A stretch of DNA of 64,000 bases from Bdellovibrionales bacterium (GTDB lineage: Bacteria > Bdellovibrionota > Bdellovibrionia > Bdellovibrionales > UBA1609). Both the position numbers and the translations under genes were made by a program. Numbering within the stretch: position 1 is the first letter of the stretch; the number at the start of each line of letters is the position of its first letter. The stretch spans positions 610,142 through 674,141 of the forward strand of contig OZ244719.1 in the NCBI GenBank assembly GCA_965219095.1, in the 5' to 3' direction. Under the pieces are notes generated by a model, which was given only the letters and a program-made list of their open reading frames with translations, ran no database searches and was not told where the DNA came from. Shown piece after piece: positions 1 through 64,000 of the stretch.

Positions 1-207
1 ACAAAATCGAGTTTTTCTGCCCAAACGAATAAAAGGAATTTTTCTTTGAGCTACCCAATTCTTAATTGTCTGTGGAGCAAAACCAAGAAAGACCGCAACT
101 TCTTCCACACTCAGTATTCTATTGTCAAAGAACGAGTCCTCATTGTAAGGACGAATAGTACTTTTTAGAGTACTCTTTTGAGAATTATTTTTCAATATTT
201 TTTTCAT
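1..207 (-). CDS. Excisionase-like helix-turn-helix (HTH_17/MerR-like) DNA-binding protein, runs off the left edge
   Basis: Manual translation: MKKILKN...RILSVEEVAVFLGFAPQTIKNWVAQRKIPFIRLGRKTRFC, the typical Xis/HTH_17 pattern; AGGAG RBS upstream; not in the ORF track. Confidence 0.8.
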   Translation of the reverse strand, partial: MKKILKNNSQKSTLKSTIRPYNEDSFFDNRILSVEEVAVFLGFAPQTIKNWVAQRKIPFIRLGRKTRFC

Positions 208-278
208 TTCTTTTTCTCCTTTCAAATTGAAAGCTAGGGAGCTTTAAAAAGCCCCCTAGCAGTTGATTTTTTAGCCTT

Positions 279-506
279 TTAAAAAGGCCCTTCTTCTGTC
301 TCGCTTTTTTTCTCTTTTTTTGGCACTCTTCCTACAACTAAAAGCTCTCCTGAAACAGGCAAGCTTGAGAGCTTAAGAGAGAAGCCGTCTTTTGTTTTTA
401 GAGGGAAGGCTACGCCCACCTTTAAAAACTCTGATTTTTCCTTACCGGATATGGTGAATTTACGCACTGAAAAAGCCTCGTAAATTTTACTTTTTTCGTT
501 TTGCAT
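279..506 (-). CDS. Small mobile-element protein (DUF736-like, possible ssDNA-binding) with acidic C-terminal ...SETEEGPF
   Basis: 75 aa; KVGVAF...DGFSLKL..LP motif; AGGAG RBS. Confidence 0.5.
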   Translation of the reverse strand: MQNEKSKIYEAFSVRKFTISGKEKSEFLKVGVAFPLKTKDGFSLKLSSLPVSGELLVVGRVPKKEKKSETEEGPF

Positions 507-708
507 TATGCTACTCCTTTCATAATTGATTTGTTATTTGTTTTTTGACCTTTTTTTACTCCTTTCTGAGCCATTAAAAATGGCTCAAGTTAAACTCAAA
601 AAAAACAAGAATCCTTTAACCTGATAGAGAAAATTTTTAGGACTTTTAAGCTAAAAATTTTCTCTATTTTTTCTCCTCCCACACCCCCTTTCCTTTCCCT
701 TGAAAATC

Positions 709-759
709 TAAGAAACACCCTCCTCCGTAGAGTTAAGGGCTGTTAAGAAACCGAGTTAC
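709..759. repeat. Dispersed ~52-bp element, copy A (others at 11495-11548 and 61855-61906)
   Basis: taagaaacaccctcctccgtagagttaagggctgttaagaaaccgagttac aligns with the two other copies. Confidence 0.75.
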
Positions 760-907
760 GTTAAACTTGTAAAAAAGATCATATCACTGAATCATTGTTA
801 AATCTTAATCTGGCAACCCAATTAAAAGAGTCAATAAGAACATGTCTTTAAGTCAGATCCAAAGAGCTTTTGACTCTTAGGACGTATCCCCATACATTTT
901 AGAGATT

Positions 908-2047
908 TTAATTTTCCAATTGAGAGAGCCATTGGTCTAATGGTTGCACAGAAATTGGTCCCCAGCTAAGAGGTCTTTTTAAGAAGTACACTAGTTGCAA
1001 GGGCTTTACAGTGGGTATTTTATGAAAATAATATTTTAGGGAAGGATCCAGAGTTTCCTTTTTTGTTTTTACTTCTATAAGAAATTCTGGTTGTCCATCC
1101 CGTGTGGTTAAAAAATCCACTTCTCTTTTTTCTCTGTCCCGAATGTAAAAAAGCTGATTTTTTTCTCCATGAACATCCTCTAAATAATGTTGTCGTTTTA
1201 AAAGGCATAAAGCCACTAAGTTTTCCACTTTTGCGGAAAGATTTTCTGAAGGAATAGCCCCTATGTCAAAAAAATAAATTTTTGGCTCTTTGATAATAGT
1301 TCGAGAAAGTTTTTTTGAATACGGATAGATAGTAAAAATGACATAGAGGGCTTCTAAAATAGAAATCCAGTTTTTAACAGTATGAGGGGAAACGGACAGG
1401 TCTCGTCCAAGGGAAGCATAAGAACTTTGGGAGCCAACTCTTTGAGAAAGCAGTGTCACCAGGAGTTCTATTTGATTGATATTTCTTACATTTTCCAAAG
1501 TGATTAAATCCTCCCGGATAATTCTATCTATATGAGTCCTTCTCCATCGTTTTGCAAATGCTTCCGATTTTTTTAAATATGGTTCTGGAAAACCTCCTGT
1601 TTTTAAGAGCTGTTGGCTTGCTTCTTTGGCACTTTCCCCATTTTTCACCAGTTCTGATATGGAAAAAGGATATAGTCTATGCAGGAAGTACCTTCCAGCT
1701 AAAGAGTCTCCTTGTTTTCTAAAAATTTCTAGGCTAGCAGATCCAGTTACTAAGACAGGGGGATTGTTTTTTTCTTTGTCATACAGACCTTTCACCCAGG
1801 ACTTCCATTGAGGCTTTTTATGGATTTCATCTAAAATGACAAGCTTAGTGTTGCGCTTCCAAGAGCGGTCTAGGAGAATACGCCGATCTTCTTCGTCATC
1901 CCAGTTTAAGTAAAAAAAATCTGAAGGGGATAGAAGGTTTTGGCTAAGTATGGTTTTTCCCACCTGTCTGGGGCCAGTGAGAAAAACCATCTTTTCCTTT
2001 AAATCTTTGAGAATATTAGCTTTTTGGTGACGTTTGAAAAGTTGCAT
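908..2047 (-). CDS. AAA+ ATPase (AAA_14 + DUF4143)
   Basis: Walker A GPRQVGKT, Walker B LDEIH, TGS, GGFPE, KIYFFD, C-terminal EVDF...IEVK. Confidence 0.9.
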   Translation of the reverse strand: MQLFKRHQKANILKDLKEKMVFLTGPRQVGKTILSQNLLSPSDFFYLNWDDEEDRRILLDRSWKRNTKLVILDEIHKKPQWKSWVKGLYDKEKNNPPVLVTGSASLEIFRKQGDSLAGRYFLHRLYPFSISELVKNGESAKEASQQLLKTGGFPEPYLKKSEAFAKRWRRTHIDRIIREDLITLENVRNINQIELLVTLLSQRVGSQSSYASLGRDLSVSPHTVKNWISILEALYVIFTIYPYSKKLSRTIIKEPKIYFFDIGAIPSENLSAKVENLVALCLLKRQHYLEDVHGEKNQLFYIRDREKREVDFLTTRDGQPEFLIEVKTKKETLDPSLKYYFHKIPTVKPLQLVYFLKRPLSWGPISVQPLDQWLSQLEN

Positions 2048-2066
2048 GCTGACAGAATAGCACTAA

Positions 2067-2141
2067 AGTGCATTTTTATCAAGACAAAAATGTATTTTAG
2101 TGCATTTTTATCAAGACAAAAATGTATTTTAGTGCATTTTT
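2067..2141. repeat. 32-bp tandem repeat, about 2.3 copies, upstream of the AAA ATPase
   Basis: agtgcatttttatcaagacaaaaatgtatttt at 2067-2098 and 2099-2130, plus a partial copy. Confidence 0.9.
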
Positions 2142-2166
2142 GACTCCATCTTTTCAACGCAGTCCA

Positions 2167-2345
2167 GAGTGTTCCCTTTCTTTGAAGACCATGATGTGCC
2201 TTTGCTTCGTGTTTTAACAGATAGGGGTACAGAGTTCTGTGGAGTTCAAGATCGTCACGATTATGAGCTTTATTTGGTATCAATGAAATATAGAGCACAC
2301 AAAAATAAAGGCAAGACATCCTCACAATGGCATCTATGAAAGATT
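2167..2345 (+). pseudogene. IS481-family transposase fragment
   Basis: Translates RVFPFFEDHDVPLLRVLTDRGTEFCG...HDYELYL, then frameshifted IEHTKIKARHP..NGI. Confidence 0.75.
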
Positions 2346-2647
2346 TCTTAGAACCTAAGTGATTCGGATAGTTTCTTGTAATAATTAGCCTCCCAGTAGC
2401 AACATCTCTTTTCGAGAAAGAAAAGGCGCAAACATAAGTACTTGTATCAAATTTATAAGTCTTTAAATCAGGAATTTTTTTGTTTTTAAGATCCTTCTTC
2501 ATCCACTTATTAATACGTTGATAAGATATTTTTCCAAAAGAAAAGTTGTCTATTTTCAAGATTGTTTCCTAAAATTGATTTTTCAGATCTTTTTAGCACA
2601 TAGGTGTAAACCTGAATAATGCCCCTTCAAAAGAATTCGTGAATACA

Positions 2648-2861
2648 TGCAATGTTCTACGTTGAGTGAAGAATAGCCAGAAAGGCAGTCTGTATAGCGA
2701 TTGTTTTTTACATCTCATACATAAACTCCTTGTCCCTTATCTATTACGACAGGGATGGGATCATAAATATGAGCTCCATATTGATTCTCTAGCTCTATGT
2801 AATAGGATGAGTTTTTCATATGCTTTTCTTCTGTACTTAATTTGTTTTTATTTTTCTTCAT
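2648..2861 (-). pseudogene. rocD: Ornithine aminotransferase N-terminal remnant, divergent from the LysR gene
   Basis: YIELENQYGAHIYDPIPVVIDKGQGVYV*DV / NRYTDCLSGYSSLNVEHC; internal stop, frameshift and truncation; GGGAG RBS. Confidence 0.75.
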
Positions 2862-2948
2862 TGTATTCTCCCTTTTTGATTCAGTATAAGAATTTTTTTA
2901 AATTCTGTAAAATGATTTGATTTCAAGGAAGTTATTTGATAAATTAGA

Positions 2949-3845
2949 ATGATGAAGTTAGATCAATTGAGCTATTTTTTGGAAACAGCACGACATGAGC
3001 ATATTGGAAAGGCCTCAAAGATATTAGCTATCAGTCCCAGTGCTATAAGCCATAGCCTTTCTTGTTTGCAAGAGGAGTTAGGACAAGCTCTTTTTAAGAA
3101 AAGAGGGAAGAGAATCTTTCTAACCAGTCATGGTGAACTTTTAAAAAAAAGAGCTTTTGAGATTCTTACTCATGTAGAGAAAGTAAAAGAGGAGGTTTCG
3201 TCAGATCATGTTCATTTATCGGGACATTATCGATTGGCAGCTAGTCATATGCTCTGCTCTCATATTTTAACTCCAGCTTGGAGTCAGATTCAAAATCAGA
3301 ACTCTAAAATAACAGCAGAAATTTATACAAGAAGATCTTCCGAAGTTCTTAAAGGTATACTGGATGGCGAGTATAACTTGGGTTTATGTTTTAGTCCTCA
3401 GGAACATCCAGATGTTGAAATGATTCGTATTTTAAAGGGTGATCTTTTAATTTTTGCAAGGAAAAATCATCCAGTTTTCAAGGATTCTAAAGTACAACTG
3501 AAGAGAATTACAGAATATCCAGCTGTTTTACCAAAATCTTTTAGTGGCATTGAAATTTGTGAAACTCATCCTGCATTTAAAAGGTTCGATTTAATTCCTC
3601 ATGTGGATTGCATGTTTGATAGTTATGAGATTGCTTTGAGAAAAATACTCTCATCAAATTCTTGGAGCCTTATGCCGGACTTTATGATTCAATATGCACA
3701 CAAGAAAATTAAACCCATTAAAGTTCCTAGAGGTTGGGATGCTATGTACAATATTTCAATTGTTTATCCTAAAAACAGACTTTTGACAAAAGCACTTATG
3801 CAAGTAGTAGAGTTAATTAAGGTACAACTTTTAGCAGTGAAGTAG
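2949..3845 (+). CDS. LysR-family transcriptional regulator
   Basis: N-terminal HTH (KASKILAISPSAISHSLSCLQEELGQALF) plus substrate-binding domain, 298 aa. Confidence 0.95.
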   Translation: MMKLDQLSYFLETARHEHIGKASKILAISPSAISHSLSCLQEELGQALFKKRGKRIFLTSHGELLKKRAFEILTHVEKVKEEVSSDHVHLSGHYRLAASHMLCSHILTPAWSQIQNQNSKITAEIYTRRSSEVLKGILDGEYNLGLCFSPQEHPDVEMIRILKGDLLIFARKNHPVFKDSKVQLKRITEYPAVLPKSFSGIEICETHPAFKRFDLIPHVDCMFDSYEIALRKILSSNSWSLMPDFMIQYAHKKIKPIKVPRGWDAMYNISIVYPKNRLLTKALMQVVELIKVQLLAVK

Positions 3846-3971
3846 AGGATGTCCGTAGTTCCGTTGAAGTTTGCAAAAGAAGCTCTCTTCAAGATAAGTT
3901 TTGAAGTAAAAAATTCAGGCCAATAGAAATGACACACATAAACTTTGATTCCTTCTCCCTATACCTTCAGT

Positions 3972-4157
3972 TCAAAAAGAAATTGCCAATCTTATGGAGA
4001 AGTGTTTTTTTTGATAGACAAATTTTACAGGAGTTTTATATTGCAGTGCTGAATGAAGGTGTTCTACGTTGTAAAAACCGTCAGTCCACTCAAAAATTTT
4101 CATTTCAGCTTTCTTCAAGGAGGAAAATGTTTTAAGGCCGAGTTTTCGTTTAAGCAA
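3972..4157 (-). pseudogene. IS3-type integrase-core C-terminal remnant
   Basis: IFEWTDGFYNVEHLHSALQYKTP resembles the FYNxxRxHSxLxYxTP motif. Confidence 0.55.
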
Positions 4158-4546
4158 GGTAAAAAAGCCTTCACTGTGTATGTTATCATAAAGGTTTCCG
4201 TTTCTAGAACAGCTGAATAAGTCCTAAACTTTTTAGTATTTTTCTAAATTTTGTGCAAATATACTGAACATCAGAGTAAGCAGTTACGATTTTTCAAGTT
4301 CTTTCATAAGAGACTTGTTGGAGGGAGTAGAAAAACATTTGTTTTTACTGTATTTTAATGAAATCAGCAATTCAATGATAAAGCAGGTCTTGTAATTTAA
4401 ATTGTGTAGTGTGTAAGCAAAGATAATACAATGCACTAGGAATACTAAAAACATCTTATTGCGTTTATAAATGTAGATATGTTACCTATTTTTTTTCTTG
4501 TTTACTTTGCAACTCAAATATTAAAATCTATTGATGAGAGGTATTT

Positions 4547-7500
4547 TTGATGAATGAAGGAAATGAATTCGTAAGTCCAATTGCCATTGATCTTGGTGCT
4601 CAGAATACAGGCGTTTATTTTGCTCACTATCCAAAAGGTAGTGAATTAAGTATTTTAAAAAATGAAGACACTAAGGAGGGTAAAGTGTATGTTTTGGAGA
4701 AAAATTCATATACTTTGCTTATGGCTAATAGAACAGCAAAACGTCATCAGAGGCGATGTTATGATCGCCGGAAAATGGCAAAACGTCTATTTAGGTTAAT
4801 ATGGGAAAAGCATTTCGGATTCCCATGGGATAAAGATGTCCAACAAACAATTAGTTTCTTGCTCAATCGCAGAGGCTTTAGCTTTTTAACAGAAGAATAT
4901 GATCCTGAAATCTTAAGCCAATTTCCTAAAGAAGCATTTGAAAAGTTGCCAGAAGAACTAAAGCAAGAAGTTATACAGAATGACAACAGCACATATGATT
5001 TTACAAGTGCGATTCGGCATTGGATAGCGAAAGAACAAGTTAAAGAAAAGTATGAAGCTATAAATAAAAAACCAAAAGAAATTAAAGAAAAGTATGAAGC
5101 TATAAATAAAAAACCAAAAGAAATTAAAGAAAAGTATGAAACTATAAATAAAAAACCAAAAGAAATTAAAGAAATTAACAGAGAGCTATATCTAATTACA
5201 TGTACTGAAAAGTTGAAAAATTATTGCCTATTACGCAAGGAAGGAAAAGAGATAACAGATGGAAAAACAAAAAAGAAAGATACTACTTTCAAAGCATCTA
5301 GATGGTTGCTGGGTGAGTGGCAACAACGATTAAAAATACAAGGATTACCTGACGACAACAACAATGAGATCAATATAGTAAAGTTTCTGAATGAAACAAC
5401 ACCAGAACAAGTTAAAAAAATTTATGATACTATCCACCTTTACTCTCCTTCCCCTCATATCAAGAAAAAAGAACTAAAAAATTCAGAGTGGTACTTTAAT
5501 GCTGAAAAATTCAACCAAGAGGAAAACTTTGTAACTGTTGATGGTGAGCCAGACGAAAAAACTCATATTCACCACCTTGCATTCGCCTTATACAAAACCA
5601 ATGAAGAACTCACCTCTGGTAATCGTCATCGTACTAAATACTTTAAAGAAGTTCGTGAGATATTAATAAAAACAGATCACTCTCACAACTATTTGAAAAA
5701 AATCTGTACAAAGTTGCAATCTGGCGACTTTAGAGAGCTAACAGTAGACAGCCTGACCAAGCTTATTGGGCATATAAGCAATTTAGAGCTTAAACCTCTC
5801 CGAAAATATTTTAATAACGAGAAACATAAAACAAAAGATATTTGGGATGAAAAAATCCTAAATGAGATATTTGAAAATTGGATATTGAATGAGTGGAGGG
5901 TTGGAGAAAAAGACAAAGATAAATCTGATAATAGTAGCTTTTCTTACAAAGAGCTCAGAGAACTTTGGTCTAAAAAAGCTAATTCAGTAGTTAATTTTTG
6001 GCTGAATACTGAGCCTGAGTATACCACCCCCCCCTATCAAGATAACAATAATCGTCGGCCCCCTAGATGTCAAAGTTTGATTCTTAATGTTGAGTTTCTT
6101 GATAGCAAATATCCAAACTGGAAAAAATGGCTTGATAAATTAAAAGGATTAAAATCCGTCCAAAAGTATCTCGATGATTATGCAGATAACTTAAGGGAGT
6201 TAAAAAGCGGTAAGGGAAACTCTTATTTTTATAAATCTAAGGCAGGAAATTTACTTGTCAATTCTGGTCGCAGAAACATGGAAGAACTCGAGTCACGCAT
6301 TATGCAATTTATCTTTGACAGAGTCAAAGATAAAGATCCCCTTAGTCTCAACGAAATTTACAGTTATGCCAAAAAAATTAGACAAAACATTCATAAAACA
6401 AATGATAAAGGCATTAATAATTCAATAGTTGAAACAAAAAATAACTTAGAAAAGTCAATAGAAAACAGTGCTTTGCCGGATGATATGAAAATTAACCCAA
6501 ACTATGATAGAGATGATTTGTTTCCAAAAGACAGTTTTCTGCATTTAATCTGTAAATACTATAAGAATCGTCAGCGTGCTAGAGAAGGGCGTATTTTCAT
6601 TCATCCTGAATACCGTTCTGTCAAAGATCGTGGCTATGAAAACACTAAACGCTTCGACAATAAAAACAACCTATTAACTTATTGTAACCATAAGCCTCGT
6701 CAAAAGCGTTATCAGATTTTCGAGGATTTAGCCAGTGTATTACGAATTTCCCCTCTAGATCTGAAGCGGGTTGTTAATAAAAAACAAGGGAAAGACGAAA
6801 GTGATAAATTATTTAAATGGTTAAACAGTATCGATTCTTTGGAAAAAAATTGCGATCGAGCGTCTGAAGAACAGAAAGAACGCAAAGGACGTTTAAAGTC
6901 AGATATCCAGGGCATCTTTGGGTTGATATATCACAGAAAGAAAAATGAAAATCCATCTAAAAAAGAAATCGGAAATATTCTTAAAAATTCTAAAGTTAAA
7001 GATCCGCAAAAATTATATAATTTTTGTAAAAGGGCTAAGGAGCGTTGTCTAAATTTAACAACCTTTGGTTTATATGATGAATCAAGACAACAACAATGGG
7101 AAGATGATTTAAATAAAAATCCGGCTACTGCTGTTTATTTTCTCTCACAAATCAATAATATTGTCAAGGAGCGTAGTGGTAATGCCAAGACTTGTGCGGT
7201 ATGCAGTATGGATAATGCACAACGTATGCAGATCGCTGATACTATGGTTCATATTGCTAAAGCTCAACGGTTGCCAGCCATACCAACTCGCATTATTGAT
7301 GGCGCTGTTATGCGTATGGCTCGTATTGTTGGTGGTGCTATTGCTGATGATAAGTGGGAGAGGATTGGGAGAGAACTTAAATCAGATAAAAGGGTTTGCG
7401 TTCCTATTATCATTGAATCTAATCAGTTTGAGTTTGAACCTTCCAGAGAGGAACTAGTAAAATCACAAAGAATTCAAAAAAGAAGGGGAAAAGTCCCGGA

Positions 7501-9658
7501 CCCTAATCAAAGAGATCAAAGAGATCAGATTTTCAAATCTAAGGAAGAACGTATCAAGGAATCCAGTAAAGAGATATGCCCTTACACCGGGGAAAAGATC
7601 AGTAGTCATCATGGTGAAATTGATCATATAATACCTAGAACCTCTGAATGGGGCATTCTAAATGATGAATCAAATTTAATTTATGCGAGTAAAGAAGGTA
7701 ATAGACAAAAAAGTAACAAAATGTATTCACTAAAAGACTTAAAATCACAATATAAAGAAAAAATTTTTAGAACTAAAAATGATGATATAGAACAATGGAT
7801 TATTAATCAGATCTGGGACAAAGAAAGCAATAAATTTATATTTGGCAAATATCGAAATTTTTCTAACCTTACCATTGATCAACAAATTGCTTTTCGGCAC
7901 GCTTTATTCCTTAATGAAGAGCATCCCTTAAGAGGTAAGGTCATTAACGCTATAAATAATATAAACCGGACCCTTGTCAATGGAACACAGCGCTATTTTT
8001 CAGAAGTATTAGCAAATAATCTTTATAAAAAAGCCAAAAGAATTAGAAAAGAACATTTGTTATCATTTGATTACTATGAGGTAGATGCTTATTCTAATAG
8101 TGGAAATAATATTTATGATTTGCGCAGGAACTATGTTGAGGGCGAACATGAGGTAATTTCTAAATACAAAAAGGGGAAAGAGGTCCAAAAGCCTTATTCA
8201 CATTTGATAGACGCTCAACTTTCCTTTGCCTTAGCTGCTAGTGATCATCGTAATAGAGGAGGGCTTGGTATAGAAATAAGTGATGAAATTAATATGTGGT
8301 TTTTTGACAAGGATACAGGAGAAGTTCTCAAAAATTTATTTGACACTATACATGTGTCTGATGAGGGTTTTAAGCCAGAAGAATTAAATCGTAAGAAACC
8401 AAATGAAAGTTTTTGTTCTCATCGTGCGTTTACAAGAGATATGTTTTATGCTGACCGTTATCTCCCTGTTCTCTTAAAACTTGAGAGTGGAAAAGTTCAG
8501 GTAAAAATTGGCTTTGATTGGAGTAATAGTGTTAAATTAGGAATAGACACACCTAAAGGGGCAGAAAAATATTTACTAGATATCATTGATTTGCTTCCTG
8601 TATGCAATAGAACTGAACTTTTGGAGGATAAGGAATATTCTAGCTTGGAAAAATTATTTTCAGAAATAGAACAGATTTCATATTTTAATAAACAACGGCA
8701 AGAAAAAGGCTACTGTTGTATAACAGTGAACAGATCAAAACTACATGATCATTGGAGAGAAAAATACAATAGCAAAACTGGGGATTCATTTGAAGAAAAG
8801 AAATTCGTTTATAAGTATTTACATTATAAAACAGAAAAGGTGAAGCTTGATAAGCCTGAAGATTTATCAAAAAAACTGTGCGATATAAAAAAGTTTGAAG
8901 TTGAAGTTGAGAGGAAACCAATAACATTGCCAGTAAAAAAACAATGGCAAGATTGTTGGGATGCCTGGGAAAGAGAAAAAGATTTATTTAAAGATAAAGA
9001 TTTTAAAGAGTTTTTGAAAAATTATTTTAAACCACCACATACACTGTCTCACCAAAAGGTAAGAAAAGTTTTTTCCCTACCAACACTTTCTAAAGAAGGC
9101 AAGATATTAATGCGGAGAAAATCTTGGACAGGAAATTACACTTATCAGATTGTTAACGATTCTGACTCTAGGAAGGATGACAATAAACCTAATGTACCGA
9201 TAAGGAAACAAAATGGAGAACGGGGTAAAAAGCTTGCAGAGTGGGCTAAGTCAGAAAATATTATCAAGTTTAAGGACGGCTACGAGGACGGAAAACCAAT
9301 CAATCCTACTCAATGGTATAAGGTTGATAAAAAATCTTCTAAATTGCCAGACGAAATTGAGGATCTTTGGTATCGGATAAAGGATTCAACCGCTCCACTT
9401 ATAGCTATAAAGTTAGCACAAGATGGTGAAAATATTTCTAATGCCGAATTTATGGAAAATCCAATGTGTAAGCACGGTTTTAGAAAAAACGATAAACTTA
9501 AAAAATCTAAAAAGGATGTTCGTAATGAGTTTTTTGAAAAAGAGATAAAAACAAAAAAACGTGGCGCCATCATTCCTTACGAGGGGTCGAAGTATAACAA
9601 AGAGATGCAGAAGGCATTCAAAGAAGCAAGCTTAGTTGGCAAACTACCACTACCATGA
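4547..9658 (+). CDS. cas9: Type II-B CRISPR nuclease Cas9 (Csx12/FnCas9-like); ATG at 4550 is an alternative start
   Basis: RuvC-I IAIDLGAQNTG, bridge helix RTAKRHQRR, RuvC-II IIIESN, HNH EIDHIIPR..N...GN, RuvC-III SHLIDA, Zn-finger Cys (RCQS, YCNH, CAVC); followed by cas1-cas2-cas4. Confidence 0.97.
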   Translation: MMNEGNEFVSPIAIDLGAQNTGVYFAHYPKGSELSILKNEDTKEGKVYVLEKNSYTLLMANRTAKRHQRRCYDRRKMAKRLFRLIWEKHFGFPWDKDVQQTISFLLNRRGFSFLTEEYDPEILSQFPKEAFEKLPEELKQEVIQNDNSTYDFTSAIRHWIAKEQVKEKYEAINKKPKEIKEKYEAINKKPKEIKEKYETINKKPKEIKEINRELYLITCTEKLKNYCLLRKEGKEITDGKTKKKDTTFKASRWLLGEWQQRLKIQGLPDDNNNEINIVKFLNETTPEQVKKIYDTIHLYSPSPHIKKKELKNSEWYFNAEKFNQEENFVTVDGEPDEKTHIHHLAFALYKTNEELTSGNRHRTKYFKEVREILIKTDHSHNYLKKICTKLQSGDFRELTVDSLTKLIGHISNLELKPLRKYFNNEKHKTKDIWDEKILNEIFENWILNEWRVGEKDKDKSDNSSFSYKELRELWSKKANSVVNFWLNTEPEYTTPPYQDNNNRRPPRCQSLILNVEFLDSKYPNWKKWLDKLKGLKSVQKYLDDYADNLRELKSGKGNSYFYKSKAGNLLVNSGRRNMEELESRIMQFIFDRVKDKDPLSLNEIYSYAKKIRQNIHKTNDKGINNSIVETKNNLEKSIENSALPDDMKINPNYDRDDLFPKDSFLHLICKYYKNRQRAREGRIFIHPEYRSVKDRGYENTKRFDNKNNLLTYCNHKPRQKRYQIFEDLASVLRISPLDLKRVVNKKQGKDESDKLFKWLNSIDSLEKNCDRASEEQKERKGRLKSDIQGIFGLIYHRKKNENPSKKEIGNILKNSKVKDPQKLYNFCKRAKERCLNLTTFGLYDESRQQQWEDDLNKNPATAVYFLSQINNIVKERSGNAKTCAVCSMDNAQRMQIADTMVHIAKAQRLPAIPTRIIDGAVMRMARIVGGAIADDKWERIGRELKSDKRVCVPIIIESNQFEFEPSREELVKSQRIQKRRGKVPDPNQRDQRDQIFKSKEERIKESSKEICPYTGEKISSHHGEIDHIIPRTSEWGILNDESNLIYASKEGNRQKSNKMYSLKDLKSQYKEKIFRTKNDDIEQWIINQIWDKESNKFIFGKYRNFSNLTIDQQIAFRHALFLNEEHPLRGKVINAINNINRTLVNGTQRYFSEVLANNLYKKAKRIRKEHLLSFDYYEVDAYSNSGNNIYDLRRNYVEGEHEVISKYKKGKEVQKPYSHLIDAQLSFALAASDHRNRGGLGIEISDEINMWFFDKDTGEVLKNLFDTIHVSDEGFKPEELNRKKPNESFCSHRAFTRDMFYADRYLPVLLKLESGKVQVKIGFDWSNSVKLGIDTPKGAEKYLLDIIDLLPVCNRTELLEDKEYSSLEKLFSEIEQISYFNKQRQEKGYCCITVNRSKLHDHWREKYNSKTGDSFEEKKFVYKYLHYKTEKVKLDKPEDLSKKLCDIKKFEVEVERKPITLPVKKQWQDCWDAWEREKDLFKDKDFKEFLKNYFKPPHTLSHQKVRKVFSLPTLSKEGKILMRRKSWTGNYTYQIVNDSDSRKDDNKPNVPIRKQNGERGKKLAEWAKSENIIKFKDGYEDGKPINPTQWYKVDKKSSKLPDEIEDLWYRIKDSTAPLIAIKLAQDGENISNAEFMENPMCKHGFRKNDKLKKSKKDVRNEFFEKEIKTKKRGAIIPYEGSKYNKEMQKAFKEASLVGKLPLP
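5040..5174 (+). repeat. In-frame 42-bp tandem repeat x3 in cas9 (KEKYE[A/T]INKKPKEI)
   Basis: Units at 5040, 5082 and 5124 (one substitution in the third), plus a 9-bp partial. Confidence 0.95.
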
Positions 9659-10611
9659 GACATCTTGTTATTGCAGACTATGGAACATTTTTAGGATTAG
9701 ATAATCAACGCCTTGCTATTCGGCAAAAGGAAGAAGTTCAATATTATCCTCTGAACCGTCTTTGCACTATATCCGTTGCTAAAAATGGGATCAGTTTTTC
9801 TAGTGATTTAGTGGAATCGTTAAGTGCACGAGGAATTAAATTGTTTTTTCTTGATTTTCGTGGTGTTCCTCACTCAGCAATTTTAGGACAATCTCAACAT
9901 GGCGTTGTTGCAGTAAGGATGGCACAAGTGGCTTTTTGCCAGAGCGATACAATGACGCTTTCTAGAAAAATTATTTCTGCAAAAATTAAAAATCAACGTG
10001 CAGTACTAAACTACTTAGATAAGTACCACAGAAATACATTATTGAAGTCTGCATCTGAGGAACTATTACGAAACTCAACTGAAGCCCAACGTGCTAAAAA
10101 TATTGAAACTTTATTAGGCTTAGAGGGAGCTAGTGCTAATGCTTATTTTCAAAGCTTACGACAAGCTCAGTTGTTCTCATCTTCTTTTAAAAAACGTGAG
10201 GGAAGGGGGAGTCAGGAAATCAATAATTCAATGCTTAACTTAGGTTATGCGATATTAAGTAGCTATGTTCTTAATGCGATCGTTAATGCCGGGTTAGAAC
10301 CTTATCTTGGTATTATACACACCATTAGACCTGGCAAAATGGCATTGGTATTGGATATAATGGAGGAATACCGAGCATGGGTTGTTGATCGTATTGTAAT
10401 CAAATTGCGTTCACAGAGTAAAGGAATGACAGTTCTGAGTACAGATCTAAAAAAAGTACTAATTAAGGAAATACAAAATACATGTGCTAAAAGATACCTT
10501 TACAAACAAAAGAAGCATAAATTAGAGCATATTATTCAAAGACAAGTGTATCGATTATGTGGTCACTTTTATGGTGAAAAAAGTTATAAACCTTATCTAT
10601 TTAAGTGGTGA
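9655..10611 (+). CDS. cas1: CRISPR integrase Cas1
   Basis: LLGLEG..A..YF, NSMLNLGY, GIIH, LVLDIMEEYR motifs; overlaps the cas9 stop (ATGA). Confidence 0.97.
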   Translation: MRHLVIADYGTFLGLDNQRLAIRQKEEVQYYPLNRLCTISVAKNGISFSSDLVESLSARGIKLFFLDFRGVPHSAILGQSQHGVVAVRMAQVAFCQSDTMTLSRKIISAKIKNQRAVLNYLDKYHRNTLLKSASEELLRNSTEAQRAKNIETLLGLEGASANAYFQSLRQAQLFSSSFKKREGRGSQEINNSMLNLGYAILSSYVLNAIVNAGLEPYLGIIHTIRPGKMALVLDIMEEYRAWVVDRIVIKLRSQSKGMTVLSTDLKKVLIKEIQNTCAKRYLYKQKKHKLEHIIQRQVYRLCGHFYGEKSYKPYLFKW

Positions 10612-10620
10612 TATATATAA

Positions 10621-10923
10621 ATGAAAAGCTATCTGTTACGACAAGAATATCTGGTCAGTTACGATATACAAGACAACAAGATACGCCATCGTATCTTTAA
10701 AGAATTAAATAGATATGGTCTCACATCAGTTCAAAAGTCTGTTTTTTGGGGTTATTTAACTTTTGCAGAACTAGAAGCAGTAAGACGTCATTTAGAGTAT
10801 AACCTTAGGAGGACAGATAAGGCTTTTATAACACATACTAACTTCAATGGTCGAGGGCGTAGTTATTTTGTAGGTCATGAGAAAAATGATTTTGAAGATT
10901 GGGAAGAAACCTATGTCATCTAA
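10621..10923 (+). CDS. cas2: Cas2
   Basis: YLVSYDIQDNKIR...VQKSVF. Confidence 0.97.
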   Translation: MKSYLLRQEYLVSYDIQDNKIRHRIFKELNRYGLTSVQKSVFWGYLTFAELEAVRRHLEYNLRRTDKAFITHTNFNGRGRSYFVGHEKNDFEDWEETYVI

Positions 10924-11494
10924 AATGGAAGTTCCGGTAAACTTAATACGTCAATGGTGTTATTGCCCTAGAAAAGTTTATTACTTTGAATTGACAGATT
11001 TTAAAGTAGAACATCCATCTTGGATAAAACAGGGGAGAAAATTTCACAAGCTAGAAGAGAAGTTGTGGCGACGCCGGAATGTTTCTAGGTTTAATTTAAA
11101 AAATGGCCATACTTATCACAATTTAATGATGAGAGATAGCGACAAGGGACTCCATGGTATTGTTGATATGGCAATTGAAACTGAGGCAGCAGTTTACGCT
11201 GTCGAGTTTAAAATTTCAGCAAGGATTAGAAAAAGAGGTGACATCTTACAATTGACAGCTTATTCTATGCTATTAGAAAAACACTTTAATAAACCAAGTT
11301 CAGTTGGATTTCTTTTAGGCAAGGGGAGGGTTTTACACACAATTGATATTGACGAAGATAAACGTAAAGAAGTGATGGAAGTAGTAGATAAAATAAGACA
11401 GATACTGCAGAGAGGATTAAAACCAGAATCCAGCGCTAGCGTAGCTCAATGTTGTTCCTGTGAGTACTTCAATTTTTGTAATGACCGCCTGTAA
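10913..11494 (+). CDS. cas4: Cas4 (RecB-like nuclease with 4Fe-4S cysteines); longest ORF begins at 10877
   Basis: YCPR, GIVD, EFK, QLTAY, CxxCxYxxxC. Confidence 0.95.
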   Translation: MSSKMEVPVNLIRQWCYCPRKVYYFELTDFKVEHPSWIKQGRKFHKLEEKLWRRRNVSRFNLKNGHTYHNLMMRDSDKGLHGIVDMAIETEAAVYAVEFKISARIRKRGDILQLTAYSMLLEKHFNKPSSVGFLLGKGRVLHTIDIDEDKRKEVMEVVDKIRQILQRGLKPESSASVAQCCSCEYFNFCNDRL

Positions 11495-11548
11495 TAAGAA
11501 ACATCCTCCTCAGTAGGAGTCAAGAGGCTGTTAAGAGACCAACTTACT
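11495..11548. repeat. Dispersed ~52-bp element, copy B, directly after the cas4 stop
   Basis: taagaaacatcctcctcagtaggagtcaagaggctgttaagagaccaacttact. Confidence 0.75.
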
Positions 11549-11578
11549 AAAGGTCAAGATTAGGGAGAGATTTTAGAC

Positions 11579-11610
11579 ACAAAAAAACCGCTTTCAAGCG
11601 GTTTTTTTGT
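11579..11610. terminator. Bidirectional intrinsic terminator (cas operon on +, tracrRNA on -)
   Basis: acaaaaaaaccgct-ttca-agcggtttttttgt, perfect 14-bp arms with T-runs on both strands. Confidence 0.9.
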
Positions 11611-11705
11611 TTAAAATGAAAGCAGACGTGATAAAGATATCAGAGGTCCGTTCAAAATGCTTTTAGATGATTACAGTGCATTAGTAATCTGCTATACTTA
11701 TGGTG
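11579..11705 (-). ncRNA. tracrRNA (type II-B); 5' end uncertain, could extend to about 11730
   Basis: Minus strand cataagtatagcagattactaatgcactgtaatc (anti-repeat, 11669-11702) then atctaaaagcattttgaacggacctctg...cacgtctg, matching the recalled F. novicida tracrRNA core; ends at a terminator. Confidence 0.92.
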
Positions 11706-11712
11706 ATGTTAT

Positions 11713-11774
11713 CACAAAAAACTTCTTTCGCAAAATATTATATTTCGGTGCAAAGACTTCGTTTGCGAAAGAAG
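11713..11774 (-). terminator. Probable terminator of minus-strand CRISPR transcripts
   Basis: 13-bp arms cttctttcgcaaa (11722-11734) / tttgcgaaagaag (11762-11774), followed on minus by T6. Confidence 0.6.
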
Positions 11775-11823
11775 AGACGCCTTTTTTTCTCTAATTACCA
11801 GAAATATAAGAGAAATTTAGGGT

Positions 11824-13463
11824 GTTTCATTAGTATAACAAATTACTTAGCAACTGAAACCAATCTTCTAAGTACAGGGTACACAGACACAAAACACTGA
11901 GTCAGGTTTCATTAGTATAACAAATTACTTAGCAACTGAAACTATCTTCTAAGCTTTATACAGTATATTTACATAGACTCAGTTTCATTAGTATAACAAA
12001 TTACTTAGCAACTGAAACGTCCTAATTAGCCCTTTTTGTAGTCTTGGTTTCTTTTACAGAGTTTCATTAGTATAACAAATTACTTAGCAACTGAAACTCT
12101 TCGTCAGGAAAACCAAGACAGGCATCACCTAGTTTCATTAGTATAACAAATTACTTAGCAACTGAAACTAATCACGCTCACGTGTTTGAGGGAGATTTTA
12201 AGTTTCATTAGTATAACAAATTACTTAGCAACTGAAACTCCCAGCCTTTAGACGTGTTAGGGAAGTCAGCTTCGTTTCATTAGTATAACAAATTACTTAG
12301 CAACTGAAACATCGTAGCTTCCCCTTTGCCAGGCTTTAAAATTTGGTTTCATTAGTATAACAAATTACTTAGCAACTGAAACAGATAACTTGGTCAGAAC
12401 TGGAAGACATGGTAGAGTTTCATTAGTATAACAAATTACTTAGCAACTGAAACCTTAATTGTTCTCATATTTACTCTTCTCTTTCTTTGTTTCATTAGTA
12501 TAACAAATTACTTAGCAACTGAAACTCTTCAGCGGGAAAACCAAGACAGGCATCACCTAGTTTCATTAGTATAACAAATTACTTAGCAACTGAAACCTAA
12601 TTGTGTAAAATAAATCGTTCCTATTACAGGAGTTTCATTAGTATAACAAATTACTTAGCAACTGAAACAGTAAAGTTCGAAGACGATAAGAAAGGAGTAA
12701 TAAGTTTCATTAGTATAACAAATTACTTAGCAACTGAAACGTGTAACAGTCTTTGCAATTTTCAGTCGAGTTACGTTTCATTAGTATAACAAATTACTTA
12801 GCAACTGAAACCAGCACTTACTAGTAACCAGCACTGACTACATATAAGTTTCATTAGTATAACAAATTACTTAGCAACTGAAACCACATCGTTATGTTCA
12901 AATTTTTTGTTTGTTATTGGTTTCATTAGTATAACAAATTACTTAGCAACTGAAACATGTCCAAAGGACGGGGCATTTTACTAACTTTGCAGTTTCATTA
13001 GTATAACAAATTACTTAGCAACTGAAACGCCAAGTTCTAAAATTGTTGGCTTAACAAATTTAGAGTTTCATTAGTATAACAAATTACTTAGCAACTGAAA
13101 CATGTCCAAAGGACGGGGCATTTTACTAACTTTGCAGTTTCATTAGTATAACAAATTACTTAGCAACTGAAACGCCAAGTTCTAAAATTGTTGGCTTAAC
13201 AAATTTAGAGTTTCATTAGTATAACAAATTACTTAGCAACTGAAACATGTCCAAAGGACGGGGCATTTTACTAACTTTGCAGTTTCATTAGTATAACAAA
13301 TTACTTAGCAACTGAAACGCCAAGTTCTAAAATTGTTGGCTTAACAAATTTAGAGTTTCATTAGTATAACAAATTACTTAGCAACTGAAACCTATAAACT
13401 TCATCTTGAATTTTTTTATTCATATTGTTTCATCAGTACAACAAATTACTTAGCAAGTAAAGT
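11824..13463 (-). CRISPR. CRISPR array: 22 identical 37-bp repeats, 1 degenerate terminal repeat (13427-13463), 22 spacers of 33-45 bp; crRNA sense is the minus strand
   Basis: Plus-strand repeat gtttcattagtataacaaattacttagcaactgaaac; its reverse complement GTTTCAGTTGCT.. resembles the Francisella repeat and pairs with the tracr anti-repeat. Confidence 0.98.
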
Positions 13464-13730
13464 GTACTAACGGTTAAATTGTCAAAGAACACACCCTTCA
13501 TTTGAAGAGTCTATAGTATTTTGTACTTTAGCATTGATTTTTTCTTGTTTCAAATAGTTTTTAGTATTTTTTATCATATTTTCTGAGGCAAATTTTTCAT
13601 TTATTCTGTATTCTTTCTCTTCAAAAATTGAGCTTATGAAAATTTCAGAAAATTGGTGTTAGGAATCCGTCTTTTTTCGCATTTCGTGCTAAATCTAATG
13701 AAGTGTGCATTTATCCCTCAAAATAACTGC

Positions 13731-13791
13731 AACTCGATCATTACCGCTCTATACAAAATCGTCCTTTGTATAGAGCGGTAATGGTCGAGTT
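13731..13791. repeat. Long inverted repeat (27-bp arms, one G-T pair, 7-nt loop)
   Basis: aactcgatcattaccgctctatacaaa-atcgtcc-tttgtatagagcggtaatggtcgagtt. Confidence 0.9.
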
Positions 13792-13983
13792 ACCAATAAC
13801 CTCTAAATTTTCTAAGTGAGAAAAACATATTTATGATGAACAAACTCTACTTTTAGTTGCTTTTGGAGCAATATGTTAATTTTTTAGATGGGCAGAAGAT
13901 AAGTTTGACAAAATTGGTAAAAAGTAATAACTTTACTTGAGAAAAATATAGAGTAAAAGATCATAAATAATAAGGGGGATATT

Positions 13984-14916
13984 ATGATAAGAACTGTTTT
14001 TATAATGGTTGTGGTTTTAGCCTTATCTTTTCAGAAAGATGTTTTTGCTTCTGCCATTCTAAGTCAAGATAGTGTAAATCAAGACAGCATAAAAAAAATT
14101 ACGGAGTACTTGGCAAATTACAAGTCTGAGTACTGGGAATTCTCTTCGCAAGCCGAATCTCTTATCCCTATTCGACCACCACAGGTTGTTATAGGTTCTC
14201 CTATTGATCCAAACCATTACTTTGCTAAAAATTCTGTTTTGATCATTTCGGTTAGGGAGGAAGGGACGGGTATTTGTTCTGGGTCTATTCTTACAAAACA
14301 TTTCATACTTACGGCAGCCCATTGTCTTGAATCTGTTAACGAAGCTTATATTTTTACAAACAATCTTATTTCTAGGAAAGATATTATCAAGGAGATCAAA
14401 AAAGGAATAGATGGAAAGTTTTTTAAGGTTACAAAAAACTCCTTTGAAATTAGTCCATGTTATCATCCCAGTAATAATCTTGCATGTGATATTGCAATGA
14501 TTTTTGTTCCTGCAGCTTTAAATAAACATGATGCACAAGTCACTTCTGTAAAGCTTGCTAGTTCTGGGTCTGGGCCTTATATTTTGACTGGTTATGGGAC
14601 GCCACCGACAACAAACAGGCCGTCTAGCGATGAGAATGAGGCATGGGTATTAATATTAAGAGGAGTAGAAGTTTCCCTCTTTTATAAGGACCATGCTATT
14701 ATTTATACCCATAGAAGAAGATTTGTTAGGTACGTTGGTGTTGTAAAAGGTGACTCAGGGGGCCCCATGTACGAAACAAGGGATGGCAGTTATGTGCAAG
14801 TAGGAGTCAATGTTGCTATGTCTACTCAGCATAGTATTTCAGTAAGAGTCGATAGACATCTATCTTGGATGCAAAGCACTATAGAGAGTCGCATGGTACC
14901 CCTAGCGTTGGATTAA
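13984..14916 (+). CDS. Secreted trypsin-like (S1) serine protease
   Basis: Signal peptide; CSGS, TAAHC, DIA, GDSGGP catalytic-triad motifs. Confidence 0.9.
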   Translation: MIRTVFIMVVVLALSFQKDVFASAILSQDSVNQDSIKKITEYLANYKSEYWEFSSQAESLIPIRPPQVVIGSPIDPNHYFAKNSVLIISVREEGTGICSGSILTKHFILTAAHCLESVNEAYIFTNNLISRKDIIKEIKKGIDGKFFKVTKNSFEISPCYHPSNNLACDIAMIFVPAALNKHDAQVTSVKLASSGSGPYILTGYGTPPTTNRPSSDENEAWVLILRGVEVSLFYKDHAIIYTHRRRFVRYVGVVKGDSGGPMYETRDGSYVQVGVNVAMSTQHSISVRVDRHLSWMQSTIESRMVPLALD

Positions 14917-14960
14917 GTTTCAGTTGCTAGCTAGAGGGGTATTTGTTATGTTAATAAATC
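14917..14960 (+). repeat. Orphan degenerate CRISPR repeat in crRNA sense, abutting the protease stop codon
   Basis: gtttcagttgcta (13/13 to the repeat 5' end) + gctagaggggt (replaces agta) + atttgttatgttaataaatc (16/20 to the repeat 3' end). Confidence 0.7.
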
Positions 14961-15445
14961 TGGTGGTTCCTTTTTGGTTCTTTCGTTAGGGCAGTCAGTA
15001 TGGTTTTTCATTCCTTATATATAAAGGCAAATAAAAAAGAAAGAGTTTTTTCATACCTTCCTCTAAATTGTGAAAGTCTCATTTTGGCTAAGTCCCAAAA
15101 ACTTTTAACTCCATTGATATGGTTTTTAACTGTTTTTTCAGCCTTCGAGAATTCATTTTTTCCGTGTGAACTTGATAATGCTTTTTAAAACTCATATTAA
15201 GCCCGTCATAGGCTTTAAAGACATCTGTAAAGAAATTTTCTTAAAGTCAGTTGAAAAAAAAGTTTTTTATATCACAATAAAGGGTGATATGTTTTTAAAA
15301 AATATAGAAAAAGACAGACGATTCCCAAAGCTATTCAGACATCTATTCAAGCGACTTTCAAAGGAATTCAAGAACTGACAAAAGCTCAAAAAGAGACAGT
15401 GGTTGTAGAAGTGAAGATCGCATTAAGCTCTAATATAATGGAAAT

Positions 15446-16807
15446 CTAAGGCTTCAGGTAAGGGGACCATTTAGGAGTTTCATAATGGTGACGATCAAAA
15501 GTGATTCTTCTTACATACCCACCATCTGATGACATAAGATAAAGTTGTTTGTTTGTTGTATGCCGATCGCTGGCAAACACAATGAAACGACCATCAGGAG
15601 AAAAAGAAGGTGATGCATGATGAGCTGCTCTTCCGTTTTTCTTTACATAGCTTGTTAGTTTCTTAATTTGCTTTGTAGCCAGAGCTAAAGAATAAATGTC
15701 ATAATGAGCTTTTTGGTAGCTAGCAAACACAATGGTTTTGCCGTCAGGAGACCATACAGGATTAGAATTGTAACGACCAGCAAAAGTTAGTCTTTCGACT
15801 CTTCTTCTAGCTAAAATATCGGCCATATAAATCATAGGTTTTCCTCCTCTATTGGAAGAAAAAACCAAATGTCTTCCATCAGAGGAAATGTCTGGCTCTA
15901 AATTCAAAGTATGAGAAGGTCTTGTGATGATGGGGTTGAGGGTTCGAGTTCTTAAGTTCATTCTGTAAATATGAGCTCCTCCTCTTTTCGAGAGTGTGTA
16001 GTAAATGTACTTTCCTGTGGGATCAAAAACGGCTCCTGAATTCATACCTTTATGATGGGAGATTAATTTTGTTTGTTTTGTTTTTAAATCTAATAAAAAA
16101 AGATCAGGATTAAAAACTCCAGCTCTTTTATGTTTCACGTAAGCTGTAAAAGCAATTTTATCTCCCTTTGGAGACCAAGCAGGAGACAAGGAAAGAGATC
16201 TAAATTTTGTACTTGTAGCTTTTTCAAGGTTCTCTCCGTTCCAGTCCAAGGTATAAATTCCTTTTTTTCCTCTTACTTTCACTGTAGCAACTATTTTTGT
16301 AGAAAAAATACTTTTCTTTCCTGTGAGAGCTTTAATAAGATCATCACAAAAACGATCTGCTATTTTTTTAAAATGAGTTTGTTTGACTTTGTAGATTCTT
16401 CCTAAGGCTAATTTTCCAGAGCTTACATAATAAGCATAAATTTCTAATTGTAATTGATCGCCCCTTGTTCTATAAGTTCCTCTGATAAGTAGATGTGCTT
16501 TAAGCACACGCCAGCTCTCAAAATCAAAACCACGTCTATCTTCCGATAAAGGTCTAGGACTGACTTTTCTTACATCTTCTATAAAACTTTTAGGATCAAT
16601 CAAACGAAAGAACCCTGAAATATAAAGATGGCTCCTGATTATTTTGTAAACCTTTTCTCCGTAATGACTTCTTCTTCCTTGATTGTTGAACTTAGGTAAG
16701 GCCAAAGAGGCCTGGCCTTTTTTAGCATGGCCTACATTAATAGATATTTTTTCACAAACAGCCTGAAACGAAAAACAAAAGAAGAATAAAAACGCAATAT
16801 ATTTTAT
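15446..16807 (-). CDS. tolB: TolB beta-propeller protein; N-terminus extended to a putative ATA start
   Basis: PD40 repeats (SPAWSPKG, PVWSPDG, PSFSPDG); in-frame signal peptide upstream of the TTG at 16705; last gene of tolQRA. Confidence 0.9.
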   Translation of the reverse strand: MKYIAFLFFFCFSFQAVCEKISINVGHAKKGQASLALPKFNNQGRRSHYGEKVYKIIRSHLYISGFFRLIDPKSFIEDVRKVSPRPLSEDRRGFDFESWRVLKAHLLIRGTYRTRGDQLQLEIYAYYVSSGKLALGRIYKVKQTHFKKIADRFCDDLIKALTGKKSIFSTKIVATVKVRGKKGIYTLDWNGENLEKATSTKFRSLSLSPAWSPKGDKIAFTAYVKHKRAGVFNPDLFLLDLKTKQTKLISHHKGMNSGAVFDPTGKYIYYTLSKRGGAHIYRMNLRTRTLNPIITRPSHTLNLEPDISSDGRHLVFSSNRGGKPMIYMADILARRRVERLTFAGRYNSNPVWSPDGKTIVFASYQKAHYDIYSLALATKQIKKLTSYVKKNGRAAHHASPSFSPDGRFIVFASDRHTTNKQLYLMSSDGGYVRRITFDRHHYETPKWSPYLKP

Positions 16808-16810
16808 GAC

Positions 16811-17449
16811 TTACTCCGGAAACTTTAAAATAAAATTAATCTTATAAAACAATTTTTTAAGTCTATCGGGAGGGCTAGGTAAGGGTTCAGCCTTGATCAC
16901 GGCCTCTAGAGCTTGTTGATCAAATAACTCATTTCCCGACCCTTTTATAAATGATTTTGTAATGATTTTCCCCTCATCGTCAAGGGTTACTTCAATCGCA
17001 GCACTAAGATTCGTTAAATCAAGCCATTGGGGTGTAATAAAGTGCTTTCTTACAGACTCTCCCACCTTTTCATAGTATCTTTCCATAGAAAGACGATTAA
17101 GTCCTTCTAAGCCTTGTCCTTTGGCAAGGAAATTCCCCTTAAACATCGTTCTTGTCTCTTTTGGGGGGGTTTCGCTTCCTTGATCTTTCTTTTTGACCTT
17201 CTTTGGGTTCTGCTTTTGTTTCAAAACAAGAGCTTTGTTATCTTTTTTCTTTTGAGGAGGTCTTTTCTTTTTTACTTTTTTTGAGGTTCTTTCTATTTTT
17301 TTTATCTTATCAGGGAGATCAATAACATCTACTCTTAAAGAGGGAGGGATGTTTTTACGAAAAGAGAAGTCCCAACTCAATAACACAAGAACAGCTAAGT
17401 GAACTCCTAAGGAGACTTTCAACCAATATGGGAAATTTTTATCTTTCAC
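16811..17449 (-). CDS. tolA: TolA/TonB-family energy transducer
   Basis: N-terminal TM SLGVH, Lys-rich linker, TonB_2 C-terminus (GSGNELFDQQALEAV); lies between tolR and tolB. Confidence 0.8.
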   Translation of the reverse strand: MKDKNFPYWLKVSLGVHLAVLVLLSWDFSFRKNIPPSLRVDVIDLPDKIKKIERTSKKVKKKRPPQKKKDNKALVLKQKQNPKKVKKKDQGSETPPKETRTMFKGNFLAKGQGLEGLNRLSMERYYEKVGESVRKHFITPQWLDLTNLSAAIEVTLDDEGKIITKSFIKGSGNELFDQQALEAVIKAEPLPSPPDRLKKLFYKINFILKFPE

Positions 17450-17853
17450 TTTACAGTTGTTATAAGACCTATATTATAAAGTCCAGCTGATTTGACTTGT
17501 GCCATAACTTGTGTCACAAGGCCATAAGACACTCTTCTGTCAGCTTGAATGTAAATGCTTTTATCTTTTCTTGCTTTTGTAAGAGCTTTTATCTTAACAG
17601 GTAGTTGCTTCATAGAAAAACGTAAACCAGATAAATACAAAGCTCCATTCCTCTTGATGGTTAAGATAAGAGGTTTTTCAGGAATGGCAAGACCCGAGGC
17701 TTTAGTTTTGGGGAGTTGGACTTTAAGACCTTGATGACTTAGAGGTGCGGTTAACATAAAGATGACTAAAAGCACTAAAACGACATCGACAAAAGGTGTA
17801 ACATTAATTTCATTTAAGGGTTTTCTGCCCTTAACAAATTTCATGAGGACCAC
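17446..17853 (-). CDS. tolR: TolR/ExbD
   Basis: EINVTPFVDVVLVLLVIFM, QADRRVSYG. Confidence 0.9.
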   Translation of the reverse strand: MVLMKFVKGRKPLNEINVTPFVDVVLVLLVIFMLTAPLSHQGLKVQLPKTKASGLAIPEKPLILTIKRNGALYLSGLRFSMKQLPVKIKALTKARKDKSIYIQADRRVSYGLVTQVMAQVKSAGLYNIGLITTVK

Positions 17854-18593
17854 ATCCTATTATCATGGAAGAAATTCCTTTTCACTAAACTGAGGAAGTC
17901 TTTAGAAAAACTGTGAAGAGTTATCTCCTGAGTTCTTATTTCAGAGAGAAAATAGTTATAGGCAATGGAAGCCGGAATGGCTGCGAAAAGGCCTATAGCT
18001 GTTGCATAGAGTGCTTCAGATAAACCGGGTGCCACGACAGTAAGGCTTGCTGATTGGTAAAGAGCAATTTTTTGAAAAGAGCCTGTAATACCTAAAACCG
18101 TACCAAAAAGCCCAATAAAAGGCGCTGAAGTTCCTATACTTGCTAGAAGCCCTACCTTTTTTTCAACGTCAACCATTTCACTTTCAATGGCCTTATCCAG
18201 AGAACGTTGTAAATTATCTAAACCATCATGAAACTGTGCTTTTTGTTGGTTCCCGCCCATACCTATAGAATCCATCTTTTCTAATTCTTTGTAGCCCATG
18301 GAAAAAACCCTCGAGAGGTTACTTTCCTTAAAAGCACTTTTTCTCTTCTCCATTTCCTCCAGAGATTCTAATTTTTCAAAAGACAACAAAAAGCTTTTAT
18401 TCACTTCCTTTAATTTCTTAAATTTCTTGAATTTAAAAATAATAACTGCCCAGCTAAAAATACTCATACCTGCTAAAATAAGGAATGTTATTTGTACGAA
18501 AAAATTAGCTTCCCAGAGAGCAGACCAAAAACTGGTGATATTTTGTGCTTCAGCAAGTTCTAGTCCTTTCTCTGTAGCCCACACCTTGTTCAT
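17841..18593 (-). CDS. tolQ: TolQ/ExbB proton channel
   Basis: APFIGLFGTV, VAPGLSEALYATAIGLFAAIPA. Confidence 0.92.
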   Translation of the reverse strand: MNKVWATEKGLELAEAQNITSFWSALWEANFFVQITFLILAGMSIFSWAVIIFKFKKFKKLKEVNKSFLLSFEKLESLEEMEKRKSAFKESNLSRVFSMGYKELEKMDSIGMGGNQQKAQFHDGLDNLQRSLDKAIESEMVDVEKKVGLLASIGTSAPFIGLFGTVLGITGSFQKIALYQSASLTVVAPGLSEALYATAIGLFAAIPASIAYNYFLSEIRTQEITLHSFSKDFLSLVKRNFFHDNRMWSS

Positions 18594-18605
18594 TATGAGA
18601 TCATT

Positions 18606-19514
18606 TTAAGGCTTTTTATTTTTATTGTTGAGTGTTTTTAGAAAACCTAGAAATTTGTCGGAGTAAGGGGTGATTACACCTTGTGCGAAAATAGGCCAGC
18701 TAATAGGGAAAGACTTATCTAGCTGAACAAAAATTTTCTTCTTCTGTCGTTTCAACTCCTTGATTAAAGGTGGAGAAAAGACTTCTCTGTTTCCTAGCTT
18801 AAGGGGAGACAAAAAGACAGGTTCTTTTACCTCTATAAGAGGTTCTAAATACAAAGATTCCATCATAAGAATGAACGGAATTTTAGCTAAAGAACTTACA
18901 AACCTCCATTGAGGACGTTGGGTTTTTAAATATTTGTAACTTGCTATGGAGCTTGCGGATATGATAAGTTGATCTTGAACTTTGTATGTTTCTATTATTT
19001 TGATAAGATCATTGAGACCATATGTATCTCTCAACCTGATCTTTAATAAAAAGGCCTTTTTATTGTTTTTTAGAAAATCTTCAAATTTTATAAAATTTAG
19101 TTTCCTCTTTTTATTTCTAAAAGGAAATTCTCCTTTCTTGTTTTTGAAATGAAATCCTAGATTTAAATGCTTCATCTCAGTCCATTTCTTCCAGGAAACA
19201 AACCCTTTGCCTTCTGTTTGTGCTTCAAGCCTGTCATGACCATAAAGAATCCATTGGCCGTCGAGAGTACGTTTCAGCTCTATTTCTAAAATAATTTCAG
19301 GAGACAATTTCTTAACTTTCCTAAGAGCTTCTTTGCTATGACCGGGGCCTAAACCCTCACCTCCTCCCTGAGCTATGAGCCAATATTTTTTTTCTTTTTC
19401 AAACCAACTATTTTTGTCTTGAATTTTTTTCTGAAACCCCAATTGTCTCAAGGAGACGATAGCTATCATAGTCAAACAAAGGACTAAAAAAGAAATTTTT
19501 AGAATATATTTCAT
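18606..19514 (-). CDS. Glycerophosphodiester phosphodiesterase-family protein, divergent (possibly inactive)
   Basis: IAQGGG (HRGG-like), LEIELKRTLDG..ILYGHD..L..TEG.G.V. Confidence 0.7.
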   Translation of the reverse strand: MKYILKISFLVLCLTMIAIVSLRQLGFQKKIQDKNSWFEKEKKYWLIAQGGGEGLGPGHSKEALRKVKKLSPEIILEIELKRTLDGQWILYGHDRLEAQTEGKGFVSWKKWTEMKHLNLGFHFKNKKGEFPFRNKKRKLNFIKFEDFLKNNKKAFLLKIRLRDTYGLNDLIKIIETYKVQDQLIISASSIASYKYLKTQRPQWRFVSSLAKIPFILMMESLYLEPLIEVKEPVFLSPLKLGNREVFSPPLIKELKRQKKKIFVQLDKSFPISWPIFAQGVITPYSDKFLGFLKTLNNKNKKP

Positions 19515-19552
19515 ACAAAGTTTTTATAAAAGACTTTTTCGAGAGCTCTTTT

Positions 19553-21812
19553 TCATTTGATTTCCTTACAATAGTGAGTTCTTACAAAAGAATTAAAATG
19601 TTTAAAAGAATCAAAGGACAGATAGCTACTATAATCGGAAAATGTTTGTAATATAGTATGGGAGATTCTATCGCGCACTAGTCTTACGAGATTTTCATCT
19701 TCCTTTTCTAAGTTTTGACTTACTCTGCAGTTTGTCTCATTTTCCTCCTTAGGAAGAGAGGATGGAAAATACTCTTGAAAAAACTTACCTATATTATTCA
19801 AAGTAATCCACAGGATGTAGTCTTGACTCTCAAAATGGCTTGGTAGGTGTTCTTGTTTTTCTACAAAGCCACAAATGTAATTTTTAAAGAAAGCACCATC
19901 TTTCAGAGGATCTGATGAAAAATGAGAGTAGTCTTCTTGTTGTGAGTAGCCTTTTTCTACATAGGCCACAAAATCTCTTATAGAGGAGTTAATGTTTCTT
20001 TCAAATTCCATGAAGCACTGATCTCCATCCTCTCTTTTATTTATTTTTTTGTAAAGAGGTTTTAGTACATAGTCCATGTAGGCATCTATTTCCACCATGT
20101 AAGACAGAGCTGCTGTTGTTTTCTTATAACGAGAAAGAGTATGATCCTCAAAAGGAATTTGTCTTTCGTCTTTGTTTTCATATTCAAAAAGACTTAGATT
20201 ATCCTTGCTTTCTCCAAAAAGATGAGGAATGACCATTTTATTTAAAAAATTTTGGTAGTCATCAAAATGAGTTTCAAAAAAAGGCCTAAAAGCTACTTCT
20301 GAAATATGCTTTTGCCACCAACAATTAAATCGCCTTTCAATATAATCATTGGTATTACCAAAATTACTTGGATCTGGGTTAACAAAATCACAGCCTTCTA
20401 TGAAACCTGACTCTAGTTTTGCAACAAAAGGCTTTAGCTTATCAAGACCGTTATGGAGAAGTTTTTGAGAAAGATTGTTGAAATCATATTTTTTGTGGTT
20501 TAATTTCATAGACATAATCGATCTTTTCAGTCCTTTGCAGAAAAGCTTTCCTCCCTCAACAATCTTAGGGGGCAGAAACTCCTTTCTTATAGAAGTTGTG
20601 TCCACGAGAGTGTCTTCAGGCTTGACTCCGCAGAGCATGCTAAAGAAAGCTTTTTCTGAGAAAAAATCTGTTTCAAATTGAGCCATATTAAAACCTTTTA
20701 TAGAATCCTTCATGGATTTAATTCCTGTAAGCTGAAACAAAAGAGAATCATCTAAATTTTCTGATAATTCTGATAAATTGGGTAAAAGTTCAGAAGAGGC
20801 CTTATCCTTGTCTATAGGATGCCAATCTTTCATTTTTTTATAATAATCATCATGCATGTACTGTAAAGTTTGCTCTGCAGGATGAGAGGTAAAGTGGGTG
20901 GAAAAAGACTGTCCAAAACCATTTGATGCTACAAGAAATTTTCGAAAGATACTTTCATCAATTTTTTGAAATGAAAATTTCATTCTTGACTGAACAATAG
21001 GATAATCTAATATTTCATAGAGTTCATAAAATAGACAATGCTCTGAGAAAAAATCCTCTTTTTGACAAGCTTGAAACAGAGCTTCTCGATTTTGAATTCT
21101 TTCTAAGATTTCAAAAGCTAAAAGCCAATCTTCTTTGCTTTCAGAAGAAAGGTATTTTTCTAAGCTTTCAATTTCTTTTATTTTTACAAGTTGTTTTTGA
21201 GGAAGTTTTCGAGATTCAGGAAAATTTCGTATAAAAAGATTCTTTTTATGAGTCTTAAAAGGGGTTTGTTTATTTCTCCAACGACATTCATTAGCCTTTA
21301 AATACTCTCTTGCTATTTTAATACGGCACTCAGTTTCGTAAATATGAGGATAAGAGATATTTATTTGTATTTCAGAAAAAGACTCTTTATTTACACATGA
21401 AGTCCTTACTTTCTTTTCAAAAAACTGCTCTTTCATTCTAGTGGCTATAGGGAAAAGTTTTTTTGCTTCTTCTATGGTCATTTTAAAAGACAAGTCTTTA
21501 GAGTCCTCGCTTGTTTTTCTTACAGAGCAAGGGTTGCCCTCTCCTCCGTCGTTTTCCCTCAGAAGTTGTAGTGGAAAATAAGACATTTTTTCAGGTACCA
21601 TATCCATATCTTGATACCTTGCTTCAGATTCTCTTAATCGATCCTCTCGTATTTTAATGACAATTTCTGTATAGGCTTTTTTAGTAAACTCAGCTCTATC
21701 CATAGACCAAACAAGATCTTTTTCCCATTCTGCTCTTCTTATGTACAACATAGCTGTCATATAATCGATCCAAGCTTTTGAGGCCTCTGAAAATTCTTTT
21801 ATAGCTTGAGCT
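19553..21812 (-). pseudogene. Large hypothetical protein, 5'-truncated at an inverted-duplication junction
   Basis: 735-aa ORF whose frame stays open upstream of ATG 21760 up to the junction at about 21812. Confidence 0.6.
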
Positions 21813-22477
21813 TTTTCTGCAAAGGACTGAAAAGATCGATTATGTCTATGAAATTAAACCACAAAAAATATGATTTCAACAATCTTTCTCAAAAACTTCT
21901 CCATAACGGTCTTGATAAGCTAAAGCCTTTTGTTGCAAAACTAGAGTCAGGTTTCATAGAAGGCTGTGATTTTGTTAACCCAGATCCAAGTAATTTTGGT
22001 AATACCAATGATTATATTGAAAGGCGATTTAATTGTTGGTGGCAAAAGCATATTTCAGAAGTAGCTTTTAGGCCTTTTTTTGAAACTCATTTTGATGACT
22101 ACCAAAATTTTTTAAATAAAATGGTCATTCCTCATCTTTTTGGAGAAAGCAAGGATAATCTAAGTCTTTTTGAATATGAAAACAAAGACGAAAGACAAAT
22201 TCCTTTTGAGGATCATACTCTTTCTCGTTATAAGAAAACAACAGCAGCTCTGTCTTACATGGTGGAAATAGATGCCTACATGGACTATGTACTAAAACCT
22301 CTTTACAAAAAAATAAATAAAAGAGAGGATGGAGATCAGTGCTTCATGGAATTTGAAAGAAACATTAACTCCTCTATAAGAGATTTTGTGGCCTATGTAG
22401 AAAAAGGCTACTCACAACAAGAAGACTACTCTCATTTTTCATCAGATCCTCTGAAAGATGGTGCTTTCTTTAAAAAT
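21813..22477 (+). repeat. 665-bp inverted duplicate of 19880-20544
   Basis: ORF 21806-22534 reproduces FCKGLKRS...DGAFFKN of the 735-aa protein; both segments measure 665 bp. Confidence 0.95.
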
Positions 22478-22988
22478 AGATTCTATGTTTTTCTCCAGAT
22501 TTTTATCCTTTTCAAGCTTTCCCCTGGTTTTTAAAAAACTATAAAAACCAGAACGAGATCCTCTTAATAATTCGCAAATGCGAAGCACTGGATGCCCTTT
22601 CTCTTTTACATAAAACATAGCCTTAAATCTCATTTCAGGATTTCCTTTGAAAAAAAAGCCGCTGCCTCTTTCAATATACCTACACTCCGCCTCTCATAGA
22701 CCAGCTCCTTTTTTAACCTCTTTATTTCCTCCAATGCCGAAGCCAAGTCATGGGAAGCTTGTCTTTCTACTTCAGGCTTTAGAAAACGCTTCCAAGAGCT
22801 TATCACTTGGAAATTTCTCAGTCCTAGCTTCTCTGAGGCTTCCTTTGCACCTATTTCCTCTGCCAATTCAATGGCTTGCTTTTTAAACTCTTCCGAGTAC
22901 TGTTTTACTTTTTCCATTCTTTCTTTTACCTCCATTTTATGGAGACTTTAAGAGAAAATTGACTGTCCGCAGAAACAGGGGAAGTTCA
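22469..22988 (-). mobile_element. Truncated IS3-family copy (left IR, orfA 22630-22935, start of orfB)
   Basis: Near-identical to the corresponding part of 58233-59483; IR ctgtccgcagaaacaggggaagttca. Confidence 0.92.
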
Positions 22989-22995
22989 AAGACCT

Positions 22996-23828
22996 TAGGC
23001 GTGTTGAATATTTATAAAGATTGTAAAAAGCTCATAACAAAGGGAGGTGTTATGTTAAGAAAAGTTTTAACAGATTCTATGTGGAAGGATCTGGAAGCTA
23101 TTATAAGAGAGAAAGGCTGTTATCATTCAGCAAACAATAGAAATGTTATGGAAGCAATTTTATGGAAATTACGCACAGGCAGTCCGTGGCGTGATATTCC
23201 TGAACAGTTCTGTCCTTGGAAGAGAGCATATAATCGCTTTAATAGGTGGGCACAAAAAGGGTTATGGAATGATTTTTTTTTACTTTACAAGAAGAAGTTG
23301 ATACAGAGTGGGTGTCCATCGACGGAAGTTACGTATCGGTTCATCAGCATGCTAGTGGAGCTCGGCGTGGAGAAAGTCGTGCTGTGGGAAAATCTAGAGG
23401 TGGATCCACAACAAAAATACACATGGCCTCTGATGCGCATGGAAATCCGCTCTGTTTTAAAATCACTGGGAGTGAAGTGCACGACAGTCAAGTTGCAGGT
23501 GATTTAATGATGAGTTTCATAGTGAGTATTTGATTGCTGACAAGGCCTATGACTCGGATGAGATACGAGATAAGGCTCGTAGTAAGAAGGTAAAGCCTGT
23601 GATACCGAGACGAAAAAATAGCAAAAAGAAAAATAAAGATTTTGATCGTCATATCTATAAATCTCGACATCAGATAGAAAACCTTTTTGCTCGTCTTAAG
23701 CATTTTAGAGGTATTGCTACTCGATTTGAAAAGCTTGCTAGAAATTTCAAAGCTATCTATCTATAGCATATATGTTTATTTGGCTTAAACTTCAAAGTAA
23801 AGGTCCAGTCAAATGAGGACAGGCTCTA
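22996..23828 (+). mobile_element. IS5-family element with frameshifted, partly deleted transposase (23052-23766)
   Basis: AILWKLRTGSPWRDIP, SIDGSYV..HQH, ADKAYDS, RHQIENLFARLKHFRGIATRFEK in three frames; ends approximate. Confidence 0.85.
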
Positions 23829-23886
23829 GTCGAATGTGAAAAATTGACAAAAGCCTGGGATTTTGTCAATTTTTCACGTTCGACTA
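23827..23886. repeat. Long inverted repeat (26-bp arms, one G-T pair) downstream of priA, possible terminator
   Basis: tagtcgaatgtgaaaaattgacaaaa-gcctggga-ttttgtcaatttttcacgttcgacta. Confidence 0.85.
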
Positions 23887-23925
23887 AATTAAGTGATTTT
23901 TCAAAAAACATGTAAAAATATGAAT

Positions 23926-25929
23926 CTAAATTATACTGTAAGGATCACGATCTAAGATTACCTTGACGCCACTCTTAATCCACTTTTTTGTTTCTAAAAT
24001 ATGTTTCCCAAAAGGTTTCAAAGGAGCTACGTCTTTACTTTTAATAAGCATATTATAACGGTATCTATTCTTTATTTTCATTAAACTAGAAGCTGTAGGC
24101 CCTAGAATATGAACTTCTTTATAGCCTTTAAACTGAGATTTCAGGCTGTTAGCTCTTAATAAAAGTTGGTGACAAGTTTCTTTTACATGGCTTAATGACA
24201 AACCTTGGATACGAAATAAAAGAAGATTCCCATAAGGAGGGTAGCTTCTTTCTTCTCTATTTTTTAATTCCCAAGTCATAAATTCCTCTAACTCGTGGAA
24301 TTTAAAAAAACTAAGACTTAAATTATCAGGGCTATAGGTTTGCACCACTACCTCTCCTGGCTCATGACGACCTGAGCGACCTGCCACTTGTGTAAAGCTC
24401 TGAAAAGCTCTTTCACTGGTTCTAAAGTCAGGCCAATTCATTTCAATATCAGCTAAAACAAAACCTATAAGAGTCAAGCGAGGAAAATCCAAGCCCTTAG
24501 AAATCATTTGCGTTCCTACAAGAATATCAATACTTCCTTCCTCCATTTCATGAATGAAATCCTCCATATCCTTATGCGTTCTAATCCGATCCCTATCCAC
24601 TCGTTTTAAAGAAGCTTTTTTAAAAAGCTTCTTTAAATCTTGAGTTACTTTTTCAGTCCCCAAACCTAAAAATTTAATTTCAGGTTCTTTACACTCAGGA
24701 CAGTTCTCTTTAAGAGTGTCACTGTAATCACAATAATGACAGTTGAGATACTTTTTACCGTGAAGGGTTAAACTAATATCACAGTTAGGGCATTTAAAAA
24801 TAAAACCACAGGCTGTACATAAAGCTTGAGCAGCTACACCTCTTCGGTTTAGAAAAAGAGCTGATTGTTTTTGATTTTCCAAGTTATTCTTAATTTTTTG
24901 GTAAAGCTGTTGGCTTAACCAATCAGGAAGACCGCTTTCTCTTCGATTCTCTTTGATTTCATCGTCTTTCATATTAATAACCTGTATGAAAGCTTGACTG
25001 AGATTAGAAGCTCGTTTTTTTAAAGTGTGTTTATGGTATTTTTTCTTCATGACATTATACCATGATTCTAAACTCGGAGTAGCTGAACCTAAAAGGATAG
25101 GACAATTATGAAGAGAAGCTAACATAACGCTTGCATCTCTTGCTTGATATCTTAGCTTTTCTTCTTGTTTAAAGCTTGCTTCATGCTCTTCATCCACAAC
25201 AATCAAACCTAGATCAGAAAGAGGACAGAATAAACTAGAACGTGCACCTATTAAAATAGACTTTTTTTTATCGATCATACTCCACCATTCATTGGTTCTC
25301 TTTCTAGGCGTTAAACTTGAATGTATAACAGCTACATCTTCAGGAAACCTTTGAGAAAAGCGAGAAAGCATTTGAGATGTAAGACCAATTTCTGGAACAA
25401 GTATAAGAGCCGTTTTATTAAGCTTCCTTACTTTTTCTAAAATCTGTAAGTAAATTTCTGTCTTTCCACTTCCTGTAACTCCATGAATGAGATGAACAGA
25501 AAAACTCTCTAAATCTTTAATGTTGTCTAAGCATTTTTTTTGCTCTTCAGTTAAAACAAAAGGACTCTGCTTTTTTCTTTTAAGAGATTTTTTTAAGTCT
25601 TTTGACGTTCTTGAGCTTTTTTTAAGCTGTGGAAAGCTTGAAGACAAAATAGAGCCTAAAGGATAAAAGTAGTACTGACTCAGCCATTCACACCATAAAA
25701 GATAAGCTTCAGGCAAACGAGGTCTTTCTAAAATAACTTTCTTTATATTTCTTATCTTAAAATCTACTTGAGGCTGAGAAACTCTATCTATCACAACACC
25801 ATTTACAACTCTTTTTCCTAAAGGAATTTTTAAAGATTGACCTCTTAAAAGTTCTTCTTTAGAGGAGCGATAAATTAAGGGCTCAAGAGGAGCTTCTACA
25901 GCCACCTTGTAATAAAAATCATCTTTCAT
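23926..25929 (-). CDS. priA: Primosomal protein N' (replication restart helicase)
   Basis: GVTGSGKTE, DEEH, SATPS, four CxxC, GTQM..KGLDFP, QVAGRSGR. Confidence 0.97.
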   Translation of the reverse strand: MKDDFYYKVAVEAPLEPLIYRSSKEELLRGQSLKIPLGKRVVNGVVIDRVSQPQVDFKIRNIKKVILERPRLPEAYLLWCEWLSQYYFYPLGSILSSSFPQLKKSSRTSKDLKKSLKRKKQSPFVLTEEQKKCLDNIKDLESFSVHLIHGVTGSGKTEIYLQILEKVRKLNKTALILVPEIGLTSQMLSRFSQRFPEDVAVIHSSLTPRKRTNEWWSMIDKKKSILIGARSSLFCPLSDLGLIVVDEEHEASFKQEEKLRYQARDASVMLASLHNCPILLGSATPSLESWYNVMKKKYHKHTLKKRASNLSQAFIQVINMKDDEIKENRRESGLPDWLSQQLYQKIKNNLENQKQSALFLNRRGVAAQALCTACGFIFKCPNCDISLTLHGKKYLNCHYCDYSDTLKENCPECKEPEIKFLGLGTEKVTQDLKKLFKKASLKRVDRDRIRTHKDMEDFIHEMEEGSIDILVGTQMISKGLDFPRLTLIGFVLADIEMNWPDFRTSERAFQSFTQVAGRSGRHEPGEVVVQTYSPDNLSLSFFKFHELEEFMTWELKNREERSYPPYGNLLLFRIQGLSLSHVKETCHQLLLRANSLKSQFKGYKEVHILGPTASSLMKIKNRYRYNMLIKSKDVAPLKPFGKHILETKKWIKSGVKVILDRDPYSII

Positions 25930-26818
25930 AGAGATAAAAATACTTTAAATCATTAAGTCCAGCCCAAGTGTTGGGTTTTTTCAAAGAGGAAATAAGAAGC
26001 TTCTTTTTGACTTGAGAACTTTTAAGAGGTTTAATCTTTTTAAGTTGTATATGAATTTGTTTATCCTTCCATAAAACTTCTCGGATTTTAGGAAAATGAA
26101 AATTCCTAGCATAACGTACATAATTTTTAGCTAAAATGGTTTTATCATGAGAGGTTTTGTTGTAAATTGCGACTTTTTGGACAAGAAACTGATCCTGTTC
26201 TATCCAAAGCCCTGTTTTTTTTTTATTTGTGCTTACAAAGTAGGATACTTTACCGTCAAAACGTTTGAGTTTTACAAAAGATTCTCTTGTATAAGTAATC
26301 TTGTCTATATCTTTAGCTAAAGGAGGTTTTAAAAGAGCATAGCTGGGAATGAGATTTAAACGAATAAGGGAGAGGTAAAACTTTGATTTTTTCCTAAAAT
26401 GAAAAAAGGGCTCAATTCTAGCATCCTGCCTAGGAAGTCTTTGTCTTTTATTTTTATCATTAAGAAAAAACCTTCCTTCAGGGGTGTAAAGAATCTGTGC
26501 TTCAAGAGGTGAGTTTTTAAACGAGGCTTTGAGATGAACAAGCATGTGATTTTCATCTAAAACAAGCCACTTTTCAGAAACAGACAATCTTACTCCCTGT
26601 GTTGTGGGAAAAGTAGTGTATTGTAAGAGTTCATAAGCACTCTTTCCGTGCTTTTGAGCTATTTTTTTGTAAATCATATAAAAAGGAGAAGTATAGGCTA
26701 AGGTCTGAGTGCCTAAAGTCAGTATCAAAAGGGCTAAAAGAGAGGATGAAAAGCTCATATCTTTAACCTGCCACTTTTTTATAAAATTTGTTAGTTTTTT
26801 TGCATCAAAATGAGACAT
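25919..26818 (-). CDS. Hypothetical exported protein (start possibly about 26758)
   Basis: ORF with signal-like segment, overlaps the priA start. Confidence 0.65.
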   Translation of the reverse strand: MSHFDAKKLTNFIKKWQVKDMSFSSSLLALLILTLGTQTLAYTSPFYMIYKKIAQKHGKSAYELLQYTTFPTTQGVRLSVSEKWLVLDENHMLVHLKASFKNSPLEAQILYTPEGRFFLNDKNKRQRLPRQDARIEPFFHFRKKSKFYLSLIRLNLIPSYALLKPPLAKDIDKITYTRESFVKLKRFDGKVSYFVSTNKKKTGLWIEQDQFLVQKVAIYNKTSHDKTILAKNYVRYARNFHFPKIREVLWKDKQIHIQLKKIKPLKSSQVKKKLLISSLKKPNTWAGLNDLKYFYLYER

Positions 26819-26910
26819 ATTGAGCCAGAGATTTGCTATTTTTTTTCAGAATGGAGATAATAAGGCTATAAGCTCTTAACTTAAGAGCTCAAAAAGAGGG
26901 CTTTCTTTAC

Positions 26911-28239
26911 TTGAAAAAATTTTTTTTATTTTTTGTTTTCTTATTTCTAGGAGCGTTTTTTTTCTCTGAAAGCTCTTTATCAGAAACTGCTTGCGAAAAA
27001 TTAGAAAATTTTGAGGACAAGAAGTGCGGAGGAGAAGGAATCTGCAATTCAAACATTAAAAAATGTAAAAAAAAGAAAAAATATGAAGAATGCTTTACAC
27101 ATGAAAATGATCCTGGAAGCTTAGGAGTTTCTAGAGAAGATTTTGATGAGATCAAAGAAGATTTTGAAAAATGTCAAGAACAAGAAAAAAAAGACAAACA
27201 AGAGGAGAAAGAAAAAGAATCTGATAAAGATGAACTTAAAAAACTCAAAAAAGAATATGACGATGCTCAAAAGTCTTTTGAAGCCGCTCCCAGTAAATTT
27301 CAAAAAGAAATATCAGAAAGAATTATAAATCTTCAGAAAAAAATTAAAAACCTCGATTATAACCGTGTTTTAGGAGAAAACGTTAGGCTTTTTGAAAATG
27401 AAATAGAACAAGTTCAAAACAAATATGATGAAAACTCAAAAATTTGTCAAGAAAAATCTTTAATAACCTACAATAAGTGGCGTGAAAATATAGGAAAATC
27501 CCGAACAGAATCTCTTTCTAAAAACAAAAAAGAGTTTCTCCATAAGCATTATAACAATTGTATTAGAATCCATAAAGAGCAATACAAAGAAAAAATAGAA
27601 AAACTAAAAGCAAGAAAAAATACTCTTCTTATCATGAATACTGATGAAAAAGCACAAGCTCTTAAGGAAATTGAATCCCACCTATCTTCATTTGACCAGG
27701 AGTATCAAAATAAGATGAAAACCGAAGAAAAAATATTAAATAGTGCTTTTGAAAAGTATCAAAAAGAAAACTTTAAAGTTCTAGGAAAAAAATTACTGGA
27801 TTATAAAAAAGATTTTAAAGAGCGTGAAGAGGAAAAGCTTTCTAAACTAAACTGTAAAAGCTTAAAAGAAGAAGAAGAAAAGAATTACAAAACCCGCCTT
27901 ACTAATCACTGGAAAAATCTAGAAACATCCTATATAAAAAAAACTAAAAAATGCTTTAATGAATTAAATACAATAGCAGGACGCAAAGATGATGACTGCG
28001 AAAAATCGGGGACAAAAACGGAAAAAAAAGAAAATAATGATGTTCCAACAACTTTCACAAATCAAAATAAAATAGAGAAATGCAAAGAAGAAACAAAGAC
28101 AGCTAAAGAAGAGTTAAAAGATCTTTGTTGTGGTGGGCAATCATTAAAACATCTGAAGACAAAATGCGAAAATATTTCTAATATTACTAATTGTGCCTCC
28201 ACCACTTCTCAAACCAGAAATGGGGAAGGCCGTCAATAG
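26911..28239 (+). CDS. Secreted Cys-rich, coiled-coil hypothetical protein
   Basis: Signal peptide, K/E-rich helical core, Cys clusters at both ends. Confidence 0.75.
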   Translation: MKKFFLFFVFLFLGAFFFSESSLSETACEKLENFEDKKCGGEGICNSNIKKCKKKKKYEECFTHENDPGSLGVSREDFDEIKEDFEKCQEQEKKDKQEEKEKESDKDELKKLKKEYDDAQKSFEAAPSKFQKEISERIINLQKKIKNLDYNRVLGENVRLFENEIEQVQNKYDENSKICQEKSLITYNKWRENIGKSRTESLSKNKKEFLHKHYNNCIRIHKEQYKEKIEKLKARKNTLLIMNTDEKAQALKEIESHLSSFDQEYQNKMKTEEKILNSAFEKYQKENFKVLGKKLLDYKKDFKEREEEKLSKLNCKSLKEEEEKNYKTRLTNHWKNLETSYIKKTKKCFNELNTIAGRKDDDCEKSGTKTEKKENNDVPTTFTNQNKIEKCKEETKTAKEELKDLCCGGQSLKHLKTKCENISNITNCASTTSQTRNGEGRQ

Positions 28240-28250
28240 CAAATCTGTAA

Positions 28251-28634
28251 CTACAAGACTTCTTTGATAAGCCTTTCAAAGACTTGTCTTTGTTCATATT
28301 TTCTTTTTTCTAAGTACTCTATGTAGATCTCAATAGTACGTCGATCTTTTTGAAGGGGAAGGAAGAATTTTAACTCGTATTTCTTATCATAAACTTTTGT
28401 TACATGGGAGAATATAGACCTTTTAAAATCTCCCCATTGGAATAAAAGTTCTAGCTTATCCCCTGTTTTTATGGGAGGGTAAAAAGTTTCTCTTGTCAAA
28501 ACACAAGAGAGGTGATCTACATAAGTTAAAAGGCCTGTTTGAAAGGATCGAGAGTAGCTTTTTTTGAATCGTATGGACTCTCTTATGGAAAAACCTTTAT
28601 TACAATTTTGTTTCATGCTCTCTTTTTCGGACAA
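28251..28634 (-). CDS. PilZ-like domain protein
   Basis: Size and pattern (R..I.F.., GDKLEL.F, V.KV..YELKF). Confidence 0.5.
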   Translation of the reverse strand: MSEKESMKQNCNKGFSIRESIRFKKSYSRSFQTGLLTYVDHLSCVLTRETFYPPIKTGDKLELLFQWGDFKRSIFSHVTKVYDKKYELKFFLPLQKDRRTIEIYIEYLEKRKYEQRQVFERLIKEVL

Positions 28635-28701
28635 AGAGCAGAAAAGTTTTAAAAAACTGGTCCTAACCTCTACTTTAGAAGGAAGAAAATGAAACTAAAG
28701 A

Positions 28702-29604
28702 CTAGCTCTTATGAGCCTGCCTTTTTTTTAAAGAGATTTTTTTATCATTTAAGAACTTCTCAATTCTTATGTTGACAAAATCAGGAAAGTCCAGTTGACA
28801 GCAGTGTGAACCGTACGGAATTAGGGTAAGCTCACTTTCAGGAATGTAACGTTTCATTTCAGTTTGATGGTGTGTGGGAGTTACTAGGTCCTTCTGCCCT
28901 CCTATTATGAGAGTAGGGACTTGAATCTCTCCTAACCAATGGGAGCCATCATAGTTCATTAAAGATTTGAGAAGACGAATTAAAGTTTCTAGTTCTATGG
29001 TGCTTAATGTTTTAGTGTAAATCTCTATATCTTTAAAATGGGTTAAATTCAGATTAAAGCCACCTGCTAAACCAAAAATAATACATAAAAGAGGGTTTTC
29101 ATCAGTCATTTTACGCCATATATAAGAGCTTGTACGAGGCAAAAGTTGATAAAGATGTTCTGCAGATGAGAACAGTTTATGAGCCAAACCATTAAACATA
29201 TCTTGTATTGGATTTTTTACAAAACTGTTAAGAAAGACAATAGAGGAGAACTTTTCAGAAAAGTGCCTATAGGCTTCAATAATGATTTGTCCTCCAAAGC
29301 TATGGGATAAAAAACAAGCTGTCTCAATCTCAAGAGTCTGAAGTAAGCACTCAAGATCTTTGGTCAAAGATTCTATATTAAGGTTGTCTTTGTTATAAGG
29401 GGTTCCAGAAAGGCAATGGCCTCTATAGTAAAAAGAAACAGCTTGATAACTTTTAGAAAAATGTTCAATTTGATGATGCCAGTGATTTATGGGGCAAGCC
29501 ACTCCTGGTAAAAAGATAAGGGGACTTCCTTCTCCAAGAACTTCGTAGTGAATTTTTGTTTTATCAAAACTTTCAAAAGATCCTACTTTTTTTTTAACTT
29601 TCAT
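28702..29604 (-). CDS. Alpha/beta hydrolase
   Basis: YRGHCLS, SHSFGG nucleophile elbow, PTLIIGGQKD, GSH. Confidence 0.9.
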   Translation of the reverse strand: MKVKKKVGSFESFDKTKIHYEVLGEGSPLIFLPGVACPINHWHHQIEHFSKSYQAVSFYYRGHCLSGTPYNKDNLNIESLTKDLECLLQTLEIETACFLSHSFGGQIIIEAYRHFSEKFSSIVFLNSFVKNPIQDMFNGLAHKLFSSAEHLYQLLPRTSSYIWRKMTDENPLLCIIFGLAGGFNLNLTHFKDIEIYTKTLSTIELETLIRLLKSLMNYDGSHWLGEIQVPTLIIGGQKDLVTPTHHQTEMKRYIPESELTLIPYGSHCCQLDFPDFVNIRIEKFLNDKKISLKKRQAHKS

Positions 29605-30268
29605 TTTCAAATTTAACCGTAATTGTTGTTCTTCCAATTCTGATGGCATCTTGAGAGCTAAGAATTTTTTCTCTCAAAGCCTTTTTATTAATAGACACCA
29701 CTTCAGGCACTTGTGTCTTGTATATCACATTTTTCTTGGATGTGATAAGCCTAAAACATTCATCAGGAGCTTGTGGATCGAGGATGGTTAGATCAAAGCT
29801 AGCTTTTCCTATGGAGCGAGGAACGTAGCCTACAAACCACCTCTCCCCTTTCTGCAAGCCTTCTGAGAAATACAAATACAAAGGAGGAGTAAGAGGGTGA
29901 AGCACTTGAGGCTTATTTTTAATTTGAGAGGACTTGAGAGCTTTCCTAAGAAAGTTATAGACAACAGTCCTCCAATTAATCCCTCTTCGTTTTACATCAA
30001 AACCAACATCTCCTATTTGAAATTTTTTCCCAGGACTTAGAGTTAATGTTTTGACTTTTTTACCTTTGTGCAGAATACCATTAGAAGAACCTAGATCAAT
30101 GAGCTTGAAACGACCTTTTTGTTTTTCTACTTTGGCATGAAGCCCTGAAATTTTAGGGTCTTGTATAAGAAAGTTAGCTTTTGTACTTCGTCCAATGACA
30201 AGACCCTCGAAGAGGACTTGGATTCTTGCGTTTTCTCCTGGCTTTTTAACTCTTAAGTACAATTTCAT
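29594..30268 (-). CDS. FHA-domain protein
   Basis: IGRS...ISGLHA...DLGSSNG; second degenerate FHA domain. Confidence 0.85.
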   Translation of the reverse strand: MKLYLRVKKPGENARIQVLFEGLVIGRSTKANFLIQDPKISGLHAKVEKQKGRFKLIDLGSSNGILHKGKKVKTLTLSPGKKFQIGDVGFDVKRRGINWRTVVYNFLRKALKSSQIKNKPQVLHPLTPPLYLYFSEGLQKGERWFVGYVPRSIGKASFDLTILDPQAPDECFRLITSKKNVIYKTQVPEVVSINKKALREKILSSQDAIRIGRTTITVKFENES

Positions 30269-30383
30269 AGCTTTTTAAAGTATAGACGAGCTTGTAAAAC
30301 TTGTCTTGCTTGATTTTCTATGTTAGATGATTTAAGTAAACCTTAGCCCTTTTTATAGAGCTTTTTAACCGAAAGGAGTTTGT

Positions 30384-30851
30384 ATGCTAACACAAAAAGT
30401 CACACCAGTCCGCTTGTACGAGGGGGTTTATCTTCTCAAACCCGCCGCCTCTGAAGAAAAACAAAAAGATGTCTTTAAGAAGCTCAAGTCAGCTTTAAAG
30501 GACTTTAGGGGTACTTTTTATAAAATAGATACTTGGGGAACACGCTCCCTAGCCCAACCTGTAGATCAGTTCCAACAAGCTGTTTATTTTCATGCTTGGT
30601 TTCAAAGCGAACCACAAGGAATTTATGAGTTAGAAAGATTAGCCCGCCTTAATCCCTTTGTTTTAAGGTTTTACCATACAAGACTTAACGACTCAAAAAG
30701 TCTTTCAGAACATGAAGAGTTTTTTAAAGACGTAATTTTAAAACAAGCACAACTTTTTTTAGAAAAAAAACAACAAGTCCAGCAAGAACAAACTTCATCC
30801 ACAACAAAAGCTACAAGAAAAGATAAAGATAAAGATAAAGATAAAGTCTAA
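30384..30851 (+). CDS. rpsF: 30S ribosomal protein S6
   Basis: RLYEGVYLLKP, IDTWGTRSLA.P, ELER..RLN..VLR; upstream of DUF2232-rplI. Confidence 0.85.
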   Translation: MLTQKVTPVRLYEGVYLLKPAASEEKQKDVFKKLKSALKDFRGTFYKIDTWGTRSLAQPVDQFQQAVYFHAWFQSEPQGIYELERLARLNPFVLRFYHTRLNDSKSLSEHEEFFKDVILKQAQLFLEKKQQVQQEQTSSTTKATRKDKDKDKDKV

Positions 30852-30865
30852 TTTTTTTTTCTGAT

Positions 30866-31798
30866 TTGCAACCAATGAAACTCCCACAAAACCAAAAAAC
30901 AGATAAAACCATTCTCATCTGCACATCCTTAGCTTTTATCTTAAGTTTTTTAGCTCTAGAAGCTTTTCCTCTTACCATTTTATGGGTTTATGCTTCAGCT
31001 TTTGCTTACTTTCTAAGTGTCACTATGATCTCCATAGCCTTATTTTTTCTCAAATCCTATCTTAATTTGGTTTTGTTTTTAGGCCTATCCTGCGGGATAG
31101 TTGGTTTTTCATATTTTTTAAACCAAAAATATAACCTTATCATAAGCCTTTGGCTTTCAGTAGGTTTAGCTTTTTTTGCCATGGGAGGTTGTTTTTATGT
31201 TTTTTCTTTACTCAATGCTTCAGACCTTATCTTAGAACAACTTGAAACCTTAAAAAATAAGGCCTTCTCTATAAAAGCTTTAAGCTCTTTAACTGATCAA
31301 AACAAAGAACTTCTTTCACAACAAATCCCCTCTTCTTTATTGATTTTTTTAGGCTCTTTTTTATTTTTATCAAGAGTGTTTTTAACAAATTTGAAGGGTC
31401 TCATAAAAAAATCAACGCAGAGTGGCGATATGTCTTTGGGAGACTCTTGGCAGGATTCTTTAAAAATTCCTTTTTTCTTTATTTGGCTTTTCGCTCTCTC
31501 CCTTATAGGAACCTTTTTTATGGAGACTTTCGAAAGCTTTCACAAAATTTGTATAAATACCCTTAATCTTATTCTTTTTACCTACTTCCTTCAAGGCTTT
31601 GCTATTTTAAAAAAGTATTTCCAAACGTTTCAAATTGGTGTAAATTGGAGGCTCCTTAGTTATGTGGCTGTTTTCACTTTTGGTTTGTTTTTACCTTTAA
31701 GCTTTATAGGCCTTGTAGAAGAGTGGGTGCCTTTTCGACAAAAATTAAATAATAGGAAGAAAAACCACAAAAAAAGAAAAAACAAGGAGTTATTATGA
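30866..31798 (+). CDS. DUF2232 (YybS-like) membrane protein
   Basis: Multi-TM, YFLQGFAI, GLVEEWVPFR; conserved position before rplI. Confidence 0.8.
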   Translation: MQPMKLPQNQKTDKTILICTSLAFILSFLALEAFPLTILWVYASAFAYFLSVTMISIALFFLKSYLNLVLFLGLSCGIVGFSYFLNQKYNLIISLWLSVGLAFFAMGGCFYVFSLLNASDLILEQLETLKNKAFSIKALSSLTDQNKELLSQQIPSSLLIFLGSFLFLSRVFLTNLKGLIKKSTQSGDMSLGDSWQDSLKIPFFFIWLFALSLIGTFFMETFESFHKICINTLNLILFTYFLQGFAILKKYFQTFQIGVNWRLLSYVAVFTFGLFLPLSFIGLVEEWVPFRQKLNNRKKNHKKRKNKELL

Positions 31799-32358
31799 AA
31801 GTGTTTTTAAAAGAAAATGTAAAAGACTTAGGAAAAGCAGGAGACTTAGTCTATGTAAAAGAAGGCTTTGCTCGCAATTTTCTTTTTCCTAAAAATTTAG
31901 CCTGTATGGCTACAGAAAAAAAGCTAAAAAAGTGGAAGCATCTAGAAAAAATGGCTGAAATCAAAAGAAAAAAGAATGAATCTTTGCTTAAGAAAACTCT
32001 TGAGGATCTATCCAAAATAAAACTTAACTTTCATAAAGCTACAACAGCTTCAGGGGATAAACTCTTTGGATCTGTAACGGCTGTGGATATTGCAAAAGAA
32101 CTTCAAAAACAAAACTTTGAAGTCAACCGCCGAGATGTAAAAACAGAGCCCTTAAAAACTTTAGGCGAACACAAAATTCCTATTAGTTTTTCAAAGGACA
32201 TGAGCGTAGACATCACACTTATCATTGAAAAGAAGGTTGAAAAAAAAGAAGAATCATCAAAAAACTCTTCAGATTCTAAGCCTTCTTCAGATTCTAAGCC
32301 TTCTTCAGATTCTAAGCCTTCTTCAGATTCTAAGCCTTCTTCAGATTCTAAGCTGTGA
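31795..32358 (+). CDS. rplI: 50S ribosomal protein L9 with repetitive C-terminal tail
   Basis: MKVFLKENVKDLGKAGD.V.VKEGFARNFLFP, KLFGSVT. Confidence 0.97.
   Translation: MKVFLKENVKDLGKAGDLVYVKEGFARNFLFPKNLACMATEKKLKKWKHLEKMAEIKRKKNESLLKKTLEDLSKIKLNFHKATTASGDKLFGSVTAVDIAKELQKQNFEVNRRDVKTEPLKTLGEHKIPISFSKDMSVDITLIIEKKVEKKEESSKNSSDSKPSSDSKPSSDSKPSSDSKPSSDSKL
32266..32353 (+). repeat. 18-bp VNTR x about 5 (SSDSKP) in rplI
   Basis: Unit tcttcagattctaagcct. Confidence 0.95.
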
Positions 32359-32359
32359 T

Positions 32360-32595
32360 AGTTGCAACTTAAATCACTTAAACTCATAAACCTTTTTTTC
32401 TCCATCCTCTTTGTTAGTAAAACAAGACCACTACCATCATAGAACAGACCTTTTAATCTCCTTCTATTAAAACCTAGAAATAGATAAAGATCTCCCAAGT
32501 TGATCTCACCTTTCATCTCACTTCTCACCAAATAACTCAACCTCTCAAAACTCCATCGCATATCTATCTTTTGAGAGCAGACAAAAATACGAAAG
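32360..32595 (-). pseudogene. IS66 accessory TnpB fragment
   Basis: IDMRWSFERL...GDLYLFLGFNRRRLKGLFYDGSGLVLLTKRMEK. Confidence 0.8.
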
Positions 32596-33172
32596 ATGAA
32601 TCAAGCTTGTAAATTAATTTGAACCTATAAATTAAATTGTGTAACTGATTTTTTCATTTTAAATTTTACCCTCACTTTTTCACACTTATTTTAACCCATC
32701 AATCGATTCACACAACAAATAGATATACATGAAATAAACATATCTTATGAAAACTCAACCTTCCCTCAAAAGAACCTCCGGGAACCCACAGATTCTTTTG
32801 AGGAGGCAAAATTTTAAATTGGAACATAAAAATGTTGAATTAATTTCTGTAATTGGTATTACATTTAATGAGCTTCATGAACTCACCTCATGTCTTTATT
32901 TTTTTTTTAGCTTTAACGAGTTCATCTTGGATGTAATCAACTAAAATCATACGAAGTTCTTCTAACTCAAGATTTTCAGGATTTTTATGGGTGGATTTTT
33001 TAACGAACTTTGAAACATCCTCAAACCAATTGTCTTCTTTGGATTCGCACAATTTTTTAAGTTGAGCGAAAGGCCGATTTTTATAACTCACAGGGTTATT
33101 ATAGTTAGAAGAAAAAAACAAACTCAACGGATTAATGAGAAACTGGTCTTAAGACTTTAAAAAACTGCAAGA

Positions 33173-34612
33173 TCAGTCAGCAAAGTTTTTTGTTTGAGAC
33201 AAGTCAGGCATTCTCTCAAGACCATGGTCTGAAGAAGGAGGACTATCTATATATGGTCTTGAATCAGGGCCTCCTATAGGAGGAGGAGACTCTTGTCCTA
33301 CGTAATTACTGAACAGGCCATACTCAGGATTCCACTTGAGCTTAACCATCCCTGTAGGCCCATTTCTTTGTTTGTTCACAATCAACTCTGCAATACCTTT
33401 GTGTTCAGAGTGACGGTTATAGTATTCATCTCGGTAAAGCATCATAATCAAGTCAGCATCTTGTTCAATAGATCCTGATTCTCTTAAGTCTGATAACTGG
33501 GGTCTTTGATCACTTCTGTTTTCTACAGCACGATTTAACTGTGCAAGAGCAATTACAGGAACCTTCAACTCTTTCGACAAAGCCTTAAGTTGTCGTGAAA
33601 TCTCTGAAACCTCCCTCTCCCTACTTTCTACTTTTTTATTAAGGATCATCAGCTGCAGATAATCAATCACTATCATATCTAAGCCGTTCTTAGATTTAAG
33701 CTTACGACACTTTGAGCGAATTTCTGCAGGGCTTATAGGAGTTGTATCGTCAATAAAAAGTTTTGCCTCACTTAAAACAGAGGCTTTTTTCATAAGAATA
33801 TCCCAGGACTTATCCGCTAAGTTTCCCACCCTTAAGTGACTTAAGGGAATACGAGTCATTTGGGAGAGCATTCTAATAGCCATTTGCTCTTTACTCATCT
33901 CTACAGAGAAAAAAGCTACACTTTGTTTGTTCTCTAAAAGAGCATGTAAGGTGAAATTGACTAAAAAAGCTGTTTTCCCCATAGAAGGTCTTGCCGCCAC
34001 TATAATCATCTCACTTTCTTTGAATCCTGCTGTCATGTAATCAAGCTCATTAAAACCCGAAGCAATACCAATGACATCTCCCTTTTGTCCACTTAAACGA
34101 TGAAGAGAGTCCATACTTAACTCCATCAGCTGACTAGCAGAGGTCATGTCCTGCAATTTTTTTTCTCCACTAATAGAGAAAATTTCCGCTTCAGTATCAT
34201 TAAGAAAATCAAAAACATCTTCAAAATCTTGTTTATAAGCACGTTCTATGATTTTTTCACTTATGTGAATAACATTTCTTATCACCTTTTTTTCGCTGAC
34301 AATTTTAGCATGATAAACAATGTTGGCTGCTGAGGGAGTTTTATCTAAGAGCTCGGTTAAATAAGTCTGTCCTCCTATTTGTTCTAAAAAACCTTTCTCT
34401 TGAAGAAGGTTAATGGTTGTCACCAAGTCTGTGGCTTCATTTTTATCTTTTAAGAAGCATAGAATTTCATAAATTTTTTGATGACTTGGTTTATAAAAGC
34501 TACTAGGCGTAAGAAGAGAGTTCACCTCATCCCAAGCTTCTGTCTCTAGAAGAAGACCTCCTAAAACAGCTTGCTCAGCCTCTAAGCTATGAGGGGGAAG
34601 TTTACCTATCAA
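33173..34612 (-). CDS. dnaB: Replicative DNA helicase
   Basis: PPHSLEAEQAVLG, ARPSMGKT, IDYLQL, DLRESGSIEQDAD, KQRNGP. Confidence 0.98.
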   Translation of the reverse strand: MIGKLPPHSLEAEQAVLGGLLLETEAWDEVNSLLTPSSFYKPSHQKIYEILCFLKDKNEATDLVTTINLLQEKGFLEQIGGQTYLTELLDKTPSAANIVYHAKIVSEKKVIRNVIHISEKIIERAYKQDFEDVFDFLNDTEAEIFSISGEKKLQDMTSASQLMELSMDSLHRLSGQKGDVIGIASGFNELDYMTAGFKESEMIIVAARPSMGKTAFLVNFTLHALLENKQSVAFFSVEMSKEQMAIRMLSQMTRIPLSHLRVGNLADKSWDILMKKASVLSEAKLFIDDTTPISPAEIRSKCRKLKSKNGLDMIVIDYLQLMILNKKVESREREVSEISRQLKALSKELKVPVIALAQLNRAVENRSDQRPQLSDLRESGSIEQDADLIMMLYRDEYYNRHSEHKGIAELIVNKQRNGPTGMVKLKWNPEYGLFSNYVGQESPPPIGGPDSRPYIDSPPSSDHGLERMPDLSQTKNFAD

Positions 34613-34614
34613 GT

Positions 34615-34926
34615 TTACAAACCTCCTTTTTTACTTTTTTTACTGCTAATCTTGAACTGATCCATTTTCCTTTTTAAAGTGTTGCGACTAATGCCTAAAG
34701 CTTTTGAAGCTTTTGTTTGATTGCTTCCGTGAGCTTTTAAAACTCTCATCAAAAGAGTCTTTTCAACAGGCCCTAAGATGTTTTCATAAAGTCCAGATAT
34801 GGGAACTTGGTTTTTTTTGCTTTCAGATAAAAAAACATCTAACTTGCTTTCTACAAGCTTCTCAAGGCTTACATTTTTAAGATTCGCTACAAAAAGATGT
34901 TCTGAATTGTGAATGTCTAGACCCAT
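34615..34926 (-). CDS. fis: Fis-family nucleoid protein
   Basis: LYE.IL..VEK.L...NQTKASKALGISRNTLKRK. Confidence 0.85.
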   Translation of the reverse strand: MGLDIHNSEHLFVANLKNVSLEKLVESKLDVFLSESKKNQVPISGLYENILGPVEKTLLMRVLKAHGSNQTKASKALGISRNTLKRKMDQFKISSKKSKKGGL

Positions 34927-35153
34927 TTTTCCTCCTTAGTTTTGTGTCTCATATGTATTTGTAAAATTCCTCACACAAAAAGCTATATAAAAAAACTCAA
35001 AAAGACAAATCTTTTTTTTATAACGTCACATAACAACAGAAAGAAAGTCCCTTTGAAAGTAAAAGGCTTTTGAGATCAGAAAAGATGCTCTTACAGACTA
35101 AAGTCAACCCCTCTTACTTTAAAAAGAAATTTTTATTAAAATAAAAATAAGAG

Positions 35154-37493
35154 ATGCCTAAAAGTATAAAAAAGGACTTGCTTTTTATTTTTTGGACCAG
35201 TGCTTGTGCATTTCTGTTTCTATCTCTATTGAGCTTTAGCCCTTATGACCCCTCTTTTAATTCTATAGGACAAGAATTTACAAAAATCAAAAACTTTTGT
35301 GGCTTGTTAGGATCTTTTCTCTCCGACACACTTTATCAATTCTTCGGCATAGGAGCTTGGTTGGTGCTTATTCTTTTTTTGCGTTGCGCATGGAGGAGTT
35401 TTAACCAAGAAAAAGTCATTAAAAATAACCTCCTGCCCTCTTTTTTCATTATAAATACCTGTAGCTTGTTAAACCTTTACGGACCGCAAATCTATTTGTT
35501 TGAAAAACAAATTCCTTTAGGAGGAGTTTTGGGAGCTTTTGTTGTAAAACATTTGATACCTCTTGTAAGTTTTTACGGACTTTCTATTATGCTGTGGGCT
35601 ATTTTTATAGCTCTTATAACTTTCTATACAAAAATTTCTATTTTCCAATGGATTTTTGCAACGAAAGCCTTAACCTCTCTCAAAGAGGCTTTTAAAACTT
35701 GCTTTAAAATCCTTATCTTTTTTTGGTTTTTACTTTTTGAAAAAACTCTTAGTTTTTTCAAAACTAGTTTTCACAAATTAAAATCTATGAAACCTAGAAG
35801 AAAGAAAGTAGGAGAGATTTTAGAAGTTAATTTTTCACAAAATCAAGAAGCCCTACATCTAAAAGAAAAAAATAAACAAGAAGTGAATACAACAGAAATG
35901 AACACAGAGTTTTTGAAAGAAGAAAACCCTCAGTCAGAAAAAAATCTTCGTTTTTCTCTTTCTAAAAAAGAAACCTATCATCTTAAATCCTCTTTTCAAA
36001 AAGAACAAAAAGCCCACCTCTCATCATGGCTTCTACCTCCTCTTTCTCTTCTAGAAGCCCCATCTTCTCTGAAAAAGCCCATCCATCAAAAAAATATAGA
36101 AAAAAAAGCTCAACTCTTAAAACACAAACTCTCTCAATTCAAAGTGGAAGGGAAAATCACGGCTGTTAAGTCAGGCCCTGCTATCACACTGTTTGAGTTC
36201 AAGCCTAATTCTGATGTGAAAATCAGCCGTATTACCGAGTTAGCTGATGATCTTTGTTTGGCTTTAAGTTGTGAATCAGTAAGGATTTTAGCTCCCATTC
36301 CAGGAAGAGACGTAGTGGGTATCGAAACTTCTAACGATTGCAGACAAACTGTGGGACTAAGAGAGTGTATTGAACAAGATCTTTTTTGGTCAAACGAAGT
36401 AAAGCTTCCTCTTTGTTTAGGAAAACGGGCCGAAGGAACTCCTACGATTGTAGATTTATCTAAAATCCCCCACACTCTTATAGCAGGAACAACAGGATCT
36501 GGAAAGTCTGTCTTTGTAGTTAGCTGTTTGATAAGCCTCATCTACAAACACTCACCAAAAACTTTAAAACTTATTTTAATTGATCCTAAGCAAGTGGATC
36601 TAAGTGTGTTCCAAAAGCTCCCCCATCTTTTGATGCCCGTTCTTAAAACTCCTAAAAAAGCCATTACAGCTTTAAAGTGGGCCGTTGATGAAATGAATCG
36701 ACGCTATCGATCCATGGCAACGTTCGAAATGCGTGATTTAGAGAGTTTTAATAAAAAAGTAAAATCTTTATCTCCTTCTGAAAGACAAAAACATAACAAG
36801 ATCAATGAAGAGCTAAGCTCTAAAGAAAAGTATTACTTTGAACCACAGCCTTTGATTGTCATTTTAGTAGAGGAGTTCGGAGATTTAATGGCTGTAGATA
36901 AGGGTCAAGTAGAACCTTTAGTGGTAAGACTAGCTCAAATGGCTAGAGCCTGTAGCATCCACCTTATTTTAGCTATGCAAAGTCCCAGAAAAGATGTTGT
37001 AACAGGGCTTATTAAGACAAACATTCCAGGACGTATTAGTTTTAAAGTGGCAAGTAGCCTAGACTCGAGAGTGATCTTAGATGAAGGGGGAGCGGAAAGA
37101 CTTCTTGCAAGAGGAGATATGCTTTATATGGCACCTAGTGTGAATCGCCCTCAAAGACATCACGGAGCTTGGGTTTCAGAAGAAGAGTTATCAGGAGTTT
37201 TAAAACATTGGTTCACTCAAGGAGAGCCTGAGTTTGTGGAAAGCTTTCCTAGTTTTCAAAAAAAATCCTCAGAAGCTTCTTATAGCTCTCAAGGGCTTTG
37301 TCTTGAAGATGATGACAAGTGTGAAGAGCTGATGGCCTTACTTGCCACAGAAAAATACATCAGTGCGTCTTTAATACAAAGACGTCTTTCTTTAGGCTAC
37401 CCTAGAGCTGCAAGACTTGTTGAACTCTTAGAAGAAAAAGGACTCATAGGACCCTCTCATGGAAGTAAGCCTCGCAAAGTGTTGAATCATTAA
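35154..37493 (+). CDS. ftsK: DNA translocase FtsK
   Basis: N-terminal 4TM, AGTTGSGKS, LIDPK, GAERLL.RGDML, gamma domain SLIQRRLSLGYPRAAR. Confidence 0.97.
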   Translation: MPKSIKKDLLFIFWTSACAFLFLSLLSFSPYDPSFNSIGQEFTKIKNFCGLLGSFLSDTLYQFFGIGAWLVLILFLRCAWRSFNQEKVIKNNLLPSFFIINTCSLLNLYGPQIYLFEKQIPLGGVLGAFVVKHLIPLVSFYGLSIMLWAIFIALITFYTKISIFQWIFATKALTSLKEAFKTCFKILIFFWFLLFEKTLSFFKTSFHKLKSMKPRRKKVGEILEVNFSQNQEALHLKEKNKQEVNTTEMNTEFLKEENPQSEKNLRFSLSKKETYHLKSSFQKEQKAHLSSWLLPPLSLLEAPSSLKKPIHQKNIEKKAQLLKHKLSQFKVEGKITAVKSGPAITLFEFKPNSDVKISRITELADDLCLALSCESVRILAPIPGRDVVGIETSNDCRQTVGLRECIEQDLFWSNEVKLPLCLGKRAEGTPTIVDLSKIPHTLIAGTTGSGKSVFVVSCLISLIYKHSPKTLKLILIDPKQVDLSVFQKLPHLLMPVLKTPKKAITALKWAVDEMNRRYRSMATFEMRDLESFNKKVKSLSPSERQKHNKINEELSSKEKYYFEPQPLIVILVEEFGDLMAVDKGQVEPLVVRLAQMARACSIHLILAMQSPRKDVVTGLIKTNIPGRISFKVASSLDSRVILDEGGAERLLARGDMLYMAPSVNRPQRHHGAWVSEEELSGVLKHWFTQGEPEFVESFPSFQKKSSEASYSSQGLCLEDDDKCEELMALLATEKYISASLIQRRLSLGYPRAARLVELLEEKGLIGPSHGSKPRKVLNH

Positions 37494-37508
37494 AAAAGTG
37501 TTAGAGAT

Positions 37509-37667
37509 ATGAAACATACTTTATGTCAAAAAGATTTAAAAAAGATTGTTTGTTTTTTTATAGTAAGCTCTTTTATGGTTTCTTTGTTTTTTCTCTTAGG
37601 TTGTGGTGTGAAAGGAGATCCTAAACCACCCCTTTTATACCCTAACAAAAAAGAATCTGGAGAATAG
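37509..37667 (+). CDS. Small lipoprotein (LppL/LptM-like), 52 aa
   Basis: Manual translation ...SLFFLLG-CGVKGDPKPPLLYP; lipobox plus CG.KG.P motif; below the ORF-track cutoff. Confidence 0.7.
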   Translation: MKHTLCQKDLKKIVCFFIVSSFMVSLFFLLGCGVKGDPKPPLLYPNKKESGE

Positions 37668-37678
37668 TACAGTGTAAC

Positions 37679-40047
37679 GGTTTTGTTGCACGCTGAGCCT
37701 CTGAACTTAACTAAGGTTTAGTGATTCATTGATAAACACAAGATGCTTTCCTGTAACCTAGTGTTCTGAGCAGTAATTTTTTTCACAATTTTCAAGCCTT
37801 TAATCCAGGTCATTTTATTAAATTATTTTTATGTTAAAAAGAATAAAAGTGAAATGCTTAGAGCTATACCAATTCCAAAAGTTAATTCTACATTTTCATG
37901 TATAAGTTTGGATTTTTACTTCTAGAAATTTATAACTTTTAAGTACAGGTAAAGAGTGTATCAAATTCATTGGAAAGATATGATTCTCTAATGTTTATAT
38001 ACAATTTAGTTTACAGGCTCTTACAGGCTCGTCTCACTTTTTATAATGGAACTTTTCTCTGGCCGATTTTCTTGAAAAATTCCATTATATTGTCATCTTC
38101 CGTCTGTTCATAATATTCACCCAAACCTTGGTTCTTTTTCTTAAAGTTTCTATGTCAGGTATTCTTAATTTTCCTAAACATTGACGAGAGTACATATTGA
38201 TTGCAATTTCTGCTTGATTTAACCAACTTCCATGATTCGGAGTGTAATGAACCTCAAAGCGAGACCATAGATGCAAACCTCGCTCTTTTCCATAAAAATC
38301 AGTAAGACTTTTTTTTCTATGAGTGTTCAAATTATCCATAACTAGAACAATCTTCTTGGAATCAGAATAATGTCTCTCAACAGAAGATAAAAACTTAGCA
38401 AAATCCGGACCTGTCCTTCTCTCTGTTACCTTATTCATATAAAAACCTCTCTTAGGCTCCACAGCACAGAAAACATTTGCTGTACCCTCTCTTTTATACT
38501 CATAATCTACTTTTTTTACTTCCGAGGGACGACACAACCCGATGGAGGACGAACATCATCAAGTAACTGAAGAGGCATCAATACACACAACAGGCTTTCC
38601 TTTAATCGGAGGCTTCTCATACACTTTCAAAACATCCTCCATCCTCTCTATAAATTCATCATTAAGCTCCGGTACACATCAGCTCTTCTATTGCCAAGGT
38701 TTTAGAGCATGTTCTAAAAGAATAGTCCTAACTTTTTCTTTGCTAATAGAGTCTACAATCTTGTTTTTTTCTGCCCTCTCTTTAATGAGCTCTAAAGTCC
38801 ATCGATCAAAGCCCTCCGGAGGATCTGAGCAGACCATAGCTATAATCTTTGACTTTATACGATCATCAAACTTTGGAGGTTTTCCAGGACGAGGATCATC
38901 TTCAAGGGCTTTTTTCAAACCAAAATCCTCATAGTTTTTTTGGATGTTGAAAACAGTTCTAGGAGTTATCTCTAAGTAATCTGCTGTCTCTACGGCAGTT
39001 AATCTTTTGTTCCTTAAGTTTAGAACATTGGCTCGATATATGGCTCTTGGATTTTTAGACTTCTTTATAATTTTAAGAATTTCTCTCTTATCTTTTGGCT
39101 TTAATAAATTTAACATATGAGTATTAAAACATAAAAAAATAAATAAATAAAATGACCTGGATTAAAGGCTTGAAAATCGTGAAAAAAATTACTGGTCAGA
39201 ACACTAGAGCCCTTAGAAATACAAAACAAGGATAGTTTGGGGGTTTTATAGGAAAATGTTCTAAAAAGATGGAAAAAATATAATAAAGAACTCGTTAAGT
39301 ATGGTTCTATTACTTTTTTGTTTTCTGATTACAGCACTGTATGTCGTTGTTTAAAGGACTGCTCTATAGAACTAGGGAAAATTAAATCAAAAGAAAAATG
39401 TATTGTGATTGATTCTACAGGCGTAAAAATTTATGGAGATGGAGAGTGGAGAGCAAAAAGTATGGTCCTTTAAAAAGAAGAAACTGGAAAAAGCTTCATC
39501 TATGTGTTGATGAAAAAAAGTGGCCAGATTGTAGCATCTACTCTAACGGACAATTTTCTGGGTGATTCGGAAATTTTTGGAGATTTATTAAGAGGTCTTG
39601 AAGATCATATTTTCAAAATCAGAGCAGTCCAGAGCTTATGATACTAAGGGTTGTTAGGATCATTAGTGAAAGAAAAAAAAATTCAAGCTGTAATTCCTCT
39701 AAGAAAGAGGGCCGGGATAAACCAACATGGAAATAATAAATCTCCACTAAAACAAAGAGATAAAGCGATCCGAGCCATATGTAAAAAAGGTAAAGAAGTT
39801 AGCAAAAAAGAAAATAACTACGCCTTGTCGTTTTATTGCTGAAACGACTATGTATCAATTCAAACAACTTCTTAGGAGCAAAACTTAATTCAAGAAATTT
39901 TATAAATCAAGCTAATGAAGCCTTCATAAAATACAAGATTCTCAATCAAATGAAAACCCCTTCAGCTATCAGACTCCAAACTCAATAGGAATGATGTCAC
40001 CTCAAGTGGAAACAACTTGATCTAAAATACTTATGTACAATAAAGCC
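37679..40047 (+). mobile_element. Decayed IS5-family (IS903-like) element interrupted by an IS630 element
   Basis: Ends ggttttgttgca / tgtacaataaagcc; fragments IDSTGVKIYG.GEW and RNWKKLHL; uninterrupted left-end homologue at about 56529-56690. Confidence 0.75.
37761..39204 (-). mobile_element. IS630-family element with ~55-bp TIRs and TA duplication; transposase broken (39116-38688, 38537-38085)
   Basis: TA|gtgttctgagcagtaatttttttcacaattttcaagcctttaatccaggtcattt...aaatgacctggattaaaggcttgaaaatcgtgaaaaaaattactggtcagaacac|TA; MDNLNTH, SWLNQAE. Confidence 0.85.
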
Positions 40048-40051
40048 TGCT

Positions 40052-40363
40052 TTATTTACACTCTAAGTATATGTTCATACTGCAACTTGAAGAGGCCCAG
40101 GCCCCACCTGTTTTTACTTGATCTATAATTTCCCCAGGCCTTCCTTGTAATCTATAACATTCATCTTGAGCGGCTGCTATTGCTTGGAATGACGCACAAG
40201 AACAAGTAGCTATAGTCCCTGCGCAGAAACCAGAGCCTGTTACAATTTTATTCTTACTATACCTATTGTTGTCGCCACTCATCGGTCCATTAGGGCCGAC
40301 TGCATAGGAATAGGAGGGTGAAAACATAGATAAGCTTAAAATCATAAATATAATTTTTTTCAT
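40052..40363 (-). CDS. Small secreted protein with six cysteines
   Basis: AGGAG RBS, signal peptide MKKIIFMILSLSMFSPSYSYA. Confidence 0.7.
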   Translation of the reverse strand: MKKIIFMILSLSMFSPSYSYAVGPNGPMSGDNNRYSKNKIVTGSGFCAGTIATCSCASFQAIAAAQDECYRLQGRPGEIIDQVKTGGAWASSSCSMNIYLECK

Positions 40364-40565
40364 TTTTTCTCCTTTCTTTTTGTATTTTGTTTCTGTCAAT
40401 CAGAATAATTGAATGGAATCATTTTTAAAACAGACAGAAGTGTACAAAAGTGGACATATAAATTTTTTAAAAAGGATTGTAAAAATAACAAAGATTATAG
40501 AAATAACAATAAATTGACATCCTCATATGGATGACCAATCAATCAAGCAAGAAAAGTAAGTCGGT

Positions 40566-40607
40566 GATCTTCCCCCAAAAAACTGTCCACTTTTTTGGGG
40601 GAAGATC
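40566..40607. repeat. Hairpin built from the IS3 terminal inverted repeat
   Basis: gatcttcccccaaaaaa-ctgtccac-ttttttgggggaagatc; reverse complement matches the IS end at 58234-58262. Confidence 0.8.
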
Positions 40608-40702
40608 GGGTAAACTGTAGAACTCTTTATAATCTCTGTTATTTTGTGAGTTGTTATTTAGAGCCTGTGAGAAAAAAGATCAAAGAGGAACTTTTTAAAC
40701 TA

Positions 40703-41979
40703 GTACAGCATAACATTAAATTTTAATATTTTCATAATGCCTCTTAAACTTATTTCTAGCCTTATTATTTGTAAACTGCCAATTAATTTTGATTCTGTCT
40801 TTGTTTCTCTTACGGGTCCAAGTTTCTACTTCTTTTTTTAGTTGTTCAAAACTTCCTATACGTCGGTTTAAACATTGCTTTGAAAGAGCCGAAAACTCGA
40901 TTTCTGCCATATTTAACCAACTGGCCTTTTTAGGAGTATAAATCATCTCAAGTCTATTTTTTAACTCCAAGGCCTTTTGAGCTGGCATGTTCTCATAAAA
41001 AGAAGAGCCATTGTGAGTGTTTAAATTATCTTGTATCAATGTGATCTTGTCTACGTCCTTATAATATAAGGACATTTTTCTCATGAAAAGAGCATAATCT
41101 TTCTTTGTTTTTCTCTTTCTTACCTCTACAATTCTTCTTCCACTCAATGGCTCTATGGCTAAGAACACAACACAGGTTCCATTTCTTTTGTAATGATAAT
41201 CCTCTCTTTTTTCTTTTCCAGGGCTTACAGGAACTGGCATCAAAACATCTTCTATCAATTGACAAGGACGCTCATCAAAACAAAGAACAGGACGATTAGA
41301 ATCTAGCTTTCTTTCATAAACTTCTAAAACAGACTCCATTTGGCAAATAAAATGAGAATCGATCTTGCTTAAACACCACTGTCTTTTTAAATGAGGTTTG
41401 ACTTCGTTTTTTTTAATATACGACCCACATGGGTGTGAGAAATAGAGTCTACAACATTTAACTCAACCAACTTATCAGATAGCATCTGTAAACTCCATCG
41501 ACCATAACCTTCAGGAGCTTTCGTACAAGCTAAACTCGTAATCTTCGTCCTTTGCTTCCCTGTAAACTTAGGAGGCTTTCCAGGACGAGGAGCATCATAA
41601 AGTGCTCTCCCTAATCCTCCCTTCAAGTACCCTTCTTTGATATTTTGAATAGTCCCTAAAGTTCTCACTCCAAGAATCTCACAAACCTCTGTGGAACCCT
41701 TCCCTTGATGGCTTAAAAGTAAAACCCTGGCTCGTGTTAAAACTCGAGACTGATTCACTCCCTTCTTCAACATCTTCTCTAATTTTGTCTTCTCTGAACT
41801 CTTTAACTTTATCCTTACTTTTGGCTTTCTTTTTGCTTTTGGATTTGCTCTTGCCTTTGTTTTTAATTTCATCTTTGATCTCATATCCCCTCCTTGGACT
41901 TTTTATTAAACTACAACAAATATTATAGGAACAACAAAAATACAAGTCAAATATATTGAAATTTAAGGTTATGCTGTAC
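40703..41979 (-). mobile_element. IS630-family element, apparently intact, transposase in two ORFs (41884-41387; 41339-40716) joined at an A8 slippery run
   Basis: TIRs gtacagcataac(a/c)ttaaa, flanking TA; FDE, QDNLNTH, SWLNMAEIE. Confidence 0.92.
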
Positions 41980-42229
41980 TAGACAAAACGATTCATAGTG
42001 AATACTTGTTGTGAGGCCTGGAATGCTTTTTGCGATCAAGAGGGCAGGATTAAAAAATTATGCACTTGATCTTGGGGAAACCAACAAGATGAACCAAGCT
42101 TGTAAATTAATTTTAACAGTGCTTTACCTTTTTAGGAATGTCGAAAACACACGCTGTTGTAAGATGAAAAATCAACAAAAAGGCTAACTTTACAAAAAAT
42201 TATGAATTGTACAACAAAGCCGATTGAAG

Positions 42230-42304
42230 TGGCGTTCCCTACGGGACTCGAACCCGTGTCTTCACCGTGAAAGGGTGGTATCCTAACCGCTAGACGAAGG
42301 GAAC
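42230..42304 (-). tRNA. tRNA-Glu(TTC)
   Basis: gttcccttcgtctagcggttaggataccaccctttcacggtgaagacacgggttcgagtcccgtagggaacgcca. Confidence 0.95.
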
Positions 42305-42771
42305 TCCAGAAAAACTCTCTCATGAACTAAGCTTATGGTCAAGATTCATTGGCTGCTTCGCCCTAAGATAGTAGACCTTAACCCTTTAATAATTGGAAGA
42401 GAGGTCAAGTTGCAGTAGTGGAGATCAAAAGCTTGAACTTGAAGAACTGGTAATTTTGCAAATAAGTCAGAATTCTTTTTGGTGATTTGCTAAACTCTTT
42501 ATTGAGCTTAGCTATCAAATAGAAACAAGAGGCAAGGCTATGTTTTAATACCAAAGATAGTGGGATCTATTATGAGTTTCTTTTAATCTATACTTTCGTA
42601 GAGAGGCTTGATTTCCTATGAAAATGATTATTATGAAGATTTATAATAATACGATCAGGAATTATAGAAGTTCAATTATTAAAGTCAATTAGAAAGCTTT
42701 TTTCTCATAGGGATGACCAGTCTTTTTGAAAGGCTTGTCATTCATATTTTCTTTTTTTCATAGATAATTTC

Positions 42772-42847
42772 TGGTGACCCGCCTAGGATTCGAACCTAGG
42801 ACCCTCTCCTTAAAAGGGAGATGCTCTACCAACTGAGCTAGCGGATC
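42772..42847 (-). tRNA. tRNA-Lys(TTT)
   Basis: gatccgctagctcagttggtagagcatctcccttttaaggagagggtcctaggttcgaatcctaggcgggtcacca. Confidence 0.96.
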
Positions 42848-42959
42848 TCACCCAATTTACAAACTACAAGAGTTTTCGTCAATAAAAACCAGTCTAAACA
42901 AGTGAATTTTTTAATAAAATCCCTTTTCTACAAAAACCTTTTCTTATAAAATAAAACAT

Positions 42960-43727
42960 ATGAAAGAGATAAAGAGTGTTTTTTCCTATTTGCTTATCAT
43001 TGCACTGTGTATGAGCAGTCTTTTTTTGTTGAAAAAAAATGAAAAACCTTTTGAGAGAAAAGAAGCCGAAACTTATATTTATCCTCCTGAGTCTATTGAA
43101 CATATGGTTTTAGGTTACAATGAGGTCTTAGCTGACAGTCTTTGGCTAAGGTGGATTCAAAGTATCGATCTTTGTGGTAAAAACACCATAACAAGACAAG
43201 ATTATGAAAAAAAATTAATCGAAATGAGTCCCTCTGCCGAGGAATTCAAAAAAGCTAAAGACCTTGTCGTTTTAAAAGGTCATTTTGAAAACAAAAAACC
43301 TGTATGTAACAAAGGCTGGTCTTTTAAAATTTTAAAAGCTATCACTTATTTAGCACCCAAGTTCATTTTACCTTATACAGCAGGAGCTAGTGCTTTAAGT
43401 GTTATCACTGAAGACCATTTAGGGGCTAAGAGCCTTTTCGATAGAGGAAATCAACTTCATCCTGACAACTGGAGGATTTCCTTTTATGGTGCTTACCATT
43501 ATTTGTATGAACTCTATAATGTGAAGAAGGCTGCTGACCTTATGTTACAATCAGCTAGAACAGGGGGACAATCTTGGTTTTATCATTTAGCTTCCAGTCT
43601 TTACACACAATCCGGTCAAGCTCAATTAGGCCTTTCTATCTTGAAAACACAACTCAAAAATACTAGGGACAAAAAAGATCGAAAAAAAATTTTAGAAAAG
43701 ATAGAAAAGCTGAAGAAATCACTTTAG
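42960..43727 (+). CDS. Membrane-anchored hypothetical protein, TPR-like
   Basis: N-terminal TM, LGYNEVLADSLWLRWIQ, helical repeats. Confidence 0.75.
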   Translation: MKEIKSVFSYLLIIALCMSSLFLLKKNEKPFERKEAETYIYPPESIEHMVLGYNEVLADSLWLRWIQSIDLCGKNTITRQDYEKKLIEMSPSAEEFKKAKDLVVLKGHFENKKPVCNKGWSFKILKAITYLAPKFILPYTAGASALSVITEDHLGAKSLFDRGNQLHPDNWRISFYGAYHYLYELYNVKKAADLMLQSARTGGQSWFYHLASSLYTQSGQAQLGLSILKTQLKNTRDKKDRKKILEKIEKLKKSL

Positions 43728-43796
43728 AAAGCTTAAAAAATTTCACAGAGTGTTTTTTTAACTTGACTCTTTTGGTTCTCAATACATATTAAGTCT

Positions 43797-44876
43797 ATGG
43801 TTTCACGAAATTATTACGAAGTTTTAGGAGTGAATCGAGGTGATGATGAAAAAACTATTAAAGCTGCTTATCGTAAAATGGCTTTGAAGTATCACCCTGA
43901 TCGAAATCTAGGCGATAAACAGGCTGAAGAGAAATTCAAAGAAGCGGCCAACGCCTATAGCGTTTTAAGTGATCCTGAAAAAAAAACTCGTTATGATCAA
44001 TTCGGCCATTCAGGTGTGGAAGGACCTGGGGAAGCTAGTGGATTTCACAATGTAAGTGACATTTTTGATAGTTTTGGGGATATCTTTTCTAGCTTTTTTG
44101 ATGGCACAGCAGGAGGAGGATTTGGAAGAGGTTTCAGACAAAGACAAAGGGGTCAGGACTTTCGTTATCATTTAGAGGTGGGCTTAGAAACTATTTTAGA
44201 AGATTCCGAACAAGTGATTCAATTTGGCTTTGAAGATGTCTGTAAGAAATGTAAGGGTACAGGAGCTTATGAAGGTAGAGCTCTAAAAACCTGCTCCTAT
44301 TGTGGTGGACAGGGTCAAGTTCACCAAAAACAAGGGTTCTTTTTTATGTCTACAACTTGCAAGGTGTGTCATGGCTTAGGGCAACAGATTGAAAAGAAAT
44401 GTAAAAACTGTCGTGGAACAGGCCAATCAGAAGCTCATAGAAAAATTAAAGTCAAAATTCCTAAAGGAATCTCTTCTGGAACACAATTGCGTTTAGCAGG
44501 AGAAGGGGGAAGTGGGCAAAAAGGAGCCCCCTCAGGGGATCTTTATGTAGAAATTTTTGTGAAACATCATAAAAAATTTGAAAGAAGGGGAGAGCATCTT
44601 ATAGCAAGATTAAAGATCTCTTACCTTCAAGCTCTTTTAGGGGCTAAAATTAAGGTAAAAAATTTACGTGGCCAAACAAAAGAACTGACCCTTCCTAAAG
44701 GGACAAAGCACAATGACACCTTGAGACTTCGAGGCGAAGGGCTTTATTCAAGAGGCTTTTCTAAAGGAGACTTATTGTTTCATGTAGCTGTTGAGTGGCC
44801 TGAGAAGTTAAATAAAAAAGAAGAAAAATTGTTGCGTGAAATCGCTGATATAAAAAGAGAAAATGTTTCAAAATGA
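43797..44876 (+). CDS. dnaJ: Chaperone DnaJ
   Basis: J domain HPD, G/F region, four CxxCxGxG. Confidence 0.98.
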   Translation: MVSRNYYEVLGVNRGDDEKTIKAAYRKMALKYHPDRNLGDKQAEEKFKEAANAYSVLSDPEKKTRYDQFGHSGVEGPGEASGFHNVSDIFDSFGDIFSSFFDGTAGGGFGRGFRQRQRGQDFRYHLEVGLETILEDSEQVIQFGFEDVCKKCKGTGAYEGRALKTCSYCGGQGQVHQKQGFFFMSTTCKVCHGLGQQIEKKCKNCRGTGQSEAHRKIKVKIPKGISSGTQLRLAGEGGSGQKGAPSGDLYVEIFVKHHKKFERRGEHLIARLKISYLQALLGAKIKVKNLRGQTKELTLPKGTKHNDTLRLRGEGLYSRGFSKGDLLFHVAVEWPEKLNKKEEKLLREIADIKRENVSK

Positions 44877-44945
44877 GTCTATATCTTGACATCTTTTAGA
44901 AAAGACTCATTTTGAAATAAAAGAAAATGAAAGGAGATTAAAATT

Positions 44946-46889
44946 ATGAGTGAAAGAATTATAGGGATTGATTTAGGAACAACAAACTCATGTGTTGCTA
45001 TTGTTGAGGCTCAGGGCAAGGGAGCAAAGGTTCTTTTCAATGAAGAGGGAGAAAGGACAACGCCTTCCGTTGTATCATGGACAAAAGAAGGAGAAAAAAC
45101 AGTAGGTCACTTAGCCAAAAGACAAGCCATAACTAACCCTGAGAATACTATTTTTTCCTCAAAAAGATTTATTGGGAATAAATTTGAAGAAGTAGAAGGA
45201 GAGATCAAAAGGGTTCCTTATAAAATTGTTAAAAAAGAAAATGGAGATTGTGCTGTTGAACTATCCTCTGGAAAAAAAATGTCTCCAGAAGAAATAGGGG
45301 CTTCTGTTTTAGCAAAACTTAAAAAAGTTGCAGAAGATTATCTAGGGGAACCAATCACAAAGGCTGTGATAACAGTTCCTGCTTACTTTAACGATGCTCA
45401 AAGACAAGCCACCAAAGATGCAGGAAAAATTGCAGGCCTTCAGGTAGAACGTATTATTAATGAGCCTACAGCAGCAGCTCTTGCTTACGGATTGGATAAA
45501 AAAACAAATGAAAAAGTTGCTGTTTTTGATTTTGGTGGAGGAACTTTTGATATTTCCATACTAGATATAGGAGATAATCTTGTTGAAGTGAAATCTACAA
45601 ATGGTGATAGCCACCTTGGAGGAGATAACTTTGATAATATGATTTTAGATTGGCTTGTAGAAAATTTTAAAAAAGATACAGGAATTGATCTTTTAAAAGA
45701 TACTATGGCTTTACAAAGACTTAAAGACGCTGCTGAAAAAGCAAAAATTGAATTGAGTACGATTCAAGAAACAGAGATCAATTTACCCTTCATTACAGCG
45801 ATTTCTTCTGAACCCAAACATTTAACAGCTAAGCTTTCTCGGGCTAAATTTGAACAGATGACAGAGAGTTTAATTCAAAGATCTATTAAGCTTTGTAAAT
45901 TGGCTCTTCAAGATGCTAAAATGTCTCCTAAAGACATCAACGAAGTCATTCTTGTGGGAGGAACAACAAGAATTCCAAGTGTACAAACTGCCATAAAACA
46001 ACTTTTCGAAAAAGAACCTAACAAATCAGTTAATCCTGATGAAGTAGTAGCCATGGGAGCTGCAATTCAAGGAGGTGTTTTAAGCGGTGATATTAAAGAG
46101 GTTTTGCTTTTAGATGTAACTCCCCTTTCTTTAGGTATTGAAACCTTAGGAGGAGTGATGACAAAGCTTATTGATAGAAACACCACTTTACCAACTCGCA
46201 AGTCACAAGTTTTTTCAACAGCAGCAGATAATCAACAAACAGTTGATGTAGTTGTTCTGCAAGGTGAACGTGAAATGGCACAAGATAATAAACTTTTAGG
46301 AAGATTTGAATTAGGAGGCATCCCCTTAGCTCCTAGAGGAGTTCCTCAGATTGAAGTAGCCTTTGACATTGATACAAATGGAATTATTAACGTATCAGCA
46401 AAAGATCTAAAAACAGGTAAAGCTCAAAAAATCGAAATTAAAACTAAAACAGGTCTAAGCGAAAAAGAAGTTGAAGAAATGGTCAAAGAAGCAGAACTTT
46501 ATGCAGAAGAGGATAAAAGAAAAAAAGACCTTGTTTTTGCACGAAACGATTTAGACAACTTGATCTATCAATCAGAAAAAATGCTCACAGAACAAGGTAA
46601 AGATGCTGACAGTAACCTTAAAAAAGATATGACAGAGGTCATTAAGAAAGCTAAAGGTGTCATCGGAGACTCTAGTGACATTAGTGCTCTTCGTGCACAA
46701 TATGATGATTTATCAAAAGTTAGTCAGTCTTTCTCTCAAGCTCTCTACGATAAAAAAACCACAACAGAGGAAAAAGATGGAAATTCAACAAGCGGAAATT
46801 CAACTGAGGCTGAGAGTCAGGATCATTCTAACGAAAAGATTATTGATGCCGAATACAAAGATGTTAATGATAACACATCATCAAAGTAA
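44946..46889 (+). CDS. dnaK: Chaperone DnaK
   Basis: [25 protein letters not shown]. Confidence 0.99.
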
Positions 46890-46890
46890 A

Positions 46891-46958
46891 TTAAAAAAGC
46901 TCATCTTACTAAAAAAGCACCTTTTAAGGTGCTTTTTTAGTAAGATGAGCTTTTTTAA
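46891..46958. terminator. 68-bp near-perfect palindrome, probable bidirectional terminator between dnaK and tig
   Basis: ttaaaaaagctcatcttactaaaaaagcacctt-tt-aaggtgcttttttagtaagatgagcttttttaa. Confidence 0.8.
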
Positions 46959-47093
46959 AGCAAGGTTTTTGTAATAAAAAATGCCTTATTTTGAGTAATA
47001 CGTCTCGTCTGCACCTTGCCTCACTAACAGGTGTATTTGGTTTAATTGGTTTAAAAGGTAAAATTTTCTAAAATGATAAGGAAAAAAACAGCC

Positions 47094-48512
47094 TTAAAGG
47101 TTAATCTCCTTAGAACTTCTTTTATAAAGATTTATTATCTTTCTGTAAGTATTTTTGATAGGAGAAACACTTATACGAAAGAGTCGTTTGATAAATTGAA
47201 GACAATTGAAATATCGTGATTTAAATGATGAAATTTTTTGTAAAGAATCGAGGTCAATGTGATTTTCCCTCAAAACAATATCTACAATTGCATCCTTGAA
47301 CATCTTTTCTCTTATGTCATCCTTGATTTGTATAATTTTACTCTCTTCGAAGGATTCATCAGGAAATATCCTTAAAAACTCTTCTTCAACATCGATAAAT
47401 ATATTTTCTTGTCTTGCCAAATCAGCTAACAATTTCTGAGAGTGAAGAACTTCTTTAGCTTCTTGTTCGAAATGATCCTCGCGTTGCTCTATATATTCCT
47501 CAATATATGCTTTATTTGCTCCTCTTTTTTTCAGAAAATGAGTAACGTCATCATATATCATTTGAATTTTGGTTTTTAAAAAATTAGGGGGGAAGCTTTC
47601 AATTTTATTTTTGTCCCTTAAAGCCTTTAAAATATTTTCCATGAGATTCTCTTTTGCTTGCTTTTCTTTTTCTTGAAGAATAGCTTCTTTAATATCTTGT
47701 TTTAATTCTTCTGGAGTGTTCAAAGAAGAATTAATTTTTTGAATAAATTCCTTATTTACCTCTGGTAAAACTTTTTTAAAAATCCTCCTTACTTTAACTG
47801 TAAAAATAGCTGTTCGGCCAGCAAGAAATAATTCTTGGTAGTGTTTAGGAAATCTCACAAGAAACGTTTTTTCTTCTCCCATCTTCATCCCTGTAATCCC
47901 TTCTTCAAAGTCTTTTAACAACTTTATTATTGGACTTCCGATTTCTAGACGGATGTTTTGAACTTTGCTTCCTTTAAAGGGTTTCCCATCAACAGTTGCT
48001 GAATAATCAATTGAAAGAGCATCTTTATCTTGGGAGGGGCGATCCTCTAAAATAAGAATATAAGAGGCTTCTTGTTCACGAAGTTCTTCAAGGCGCTTTT
48101 CGCATTCTTCTTCACTGACTTTGAAATCTCCAATATTTATATCAAGAGATTTTATTTGAACCTTGTTTTGAGGCCAGACCTCAATTTTTGCTTGAAATTC
48201 AAAATCTTTTCCCATTTCAATTTCACTAAAATCAATTTTTGGAAGACCAATAGGAATTACATTGTGGCTCATTACAGCTTCTTCAAAAGAACGGTTAATG
48301 ATTTCTTGCAACACATCGTTATAAACATGGTGCTTATAATTTTTACAGATCAGATGAAAAGGGGCTTTCCCTTTACGAAAACCATGTATTTTTGCCTTTT
48401 TCTGTATAGAATGATATTTTTTTTCAAAAACCGAGTCCACCTTTTTTTGAGAAACAAAAACGTTAAATTGTTTTCTTGATTTATCTAAATTTTTTATTGT
48501 ACTGTTTATCAT
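47094..48512 (-). CDS. tig: Trigger factor
   Basis: GFRKGKAP ribosome-binding motif, FKBP-like domain. Confidence 0.93.
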   Translation of the reverse strand: MINSTIKNLDKSRKQFNVFVSQKKVDSVFEKKYHSIQKKAKIHGFRKGKAPFHLICKNYKHHVYNDVLQEIINRSFEEAVMSHNVIPIGLPKIDFSEIEMGKDFEFQAKIEVWPQNKVQIKSLDINIGDFKVSEEECEKRLEELREQEASYILILEDRPSQDKDALSIDYSATVDGKPFKGSKVQNIRLEIGSPIIKLLKDFEEGITGMKMGEEKTFLVRFPKHYQELFLAGRTAIFTVKVRRIFKKVLPEVNKEFIQKINSSLNTPEELKQDIKEAILQEKEKQAKENLMENILKALRDKNKIESFPPNFLKTKIQMIYDDVTHFLKKRGANKAYIEEYIEQREDHFEQEAKEVLHSQKLLADLARQENIFIDVEEEFLRIFPDESFEESKIIQIKDDIREKMFKDAIVDIVLRENHIDLDSLQKISSFKSRYFNCLQFIKRLFRISVSPIKNTYRKIINLYKRSSKEINL

Positions 48513-48697
48513 AAAAGACCTCCTTCTTGTACCACTTAAAGAAATTTTGATAGCACTGCCTTAATCTTGCCTTGCAAAAAACCTTGGACTAAAAGCAACT
48601 ACTTTAAAGATTAGATTCAAATAGCCTTAAAAACAAGAATGACGCAAGGCAATTTTTTTTATCTTTTAGCACTTAAAATGGTTAAACTTAAAGAACT

Positions 48698-49510
48698 ATA
48701 AAGAATCAAAGAATTAAAGTTTTTTTTGTAACAGGTAAAGGAGGGGTGGGAAAGACTTTTATCTCCTTAGCCCTTACAAAGGCTTTTATAAAATGCGGTT
48801 TAAAAACTAAATGTGTTGCTTTCAATGCTCCGGATGATTCTTTAGAGGGTTTTTCTGTGGAACATTATTCTGTGACAGAGTGTCTTACAGAGTACTTAAG
48901 CCACTTTATTCCAGCAAAAAAAATCATTCATAAAGCCTTGTCTAATAAACTTTCTTCAGTTGTATTAAATGTAACTCCAGGCCTCACAGACATGGCACGT
49001 TTAGGTAAAATTACAAGTGGTCCAAGAGGTTTTGGAGTTCCCATTAAAGAAGATATTATTGTTGTTGATTCTTATTCAACAGGGTATTTTCAAACCCTTT
49101 TGAAAGCACCACAGTCATTTTATGATATTGTGCCTTTAGGTTATATAAAAAAAATATGTCAAGAAATCAAAGAAGTCCTCAAAGAATCTCATTTTATAGT
49201 GACATCTTTACCTGAAGCTTGGTCTTTGATGGAAACTGAAGATACGTTTAACTTTCTTAACAGATGGGGGGCAAAACATGTGTATCACTTCACAAATCGT
49301 ATTTTCAAAGAGGATTTAACTGATGAACTGCAACAATGGCTTAAGAAACCTAAGCTTATGTCTTTTTATGAGAAAAAATACTTAGATCAAACAAAAATTC
49401 TTAAAAATATCAAAAGAGATGTAGATTTATCTCAGATCGATAAAACATCTCATTTAGAGGTGATAGAGAGTTTGTCTAAGGAGTTGGAGGTCTTTTGCAA
49501 AACCTTTTAA
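48698..49510 (+). CDS. ArsA/GET3-like ATPase (first of a pair); start uncertain
   Basis: In-frame FVTGKGGVGKT begins upstream of GTG 48746; PGL.D, VVDS.STG, VTSLPE. Confidence 0.8.
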   Translation: MKNQRIKVFFVTGKGGVGKTFISLALTKAFIKCGLKTKCVAFNAPDDSLEGFSVEHYSVTECLTEYLSHFIPAKKIIHKALSNKLSSVVLNVTPGLTDMARLGKITSGPRGFGVPIKEDIIVVDSYSTGYFQTLLKAPQSFYDIVPLGYIKKICQEIKEVLKESHFIVTSLPEAWSLMETEDTFNFLNRWGAKHVYHFTNRIFKEDLTDELQQWLKKPKLMSFYEKKYLDQTKILKNIKRDVDLSQIDKTSHLEVIESLSKELEVFCKTF

Positions 49511-50529
49511 AGAGAAAGAAAATTATCATTTGTGCAGGTTCTGGAGGTGTAGGAAAAACCACTATAGCGGCTTCTATAGCTTGCTTTTCGGCCTCGAAAG
49601 GCTATAGAACCTTTGTTTTGACTATAGACCCTTCTTACCGGTTAAAAACAGCCCTAGGTTTTGATGAAAATTCTCATAAAAAACAAATTCATCATATAAA
49701 AACAAAAGCCCCTCTTTTTGTGTCGGTTTTACAACCTCAAGCTGTTTTCGATCATTTTATAAAACGTCATTGCAAAACAGAAGAGTCATTTAGGAAACTT
49801 AAAAATAACATTATCTATAAAGAACTTAGCACTCGTTTAGGTTTTTATCAGGAATTTACTGCACTTTTAGAAGTTTATGAAGCCTTTCATTCTGAAGAGT
49901 TTGATAAAATCATTTTAGACACCCCTCCTGGGCCACAGTTTATGAATTTTTTAAAAGGCAGTGAAATTATGAGTCCTTTGTTTGAAAAAAGACTTATCAA
50001 ATGGCTTACTCAAGCCTCTTATCAGCAAAGTTTTTTTTCAAAACTTTTTTTCCAAGGGCCAATTCTTTTTATGAATCTTGTAAAAAGATTTGCAGGCCAT
50101 CCTTTTGTAGAAAGCTTGTATGAATTTATGACAGAGTTGAGTGAGATTAAAGAGCCTATTTTATCCTGCCTGTCTCATATAGAGACACTTCTTTTATCTT
50201 CTCATACAGCCTACGTAGGTGTTGTGGGAGAAGAAGGCCGGCTCTTTGATATCAAAAGAGCTTACGATGTTTTGATTTTGAACCGCCTAGCTCCTTTTGA
50301 GCTCGATCTTTCGTTAGATCGGGTGTGTGAACAGATTGAGGCCTTAAAGCCTCCTCTTTCTCAAAAGCTTAAAAGCTTTTTTCTTCAAAAAGCAAGATGT
50401 CTTTACCAAAAAAGAGATAAGTATGCTAAGATTTTCAAAGGAAAGGTATATTGGGTCTTTGATGAAGAGCAGGAAAAAAGACCAGAAGATTTTTTAAAAA
50501 AAATAATGCTTCAATGGGAGGAGCTATGA
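49495..50529 (+). CDS. ArsA/GET3-like ATPase (second of the pair)
   Basis: GSGGVGKTT, LTIDP, ILDTPP. Confidence 0.88.
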   Translation: MQNLLKRKKIIICAGSGGVGKTTIAASIACFSASKGYRTFVLTIDPSYRLKTALGFDENSHKKQIHHIKTKAPLFVSVLQPQAVFDHFIKRHCKTEESFRKLKNNIIYKELSTRLGFYQEFTALLEVYEAFHSEEFDKIILDTPPGPQFMNFLKGSEIMSPLFEKRLIKWLTQASYQQSFFSKLFFQGPILFMNLVKRFAGHPFVESLYEFMTELSEIKEPILSCLSHIETLLLSSHTAYVGVVGEEGRLFDIKRAYDVLILNRLAPFELDLSLDRVCEQIEALKPPLSQKLKSFFLQKARCLYQKRDKYAKIFKGKVYWVFDEEQEKRPEDFLKKIMLQWEEL

Positions 50530-51485
50530 AGTTTATATTTATTATGATTTTCTCTGTTTTTTTCCTATCTTGTTCTCATCAACCGAAAGTTTCAAAAGAA
50601 ACCGTTCAAGAAGCCCATAAGTCCTTTCAGATCCAATTGGATCAAGCACTAAACTTGATGAATGTAGATCAAGATAACGCTGCTTTACGCATTTTAAAAA
50701 ATTTATTTAAAAAAACAAAGATCTCTCAATTAAAATCCGTAGTTTTATACAACATAGGTCTTCTTTTGGAAAAGAAAAAAAAATGTTCTAGTGCAAAGAT
50801 AGTTTATAACAAAGCTATTTCTATGAATGAGCTTCAAGATAGTGTTATAGAAGCACAAGCTCTATGGAGGTTAAGTTTTGTAAAAGAGTGCTTAAAAGAT
50901 TACCACGGTATGTTAGCTGTTTTAAAGGATGTGCAGTCACGAACTCACCTTCTTCCTCCTGAAACAGCTTTTGTTGAATTAAATTCAAAGATGGCTTTAG
51001 CTTATAAAAAACTTGAAAAACCCAAACTCTACGAAGATTACTGGCTTAAAGCTAGGAAAGGACTTAGAGTTTTAAATGAAAGAATATCTAGTATAAATCA
51101 TAAAAAGGCATCTTTTTCCAGACTGTTTTATAACTTAGGTAATTTTGGTTCTGGAGTATTAGATGATAAAGCAAGCCTTTCATATCTAAAAAGACAAAGA
51201 GATTTACAAAAATACTTTCTTCGTTCTGTAGAGCTAACTCAGAAGCCTTGGTCTTACAGATCTGCCAAAAAAATTATAGAGGATTATAAGAACTTTGTTC
51301 ATCTCATGAAGAAAACAAACTCTAAGATCATAGCCAAAGAAATTTTAAAAAATATAAAATCCTTGAAATCTCAAAGATTTCCTGACCCCAAGGAAAGCCC
51401 TCTTGTAAAAAAACTGTTCAAAATAATAGATGTTCAATACAAAAAAGTGAAAAACTATATTCATGATTCTGAAAAGAATTCATAA
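50526..51485 (+). CDS. TPR-like lipoprotein
   Basis: Lipobox FLSC, LYNIG.L helical repeats. Confidence 0.7.
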   Translation: MKFIFIMIFSVFFLSCSHQPKVSKETVQEAHKSFQIQLDQALNLMNVDQDNAALRILKNLFKKTKISQLKSVVLYNIGLLLEKKKKCSSAKIVYNKAISMNELQDSVIEAQALWRLSFVKECLKDYHGMLAVLKDVQSRTHLLPPETAFVELNSKMALAYKKLEKPKLYEDYWLKARKGLRVLNERISSINHKKASFSRLFYNLGNFGSGVLDDKASLSYLKRQRDLQKYFLRSVELTQKPWSYRSAKKIIEDYKNFVHLMKKTNSKIIAKEILKNIKSLKSQRFPDPKESPLVKKLFKIIDVQYKKVKNYIHDSEKNS

Positions 51486-52659
51486 TCGCTTAATAGAAAA
51501 AAGAGATAGGATTGAATCTTGGTTTTTTGATAAAACACAAGACTTTCAGTTTCCTATTTATTCAAGTTTTGATATGAGAAATTCATCTTTTAAAATTGCA
51601 CCTGTGGATGCTAATTTGTTTCCAGCGGGGTTTAACAATATTTGTGAAAAAGATAAGGAGTTTTCTCAGAAAGCAATCCAAGAGTATTTAAAAGAAAGAT
51701 ACCCCGAAGTAGATAGAATCACCTTGATTTCAGAAAACCATACAAAAAACATTTATTATTGGGATAATGTTCAAACACTTGAAGCTATTTTCTCTTCGGC
51801 AATTAAAAAAGTATCTTTAGCCTTTTTAAAACGAGGTTCTATGCCGGAAGTTTTAGAAGTGGAAAACTCTAGAGGAGAAGTGTTTAAAGTGGAATCTTTT
51901 TCAAGAGATAGGTTAGGAAAAAATCATCATCTTATAATAAGCAACAATGATTTTTCAACACCTTATCCTGATTTAAAAAACATTAACATGGAGCCGTCCT
52001 ACCAGATGGGCTGGCATAGAAGAAAAAAAAATGTGTTTTTTTCTTTTTATAATAAATTTATAAGAGAATTTTCAAGTCTTTTAGATCTTCCAAAAGATCT
52101 CTTAACCATATCTTGCGAGGTATTTGAGCCCTTTAATGTCAGTGATCGGAATCATTTAAAAGAACTTGCCTCAAAAGTGGATGAATTCATTAATGCAAGA
52201 AAGAAAGAATACAAAGATTTGAACTTCAAGGATTCGCCCTTTGTTTTTATAAAAAATATATCTGGAACTTATGGTTTAGGTGTGACTCCTGTGAGTTCTG
52301 GACATGAAGTTCTAACATGGAACAATCGTGTAAGGACAAAACTCAAAGCAAGTAAAGAAAAGGCAAAAGTCACTGGAATTTTGATTCAAGAAGCCATCCC
52401 TAGTATAGACTCCATAGGAGGCTCTACAGCAGAGCCGGTTATCTATAGTGTAGGCTCAGAACCTGTAGGAGGATTCTTAAGGGCTCATTCTCTTAAAAGC
52501 GATAAAGAAAATCTCAACAGTCCTGGAGCTGTTTACAAGCGTTTATGCTTGAGTGATTTAAAGATCAACCCTGAAGGAGCGATTGTTGAGAACGTTTATG
52601 GATGGTTGGCTAAAGTAGGTCTTATGAGTTTATCAGAAGAAATAAAGTGCCTTTCTTAA
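51463..52659 (+). CDS. gshA: Glutamate--cysteine ligase (GshA, ATP-grasp type)
   Basis: PIYSSFDMRNS.FKIAPVDANLFPAGFNN, ENHTKN, GTYGLG, ENLNSPG. Confidence 0.88.
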   Translation: MILKRIHNRLIEKRDRIESWFFDKTQDFQFPIYSSFDMRNSSFKIAPVDANLFPAGFNNICEKDKEFSQKAIQEYLKERYPEVDRITLISENHTKNIYYWDNVQTLEAIFSSAIKKVSLAFLKRGSMPEVLEVENSRGEVFKVESFSRDRLGKNHHLIISNNDFSTPYPDLKNINMEPSYQMGWHRRKKNVFFSFYNKFIREFSSLLDLPKDLLTISCEVFEPFNVSDRNHLKELASKVDEFINARKKEYKDLNFKDSPFVFIKNISGTYGLGVTPVSSGHEVLTWNNRVRTKLKASKEKAKVTGILIQEAIPSIDSIGGSTAEPVIYSVGSEPVGGFLRAHSLKSDKENLNSPGAVYKRLCLSDLKINPEGAIVENVYGWLAKVGLMSLSEEIKCLS

Positions 52660-52866
52660 ATTTAGAAGAACTTCAAAGAGGTTTTTCTCAGCTTGTCATT
52701 ACCTCTCGGTTATACTAGCAAGTTGATTCTGGGCTTCACTAAAAATTTAATTGTGAGATTGTGTGTGTTGGTTTTTTTCTCAAGATGGGTTTAGATATAA
52801 AATTTGTAGCCATTAAGGTTTAGCTCTATCTTGCATTTTTCTTTAAGAGGTGATACTGTTATTTTC

Positions 52867-53727
52867 ATGATAAAGGTTTCAACGGAAAGTTATTTTACAA
52901 GCTTTGATAAAACTAAGTTGTTCTATGAAATTTTCGATAAAGTTAAAAACCCTAAGGGGGTTTTTTTAACACTCCATGGTTTAGGAGGTTATTCTGGTGT
53001 TTTTAGGGAGTTCTCTGAGAGCCTCAATGAAAATGGTTTTCAGACTATTCTTTTGAACTTAAGAGGACATGGGCTTTCTGATGGCCAAAGGGGCTTTGTA
53101 GGACAGTTCTCCCACTTCGAAAAAGATCTCTACCTTTTTATAAGGCACGTAAGAGAATCCTTGAAAATCAAAAAACCTTTGTTTCTTTTAGGACAGTCTA
53201 TAGGAGGGCTTATTTGTTTTGATACTGTTATTGGCTACGGAGTACAAAATTTATCCGGCATGGTACTTACCTGTCCTGCTATAGGTGATTTTAAAAAAGA
53301 AATTCCTAAATTTAAAGAACGTATTGCTGAATGGACAGCCAAGTACTTTCCTCGCATTACAATGTTCAACGAAATTCGCTACGAAGACTTGACTCGTAAT
53401 AAAAAAGCTATTGAGGCCTTTAAAAAAGACGTGTTCTTTCATAGAAGAATTAGTTCTCGTTTGTTTTTACAGATGCGGGATAAGATGCATCAATCTTATG
53501 AACTAGCCTCAGAGATTAAAATTCCTGTTCTGTTTGTGTCTTCCCAACAAGACCCTATTTTCAAGCACAGAGAGCATAAGAAAATTTTTGAAAAACTAGG
53601 GTCTTCTCAAAAAGATAAAAAATTTCTTGTTTATAAAAACTTAAAGCATGATTTATTTTTTGAAAAAGAAGGTGGTGGTCTTTATAATGAAGTTATCAAA
53701 TGGGCACAAGAAAGGTTGAAAATATGA
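52867..53727 (+). CDS. Lysophospholipase-like alpha/beta hydrolase
   Basis: HGLG, LRGHGLSDGQRG, GQSIGG, KHDL. Confidence 0.9.
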   Translation: MIKVSTESYFTSFDKTKLFYEIFDKVKNPKGVFLTLHGLGGYSGVFREFSESLNENGFQTILLNLRGHGLSDGQRGFVGQFSHFEKDLYLFIRHVRESLKIKKPLFLLGQSIGGLICFDTVIGYGVQNLSGMVLTCPAIGDFKKEIPKFKERIAEWTAKYFPRITMFNEIRYEDLTRNKKAIEAFKKDVFFHRRISSRLFLQMRDKMHQSYELASEIKIPVLFVSSQQDPIFKHREHKKIFEKLGSSQKDKKFLVYKNLKHDLFFEKEGGGLYNEVIKWAQERLKI

Positions 53728-54320
53728 AGTTTATTGTTATTTTAGGAGTTATTTTAGGAGGAATAAGCTGTTCTCATCATAAGTTTCATTTAATAGAAAA
53801 TAGAAAAATCAATAATAAAGAATATAGTAAGATTATAGCCTCTTATACTCGAAAAGATCGAAAGTACGAATTGCCTGATGAAATTTACACTTTTAGGGCT
53901 GTTTTTTTGAGTACTGTTGTAAGAAAGGCACAATTGGAGAAACAAAGGTTTTATTTTCAATGGGCTAATGATAAGTACAATGAAGAGCTTAAAAAACAAA
54001 CTAGGAGGGTTAAAAAAAGGTCTGAATTTTTAGTGAGTCTCTACACTCCTAACAGAAATGATTCAAACCTTCAAAATCAAGTTTCACTTTGGAATTTTTT
54101 TCTCCTTTATAAGTCAAAAAGATATAAATTTAAGATTAAAAGATACACTCGAAATTATAACGAAGCACGTTTCTTGTATCCTAATATGGATCGGTGGAGC
54201 AGAAAGTACATAGTGCGTGTAGATATTTCTACTGAAGAGCTAGAAAAGGAGGGGTTTTCTCTTATTTTGTCAGGAAGAGAGGGACAAAGTATACTTGAAT
54301 TTAGAGGGAGGGGTAAATAA
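53724..54320 (+). CDS. Hypothetical lipoprotein
   Basis: Lipobox GISC after a hydrophobic stretch. Confidence 0.7.
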   Translation: MKFIVILGVILGGISCSHHKFHLIENRKINNKEYSKIIASYTRKDRKYELPDEIYTFRAVFLSTVVRKAQLEKQRFYFQWANDKYNEELKKQTRRVKKRSEFLVSLYTPNRNDSNLQNQVSLWNFFLLYKSKRYKFKIKRYTRNYNEARFLYPNMDRWSRKYIVRVDISTEELEKEGFSLILSGREGQSILEFRGRGK

Positions 54321-54704
54321 ATCTTTTGAGGTCATAAGGGTTTTAATTTGACAGAATTAGAGTTTTTAGGATGAAAGTCTAGAATGAGCCTGTAAATTAA
54401 ATTGTGTAACTGAAGGTAATACACTGCAATAGGAATGGTGTCACCTCAAGTGGAAACGACTTAATCACAGTCCTTATCAACCCATCATGAAAGAATGAAG
54501 TTGCAGTCTGACTTGCTGCATCTAAATGTTGTAATAACTAGACAAAGTCAAGTTTTTTCGCAAAAAAGAGAAGGACAAATAAAGAATTAAGGATAAAAAT
54601 AAACCTAAACTTTTCTATAGAGCGAGGAAGAAATAGGTTGATAAAAAAGTATAACGAAAACTTAAGTTTTAAGTTATAGAACTTAAAGAAAAGAAAGGAC
54701 AGAT

Positions 54705-56090
54705 CTGAAACTATTTCATCATTTTATTTTTTTTAGTTTCTTGTGTTGTATCACAACATCTTGCCAAAGCGTAAACCTCAATTCTCATGGATACATTCGT
54801 GACCCTATACGTCGATCCTCTTTAGATCACCTTGAAAGTGAAAGATACAATTATGTTTCTATTGTACAGGGTTATACTAACGAAGAAAAAACCCATATCT
54901 CTATAGTCACAGGCCAAAAAAATCGTTATTTTGTTTATGAAAAAGGAAATTCTCGTACAAGAAGAGAAGTCAAGCCTTTTAAGACAGTGACCTTTCGTAA
55001 TTGGAGGATTCTAAAACTTAAAATCTCAGGATTGTCGTTAAAAAAAAGTTACATTTTAGAGGTTATTGATGAAAATCTTCAGGTTATAGACGAAAGGGTT
55101 TTTAAAGCCCTTGATCTTTCTAAGGCTAACCCTACTATTGTTGTAGGCTCTTGTATTCATGATGGAAAGCAAGTCTTTCAACAAAAAACTCTTTGGTCGA
55201 ATATTATTTATCATAAACCTGATGTTATTTTTCTTATAGGAGACAATGTATATGTAGATTCCAGTTATCGACTCAAACGTATTGCTAAAGAGGCTGTAAA
55301 TCCTCAACGGATGTTTAAACGTTATATAGAAACAAGACTGCATGTTCCTTTTTACTATAGTCGTACGTTATTTCCTACTTTAGCAGTTTGGGATGATCAT
55401 GATTTTGGAATTAACGATGGTGATAGTTCTTTTCGGTACGCAAAAGAAAGCAAGAGGGTTTTTGAACTTTTTTGGGCACAAAAGCCTTTAGAAAAAGGGC
55501 CTGGGGTTTCCTCTTTGTTTTCAGCTTTTGGACAAAATTTTCTCTTTTTAGATAACCGCTCTTTCAGGAGTTCTCCTGAAAATCAAATTCAATCCCATTT
55601 TGGTGAACTCCAAGAAAAATGGCTTACGAGACAATTACAAAAGCATAAAAAACCATCATGGCTTATTTCTGGAGGACAATTTTTTGGAGGCGTTTATCCG
55701 TGGGAAAGCTATGAGAGAAACCATCCTCAAGCGTTTGTAAAGTTCAAAAACAGGTTAAAGAGATTCTCTCAACCTCTTTTGTTTCTTTCCGGAGATAGAC
55801 ATTTTAGTGAAATCATGAGAGTTTTTAAAACAGACATAGCTCAAGAGACTTTTGAAATTACAACAAGCCCCCTACACAGCTTCCTTTATCCTAACCATTG
55901 GAAGACCTACCCTAACCCAAGACAAATAGTAGGAAAAGCCTCTATGATTAATTATACTGTTTTAAAACCTCGTGTGGAATTTATTAGAAAAGAAGATTTA
56001 GGAGGTAATATAAAAGTACAAGTTACAGTTTATGGTGTTGGTAAAAAGATTTTATTTCAAGAAAACTTGACAATTTTAGGTAAAATTTAA
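54705..56090 (+). CDS. PhoD-like alkaline phosphatase lipoprotein; putative CTG start
   Basis: GSC, GDNVY.D, WDDHD, LDNRSFR, SGDRH; signal peptide lies upstream of TTG 54741. Confidence 0.88.
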   Translation: MKLFHHFIFFSFLCCITTSCQSVNLNSHGYIRDPIRRSSLDHLESERYNYVSIVQGYTNEEKTHISIVTGQKNRYFVYEKGNSRTRREVKPFKTVTFRNWRILKLKISGLSLKKSYILEVIDENLQVIDERVFKALDLSKANPTIVVGSCIHDGKQVFQQKTLWSNIIYHKPDVIFLIGDNVYVDSSYRLKRIAKEAVNPQRMFKRYIETRLHVPFYYSRTLFPTLAVWDDHDFGINDGDSSFRYAKESKRVFELFWAQKPLEKGPGVSSLFSAFGQNFLFLDNRSFRSSPENQIQSHFGELQEKWLTRQLQKHKKPSWLISGGQFFGGVYPWESYERNHPQAFVKFKNRLKRFSQPLLFLSGDRHFSEIMRVFKTDIAQETFEITTSPLHSFLYPNHWKTYPNPRQIVGKASMINYTVLKPRVEFIRKEDLGGNIKVQVTVYGVGKKILFQENLTILGKI

Positions 56091-56091
56091 A

Positions 56092-56481
56092 ATGAGTGGC
56101 ATTTTTCAAAAAATTATTGATGGCAAACTTCCTTCTTATAAGATCTTTGAAGATGAGTGGACTTATTCTTTTTTAAGCAATCGTCCTATAAAAAAAGGGC
56201 ATACTCTTGTGATTCCCAAAATAGAGATGGATTATTTTCCTGATGTTCCTGAGCCTTATTACTCTAAAGTTTTTGAAAATGCTAAAATCATAGCGAAAGC
56301 TTTAAAAAAAGCCACACAGTGTAAAAGAGTATCGACAGCCATTTTAGGTTATGAGATTCCACACTTTCATTATCATCTCGTTCCTACATGGAGTCTTTTT
56401 GACTTAGATTTTACAAAAGCTAAAGGGGATACAGAAGCCTCTTTTCTAGAGGTTCAAAAGAAAATAAAATCTTTTTTATAG
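56092..56481 (+). CDS. HIT-family protein
   Basis: IFQKII.G, GHTLVIPK, HFHYH. Confidence 0.93.
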   Translation: MSGIFQKIIDGKLPSYKIFEDEWTYSFLSNRPIKKGHTLVIPKIEMDYFPDVPEPYYSKVFENAKIIAKALKKATQCKRVSTAILGYEIPHFHYHLVPTWSLFDLDFTKAKGDTEASFLEVQKKIKSFL

Positions 56482-56528
56482 TGTCTTTGGTTATAAATTT
56501 TAAGGTATCTATTTTTTTGTTATTCTAC

Positions 56529-56700
56529 GGCTTTGTTGCAGGCTAAGCCTCTAAGCTTAACTAAGGTCTAGCAATTCATTGATAAACACAAGATGCTTTC
56601 CTGTAACCTAAGACCCTTAGAAATAAAAAACAAGTATGGTTTGGAGGTTTTATGGGAAAATGTCTCAAAAAGATCGATTGGAGAAAATATAAAAAGAGAT
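56529..56700 (+). mobile_element. Solo left end of the IS903-like IS5 element
   Basis: Homologous to 37679-37760 joined to 39207-39290. Confidence 0.7.
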
Positions 56701-56991
56701 CATTAAGCAACTTGGAGTGGTTTAAATTTATTTTTAGATAATGAGAAAATTCCTATGACAAACAATGAGGCAGAAAGAACGATTCGACATTCTGTGATGG
56801 GAAGAAAGAACTTTCATGGGTCAAGGACTCAGAGAGGGTCTGAAACAGCAATAACGCTTTACATTATTGTGGAAAGTTGTAAGAAGGTGGAATTGGATCC
56901 TAAGGACTATGTTTTAATGACTGTGGAAAACTCCCTCGATAAAATACCTGTTAAAACGCCTCTTGAGTATACAAGAGAGTTTCGTTCTTAA
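56700..56991 (+). pseudogene. IS66 TnpC C-terminal fragment
   Basis: TNNEAERTIRHSVMGRKNF.GS. Confidence 0.8.
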
Positions 56992-57397
56992 AAGAATAAA
57001 ACACAAAGAAAATCAAAATACAAAAAAAAACGTAACTGCTCACCCCTTTAAGTTTTTATTTAAAGCCATAGAGATGGCTTCTAAAGAAGAATACCCTCTA
57101 TTTCTCATTGTTTTAACATAGCTGGTAATGCGACAAAAATATTTCGCCATTTCTTCTGTTCTGAAACACCCTGACACTTTCTTTTTCACCTTAGTCATTC
57201 TTAGATTTCTTTCAGCTCTGTTATTAGTAGGATCTACGTTCTTTCTTTTAGCAAAACACAGTATTTCTGCTTCATACTTTTTAAATCGCAGCCAAAGGTT
57301 TTGAGCTTGTGTATGCTTTATTCGTCCTTTCTTGCCATTTTTCTTAGGAAATTCTGGAAGCTCTTTTAAGCCTTTTGTAAGAATACTCCTATACCTT

Positions 57398-60300
57398 CCT
57401 GAAATCTGTTAATTTTGGTACTAGGTTTCAGGACTAAGAGCCTGTTTTTTTCAACAGAATACTCATGATAAATCATAAGAACGAGTTAATTTAGTCTCAT
57501 TGAGTTTTTCTGGAGAACTTATAACACACTGTTTTTATAGGTTTTTTTAAAGCTATGTTTTTCATAGGCTCTATTTTTGGATTGAAATTTGATTCTGTCG
57601 TTAAGAGTTTTGAGCCATCAATAGGGAGTTGACAAAGCCCCTAAAACATAGTTCAAATTGAACTATGTCTTATAGGTATGAAGAGAAAAGAAATGGAAGC
57701 ATCTATGTATATGAGATAAGCAGCTACTGGGACAAAGAAAAAAAACAATCTCGTCAGAGAAGAGTTTATTTGGGCAAGAAGAATCAATCTACGGGGAGGC
57801 TTGAAGCCAAGTTGAACAAACATCCTATAGGTTCTGTAGGTGTTGGGGGGGGGTGCATCTTTTGCGAGAGATCAGCAAGCAATTAAATTTAGTGAAGGTG
57901 TTAAAGAAAGTTTTTCCGAAAGAATATGAGAAGGTTCTTTATTTGTCTTTTTTTAAAGTAATTAGGGGGGAAGCTTATTATCTTTATCCGTATTGGTGTC
58001 AAGAATCTTTTGTTTCTTCCAAGAATTGTCTTAATTCACCGGACATAAGTAATTTTCTTTTATCTATAGGTTTAGACGAGCAGAGAGTGGAGAGATTTTT
58101 TATGGAGTGGATTGGTGTACACAGAGAAAGCTCCAGAGTTTTTATGTTTGATATTACATCTATATCTTCTTATGGTGTTGAGAATGAGTTTTTAGAAAGG
58201 GGTTATAATCGAGATGGTGAGTCTTTGGATCATGATCTTCCCCCAAAAAAGTGGACAGTTTTTATGTTCTTAAAGCCCTCCTTTGTTTAAATTCTTTTGG
58301 GCTCATGTATTTCAAGGAAGAATGCATTCTTACCTTGTTATACCAATCCATGTAAATTGCAATTTTTTTCTCCAACTCTTCCTTCGTTGTACAGTCTTTG
58401 TATTCCAGTTCATCCTTCAACGTATGGAAAAAGCTCTCCACAAACGCATTATCATAACAATTTCCTTTCCTAGACATAGATTGCTTGAGGCCAAAGAATT
58501 TCAATTCTTTTCTAAACCCTTCACAACAATATTGAACCCCTTGATCCGAGTGGATTATCAAGCCCTCTAAGTTCCCAGAAACAGATTGGACTGCGGCTCT
58601 CAGAGCCTGTTTTGAATGAACCCCGTCCAAGCTCTCACAGAGCTTCCAAGACTTAATCTCTCGATTATAGACATCTAAAAATACAACCAAATACAGAAAT
58701 TTATCTCTAAAAGGAATATAGGTTAAATCCGAACACCATACCTGGTTTTCTTTTCCTGCTTGGCTCTGTCCTGTCTTAAACAACCGAGGAGACTTAATCA
58801 TGAGAGGGTTATTCTTTGTTGTTCTAGGAACATAGGGTTTTTTCTGACGGGCACTGAGATTCTTTAGTTTCATAATTCGAGCTACTTTGTTTTCTCCAGC
58901 ACTCACTCCGCAACGCTTTAATTCCCTATACACCCTGGGGGAACCATAACAGCCTTTATTTTTTTTAAAAATAGATTCTATGTTTTTCTCCAGATTTTTA
59001 TCCTTTTCAAGCTTTCCCCTGGTTTTTAAAAAACTATAAAAACCAGAACGAGATCCTCTTAATAATTCGCAGATGCGAAGCACTGGATGCCCTTTCTCTT
59101 TTACATAAAACATAGCCTTAAATCTCATTTCAGGATTTCCTTTGAAAAAAAAGCCGCTGCCTCTTTCAATATACCTACACTCCGCCTCTCATAGACCAGC
59201 TCCTTTTTTAACCTCTTTATTTCCTCCAATGCCGAAGCCAAGTCATGGGAAGCTTGTCTTTCTACTTCAGGCTTTAGAAAACGCTTCCAAGAGCTTATCA
59301 CTTGGAAATTTCTCAGTCCTAGCTTCTCTGAGGCTTCCTTTGCACCTATTTCCTCTGCCAATTCAATGGCTTGCTTTTTAAACTCTTCCGAGTACTGTTT
59401 TACTTTTTCCATTCTTTCTTTTACCTCCATTTTATGGAGACTTTAAGAGAAAATTGACTGTCCGCAAAAACAGGGGAAGTTCATCAAGTCAATTTAGGAG
59501 TTTTAAGTCAGAGCAAGGAAGGTTTAGGCAAAGGAAGTTCAAGCCTTCCTTTGGGTTATCGATTGTATCCGGGCAGTATTACTGATGTTGTGTCATTAAG
59601 GAGCGTGTTACAGTTAGCCAAGGAATACGATTTAGATTTGAAGTGTTTTGTTTTAGATAAAGGGTTTTACAGCCAAGAAAACATAAAAGATTTAAACAGG
59701 GAGGCTTCATCGTACATCGTCCCTATGAGCTTTAGTACGAGTCTATCCCATGCTTTATTGGGATCTGTGAGTAAGGAGCTTGATTCAATTCCCTCTTCGT
59801 TTGTATTCCGTGGTCAAGTTTATTCTTACTGCAGACGAGAAATTAAAATTGGAAAGACTCGTTGTATGGCTCATATATATTTGGATGAAAAGAGAAGGGT
59901 GTCTAAAAAAAATGAAATGCTATTGAAGTTGGATTATTTTGAGCGAAGATTTTCTAAGAAGAAGTTTAGGACAAAGAAAGAGTGCGATGAGTGCATAGCA
60001 GAAACCTTAAAGAGTGCCAAGAAGCGCTTTACAGTTGTCAAGAAAAAGGGAGGTTTTTTTATTTTGAGAGATTTGGATTATATTAAAAAGCAGATGCGAA
60101 AAATGGGTGTGTTGATTTTACTTACCGATTGCGATCAAAAGCTTTCAAAAGATGAGATCTTAGAGTTGTATAGAAACAAAGATAGCATTGAAAAGATTTT
60201 TTTGTCTTTCAAGCATGATATAAATGAAAAGCGAACGAGGACTCATTCGCTACAAACCATGAGAGGAAGTTTATTTATTAACTTTATAGCTTTAATTTTA

Positions 60301-60577
60301 ATCTCTCACATAAATAATGTGATGAAAGAAAAGAATCTGTACAAGAAATTTTCAAAAACAGAGGTCTATAAAATTTTAGATAAATTAAAGTTCTATAAAT
60401 TGGCCACAGGACAAACAAGATTAGGAGAGTTGTCCGGTAAGCAAAAGAGCCTTTATAAAGCTTTTAATGTGACTCGGGAAATCCCACACAGCTTTAAGTT
60501 GTAAAATCCCCTCCGACTAATGCGACGCATTACGAGGGCCGAATAAAAACCTAGTACCAAAATTAACAGAATTCAGG
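57398..60577 (+). mobile_element. Element carrying an IS1634-family transposase (57665-60504; frameshift at a G9 run; interrupted by IS3)
   Basis: 31-bp TIRs cctgaa(a/t)tctgttaattttggtactaggttt; 7-bp TSD atacctt; FDITSISSY, GYNRDGESLD-QVNLG, DKGFYS, YRNKDSIEKIF. Confidence 0.88.
58233..59483 (-). mobile_element. Complete IS3-family element (orfA 59125-59430, orfB 58262-59128)
   Basis: TG...CA ends with imperfect IRs; 3-bp TSD tca; WCSDLTY, HSDQGVQY, CYDNAFVESFF. Confidence 0.96.
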
Positions 60578-61854
60578 ATACCTTCTCTGAAGAGTTTCGT
60601 ACTCTTTTTGAGTCAGAACTCTTGACTCTTTTTTATGAACTAACTCCACAGTCTCTTTAAGAAGTTTTTTGAGATTTGTAGCCCATTTGAATCCATTGCT
60701 TTCTTCTATAAATTTAAGCTCTCTCAAAAGGTGAGCCACACACAAAGCATGAGTTATCTTATCATAACAAAAGTAAGGACTCCAACAATCATGCACAAGC
60801 ACTCCTCCATATCTATCCAAGAGACCAATATCTTTTATGGCTTCCCTTCCACCTGAAAGGTGGAGAAACTGCAAGACTAATTCTCCTGAACTATAAGTAT
60901 GAATCCAGTAGTTTTTACCCTTAACCCTCATAGAGGTCTCATCAACATGAATGACCTCTGATTCAAGTATCTTTTCTTTCATCTGCTCTTCCCAACTTTT
61001 AAGAAACTCTCCTAATTCAGCAATGTATCTCAACATAACTGCAGGAGAAATCATTCGACCTATAAGCCCCATGTAATGTTCCCCAACACGTTGAAAAGAC
61101 AGCATCTGAACTATAATGAAATTGATGATGGAAGCTCTAATGCCTATACCATACTGAAGAGGACCACTCATACCTTTAGGGAATTGACCTTTATTTCTAG
61201 CTCCACATGAGGGACAATCCTTAACTTCAGAAGTTACAGTATGGGTCTGAATTTCATAAAAAATATCAATCTTTTTACGCTTCTCAAGGCTTTTTACCTC
61301 TGCTGTCTTTAAAAACATCCCACACTGAGAACACTCTGAGGGAGAGACAGTCTCCTCACTGTTTGTATCTTTACTGTTATCAAGTCTAGAGCCCTTTTTC
61401 TGACTCCCACTAGCTTTCTTATTACGATTCCCTTGACGACTAAAATCTTGCGAAGGAGGAAGACCGCTGTTGCTGGAATTTTTTCGAACCTGTTTTTCTA
61501 AAAGCACAGCAATCAGAATGTTCACAACCTTAAAGAGAGATTCAAAAACCACAGAAATCTCAGTAGGCACAGAACCTTTCTTTGCAAACTTATCAAAGTC
61601 ACTTCTTATATTTTCAATCTCATTTCTGATGGAGGTCTTATTTATTGTCATTTGAAAAAAGTATTTAAAAGAAAATCTGTAAGAGCAAGACTTTTATCTT
61701 AAAACAGGTCTAAAGTTAGGGATAACTGAACAATGTAGGTGAGCAGTTACAAAAAAACTAGAAATCATTCACAAGAACTTCTCTATATTTTTGTAATAGG
61801 GAAGACCTTAGGAAAATGTACAATAAGATCAATAAAAACTTCTCCTTTAAAATC

Positions 61855-61906
61855 TAAGAAACATCCTCCTCGTAGGAATCAAGGGCTGTTAAAAAACCGA
61901 CTTACT
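61855..61906. repeat. Dispersed ~52-bp element, copy C
   Basis: taagaaacatcctcctcgtaggaatcaagggctgttaaaaaaccgacttact. Confidence 0.75.
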
Positions 61907-62149
61907 CTTAAAATACTTATTTAAAAAAGATAAAGGAGGGAAGAGATGTTTTTAAAGACTATCCTAAATAACTGATTGCATTTCAAAACCCACACATAGA
62001 GAGGAGGGTCAGAGTTTTTGTCAAAATGTTTTGATAACATAGAGTCCTATGTAAACAATATTTTTTATGGAAGCCTTGTTATCAAAAAAAGAGCTTTGTT
62101 GCACGCTGAGCCTTCAGTAACAAGAAGAATGGGGTTAAAAACAACTCCA

Positions 62150-62968
62150 TTAAAAGAGAATTGTTTGTTTTGATTTTCTTAAATTATAAGATAAAGTTTG
62201 AAGAGCTAGGATGATTAGGAATAAAAGGAAGGCTGGAAAAAGTATTACATAGAAAGAGCCTGTATAGAAATGACCCCAACCATCACTCATAAGAACTCCT
62301 AAACTGGCTTCAGGAGGTTCAAATCCTAAACCTATAAAGCTTAAAAAACTTTCAAATAAAATGTGTGCTGGCAATTGAAAAATAAACAAAGCCCATAAAA
62401 GGGATTTCAAATTAGGGGCAAGATGAAAAAAGATGATTCTAAAGTTGTTAGCCCCTAAGGCTTTAGCCGATTCTATAAAGCTCATCTCTTTCATTTGAAG
62501 CACTTGTCCTCTCATCACTCTAGCCGTAGTCCTCCATCCTATTAAACTTAAAGTGATACAAAGAATAAAATAACTGTTTACTTGTCCTTCATACATATTT
62601 TCTAAAATCACCTTAAATAAAAGTAAAAGCACAAGAGTCGGTAGAGAAGAAAAAAACTCTACTCCTCTCATTAAAATCTCATCCCATCTGCCCCCCATCC
62701 ATCCTGAAAAAATACCATAGAAAAAACCTATCAAAACTGCTAAAAGGCTACTTATAAAGCCTAGTGAAAAAGAAAGGCGACTAGCATAAAATGTTCTGGA
62801 CAAAACATCTCTTCCTAAATCATCAGTACCCATAAGATGAAGCCAACTTGGTGCTTCTAAGACTTTATCTATATTTTGCTCATTAGAAGAATAAGGAGCC
62901 CATAGATCGACTGTTAAGCATAGAAGAAAAAAAATAACTAAAAACCAAAAACTTTTTTTATACCTCAT
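62150..62968 (-). CDS. oppC: Peptide ABC transporter permease
   Basis: HLMGTDDLGRD, FIESAKALGA, ESFLSFIGLG. Confidence 0.92.
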   Translation of the reverse strand: MRYKKSFWFLVIFFLLCLTVDLWAPYSSNEQNIDKVLEAPSWLHLMGTDDLGRDVLSRTFYASRLSFSLGFISSLLAVLIGFFYGIFSGWMGGRWDEILMRGVEFFSSLPTLVLLLLFKVILENMYEGQVNSYFILCITLSLIGWRTTARVMRGQVLQMKEMSFIESAKALGANNFRIIFFHLAPNLKSLLWALFIFQLPAHILFESFLSFIGLGFEPPEASLGVLMSDGWGHFYTGSFYVILFPAFLLFLIILALQTLSYNLRKSKQTILF

Positions 62969-63878
62969 ACTTTATCCTAGGGTCTAAGAGCAAATAGGAA
63001 AGATCAATTAAGTAGTTTACAAAACAAAGTATAAAAGAAAAAATAAATACACAAGCTAAGATTAAAGGATAATCACGAGTGAAAATACTCAAGGTCATTT
63101 GAGAGCCTAGACCAGGTATAGCAAAAATTTTTTCTACAACAAATGAGCCTGTTAAAATGCCTGAAAAAAGAGAGCCTGAGTAGCTTAAGACCGGCAAGAT
63201 GGCGTTTCTAAGAATATGTTTAAAAAGAACTTGAGTCACAGAAAGACCTTTTGAAAAGGCTGTTTGAACATAAGGTTCTTTTATCTGATCCACAAAATTA
63301 AAATAAGTCAATTGAGCTATAAAAGCCATAGGTCTTAAGGACAAGCACATCACAGGTAAAATAAAATGAGAAGGTGTACCCCAAAGAGCTACAGGAAGCC
63401 ATTTGAGTTGAAGGCTGAACAATAAGATAGCAAAAGCAGCCACTAAAAAGTTGGGTAAAGAAGCTCCTAGAACACAAAAAAAGACCACAAACTTTTCAGG
63501 CCATTTGTTATGATATAAAAAACCTATAAACCCTAAAAAAATACCTAAAGAGTAACAAACCAAAAGAGTAACAAATCCTAGCTTTAAACTCTCAGTAAAA
63601 GATTCTTTTAAAATTGCACCCACGTCATAACCTTGATGGAAATAAGATTTTCCAAAATGTCCCTTCAATAAAGATAGGAAATAGTGCTGATATTGTACCC
63701 ATAAAGTTTCATCCAATTGATATTGAATCTCTAATTGTTTTTTAACAACTTGATCCAAAGGCCTTTCTTCTTCAAAAGCAGATCCTGGAAGATATCTTAA
63801 AAGAAAAAAGTTGGCTGTTAAAATAAGCCAAAGAATGAAAATAAAGCTGAGGGTTCTTTTAAAAAGATAATTTAACAT
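62958..63878 (-). CDS. oppB: Peptide ABC transporter permease
   Basis: YVQTAFSKGL, KHILRNA, VEKIFAIPGLG, RDYP. Confidence 0.92.
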   Translation of the reverse strand: MLNYLFKRTLSFIFILWLILTANFFLLRYLPGSAFEEERPLDQVVKKQLEIQYQLDETLWVQYQHYFLSLLKGHFGKSYFHQGYDVGAILKESFTESLKLGFVTLLVCYSLGIFLGFIGFLYHNKWPEKFVVFFCVLGASLPNFLVAAFAILLFSLQLKWLPVALWGTPSHFILPVMCLSLRPMAFIAQLTYFNFVDQIKEPYVQTAFSKGLSVTQVLFKHILRNAILPVLSYSGSLFSGILTGSFVVEKIFAIPGLGSQMTLSIFTRDYPLILACVFIFSFILCFVNYLIDLSYLLLDPRIKYEV

Positions 63879-64000
63879 TCATCATCAGATAGGCTCCCAA
63901 CTTTCTCTTGTAGAAGGCTTACGAATAGAAAGCTCAAGAGTTTGAGTAAGCCAATTCATTTTAAAAGAAGAACGACCATAAAGTAAACTATAAATACCAT

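Follow-up and report, generated by a model that had tools for sequence, protein, structure and literature searches.

A clade of long FnCas9-like type II-B Cas9 proteins with a rebuilt PAM-interacting domain and a possible NGA PAM

Which PAM is read by a type II-B Cas9 that appears to lack both arginines with which FnCas9 recognizes NGG? Type II-B Cas9 proteins are prized for high fidelity, and FnCas9, PsCas9 and LpnCas9 need a guanine at position 3 of the PAM (G3), as far as the available text of the papers on them goes. In FnCas9, R1585 reads G2 and R1556 reads G3 (PMC11213958, PMC12231574, available parts). The locus considered here lies in a 64,000-nucleotide stretch of a Bdellovibrionales contig (the window), and the residues aligned with both arginines differ. 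Comparing the protein, its relatives and the targets of their spacers, we consider the odds somewhat better than even that it is an active type II-B enzyme of a clade that retains G2 and, at position 3, either reads A or is relaxed. The clade PAM, which we infer from a few diverged targets, mostly those of one relative, L022, would be 5'-NGA-3', perhaps NGW.

The window Cas9 scored 573.6 bits against TIGR03031 (cut-off 399.4) and was therefore assigned to type II-B. Its residues are numbered from the ATG at 4550, with an in-frame TTG at 4547. The other components of a type II-B locus were found as well (Table 1): cas1, cas2 and cas4 adjoin cas9, csn2 is absent, and a Csx12-type Cas9 with its RuvC and HNH residues is joined by a tracrRNA and an array of 22 spacers, 18 of them distinct. 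Among 22 homologs, E956, D1025, H1026, N1042, H1218 and D1221 are invariant and D14 is nearly so, in keeping with the original prediction that the RuvC and HNH motifs are intact; the catalytic role of these residues is one that we assume from their motifs. The tracrRNA matched the whole FtrA model of Rfam with 56 bits (E 2.7e-6), below the gathering score of 134, and its duplex with the minus-strand repeat reached -27.2 kcal/mol, against -11.4 +/- 2.6 for shuffled sequences (minimum -21.2, n=300). Since the tracrRNA pairs with the minus-strand repeat, the crRNA is the minus strand and the PAMs lie to the left of the spacers on the plus strand. The order cas9-cas1-cas2-cas4-tracrRNA-array is also that of the FnCas9 locus of Francisella novicida (II-B, NGG; structures 5B2O and 9EHF), and the two systems have in common the FtrA-type tracrRNA and the long REC lobe (PF21069).

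Table 1 Features of the type II-B locus (coordinates are those of the window).
Feature	Coordinates	Strand	Basis
cas9, type II-B (Csx12), 1702 aa	4550..9658	+	TIGR03031, PF21069, HNH_4, FnCas9 match E=0
42-nt tandem triplication, in-frame (14-aa unit x3), N-terminal lobe of Cas9	5034..5174	+	
S1540-R1541, WED/PI-linker pair, retained	9167..9172	+	aligned to FnCas9 DSR
A1615, aligned to FnCas9 R1556 (reader of G3)	9392-9394	+	
Clade motif C1640-K-H-G-F-R-K1646, including G1643 (9476-9478)	9467..9487	+	
Lys/Arg-rich insertion and following helix, PI domain	9482..9580	+	
cas1	9655..10611	+	PF01867 and TIGR00287
cas2	10621..10923	+	profile matches
cas4	10925..11494	+	PF01930 and TIGR00372
tracrRNA, anti-repeat about 11703-11669, terminator-like hairpin at 3' end	11581..11703	-	Rfam FtrA and repeat duplex
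CRISPR array, 22 identical 37-nt repeats and one degenerate repeat (13427-13463)	11824..13463	-	
Spacer 5; no other spacer has both a full-length target and a visible flank on the PAM side (TGT)	12169..12201	-	

The two PAM-reading positions were located by sequence alignment. A phmmer search against the PDB paired DSTAPLIAIKL of the window Cas9 without gaps with NNSRPKVRVKL of FnCas9, and likewise with NNSAPKVRVKL of the RHA mutant (5b2q), and at this level of comparison the alanine at the R1556 position is secure. For R1585, phmmer laid FMENPMCKHGF on FMNHSLLKSRY, which places G1643 at the arginine, and the first MAFFT alignment set K1641 on the same FnCas9 lysine. The 104-row MAFFT alignment A5, by sliding most arginine-keeping rows by five (HGFRK on HPLLK), offers another register in which the R1585 column falls on D1648. 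We favour the G1643 register because arginine-keeping intermediates that share the cysteine have R or K three residues on, as 7 of 8 distinct rows do (motifs PLCKRRF, PLCRGRF, NICKPR, PLCKAK, PLCRLR, ELCKGR and PLCKPK); in this best register, the R1585 position would be Gly1643. It had been proposed that both NGG-reading arginines were lost, by R-to-A and R-to-G changes, and this was borne out: Ala1615 is aligned without gaps, the second position is Gly1643 or, in the alternative register, Asp1648, and a check for other arginines at either position found none in either register. The linker pair S1540-R1541, whose FnCas9 counterparts are presumably S1473 and R1474, is conserved in the clade, with S in 21 of 23 rows and R in 21 of 23.

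The surrounding fold was modelled with AlphaFold for residues 1281-1702 on the 104-row alignment. Mean pLDDT was 94.8 (94-97 over the insertion and the following helix), whereas a single-sequence fold reached only 31.6. Against FnCas9, the model gave a Foldseek E of 3e-27 and a VIA Z of 30.5 (rmsd 3.4, 382 aligned residues), so that the modelling shows a predicted WED/PI fold that is intact. This fold is shared with FnCas9 (Z 28.8-30.5) at about 31% identity, and the PI scaffold is unambiguous up to R1556; fold comparisons return ranges without residue pairs, and the register of R1556 and R1585 comes from the sequence alignment. PsCas9 (8UMF), another II-B enzyme, is similar in the same region (Z 13.6-16.3, about 21% identity).

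Alanine and glycine at the two positions are accompanied in the window Cas9 by an HG(F)R motif and a basic insertion, which also set it apart from FnCas9. The stretch G1643-E1678 comprises 36 aa, of which 13 are K or R. The segment after the motif has a median of 28 aa and net charge +1 in arginine-keeping proteins versus 46 aa and +5 in the clade. The insertion of the window Cas9 exceeds that of FnCas9 by about 18 aa and the family norm by about 8 aa; most clade members have a longer one. A lysine-rich insertion of about 20 aa had been predicted; its basic character and its size relative to FnCas9 held.

Both changes recur in relatives. In the R1556 column of A5, Arg stands in 62 of the 104 rows, Ala in 31 and other residues in 11. 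Among the 96 rows left after removal of 8 near-duplicate or short ones, the motif C(K/Q/R)HG(F/L/Y/S)R was found in 22 of 28 Ala rows, in 0 of 58 Arg rows and in 0 of 10 others. It is usually accompanied by the basic insertion, and H1642 and R1645 are both invariant across the clade. Judged from these alignments, the loss of both arginines is a clade-wide change and not private decay. A quick tree placed 26 of the 28 Ala rows inside one supported set of 36 that includes 7 Arg rows, which is compatible with more than one origin of the alanine. Named hosts of motif-bearing loci are MAGs of Gammaproteobacteria, Thermodesulfobacteriota and Spirochaetota, and their spread over several phyla implies horizontal transfer. 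Alignments A3 and A5 cover 23 of 36 loci; those left out were 11 with very different PI tails, 1 truncated and 1 in which a wrong ORF had been picked. The JGI metagenomes searched yielded no locus of this clade.

At other positions known from engineered FnCas9, the window Cas9 departs from its own clade. Most members have Thr at the G1243 position (17/23), Gln at E1449 and Lys at E1603 (20/23), where the window Cas9 has M, E and E. G1243 and E1603 are altered in the enFnCas9 variants (NRG/NGR). Without the T, Q and K of most members, and with a shorter insertion, the window Cas9 itself offers a point against NGA. The RHA variant of FnCas9 (E1369R/E1449H/R1556A; 5B2Q; YG) has the same alanine at 1556; it keeps R1585, which the window Cas9 lacks, and the latter keeps Glu at 1369 and 1449. 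Compared by the traits of RHA, namely R1556A, a retained R1585 and basic or His gains at 1369 and 1449, the window Cas9 thus shares only the alanine.

To read the PAM from the targets of the window array, region 11700-13101, which holds 17 of the 18 distinct spacers, was compared with contigs of three runs from one study, possibly including the source sample. Five of the 17 spacers matched contigs outside arrays; the target contigs are about 13.8, 6 and 1.2 kb long. The matches of spacer 1 (28 nt, 1 difference), spacer 4 (26 nt, 2 differences) and spacer 7 (29 nt, 3 differences) stop 10, 3 and 6 nt before the PAM end, respectively. Spacer 5 was matched over its full length with 1 difference, next to the flank TGTGCC. 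Flank and spacer form one open frame there, and in it a His codon begins with PAM position 2 and an Ala codon ends with position 3; this codon phase fixes G2, and NGA, NGG and NGT differ only silently. A phage may thus escape at position 3 of this flank. The single clean flank of the window Cas9, TGT, is an observation against NGA, and it is compatible with NGA, NGG and NGN through silent change. Spacer 9 matched 18 nt with 0 differences beside the flank CAAC, which was set aside because the base adjoining the PAM is mismatched. No target of the window spacers was found in their own genome (best matches at shuffle level), among INPHARED phages, in 60 and 108 relatives (where matches were repeats) or in 18 terminase-bearing regions of family members. 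Three pattern scans of IMG/VR gave 16 chance matches, one match judged unrelated and none, respectively, and base composition at the spacer ends held no PAM remnant.

L022, the row nearest to the window Cas9 by path in the quick tree, was more informative. Over the last 149 aa, its PI domain shares 61% identity with that of the window Cas9 and has the same alanine and CKHGFRK; a Mu-like prophage is present twice in its genome. We searched its 71 spacers in 160 kb around the prophage copies, with 785 other spacers as background. The best matches had 4, 7, 8, 10 and 11 mismatches; the background gave 0 matches at 8 or fewer mismatches, 3 at 9 and 7 at 10. The flanks were CGA (4 mismatches), TGA (7), CAC (8) and CGA (10); the 11-mismatch match, with flank AGT, was at background level and was left out of the count. 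A fifth spacer corresponds to a coding segment of a 3TM holin (PF11351); its matches, in the prophages of two family members, have the flanks CGA and TGA (10 and 12 mismatches). Of the five prophage-gene targets, then, four are followed by NGA and none by NGG. In a comparison at the protein level, score ratios of at least 0.8 were reached by 4 of 71 L022 spacers versus 3 of 758 others. The weakest site is that with 10 mismatches, a second site in the tape-measure gene, at which the DNA match is within background (10/785 at 10 or fewer) and the protein ratio is 0.63; it was retained because its seed is perfect and its peptide is conserved in frame. Other searches gave nothing further: the L022 array had only low-complexity matches in plasmids and phages and, in genome G076, only repeats, a terminase or tape-measure match was not found in genomes G000 and G062-G065, and IMG/VR yielded no relative of the tape-measure gene.

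As these targets are diverged homologs and not the original ones, we examined which codons an NGG would have needed. For the holin site this would be Pro, found in 0 of 51 distinct homologs; the codon is Ser in 43 of 51, written TCN (giving NGA) in 32 and AGY (giving RCT) in 11. The first tape-measure site needs Gly, found in 0 of 6 homologs (E, R, K, A, Q, R), and the second an xCC codon (Ala, Thr, Ser or Pro), likewise in 0 of 6 (V, V, Q, Q, V, I). The CAC flank and the AGY serines (11/43) are observations against NGA. So is the fact that all evidence for it comes from one relative, and the preference at acquisition may be narrower than that at interference.

Taken together, the six usable clade flanks (one from the window, five from L022) have G2 in five, A3 in four, G3 in none and C or T at position 1 in all. 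An arginine-keeping system, L055, served as a control and gave TGG (5 mismatches) and CGG (with a 2-nt deletion in the target seed), i.e., NGG in 2 of 2. Although the control is small, with two sites from one system, its NGG flanks, on the same strand and in the same register, speak for the orientation and against slippage. The control arrays of L029 and L044 had no target, and those of L028, L030, L032 and L040 had no usable target in their own or family genomes. A spacer of L028 matched a transposase-B-like ATPase with 14 mismatches, which is too distant, and a self-match of L045 was ambiguous, with GG under the last two spacer bases. The original prediction of a different or relaxed PAM thus agrees with the protospacer flanks, none of which is NGG in the window (one flank, TGT) or in L022 (0/5).

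How could G2 and A3 be read without the two arginines? H1642 or R1645, candidate new readers, might read G2 with the help of the retained S1540, whose serine equivalent in the FnCas9 structure contacts G2, as we presume. At position 3, A would be read by K/Q1641 or through contacts with the T paired with it. A backbone grip in place of the two lost arginines may come from the basic insertion and, in most members, from a Lys at the E1603 position, in the way that extra basic residues rescue the engineered RHA FnCas9.

Other explanations fit parts of the data. If position 3 were simply unread, the PAM would be NG or YG and the clade a natural counterpart of RHA, whose own substitution A1615 reproduces. 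RHA reads YG, slowly, in the available text of PMC11213958, and the TGT flank would fit directly, as would C or T at position 1 in all six flanks. Nevertheless, A3 accompanies G2 in all four L022 flanks that have G2, and the changes that rescue RHA are absent from the window Cas9, which retains E1429 and E1516; we regard a relaxed PAM as unlikely, if a serious candidate. It is rather improbable that the enzyme still reads NGG, with R1645 and K1641 or K1646 taking both guanines and the other flanks reflecting escape or drift. The invariant R1645 lies two residues from an R1585 column whose register depends on the alignment, escape is selected for in targets that survive, and at spacer 5 a change from TGG to TGT is silent. 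Moreover, the characterised II-B enzymes compared, as the accessible portions of their papers describe them, read NGG or NRG. Nevertheless, the codon that NGG would need is missing at the three L022 sites (0/51, 0/6 and 0/6), and G3 is found in none of the six flanks against 2 of 2 NGG in the control.

More doubtful still is that the basic insertion reads a PAM that is longer or shifted, such as NNNGG or NGA with downstream bases. Three of the four flanks in the resident prophage have GG at positions 4-5 (CGAGG, TGAGG, CACGG), which also accounts for the CAC exception, and position 4 of the window flank is G as well. The pattern was noticed post hoc in GC-rich DNA, however, and it is broken by both holin homologs (CGACG, TGACG) and by the second tape-measure site (CGACA), where a conserved Val codon forces C4. 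Least probable, and very much so, is an enzyme that is weak or dead for cutting, like FnCas9 R1556A or through its private triplication, at a locus that is decaying or serves DNA binding only. R1556A, R1556Q and R1556T abolish FnCas9 activity (PMC11213958, available text), and the three spacers on the leader side are unusually long, at 45, 39 and 42 nt. Against this, at least 22 intact homologs share the change and have arrays of up to 71 spacers, the catalytic residues are conserved, and the target contigs diverge from the spacers on the PAM-proximal side, as selection would predict. As for the triplication, the 14-aa unit occurs at most once in each of 15 homologs checked.

We therefore return to NGA as the preferred reading: the sequences indicate that the PAM reader has truly been rebuilt across the clade, in a II-B system that is ordinary in other respects, with moderate, indirect support for NGA. 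It is about an even call that a whole clade of long FnCas9-like proteins from host-associated marine bacteria reads NGA by means of a basic hairpin and a His/Arg motif that have nothing to do with the two-arginine code. FnCas9 itself reads NGG and, weakly, NGA, and changes at R1556 meant to make it read NGA or NGT gave dead enzymes, according to the accessible text of PMC11213958. PsCas9, which reads NGG through R1316 and R1369 (PMC11544209, in part), and LpnCas9, with a PAM given as NRGNN and G in 100% at position 3 (PMC7606464, in part), are short II-B enzymes with G3, unlike the window Cas9. In the literature on type II-B PAMs and Protein2PAM, titles and the first lines of abstracts named no such clade, in a coverage that mostly left aside subscription papers and patents; the available part of PMC13622844 added no PAM information, and that of one survey counts only 453 type II-B spacers (PMC8482600). 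If true, the clade would provide a natural non-NGG II-B specificity that single R1556 substitutions failed to make, show how the fold can be re-specified and supply ready candidate enzymes. Sister loci whose PI tails are entirely different would also point to type II-B as another reservoir of unexplored PAMs.

The window array also carries signs of use of the system. Besides the matches to non-array contigs, spacers 4 and 10 address one site, share their ends and differ in the seed at positions 6-9, as is seen when a fixed site escapes and is acquired again. The flanks on the non-PAM side (TGG for spacer 7, GCT for spacer 5 and TAA for spacer 4) have no consensus.

Among the Cas9s related to that of the window, changes in the PAM-interacting (PI) domain take more than one form. 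The PI tails of 11 related II-B Cas9s, located at the C-termini, can no longer be aligned to the scaffold that carries R1556 and R1585, and they fall into several distinct types. They are candidates for PI swaps and for further new PAMs. At the R1556 position, the locus L039 and the homologs P0087, P0038, and P0050 show other replacements of Arg: Ala but no HG motif, Ala together with a retained CKPK, and Ser with CQH.

In an R1556-retaining relative (L045), one spacer agrees at 32 of 34 nt with a gene on the chromosome of the host itself. By eye, this gene looks like a citrate synthase gene. In the target, GG sits beneath the final two spacer bases.

The three leader-side spacers of the window array are 45, 39, and 42 nt long, while the remaining ones are 33–36 nt. 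Besides these three, just one of the 226 clade spacers reaches at least 39 nt. The PAM-proximal ends of spacers 1 and 2 have a 10-nt word in common. The excess length possibly reflects faulty trimming by Cas4. At the leader-distal end, a two-spacer unit occurs three times. The array of the clade relative L022 is broken by a repeated IS-like element, and a Mu-like prophage is present twice in the host of L022, each copy with a different tape-measure gene.

The degenerate repeat sits where scaRNA lies in Francisella. Promoter-like sites upstream of it were overall no better than chance, and no self-target was found. Downstream of the array lies a near-perfect hairpin of ~23 bp, whose Rfam miRNA match was spurious.

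Coordinates of the features (window positions unless a locus is named)
Feature	Position	Remark
Cas9 14-aa unit	5034-5174	
Leader-side spacers	11861-11905, 11943-11981, 12019-12060	
Two-spacer unit	12957-13391	
Degenerate repeat	13427-13463	5' end, minus-strand array transcript
Promoter-like sites	13553, 13600	
Hairpin	13733-13789	
735-aa ORF region	19553-22534, 22630-23507	
Duplicated 3' part	21806-22534	
Self-matching spacer	L045:20953	
Its target	L263:967-1000	
Non-Arg PI	L039:13769-15079	
Divergent PI tails	about 14700-15600	L021, L024, L027, L031, L034, L046, L047, L050, L051, L052, L054
IS-like element	L022:22350-23940	with L057-L059, L163, for the element and the Mu-like prophage copies

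The N-terminal lobe of the window Cas9 contains three in-frame copies of a 14-aa unit, which is present in at most one copy in each homolog checked. Elsewhere in the window, a 735-aa ORF is followed immediately by a second copy of its 3' part, next to transposase-like ORFs.

Follow-up and report, generated by a model that had tools for sequence, protein, structure and literature searches.

What a CRISPR repeat is doing directly behind the stop codon of a protease gene, and whether it could turn the end of the protease mRNA into a Cas9 guide, is the question raised by a 64,000-nt stretch of a Bdellovibrionales genome (hereafter the window). A complete type II-B CRISPR-Cas locus lies within it, comprising cas9, cas1, cas2, cas4, a tracrRNA candidate and an array. 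The type II-B cas9 gene (4547..9658, +) was recognized by the Pfam domains Csx12 and HNH_4 and by PDB alignment to FnCas9 (E 1e-114); its product also carries a ~14-aa threefold tandem repeat near residue 165-205. The cas1, cas2 and cas4 genes (9655..11494, +) were assigned by Pfam. The tracrRNA candidate (11580..11708, −; ends approximate) contains an anti-repeat at ~11672-11703, stem-loops and a terminal hairpin, pairs with the true repeat at −27.2 kcal/mol and is found in the same position in relatives; an Rfam search of the window returned 2 tRNAs only and did not detect it. We take this gene to resemble the F. novicida tracrRNA. It shares the minus strand with the array (11824..13463), which has 23 repeats of 37 nt and 22 spacers, with its old end at the high coordinate. 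The repeat at that end (13427..13463) is a degenerate first ("extra") repeat with a mutated 5′ handle, and degenerate repeats at the array 5′ end (crRNA sense) are seen in relatives also. Among the spacers, the three at the tracr-proximal, probably newest end (11861-12060) are long (45, 39 and 42 nt vs 33-36), two of them having a common 10-nt motif near one end; a spacer pair is tandemly triplicated at 12957-13354, and spacers 12098-12131 and 12526-12559 are variants of one sequence.

The repeat in question, the orphan repeat (14917..14960, +), follows a trypsin-family protease gene (13984..14916, +; Pfam), which encodes 310 aa with a hydrophobic N-terminus and intact His/Asp/Ser motifs and ends in TAA. 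The layout given by the original prediction was confirmed. Read in crRNA sense, positions 14917-14929, starting with the base after the TAA, reproduce nt 1-13 of the 37-nt repeat; the next 4 nt of the repeat are replaced by 11, and the last 20 nt match at 16. Between the element and the last array repeat (13463) there are 1453 nt; as the element runs opposite to the array, the protease mRNA carries it in crRNA sense. All five changes lie beyond the intact 5′ 13 nt, a sparing with a chance of ~0.1, calculated by hand under uniform decay, for an orphan that was itself found via that 13-mer. The 5′ 13-mer has a single occurrence outside the array in the 3.11-Mb genome. A worry that the match might be expected by chance was dispelled by a gapped whole-repeat scan of both strands of the 3.1-Mb genome (6.2 million positions): the orphan reached 22, the degenerate terminal repeat reached 25, and the highest-scoring five of the remaining sites, with the tracr anti-repeat among them, reached 14. 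The orphan is thus the top repeat-like site outside the array in the genome (22 vs a background maximum of 14); the scan found no second repeat downstream of it. Short-read contigs from three of four DNA runs (X1, X2 and X3; X4 was without coverage) bridge the junction with zero differing letters, and the junction is therefore not an assembly error; the runs X1-X4 belong to one study and may include the assembly source. The orphan is a real but damaged copy of the locus's own CRISPR repeat.

The origin of the junction was approached through a protease paralog at G000:C2:1933907 (77% aa identity; dN/dS 0.42). DNA homology to the paralog extends over 971/1162 nt (84%) and ends exactly one base before the orphan repeat. 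Because the homology stops precisely at the preceding base, the orphan repeat marks a DNA junction, which on this sequence comparison we judge to be a recombination junction. That the stop codon falls at the junction is due only to a 4-nt indel ~20 nt upstream that separates the two copies; in the paralog the frame stays open for 5 more codons. In its CRISPR-less locus (L001, contig C2), the paralog lies directly behind a LysR gene (3638-4663) that is 96.5% identical to the LysR regulator upstream of cas9 in the window (2949..3845, +; Pfam). Homology to L001 ends at 3913 and restarts at 13785, which sets the boundaries of a type II-B CRISPR-Cas module (3914..13784) located between LysR and protease here and absent at the paralogous locus. 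The LysR-protease pair, contiguous at the paralog, thus appears to be split here by the cas module, which may have been gained or lost. The right module boundary (13785) is spanned by a 27-bp inverted repeat (13731..13791).

Further traces mark this as a much rearranged region. A third LysR copy (G000:C2:463403-467108) has a 77-aa Cas9 HNH fragment 2.6 kb away. On the 3′ side of the paralog (L001 5850-6523), 125 nt resemble the LysR 3′ flank (1/300 shuffles as good), and a DUF2442 gene pair follows the paralog, DUF2442 being also present inside the II-B modules L017, L054 and L067. A simple single inversion was rejected, as it would flip the protease relative to LysR, whose relative orientation is unchanged. 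The sequence 3′ of the orphan repeat (14961..15228) is unique: comparison with the leader, the tracr gene, the region upstream of cas9 and 13464-13983 revealed no likeness, and neither a donor spacer nor a further array was found downstream of the orphan. A dispersed-repeat fragment with up to 11 other copies follows (15229..15397), which is probably an IS remnant. A search for protease orthologs gave weak matches only, in 8/40 relatives (best E 1.6e-6), and no close relative with the protease; the window genome is the sole member of its genus among the genomes searched.

The 11-for-4 replacement inside the orphan was examined next to its surroundings. The inserted segment (14930..14941, +) is a near-exact reverse complement of 14897-14906 and forms the 3′ arm of a hairpin, whose 5′ arm (14896..14906, +) is inside the last protease codons and the would-be spacer; the pairing originally claimed between the insert and the would-be spacer was reproduced with pair probabilities of 0.5-0.97. 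Microhomologies of 4 nt and 3 nt sit at the expected start and return points of a fold-back, and the insert is a candidate fold-back (template-switch) product plus short slippage. The hairpin sits right at the stop codon and has a U-rich tract behind it; it folds at −18.3 kcal/mol with a z-score of −1.65 (10/200 shuffles fold equally well). In a crude terminator and promoter scan, the hairpin was not among the terminators listed and no consensus promoter was detected ≤330 nt upstream of the orphan.

Pairing of the orphan with the tracrRNA candidate was modelled by folding. The isolated orphan-tracr duplex reaches −14.7 kcal/mol vs −27.2 kcal/mol for the true repeat. The 12 distal pairs with 4 G-U that had been counted are right by hand against the anti-repeat, the MFE duplex containing 10 of them plus a bulge, and the distal 10-12 nt of the orphan are predicted to remain free for tracrRNA with ~0.6 probability. 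The accompanying idea that distal changes keep wobble pairing survived in part: the 12 pairs with 4 G-U can form, but the distal changes give no sign of selection, since those that keep G-U are simple transitions and another, the third within the duplex, disrupts a G-C pair. When upstream mRNA was included (20, 30, 37 or 60 nt), handle-tracrRNA pairing of the orphan was 0.00, in models that leave out ribosomes and Cas9 chaperoning; it was 0.53 for the orphan trimmed to a 10-nt guide. An intact repeat behind the same upstream RNA gave handle pairing of 0.85 at all five lengths, at about −20 kcal/mol, compared with −3 to −6 kcal/mol for the observed orphan with 20-60 nt upstream. Of the array repeats, 21/22 gave 0.80-0.85. 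The difference between the intact repeat (0.85) and the orphan (0.00) indicates that, in the model, it is the later changes, above all the insertion, that turn the element off. Thus, the proposed co-folding with tracrRNA holds for the isolated element or a 10-nt guide, but the handle is buried with ≥20 nt of mRNA.

Possible targets of the would-be spacer were searched in the whole genome. There were 131 sites with ≥8 PAM-proximal matches: one is the orphan's own site, one has 11 nt and is inside an ORF, and five have 10 nt. The longest genome matches of the 18 distinct real spacers are 9-14 nt, and the search therefore did not bear out a target for a short guide, as no PAM-proximal match was above chance. 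NGG flanks none of the six sites of 10-11 nt; it occurs at 35 sites, each matching over 8 nt, and terminal repeats of one IS, presumably IS630-like as judged by its transposase motif, account for 34 of these (8-nt seed + AGG). Of the control 8-mers, 8.7% of the 20,000 sampled from the genome and 2.5% of the 560 permuted ones reached this count. The paralog end matches the would-be spacer at 16/20, with an 8-nt seed and a non-NGG flank. Since FnCas9 Arg1556, which we take to read the third PAM base, aligns to Ala in the window Cas9, NGG is not safe to assume, and the PAM of this Cas9 may be relaxed or different. As for the array itself, no protospacers were seen in its own genome among the matches listed, phages gave one weak match (E 0.5), and none was found in viral contigs for the 1/18 distinct spacers searched. 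The sequence 5′ of the degenerate first repeat (13427-13483, −) has one weak, AGG-flanked 10-nt match, the handle there being mutated; it lies 107 nt upstream of an ORF at G000:C2:1511228, presumably mraY-like.

The orphan was then compared with known systems. The F. novicida scaRNA lies immediately upstream of its array in the same orientation (PMC6199352) and has an 11 bp match to a 5′ UTR (PMC12231574). The orphan resembles it in belonging to a II-B locus with Cas9 and a tracrRNA candidate, in being a degenerate repeat beyond the array's old end and in having a possible short guide. The scaRNA has array-adjacent co-orientation, its own promoter and an 11-bp PAM-adjacent 5′-UTR target, whereas none of these was found for the orphan, which is inverted and 1.45 kb off, has an in-transcript tracr pairing of 0.00 at 20-60 nt (0.53 at 10 nt; model) and offers one 11-nt match in an ORF and five of 10 nt, at chance level, in place of a promoter or 5′-UTR match of ~11 nt. 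A scaRNA-like regulatory guide, as first proposed, was therefore not upheld. The positional analogue of scaRNA in this locus is not the orphan but 13427-13463, with its mutated handle.

A closer likeness is offered by extraneous crRNAs (ecrRNA), which arise from the extra repeat of II-A/II-C arrays; guide hairpins and repeat mutations are two of three ways of muting them described in II-C systems, where the extra-repeat mutations cluster in the first 15 nt (PMC12080349). Like such an extra repeat, the orphan has no acquired spacer, would be transcribed from upstream, and shows both a guide hairpin and tracr-weakening repeat changes. It stands behind non-spacer sequence, namely protease coding DNA homologous to the paralog, from which transcription would read through. 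It differs in being displaced and inverted, with an mRNA end as its upstream RNA, in belonging to II-B, in an intact rather than mutated 5′ handle, and in not being the first repeat of a transcribed array, which is 13427-13463. Thus, on the features tested, the orphan behaves as a muted extra repeat does and falls outside the scaRNA class. In C. jejuni, non-canonical crRNAs from mRNAs depend on chance complementarities and have an unclear physiological role (PMC8224270); the orphan is instead a true repeat copy, with 13 nt identical to the repeat 5′ end in sense to the protease gene, predicted to be buried and so inaccessible to tracrRNA in the model. Standalone repeat units and mini-arrays are already known, and non-conserved, targetless standalone repeats at type III loci are read as degraded repeats (bioRxiv 2023.03.03.530964); the orphan is likewise a single repeat-like sequence near CRISPR-cas, without a second repeat and without a target. 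Phage integration into repeats (bioRxiv 2020.10.09.333658) also joins foreign or host DNA to a repeat. Unlike such recombination-at-array cases, no element or donor spacer is left here, and the partner is a chromosomal gene end.

Repeats outside arrays were also surveyed in relatives. A II-B Cas9 was found in 11/300 other genomes of the order, 10 of which were examined (the fragmented G120 was left out), and repeats outside the main array were present in 6/10 (G203, G236, G031, G124, G066 and G238). They occur in varied places as single copies, as mini-arrays, or as copies split by gene-bearing segments of 0.65-3.5 kb, and such segments, bounded by co-oriented repeats, belong either to the old end of a II-B array or to a mini-array at a distance. 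Some of these orphan repeats have their 5′ end lost or changed. Because they vary in place and some are without a 5′ handle, the orphans in relatives look more like recombination debris than a conserved regulator. Selective 5′-handle retention among orphans was unsupported, as a distal-anchored search found changed or missing 5′ ends. Several other candidates were rejected: seven other GTAATTTGTTATA 13-mers, all copies of one dispersed element; the orphan-like matches of L041, which are a dispersed repeat; the matches of L048 and L049, which are chance 13-mers; and most single matches of a relaxed scan, which are without a repeat tail. Scans for exact repeats and consensus gave no match in metagenome or viral contigs, and the exact 28-mer gave none in genome contigs. 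As side observations, gene-bearing segments between co-oriented repeats (L036 12416-15288, L038 2908-9744 and L064 1232-5325) look giant-spacer- or cassette-like, and in L039 (1507-1543 and 10381) a cas module lies between co-oriented repeats, and in front of each the repeat's 5′ end occurs once more, inverted.

Close joints between repeats and the stop codons of same-strand genes recur in these genomes. In L046 (2001), the TAA of a 128-aa ORF is followed without a gap by an array of five repeats. In L067 (4001), the repeat's first base completes the stop codon of a SnoaL-like gene, and anti-repeat-like, cas1-like and DUF2442 remains come after this gene-end repeat. In L068 (4001) an exonuclease ORF extends 18 nt into the repeat, and in L038 (2871) the repeat begins 4 nt past the stop codon. 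Over 17 genomes, the start of the repeat cluster fell −1 to 0 nt from a stop codon in 2/30 cases and −18 to +4 nt in 4/30; a null from the window genome (0.0034 and 0.041 per position) gives P ~0.005 and ~0.03, values that come from a post hoc test with crude ORFs and related genomes that are not independent. The 30 starts leave out the index case, one 5′-truncated copy and five unconfirmed single hits, and L037, in which a repeat remnant precedes the cluster start, was scored as a miss. Selection against broken genes accounts for joints near gene ends, not for exact ones. A spacer-end bias was rejected as the cause, as only 20/226 regular spacers end in a stop triplet. A literature search, which was not exhaustive, yielded no description of repeats fused to stop codons.

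From the junction and the sequence changes seen in the DNA, and from the folding models, we consider it probable that the orphan is a repeat that was displaced to a recombination junction, would at first have turned the protease mRNA into a source of an extraneous guide, and has since fallen silent. A recombination event would have fused the protease gene end to repeat base 1, removing the gene's old 3′ flank, either by recombination between a spacer and a matching chromosomal site or by Cas1-Cas2 joining a broken DNA end to the repeat. These two routes are the most economical because both yield target-repeat joints at repeat base 1. Spacer-protospacer recombination at CRISPR arrays was reportedly described by Varble et al. 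2019. Read-through of the then intact repeat from the protease mRNA would, as modelled, have given an "extraneous" crRNA guided by the mRNA end. A fold-back insertion, primed and resolved at the short microhomologies, may then have cost four tracr pairs and created a new hairpin burying both guide and handle, and the distal transitions would have weakened the orphan further. Today the orphan is most likely silent, and this silencing may reflect either drift or selection, of which avoidance of self-targeting at the paralog would be one example. Such a scar leaves without account the 2/30 other cluster starts ≤1 nt from a stop codon; decay has spared the 5′ 13 nt, whereas II-C extra repeats mutate in the first 15 nt; and RNA trimmed to 10 nt is still predicted to pair (0.53). 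If the orphan is a silenced scar, it would be a natural record of a repeat landing behind a host gene and being neutralised by one templated mutation, and a warning against scaRNA calls from degenerate repeats alone.

The exact joints in other genomes leave room for a broader process, which we regard as possible yet doubtful: a II-B process, either Cas1-Cas2 end-joining or spacer-guided integration of a mobile module, would join repeats precisely to host stop codons; a new array would then draw both its promoter and its first guide from the host mRNA, and mRNA 3′ ends would become Cas9 guides that are kept, extended or silenced. The window copy would then represent a silenced or short-guide stage, L046 an array-seeding one and L067 a decayed module. 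If the stop-codon joints here and in two other genomes are mechanistic, they would reveal a way in which II-B loci relocate and start new arrays driven by host promoters; they would also supply a natural path by which an mRNA becomes a Cas9 guide, for which chance pairing in Campylobacter is the only precedent so far. It is unlikely that the orphan is instead the remnant of an attachment site, left behind after the loss of a mobile element or mobile II-B module that had used the repeat for site-specific recombination at the gene end. Phages have been shown to integrate into type II-A repeats (bioRxiv 2020.10.09.333658), and the G031 cas module between co-oriented repeats, the module remains behind the gene-end repeat of L067 and near-identical repeats in distant taxa would fit; however, no integrase lies beside the orphan, the stretches upstream of the junctions have no core in common, and the joint falls at repeat base 1, whereas an att core would usually place it within the repeat.

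A working guide, with the protease transcript trimmed to ~10 nt, loaded with tracrRNA on Cas9 and repressing without cutting, appears quite unlikely. The intact 13-nt handle, the 12 distal pairs and the pairing of 0.53 at a 10-nt guide are consistent with it, as are repression by FnCas9 with 11 bp complementarity (PMC12231574) and the acceptance by Cas9 of imperfect partners when the repeat 5′ end pairs (PMC8224270). The handle is, however, predicted to be buried with ≥20 nt of upstream RNA, no promoter-like site lies ≤330 nt upstream, and the longest match elsewhere, 11 nt inside an ORF, is within the range of real spacers (9-14 nt), with none of the six 10-11-nt sites having NGG. The 34 IS terminal-repeat copies with the 8-nt seed and AGG, and the 16/20 paralog end with its 8-nt seed, could be counted for a guide; yet the IS match is short, post hoc, equalled by 2.5-8.7% of control 8-mers and dependent on a doubtful NGG, and the same seed is common to the paralog coding sequence. 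Distinctly improbable is an action on the protease mRNA itself, by which the hairpin and partial duplex would stabilise the 3′ end, terminate transcription weakly or offer a processing site for tracr/RNase III rather than serve as a guide: the stem at the stop codon with its U-rich tract (−18.3 kcal/mol) and the free distal 10-12 nt (~0.6 probability) would suit this role, but 10/200 shuffles fold as well (z-score −1.65), the hairpin is not listed as a terminator, its 5′ arm is in translated codons and the paralog is without it. Chance resemblance can be considered negligible; the genome is AT-rich and a dispersed repeat did give false orphan matches in L041, but no background score among the 6.2 million positions exceeded 14, compared with 22 for the orphan, which moreover lies 1.45 kb from the array and coincides with a homology breakpoint.

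Other features of the window and its genome were recorded. The tolB region (15442-16500) has a second copy, 90% identical, at G000:C2:1431342. A perfect 665-bp inverted duplication (19880-20544 and 21813-22477) lies in two related ORFs of unknown family. Across the whole genome (G000), 80 short-loop hairpins have arms of ≥19/20 nt, among them the inverted repeat at 13731-13791 and another at 23827-23886.
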